A stretch of 10,454 nucleotides of DNA from contig JAPDJY010000071.1 of NCBI GenBank assembly GCA_029258835.1, forward strand, positions 1 to 10,454. The letters run 5' to 3'. The notes under the pieces are model-generated. The model did no database searches. It was not told the origin of the DNA and saw nothing but the letters and a program-made list of their open reading frames with translations. Position numbers and translations under genes: made by a program. Below are positions 1 through 10,454 of the stretch, one piece after another; position 1 is the stretch's first letter; every line of letters starts with the position of its first letter. This DNA is from Thermoproteota archaeon. Lineage in GTDB: Archaea > Asgardarchaeota > Jordiarchaeia > Jordiarchaeales > Freyrarchaeaceae.

Positions 1-114
1 AGCAGCCCCAGAGGACAGAACCCTCAGATGAGGGGCTCCCGAGCTCCCCCAATAACCCACGAAACCCACCCGGGCCAATGCGTGGAAAGGAGTAGACACC
101 CACAAAACCCCATC

Positions 115-530
115 TACCCCAAAACCCGGCACCTCCAACCTTTTTCGAGTAAAGGATGCTTGCAAAGGTCAGGAATGCGGTGGGCATGAGCGAGCTGGGA
201 GCCAAAGCTTTTCGGAAATAGCGCCTTTCAGAGCAGGCAAACGGAGACAGAAAGACAGCTGCATTATAAACTCCTATAGTCTTCCGTCTCTTCCATGCGA
301 AGAGGGCTTCACCACAGCAGGATCAGCCACGTTAAGCGTGACGCATGTGAAGCATGAGAAGGCCATTAGCCACAGCAATAGCGGCGCCCCAATCGTCTTT
401 CCGCTTAAGGAGTTCTGATGAAAAGCATACGCGTATGCGAATCCTATTCCGACCAGCGCCGCTGAAAGAGTGAAAAAGCCTCCGGCCTACCATCAATACT
501 CTCAGAAGCGTTCGCTGATGTCTCCATGAG
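115..530 (-). pseudogene. Possible decayed MFS-type membrane transporter fragment
   Basis: Hand translation of the minus strand across several frames gives ordered hydrophobic pieces: HGDISERF (loosely like MFS motif A, GxLSDRFG), GGFFTLSAALVGIGFAYAYAF, IGVYNAAVFLS, GAISEK and MPTAFLTFASILYSKK. No continuous ORF. Boundaries are approximate. Confidence 0.3.
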
Positions 531-649
531 CTGTTTTCCCATGTTGAGGAGAAAAATGGGAAGGAAGAAAATGGGGAACTTGCTGAAATCTCTCCCAGAA
601 CTCTACGAGAAAGAAAAAACAAAGTTAAACATCCTTTTTCGAACTTAGT

Positions 650-682
650 CCTTCTCTTTTCTAAAAAAGGAGAAGGGAGGGG
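650..682 (-). terminator. Pyrimidine/T-tract, likely archaeal intrinsic terminator of the 683-1651 gene
   Basis: Minus strand reads CCCCTCCCTTCTCCTTTTTTAG immediately after the TAA stop. Confidence 0.45.
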
Positions 683-1651
683 TTAGCGCCGCCTCATATA
701 CCATGCTATTACTGCTATGGCGGCGATGACTGCTACTCCTGCGCCACCGACCACGATCAGGAAGTTGGTCTGGCTGGACTGCTGGTAGTAGAAGAGGAAG
801 CCTAGCATTAGCATGGTCGTCGTGTCGTGTGCAAAGTAGGATACGTTAAAGTCAACTAAGTTCATCGTCATGTGTCCTGGCGCATCATAGTAGACGAAGT
901 TTTTTACTTCCGGAGAATACCAGTATAATCCCGGGAACACTAGGACGGTCGCATCTTCAGCATCCATCCTTGACACGGCCACCAGCCACGTGTCAAATTC
1001 TCCTGCCCCAGTGCTCACGGTGGTCTCGTTGATCACCTTGCCGCTAACCCAGTAATCATAAGCACCAAAATAGTAGTATGGCGAAGCCGTATAGTTCTCC
1101 CAAGTATATGTCTCGTTGCTCCATCCACCTCCCGAATAGTGCGCAATGTATCCTACTCGGTGCTCTTTCACAGAGGTATTCCACGTTTTCCCCCTTTCTA
1201 GCGGAAACTGGAAGATAGGATAGCTAGTGTTTAAAATAGATTTAATGTATGTTTCAGTATAGCTTGATTCAGCAGTATTATTCAAAATTAAGTACATTTC
1301 TGCGCGTACTATGTACATGTTTTCTTTCGAGTAGTACTGCATCATCACAAGCCGGTTAATCAGCGTATCACTTCTGGATTCAGATATTATAGTGTAATTA
1401 TACGTTTCCAAGTCCTCTGTAAGGTTCCAGTCCTCCGCGTTGAGCACCGCAACACCCTCACAACACACAGTAACGTTGTCACCCGGGTAGAAGTCCTCCA
1501 CTTCGGTAACATTGTATATCCATGTGTCGCCTTCCACTGGTTGGCCTACGGGGCTCCCACTTATGGCGACAGCTAAAGGTGTAGAGGCTAGTGGTAGTAA
1601 GAGAAGAAATGCGAATAACAGCACTGCTAATAATAAATTTCTACAAGTCAT
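683..1651 (-). CDS. Secreted, C-terminally membrane-anchored cell-surface glycoprotein (322 aa)
   Basis: N-terminal signal peptide (RNLLLAVLLFAFLLLLPLAS). The Tyr/Thr/Asn-rich body has 11 N-x-S/T sequons and motifs FPLERGKTW, ETTVSTGAGEFDTW and WYSPEV, typical of beta-rich exported domains. C-terminal TM helix plus RRR tail. RBS-like AAGGAGAAGG and a TATA box upstream. Confidence 0.88.
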   Translation of the reverse strand: MTCRNLLLAVLLFAFLLLLPLASTPLAVAISGSPVGQPVEGDTWIYNVTEVEDFYPGDNVTVCCEGVAVLNAEDWNLTEDLETYNYTIISESRSDTLINRLVMMQYYSKENMYIVRAEMYLILNNTAESSYTETYIKSILNTSYPIFQFPLERGKTWNTSVKEHRVGYIAHYSGGGWSNETYTWENYTASPYYYFGAYDYWVSGKVINETTVSTGAGEFDTWLVAVSRMDAEDATVLVFPGLYWYSPEVKNFVYYDAPGHMTMNLVDFNVSYFAHDTTTMLMLGFLFYYQQSSQTNFLIVVGGAGVAVIAAIAVIAWYMRRR

Positions 1652-1683
1652 ACGACCTTCTCCTTAACCATTCATACAAAGTA

Positions 1684-1697
1684 TACTTAAATTTTCT
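1684..1697 (-). promoter_or_regulatory. BRE/TATA promoter of the surface-protein gene
   Basis: Minus strand AGAAAA-TTTAAGTA about 33 nt upstream of the ATG at 1651. Confidence 0.5.
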
Positions 1698-2015
1698 TAT
1701 AAAAAATTTTAGATTTTAACATTTGAAGTCTCTTCTTTTTTAAGAAATTTTTTAAGAAGTTCGAGCAGGGAGCTTACTGATGTCCTTCTTATCTAGAGAG
1801 GTTAACCGTTCAAACCAAGCTTTCTGGAAAAGGAGGGATTAAGTGCTGAAAAATCTGAAATCGCTTCCTCTAAAAATGTCCCTTCATTCGCTTCGTTTCT
1901 AAAAAATAAGGGAGGATAAACGCTTAAATTTTATTGGTTGGTGGTGTTGGCCGGGTGGGTGCTTGCACGATTACGAATCGTTCCTGTGGCGTAAGCGTTT
2001 TAATATTCTAAGTCC

Positions 2016-2103
2016 ATAAAAATTGTATGAAATTCAACTTTATGAATAAAATTTCGCTTTAACCCCTATTTGAGAAGTTATGTGAATAAAAATTGCGTGA
2101 AAT
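2016..2103 (+). repeat. Imperfect 18-bp direct repeat just upstream of the cassette junction (attI-like region)
   Basis: ATAAAAATTGtaTGAAAT (2016-2033) vs ATAAAAATTGcgTGAAAT (2086-2103), 16/18 identical, 70-bp period. Partial third copy TGAATAAAATTT at 2043-2054. Confidence 0.55.
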
Positions 2104-2132
2104 ACGCGTTAAGTGAAATGCGCGTATCGCTT

Positions 2133-2146
2133 GAAAAAGATTTAAG
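2133..2146 (+). promoter_or_regulatory. Cassette-internal BRE/TATA promoter for the TA operon
   Basis: GAAAAAGA-TTTAAG about 32 nt before ATG 2178; RBS AGGTGG at 2168-2173. Confidence 0.55.
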
Positions 2147-2177
2147 CCGAGAGTGAAATAAGGTAATAGGTGGCAAA

Positions 2178-2479
2178 ATGAGAAAATCGCTTGATAGGAT
2201 AAAGGAGATTCTTAAAGAGCATGGGAAGAGCTGAAGGAAAAATATGGAGTTAAGGAGATCGGTATTTTTGGTTCTTATTTAAGAGGAGAAGCTGGAGAAG
2301 AAAGCGATCTTGATATTTTAGTGGAATTTGAGCATGATGCGAAGATTAGTCTTTTAGATTTTGTTGAACTGGAAAATTATCTCAGCGATTTGCTTGGGGT
2401 AAAAGTTGATTTGGTTGAAAAATCTGCGTTAAAACCAGGGATCGGCAAACGTATTCTAGATGAGGTTGTATACGTATGA
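2178..2479 (+). pseudogene. mntA: Minimal nucleotidyltransferase (MNT) antitoxin, one frameshift
   Basis: [15 protein letters not shown], then a 1-nt loss near 2223-2225 (premature TGA 2232-2234). The other frame continues [36 protein letters not shown]...GVKVDLV...[16 protein letters not shown] with an intact GSx10DxD motif. Stop overlaps the next ATG (ATGA). Confidence 0.9.
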
Positions 2480-2825
2480 AAAGGGAAATTGGCGACTATG
2501 TAGAGGACATTTTGGAAGCTATGACTAACGCTATGGAATTCACAAAAGATATGTTCATATGATGAGTTCGTTAAAGATGCTAAAACTGTATATGCGGTTA
2601 TCAGAGCCATAGAAATTGTTGGAGAGGCTGTCAAAAATATACCAGAAGACACGAGAAAGAAATATCCAGATATTCCTTGGAGAAGTATGGCTGGAATGAG
2701 AGATAAAGTCATACATGCGTATTTCGGTGTTAAGCTTGAAAGAGTTTGGGAAGTTGTAAAAAGAGATATACCTTAACCTTAAGCCTAAATTTGAGAAGAT
2801 ATTGAGAGAGGAGGTAAAAGAGTGA
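2476..2825 (+). pseudogene. hepT: HEPN RNase toxin (DUF86 family), two +1 frameshifts
   Basis: [26 protein letters not shown], extra T near 2554, SYDEFVKDAKTVYAVIRAIEIVGEAVKNIPEDTRKKYPDIPWRSMAGMRDKVIHAYFGVKLERVWEVVKRDIP, extra T near 2774, NLKPKFEKILREEVKE*. The Rx4H catalytic motif RDKVIH (2699-2716) is intact. Confidence 0.9.
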
Positions 2826-2886
2826 TAGCAGGAGTCTTCCGCGACGGCGGGCACTCTGCGGTACTTCGCACCTTGCCCTTCGGGTC

Positions 2887-2968
2887 ACTTAACAGGTGGA
2901 TATGTGGCTCGCTCATGCTCGCCAAAATTTGCCTACGGCAAACTTCACATATCCCCGGAACGTCATTA
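2887..2968 (+). other. attC-like recombination site
   Basis: R'' ACTTAAC (2887-2893); inner inverted repeat GGATATGTG (2898-2906) / CACATATCC (2946-2954); internal hairpin TTTGCC-TAC-GGCAAA (2928-2942); degenerate R' GTCATTA (2962-2968). Spacers are somewhat non-canonical and R' has GTC instead of GTT. Confidence 0.65.
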
Positions 2969-3188
2969 CCAACAATAAGCTAACAGAACCCTGTTTTCGG
3001 CTTTATTTGTTCCTTTGCTGCAGGGTTTGTGTGGTGGATGGTGTTTAGCTGGTGGCTGGCGTTTTGTTGCGAGTGCTGGGTTGGTGGAGGTGTAGGGTTA
3101 AGTTTCTTCATGGTTAGCGGCGTGCCGCTTTGCTGCTATTTTGCGTTAACGTTATAGGGTGGTTTTCCCGGGTTTTACCGTGGTGGTG

Positions 3189-3716
3189 TTGGGGCGGGGG
3201 AAGCGTGGGTTTAAGCTGACCATTGAGCTTGTTCCGTCCACGGCGTGGTTTTCCTCCCTTTACCATGTTTACAGGGAGGCGGGTAGGCTGGACGAGTGGA
3301 GGAGGCTTAAGGAGGAGCTCTTCGAGAGGGAGGGTAGGAGGTGCTGGATATGTGGGAGGAGGGGCGGGCGCTTGGAGGCTCACGAGTTCTGGGAGTACGA
3401 TGATGAAAACCACGTTCAGAGGCTGGTGGCTGTACATCATCTTTGCAGCATGTGTCATAAGGTGAAGCACATAGGGTTTTGGTGCTACACGAGGGAGGGG
3501 AGGGAGAGGCTGGCGAGGGAGGGGCTGACGAGGGAGGACCTGATCGAGCACTTTTGCAGGGTTAACAACTGTACGAGGGAGGACTTTGAGAGGCACGAGG
3601 AGGAGGCCTTCAGGAAATGGGTGGAGAGGAGTAGGCACCGGTGGAGGCAGGATCTCGGAAGCTATCATCCAGACGGGCAGCGGGTGTCGCGGCGGCCGCT
3701 GAAGGGTAGAGGCTAG
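3189..3716 (+). CDS. HNH endonuclease family protein
   Basis: KLTIELVPSTAW...CWICG...LEAHEFWEYDD...LCSMCHKVKHIG: Zn-binding CxxC pairs and an HNH-type active site. The ORF is open from 3159; TTG 3189 was chosen because GGTGGTG precedes it. Confidence 0.85.
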   Translation: MGRGKRGFKLTIELVPSTAWFSSLYHVYREAGRLDEWRRLKEELFEREGRRCWICGRRGGRLEAHEFWEYDDENHVQRLVAVHHLCSMCHKVKHIGFWCYTREGRERLAREGLTREDLIEHFCRVNNCTREDFERHEEEAFRKWVERSRHRWRQDLGSYHPDGQRVSRRPLKGRG

Positions 3717-3801
3717 CTGCCTCCTTCGCCGGGTGGCACCCTGTGAGATCGCAATGTTTATTTTGTCGTTTTTATTTTAGCATATTTTGAGGTGTCATAT
3801 T

Positions 3802-5184
3802 TTGAGGCGAAAAGTTTTCGTTGACAGGGAGCGGGAGGTTGGGCTGCTGGAGGAGCTTTGGGGGAAGCCCGGCTTCGCCCTAGTGTTCGTCTACGGGAGG
3901 AGGAGGGTTGGTAAGACGCGTATGCTCTCCGAGTTCTTTAAGGGTAAGCGTGGCGTCTACTACGTTGCGGTCGAGGCCCCGTACGAGGCGGTTTGCAGGG
4001 AGTTCTCCGAGTGCGTTAAGCGCTCCCTTAACATGCCTTTTTCCGGTGACGTTGTGGAGGTTATCGACGCCTTGTCTAGGGCTTGCGGGGAGAGGGTTCT
4101 GGTTGTGGTGGACGAGTTCCAGTATGTTGTTGAGGCTGACGGCGGCGTTGTTTCACGCCTCCAGCGCCTCATAGACTCGTCCCTTTCCGAGAGGGACCTC
4201 ATGCTCGTGCTTTGCGGGTCGGCGGTTTCGTTCTTCGAGGAGAGGCTGCTTGGGTATAGGAGCCCGCTGTTTGGGAGGAGGACCGCGTCCATCAAGCTCA
4301 AACCCTTGGGCTTCCTTCAGGTGAGGGGTTTCTTTCCAAGGTATGGGCTGGAGGACTTGCTCAGGGTTTACGCTGTGGCAGGTGGGACGCCGGCGTACCT
4401 TGAAAGGCTGAGCGATGAGGTTTGCTTCGAGGATAACCTGAGGGAGGCTGTGACCCCCGGAAGCTACCTTTACGATGAAGCCTTAAACCTGCTGAGGCAG
4501 GAGGTTAGGGAGCCGCGCACCTACCTTTCCATTCTCTCGTCTGTGGCTGAGGGGAGGACTTCTCAGGGGGAGGTTGCATCCGCAGCCCACGTGGATCCAC
4601 GTGCGTTGGTTAAGTACGTGGACTTGCTCGAGGAGCTTGAGATACTGGTGAGGGTGAGGCCGCTAGGCTACAGGAGGCCCGTCAGGCTGGAGTTCAAGGA
4701 CAACTACTTCCGGTTCTGGTTCACCTACCCCTACAGGCTCAGGAGCATGCTTGAGTCGGGCTATGTGGACGAAGCCGTCAGCTACATACTCGAAACGTTC
4801 AACGAGTACCTTTCGAGGGTTTTCGAGGGAGTGCTCGCGGAGCTGGCCCCCGCCCTGCACGCCAGGGGGCTGATAGACGCGAAGCCGGTGGAGGTTGGAA
4901 GATGGTGGCATAAGGACGTGGAGATAGACGTCGTCGTCAGGGAGCCGGGGAGGGCTGCGGTGTTCATGGAGGCGAAGTGGAGCAGAGTCAAGGTTAGAGA
5001 CGCTGAAAGGGAGCTCAGGAGGCTGGAGGAGAAGACGCTGAAAACAGGGGTTACGGCGCCGGAGAACAGCTACGTTCTGGCCGCCAGGGAGGTGGTGGAC
5101 GCGGAGACACCATACGAGGTGGACGAGCACAGGAAAATAATCGATTTAAAGGCAATCAGCAAGGTGCTAGGGTTAAAGCCGTAA
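3802..5184 (+). CDS. Archaeal ATPase (COG1672-type AAA+ ATPase, winged helix, C-terminal DUF234/PD-(D/E)XK domain)
   Basis: FVDREREV, Walker A YGRRRVGKT, Walker B VVVDEFQY, LCGS, SPLFGRRT, GGTPAYL, DNYFRFWF and GRWW...EIDVV...EAKW. TTG 3802 follows RBS GAGGTG (3789-3794); the ORF is open from 3787. Confidence 0.93.
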   Translation: MRRKVFVDREREVGLLEELWGKPGFALVFVYGRRRVGKTRMLSEFFKGKRGVYYVAVEAPYEAVCREFSECVKRSLNMPFSGDVVEVIDALSRACGERVLVVVDEFQYVVEADGGVVSRLQRLIDSSLSERDLMLVLCGSAVSFFEERLLGYRSPLFGRRTASIKLKPLGFLQVRGFFPRYGLEDLLRVYAVAGGTPAYLERLSDEVCFEDNLREAVTPGSYLYDEALNLLRQEVREPRTYLSILSSVAEGRTSQGEVASAAHVDPRALVKYVDLLEELEILVRVRPLGYRRPVRLEFKDNYFRFWFTYPYRLRSMLESGYVDEAVSYILETFNEYLSRVFEGVLAELAPALHARGLIDAKPVEVGRWWHKDVEIDVVVREPGRAAVFMEAKWSRVKVRDAERELRRLEEKTLKTGVTAPENSYVLAAREVVDAETPYEVDEHRKIIDLKAISKVLGLKP

Positions 5185-5385
5185 GCCAGCGGGCGGAGGC
5201 GAGCAAGCAAACTGGGTATCGGACGGGTGCCGCCACCATTAAGAAGGCTCCCCCACAAGCCAATCAGCAGTCAAGATGGAGGGATCAGAAGGGTTCTCTC
5301 GAGGAGCTCGTGGAGAGAAAAGGAGAGAGAAGGGTGAAGGGAGAAGGGGGTGGAGGGGAGGTGAAGCCGGAGGAGCCCGTCGAGG

Positions 5386-5680
5386 ATGGGGGAGCAGGTA
5401 GTTCTCCTAGACGTAAGCATTCTCATTGAAATGCTCGAGTGGCAGGCTTCAGATGGCATGTGAAGCCGGAGAACTCCGCCTCCTCCACCTCACTCCACGG
5501 GTAACTGGGAAGAGGAAGCCTTCTTCAGGGTCTGGAAGAAGCCCTTTAACGCCGTCAGCCTGACGGTGACGTTCCCCTTCAAGGCAGCCGAGACCCTAAG
5601 AGGGGCTGAGTACAGGTGGGAGCAACGCCCACGTAGCGGCGGCCACCCTGCATGGACAAGGAACGAAGAACCCGGTCATC
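5386..5680 (+). pseudogene. vapC: PIN-domain (VapC-like) toxin remnant, with a possible VapB remnant at about 5276-5401
   Basis: ATG 5386 reads MGEQVVLLDVSILIEML (PIN N-terminal hhhDxShhh motif). Later fragments KAAETLRG and HVAAATL...TKN lie in other frames. An upstream charged frame ends ...RGWGSR* overlapping this start. Confidence 0.45.
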
Positions 5681-5769
5681 CTCAGAGCCCAATAAAAAAT
5701 ATTTAAGCGCTGACACTATCACCTCTCCAGAGAGATTGGTGGAATGTTTAATGAAAATGTTGGGGTGGG

Positions 5770-6178
5770 ATGAGGGGAGGCGGGAAGATGGTTGGAGAGG
5801 CTGAATGGGACCTGGAGACTGCAGAGTATCTTCATAGAGACGGTAGGTTTAATGCTGCTTGCTTCTACGCTCAGCAGTCCGCGGAGAAAGCGGCGAGAGC
5901 ACAGCTACACTCTGCAAACGAGTCTCCTTGGGGCACCCTGTGAGGAAGCTGCTCGTCAGGTATGCGGAAGCCACGGGGAAGAGCGTCGACCGCCTCCTCA
6001 CCTGTGCAAGAGAGCTCGACAGACGCCACGTTCCGTCTACCCGAACGCACACCCGTCAGGGACGCCACACGAAGCACACGGCGAAGCAACCTCCAAGAGG
6101 GCAATAAACCACGCAAAGGAAATATTATCCTTCGCTAGAAATCTCATTGCTAGAAAATCCGTTGAGAAGGAGGCTTGA
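5770..6178 (+). pseudogene. HEPN-domain protein (PF05168-like), multiple frameshifts
   Basis: Frame 1: EAEWDLETAEYLHRDGRFNAACFYAQQSAEKAARA...PWG (stop 5941-5943). Frame 2: GHPVRKLL...ARELDRRHVP. Frame 3: YPNAHPSGTPHEAH...AINHAKEILSFARNLI...* at 6178. Confidence 0.85.
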
Positions 6179-6548
6179 GGGCGGACGTGCCACACCCAGT
6201 GATGAAGTACGTGGATGAAGTTGCTGAGAAGTTCGGGAGCAGAGCGCATCATACTTTGAGGTCAAGGGCTAGAGGAGGCCACACGCCCCACAGCGACTAC
6301 AACCTCATAGTTATCGCAGACTTCAAGGAAAAATTCCTCGACAGGCTGGAGCCTCAACGAACCCCCAAAGCCAAACATAGAAGCACCCAGCTACAACCCT
6401 CCAAGCTCGAAAAATGCTCCAGCAAGGCAACGCAACAGCCCTAACACAATACGCGAAGGAACCCCCACACGGCGAAAAATACTTCAACAAGTACTCGAAA
6501 CAACTAAAAAAGCTTCTCAACGCAGGATTAAAAAGAACAAGCACATAG
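6175..6548 (+). pseudogene. MNT nucleotidyltransferase antitoxin remnant paired with the upstream HEPN
   Basis: Start overlaps the HEPN stop (TTGA). SRARGGHTPHSDYNLIVIADFKEKFLDR is a damaged GSRARGDxxxxSDxD motif. Later fragments EKMLQQGNATAL, EGTP and GEKYFNKYSKQLKKLLNAGLKRTST* end at TAG 6546-6548. Confidence 0.75.
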
Positions 6549-7034
6549 AAACCCCCAAACACACAAAAAACAAAAAAGAAAAATAAAAACAAGCAACAAC
6601 AAGAACAGGGATTCTGATTTCGTCAAAGAGCTGTGCCAAGGATTCCGATGCAGCCTAATTTTAGCAGGTCTCCTCCATCCTCCTCCACTTCACCAATAAA
6701 CTTAATTCTACAGCACCTGTGATGACGCGTTTAATCATCTACGGCTTTTCTCTCTTTCGGCACGGAATGAGATTTTTAAGCCAGTAATCTCCATCAAATC
6801 ATCAGTTCCTGCTTTGCAACTAGACCTAAAATTAAATTATCCATTATTCTATTCTAATTGTTTAATATTTTTCAACCTTAGCGAGAATAAAACAATTCTT
6901 CTCGGAATTTTTTCATCACTAATAAATCCCGTAGCGTCGCAACCTGCAGCGCCATAACAGGGTTACAGTCCCTTGAATTCCCCTACTAGAATGAGAGATG
7001 ACTGGTGGTTTCCTGGTTCTGACTGACGCGTCTT

Positions 7035-7350
7035 CGGTTAAATCTTCAAGTTGTGTGGACGAGGTGTGGCCACATGCCCTTTTACGGCTTTTATTGGTTT
7101 CTGTTGTGGTGTTGGGAGGGTTCGTTTTCGAGGTGTTTGGGGGTGTCGAGCCCGTCACTTTCGCGGTTTGCCGGGTGTTTTCCCTGCTGTACTTCTTGGC
7201 TGGGGTATGTGTTTTTGAGTGTTGGGTACTTCGGATGGTGTTTGGGCGGAGGTGAACTTGTTGCTGGCTTCCTCCCCTTGTGCTCTTCTTTTAGAAGTTG
7301 AGTGTTGGGTTAGCGTTGGAGTTGGCGCTGGCTTCTTTTGGGTTGGCTGG
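7035..7350 (-). pseudogene. Possible heavily eroded tyrosine recombinase catalytic domain
   Basis: Ordered motif-like fragments across frames: PKEA (7344-7330), LNF, KGRK (7279-7268), QVHLRPNTIR, YSRENTRQTAKVTG, TPKHL(R)K (7144-7130), PIKAVKG, GHTS (GH at 7071-7066) and TT-(L)KI. Catalytic residues are not cleanly preserved. Confidence 0.3.
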
Positions 7351-7599
7351 GATGGGGTTTAGTGTTTTGTCGGTTGGCTCGTTCGCCTTGCTGGTGGGTT
7401 TACTTTCTGGTTTGGTGGTTTGCCTAGCTGTTCTGGTGTTCGTGAGGGTTGAGGCTTAAACCGGGAGTGGCTGCAATCCTTCACTCTGATCGCTCGTCGG
7501 CGGGGTTTTACGCCGTTAAACTTTTCCTTGGTGGCTGTGGACGCTAAACTTGGGTGGCGTGGGCGGTCGTGTGAAGCCTTCACGGGCGGGTTTCACCCT

Positions 7600-10454: not shown

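Follow-up and report, generated by a model that had tools for sequence, protein, structure and literature searches.

The segment 1977-2990 of the window is probably the relic of a transposon-borne, integron-like gene-capture element with an mntA-hepT cassette at its first position; we put the probability of this reading at about 0.78. The window, i.e., the whole stretch of DNA that was analysed (10,454 nucleotides), is the entire 10.4-kb contig C60 of a metagenome-assembled genome (MAG) of 2.72 Mb in 91 contigs. An earlier note, made from the sequence alone, took the host to be an archaeon, which is supported, and described 2109-2962 as an integron-type cassette. The sequences it named and the geometry it proposed are present at these positions and are backed by the comparison of other loci.

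Integrons are the main gene-capture system of bacteria. In archaea they were reported only in 2022, mostly as clusters without an integrase. The recombinase linked to the arrays described here is devoid of the domain that is thought to be necessary for recognising folded attC sites. We regard this gap between attC-type sites and a non-IntI enzyme as the most interesting point of the locus.

Intact relatives show the following order: an IS6-type inverted repeat, a recombinase of about 269 amino acids reading outward, an attI-like spacer of about 90-110 nucleotides that ends in G|TT, and one to six cassettes. In transposon-borne copies a second inverted repeat stands directly after the last site. 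A cassette is made up of one or two genes with a short leader before them and, behind them, a folded site that has R''-L''...L'-R' boxes. The recombinase would cut the spacer and the folded site of a circular cassette alike, in each case between G and TT. A cut at this point would leave the cassette's own TTRRRY at its 5' end, and this fits every unit examined. The substrate is probably folded single-stranded DNA, and the unit as a whole may be mobilised in trans by IS6 transposases. The first position in the window would have been taken by a single captured mntA-hepT cassette (2109-2962), after which the element would have decayed: the recombinase beyond codon 14 would have been deleted together with the left transposon end, both toxin-antitoxin (TA) genes frameshifted, the outer stem of the site degenerated, and the right-hand GTT changed to GTC. 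The anatomy, the junctions, the covariation of the ends, and the position of the sites relative to the recombinase are all seen directly in the loci compared below.

The cassette, its ends and its attC-like site

The features of the segment are listed here with their positions in the window and their strands.

1977-2017, minus strand: tyrosine recombinase stub, the first ~14 codons; the start codon is the reverse complement of 2015-2017
2018-2108, no strand: attI-like spacer "B"; it runs from the start of the recombinase gene to the first crossover and ends at G2108
2109-2177, plus strand: leader and 5' end of the cassette, whose own R' half is TTAAGTGA (2109-2116)
2178-2479, plus strand: mntA pseudogene (nucleotidyltransferase antitoxin; PF01909, 1.9e-20; NF047752), with a frameshift between 2221 and 2231
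2476-2825, plus strand: hepT pseudogene (HEPN RNase toxin; PF01934, 1.4e-24), with frameshifts at ~2554 and ~2773
2841-2962, plus strand: attC-like recombination site (nhmmer with the site profile, E = 1.2e-18)
2849-2878, plus strand: hairpin GGGCA...TGCCC of the site
2876-2884, plus strand: mini-hairpin CCC-TTC-GGG of the site
2885-2893, plus strand: R'' TCACTTAAC, with the core ACTTAAC at 2887-2893
2898-2906, plus strand: L'' GGATATGTG, with a predicted bulged T2897; a variable loop follows
2946-2954, plus strand: L' CACATATCC; the crossover G is at 2962
2963-2967, plus strand: TCATT; sister elements have TTAT after the crossover, and the window has a mutated form of it
2968-2990, plus strand: IS6-family terminal inverted repeat ACCAACAATAAGCTAACAGAACC, which reads GGTTCTGTTAGCTTATTGTTGGT inward from 2990; outer boundary of the element

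The sequence GTTAAGTGA at 2108-2116 has its exact complement at 2885-2893, the pair at 2898-2906 and 2946-2954 forms the inner stem of the cassette site, and the crossover G at 2962 is followed by TC. Both RYYYAAC and GTTRRRY cores are found: the cassette's own R' is made of G2108 and TTAAGT (2109-2114), and the right-hand R' now reads GTCATTA. The 9-mers of the window taken alone are at chance level, as the same 1.3-kb stretch contains five perfect inverted pairs of 9-10 nucleotides. Comparison with other loci was needed because inverted repeats of this length are unremarkable by themselves.

Because the crossover in integrons splits R', the bases that pair with the R'' of a cassette are found at the 5' end of that same cassette. 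In the window this match is 9 of 9. We collected all cassette or adjacent-site pairs that could be defined in this and other genomes (15 pairs, failures counted) and compared the five variable bases after GTTA with the reverse complement of the R'' of the same unit. They match at 60 of 75 positions. Shuffled pairings give 37.8±4.3 matches, and none of 20,000 shuffles reaches 60. Examples of the pairs are given below.

Window: 5' end GTTAAGTGA; R'' TCACTTAAC
C44: 5' end GTTAGGCGT; R'' ACGCCTAAC
G014:C21: 5' end ATTAAGTGA; R'' TCACTTAAT
G403:C9: 5' ends GTTAAGTGA, GTTAAATGC and GTTATACGC; the R'' are their exact complements
L048: 5' end GTTATATGA; R'' TCATATAAC
L134: three of three units; the R'' are perfect complements

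Together with this covariation of the ends, similarity breaks that are sharp to the base at G|TT support the crossovers G2108|T2109 and G2962|T2963. A paralogous TA unit on contig C38 of the same genome (64% DNA identity) begins to resemble the window exactly at GCG|TTA (2105-2108) and is flanked on both sides by copies of the hairpin site that end in ...GTAGCG|TTA. The reverse is seen on contig C44: the sequence left of the junction is as in the window, similarity stops at GCG|TTA (2111), and three genes of another cargo follow. Positions 2834-2974 have a summed depth of 1600-6000, against 8-30 on the flanks, in contigs from four metagenomes of hydrothermal vents and sediments; the site is thus a very abundant repeat in those vent and sediment communities. 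Dozens of these contigs part from the window exactly behind 2963 and run on as TAGGCGAAATG..., in which G|TTAGGCGAAATG marks the beginning of another cassette. Their upstream divergence falls at 2841-2853, and the two sets of loose ends delimit the repeat unit.

The profile match and the predicted fold of an in-silico circle speak for an attC-like folded site at the end of the segment. The bottom strand of the circle 2109-2962 folds at -20.5 kcal/mol (z = -4.2). In this fold the R stem is followed, across a short asymmetric spacer, by an L stem in which one base of L'' bulges out, and the loop is branched; the R-L spacer of the window is shorter and more asymmetric than the textbook 5/5. The L stems of different sites show compensatory changes (GGATATGTG/CACATATCC, GGGATATACG/CGTATATCCC, GGATATCTGG/CCAGATACC). 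An alignment of eight mixed sites gave no predicted pairs in RNAalifold, being too heterogeneous, and single folds and direct comparisons of pairs were used instead.

Intact units have an additional outer stem. The first ~25 bases past the crossover pair with a stretch just after the stop codon, 31-60 nucleotides before R''. This stem is 14 bp in cassette 2 and 17 bp in cassette 6 of G403 and 15 bp in C44, each with its own sequence, and the in-silico circles of G403 and C44 fold with z = -7.4 to -8.4. "Leaders" such as TTAAGTGAAATGCCCGCCG recur before unrelated genes because they are the 3' arm of this enlarged hairpin. The start TTA(A/G)G(T/C)GAAATG(C)CCG, for example, is also found after other sites on C18, C38, C48, G018, L052, L070 and L134. 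The first ~25 nucleotides of the window leader are at least partly such an arm, and the window's own outer stem is largely decayed. Textbook attC sites are not known to have an outer stem of this kind. The archaeal BRE/TATA promoter that the earlier note proposed for the cassette is a putative one. The rest of the leader contains an AT-rich box at 2134-2147, which resembles a promoter and is predicted from its sequence to act as one, then GGTGG at 2169-2173 and the ATG at 2178.

The halves of the site in G014:C21 lie 400 bp apart and were at first treated as separate entities; the insert proved to be a remnant of an IS630-like transposase in the loop.

The short recombinase and the neighbouring arrays

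The stub at 1977-2017 matches the 5' end of an intact protein of 269 amino acids, P0002 (MDSALKKLTPRERY...). An ENA contig yielded this intact version of the divergent gene. With the archaeal XerA model NF040815, P0002 reaches 203 bits (cut-off 220); with the integron-integrase model TIGR02249, which it matches in two stretches, it reaches 186.5 bits (cut-off 265). Its relative in G403:C9 aligns with the structure of VchIntIA (2A3V) in two pieces and has 16 residues where IntI has 61. The gap falls where IntI has its specific additional domain, i.e., after patch III and before box II. With the XerA structures 4A8E and 5HXY the same recombinase aligns colinearly, and it scores almost equally against XerA (129.7 bits, 4A8E) and VchIntIA (131.2 bits, 2A3V). 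Being below both cut-offs and devoid of the IntI-specific domain, the short recombinase is neither an IntI as defined nor a XerA by score. The genome itself contains no integron integrase above the TIGR02249 cut-off and no intact short recombinase of this type.

The recombinase nevertheless stands where an integron integrase would stand, and it is probably the cassette recombinase. In G403:C9 an intact gene of 269 codons is divergent to the spacer and to four profile-detected sites, which bound five or six same-direction cassettes with a GNAT-like gene, a DUF262-like gene, and small unknowns as cargo. Such same-direction arrays beside the recombinase were also found in other relatives: L134 (three sites), L052, L066, L070 and L048. 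Relatives of the recombinase with 54-74% identity are encoded in 80 metagenome loci, and in 11 of these loci 16 sites in total were detected. Two thirds of the sequence is on the downstream side of the recombinase, yet all 16 sites are on its upstream side and are directed away from it (probability by chance ~1.7e-13). Where at least 1.2 kb of upstream sequence was available, sites were detected in 9 of 29 loci by a site profile that is narrow. In many of the metagenome loci the contig ends 100-250 nucleotides from the recombinase gene, on the side of the array, which is to be expected if repeats interrupt the assembly. The recombinase relative in G396:C92 is intact and stands beside ordinary genes, with no detected site.

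Since the recombinase is devoid of the IntI-specific domain, which binds extrahelical bases in known integrases, the exchange may follow another mechanism, including double-strand exchange of the Xer type. In its strict form this would mean that a short XerA-like enzyme exchanges the units by common double-strand recombination and that its substrates are palindromes similar to dif, like those of the pdif modules on Acinetobacter plasmids. We consider this unlikely. The enzyme does speak for it: it is colinear with XerA, has its length and domain layout, reaches 203 bits of the 220 that the XerA equivalog model demands, and has no IntI insertion. TA pairs, moreover, are typical cargo of pdif modules. 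But the sites of the arrays are not 28-bp dif sites. They are long hairpins that all point the same way within an array, whereas pdif sites alternate. Their arms are asymmetric, with 31-60 extra bases that form their own hairpins on the 5' arm only, and L'' carries a bulge. The asymmetry of the arms and the bulged base fit a folded single strand and not a duplex palindrome.

Flanks, cargo and probable decay of the element

An imperfect palindrome, TTCGCTTTAAC...GTTATGTGAAT, lies in the spacer that separates the stub from the first crossover, and 2009-2033 is repeated in direct orientation at 2079-2103. The palindrome of this ~90-nucleotide spacer is conserved across loci in the form TTCGCTTTAAC...GTTATGCGAAT. 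The stub and the spacer together are conserved in seven loci, the window being 71-84% identical to the six others: over 1977-2121 the identity is 77-84% with G014:C21, G014:C6 and G000:C44, and 71-75% with G043, G143 and G144. The G014 loci belong to another family of the same phylum. The core of the spacer is also kept beside the intact recombinases of G403:C9 and G396:C92. Leftwards, the similarity of the window to its relatives ends abruptly at 1977. The recombinase has been deleted from its 3' end in relatives as well, down to codon ~14 in G043, ~25 in G014:C6 and ~190 in C44; these deletions resemble the adjacent deletions of IS6-type elements and may have arisen in the same way.

On the right, the terminal inverted repeat ACCAACAATAAGCTAACAGAACC matches the window once (0 matches expected by chance). 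It recurs after the last site on C14, C15, C44, C59, G014:C21 and G025, and an inverted copy is present at the other end of the elements of C44, C14 and G025. In five metagenome loci the repeat stands directly after the stop codon of the recombinase. Read inward, it begins with GGTTCTGTT. The element on C14 shows an 8-bp target duplication that is exact (CTTTTTAA), and it retains parts of a PF13610 (IS240/IS6) transposase; intact transposases related to this one (those of L037 to L040) end with the same repeat. Thus the full IS6 signature, i.e., repeats, 8-bp duplication and DDE_Tnp_IS240 transposase, is found in sister elements, and the window retains the right repeat only. The genome has no IS6 transposase of this type that is intact. 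The motif on the right flank had also been considered as a dif-like site or an att duplication, and proved to be the IS6 inverted repeat with its 8-bp duplication.

The sister junctions read AACG|TTAT/C-ACCAA(C), and the window reads AACG|TCATT-ACCAAC. Position 2964 is C in the window and T in related-strain contigs at the same locus. Of the two origins that the earlier note offered for the GTC right end, a secondary site or a mutation, the second is thus correct: related strains read GTT, and the change is private.

These flanks bear on the suggestion that the cassette is an orphan, placed in trans by an integrase into an arbitrary secondary site of the chromosome and having no platform of its own. 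Such an event is very improbable here. It would agree with the single unit on the contig, with the lack of an intact integron integrase in the genome, and with the GTC end. However, the left flank is a conserved recombinase stub with its spacer, the IS6 inverted repeat on the right is also found at this junction in six or more other elements, and GTC arose from GTT by a change that is private to the window. With flanks conserved on both sides at the same junctions in other elements, the window cassette occupies the first position of its own decayed platform, and the notions of an orphan and of an insertion in trans at a secondary site are not supported. No empty chromosomal site was found among 40 relatives, in which the flanks of the window are not conserved at the DNA level. 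No empty platform, in which the spacer would be joined directly to the repeat, and no circular cassette were found in the genome or the loci examined.

The TA pair of the earlier note is there as far as its domains are concerned, MntA (PF01909) and HepT (PF01934), but both genes are broken by three frameshifts. Related-strain contigs at the same locus have an in-frame CATCGAAAAAGAGCT at 2221, and related metagenome contigs have one base fewer at 2554 and one fewer at 2773/2774. The two reading frames overlap at ATGA. This overlap and the two domains are shared with type VII MntA-HepT pairs; the window differs from them in that both genes are frameshifted and it has no intact adjacent NTase and HEPN genes. 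An intact paralogue is found in a like unit on C38. As 88% of the genome is covered by stop-free frames of 100 codons or more, indels are not a general problem of the assembly. Most simply, the window cassette is a pair of pseudogenes, a dead copy, although some of the frameshifts could be assembly artefacts or a local mis-assembly of a repeated gene family. The copy in the window is a fossil of little functional weight.

A reading without any site-specific exchange, in which the leader and the hairpin are passenger parts of IS6 elements and the cargo is swapped by homologous recombination, has hardly any probability in our view. Leaders and sites of different cargos are indeed alike, and every copy that this genome has is located within or close to IS6-type ends. 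Yet this reading does not predict that the two ends of a cassette are complementary in a cassette-specific way, nor similarity breaks that are sharp to the base at G|TT, nor long same-direction arrays beside a recombinase with no IS6 ends. The least credible proposal is that the hairpin acts in RNA, as a transcript end or an mRNA-stabilising 5'-3' pairing, with an incidental likeness to attC: the leader does pair with the region just past the stop codon, which would close an mRNA panhandle, and 2100-3000 has no match in Rfam (cmscan, E<=1), which does not include the curated attC model, or in ARAGORN, the former agreeing with this proposal as well, but the linkage to the recombinase, the G|TT junctions and the chimeric R' boxes would be left unexplained.

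Relation to known systems and distribution

The reading of the segment as a relic of an integron-like element places it close to integron cassettes and attC sites. The likeness includes the RYYYAAC...GTTRRRY cores (ACTTAAC/GTTAAGT), the G|TT crossover with the own R' half at the 5' end, the inner L''/L' stem with its predicted bulge, and ~82 nucleotides from R'' to R'. It extends to same-direction arrays of mostly one-gene units beside a divergent tyrosine recombinase, with TA pairs, GNAT and DUF262 as shared typical cargo. The sites differ from attC in a cassette-specific outer stem of 9-17 bp, a conserved side module of 31-60 nucleotides before R'', and a short and asymmetric R-L spacer. On every sequence feature tested the unit of the window belongs with integron cassettes and attC sites, and the associated enzyme falls outside IntI.

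The elements share with class 1 integrons in Tn402-type transposons the order of inverted repeat, integrase, attI, cassettes and inverted repeat, which is the generally known layout of Tn402. As in Tn402-borne class 1 integrons, the last crossover lies a few bases from the end, and many copies have no transposase of their own. The ends are different, being of the IS6/IS240 type (GGTTCTGTT..., 8-bp duplication), and so are the hosts, mostly uncultured archaea of vents and sediments.

Integrons were described in 75 archaeal MAGs by Ghaly et al. 2022 (PMC9668308), most of them as clusters without an integrase, with TA systems as the commonest cargo and singleton attCs excluded. Six archaeal IntIs are said in that paper to have the additional, IntI-specific domain, which the neighbouring recombinase here does not have. 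The text of the paper mentions neither carriage by transposons nor a short Xer-like integrase, and no match to the site words was found in those of its supplements that were searched. A 2021 review of archaeal tyrosine recombinases mentions integrons in passing only. Archaeal integrons are already published; within a limited literature search, the short integrase, the extra outer stem, and IS6 carriage appear to be unreported.

We see about even chances that these elements form a separate integron lineage, common among uncultured archaea of vents and sediments and present in some bacterial MAGs, with a XerA-like integrase of ~269 amino acids that is devoid of the IntI-specific domain, attC sites with an extra cassette-specific outer stem, and frequent carriage between IS6-type ends. 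If so, they are an archaeal counterpart of mobile integrons, one that standard finders score only as integrase-less clusters. Carriage between IS6 ends would let archaeal cassettes move as a whole platform. If the short recombinase is active, the accepted requirements for attC recombination need revising, and many of the "integrase-less" archaeal clusters have an integrase beside them.

The genome contains about a dozen such sites on nine contigs, each followed by another leader or by the IS6 repeat. A search of a species-genome collection with a 17-mer of the site matched 35 loci, with ~140 chance hits expected, and only the 20 loci confirmed by the full-length site profile were kept. Arrays were confirmed in Ca. 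Methanoxibalbensis, Methanosarcinales and an unclassified archaeon, and single sites in Archaeoglobales, Thermoplasmata, Ca. Alkanophaga and an Asgard MAG. A methane-cycling host was considered for the window and rejected, since the genome showed no McrA.

Sites also occur in a few bacterial MAGs, e.g., Neomarinimicrobiota with three. As bacterial MAGs share this site family, it is relevant to gene transfer between archaea and bacteria. Both profile scores of one contig assigned to "Nitratifractor" are identical to those of two of the sites on a Methanoxibalbensis contig. This suggests that the two contigs are the same DNA, which may reflect a binning error or a transfer.

Recombinase loci in relatives

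A complete example of the system is found in contig C9 of genome G403 (locus L086, 9166-16040), which carries an intact 269-aa recombinase, the attI-like spacer, and four detected attC-like sites. These sites delimit five or six cassettes, the 5' ends of which are complementary to their own R'' boxes. The IS6-family terminal inverted repeat is absent after the last site. Another intact recombinase, with 64% identity to the 269-aa relative P0002, is encoded in contig C92 of G396 (L041), and its upstream region includes the conserved palindrome. No site was detected near this recombinase, and its neighbours are ordinary metabolic genes.

Surroundings of the cassette in the window

The region 1050-2850 is a low-GC island (33-41% vs about 50-60% in the surroundings). 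Its left edge lies approximately 900 bp to the left of the recombinase stub, within a 322-aa ORF at 683-1651, for which no family match was found. There may be further foreign DNA to the left of the stub.

Open frames longer than about 130 codons are absent from 5200-7600 and 8100-9250, where the GC content is 50-58%; these regions may consist of non-coding DNA or of genes that have been broken. Stop-free frames cover a fraction of 0.71 of the window contig, compared with 0.88 of the genome. The right part also contains a run of small coiled-coil-like ORFs:

7600-8088, minus strand, small coiled-coil-like ORF
9252-9686, minus strand, small coiled-coil-like ORF
9677-10120, minus strand, small coiled-coil-like ORF

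For these ORFs, Pfam gave only weak sub-cut-off matches to unrelated coiled-coil families.

Variant elements, and sites in contigs binned as bacterial

At 437-832 of L014 (G014:C21), the variable loop of an attC-like site is interrupted by an IS630/Tc1-like transposase remnant; apart from this insert, the site is 85% identical to that of the window. A miniature derivative without a recombinase is inserted between rpl21e and pus10 in L009 (G025:C110, 599-1653); it consists of an inverted repeat, a SAM-methyltransferase gene, a site, and an inverted repeat, in this order. In IS6-type elements of L039 (107-3231) and of the source genome (G000:C14, 52458-53859), passenger genes occupy the interval that has an inverted repeat on one side and the transposase on the other. 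Such passenger carriage seems typical of this element group as a whole.

The site family of the window was also observed in contigs of bacterial MAGs (L070, L069, L051, L059, and L078), including one three-site array. Both profile scores in L078, binned as 'Nitratifractor', are identical to those of two sites on the Ca. Methanoxibalbensis contig L066. This may reflect either cross-domain transfer or a binning error.
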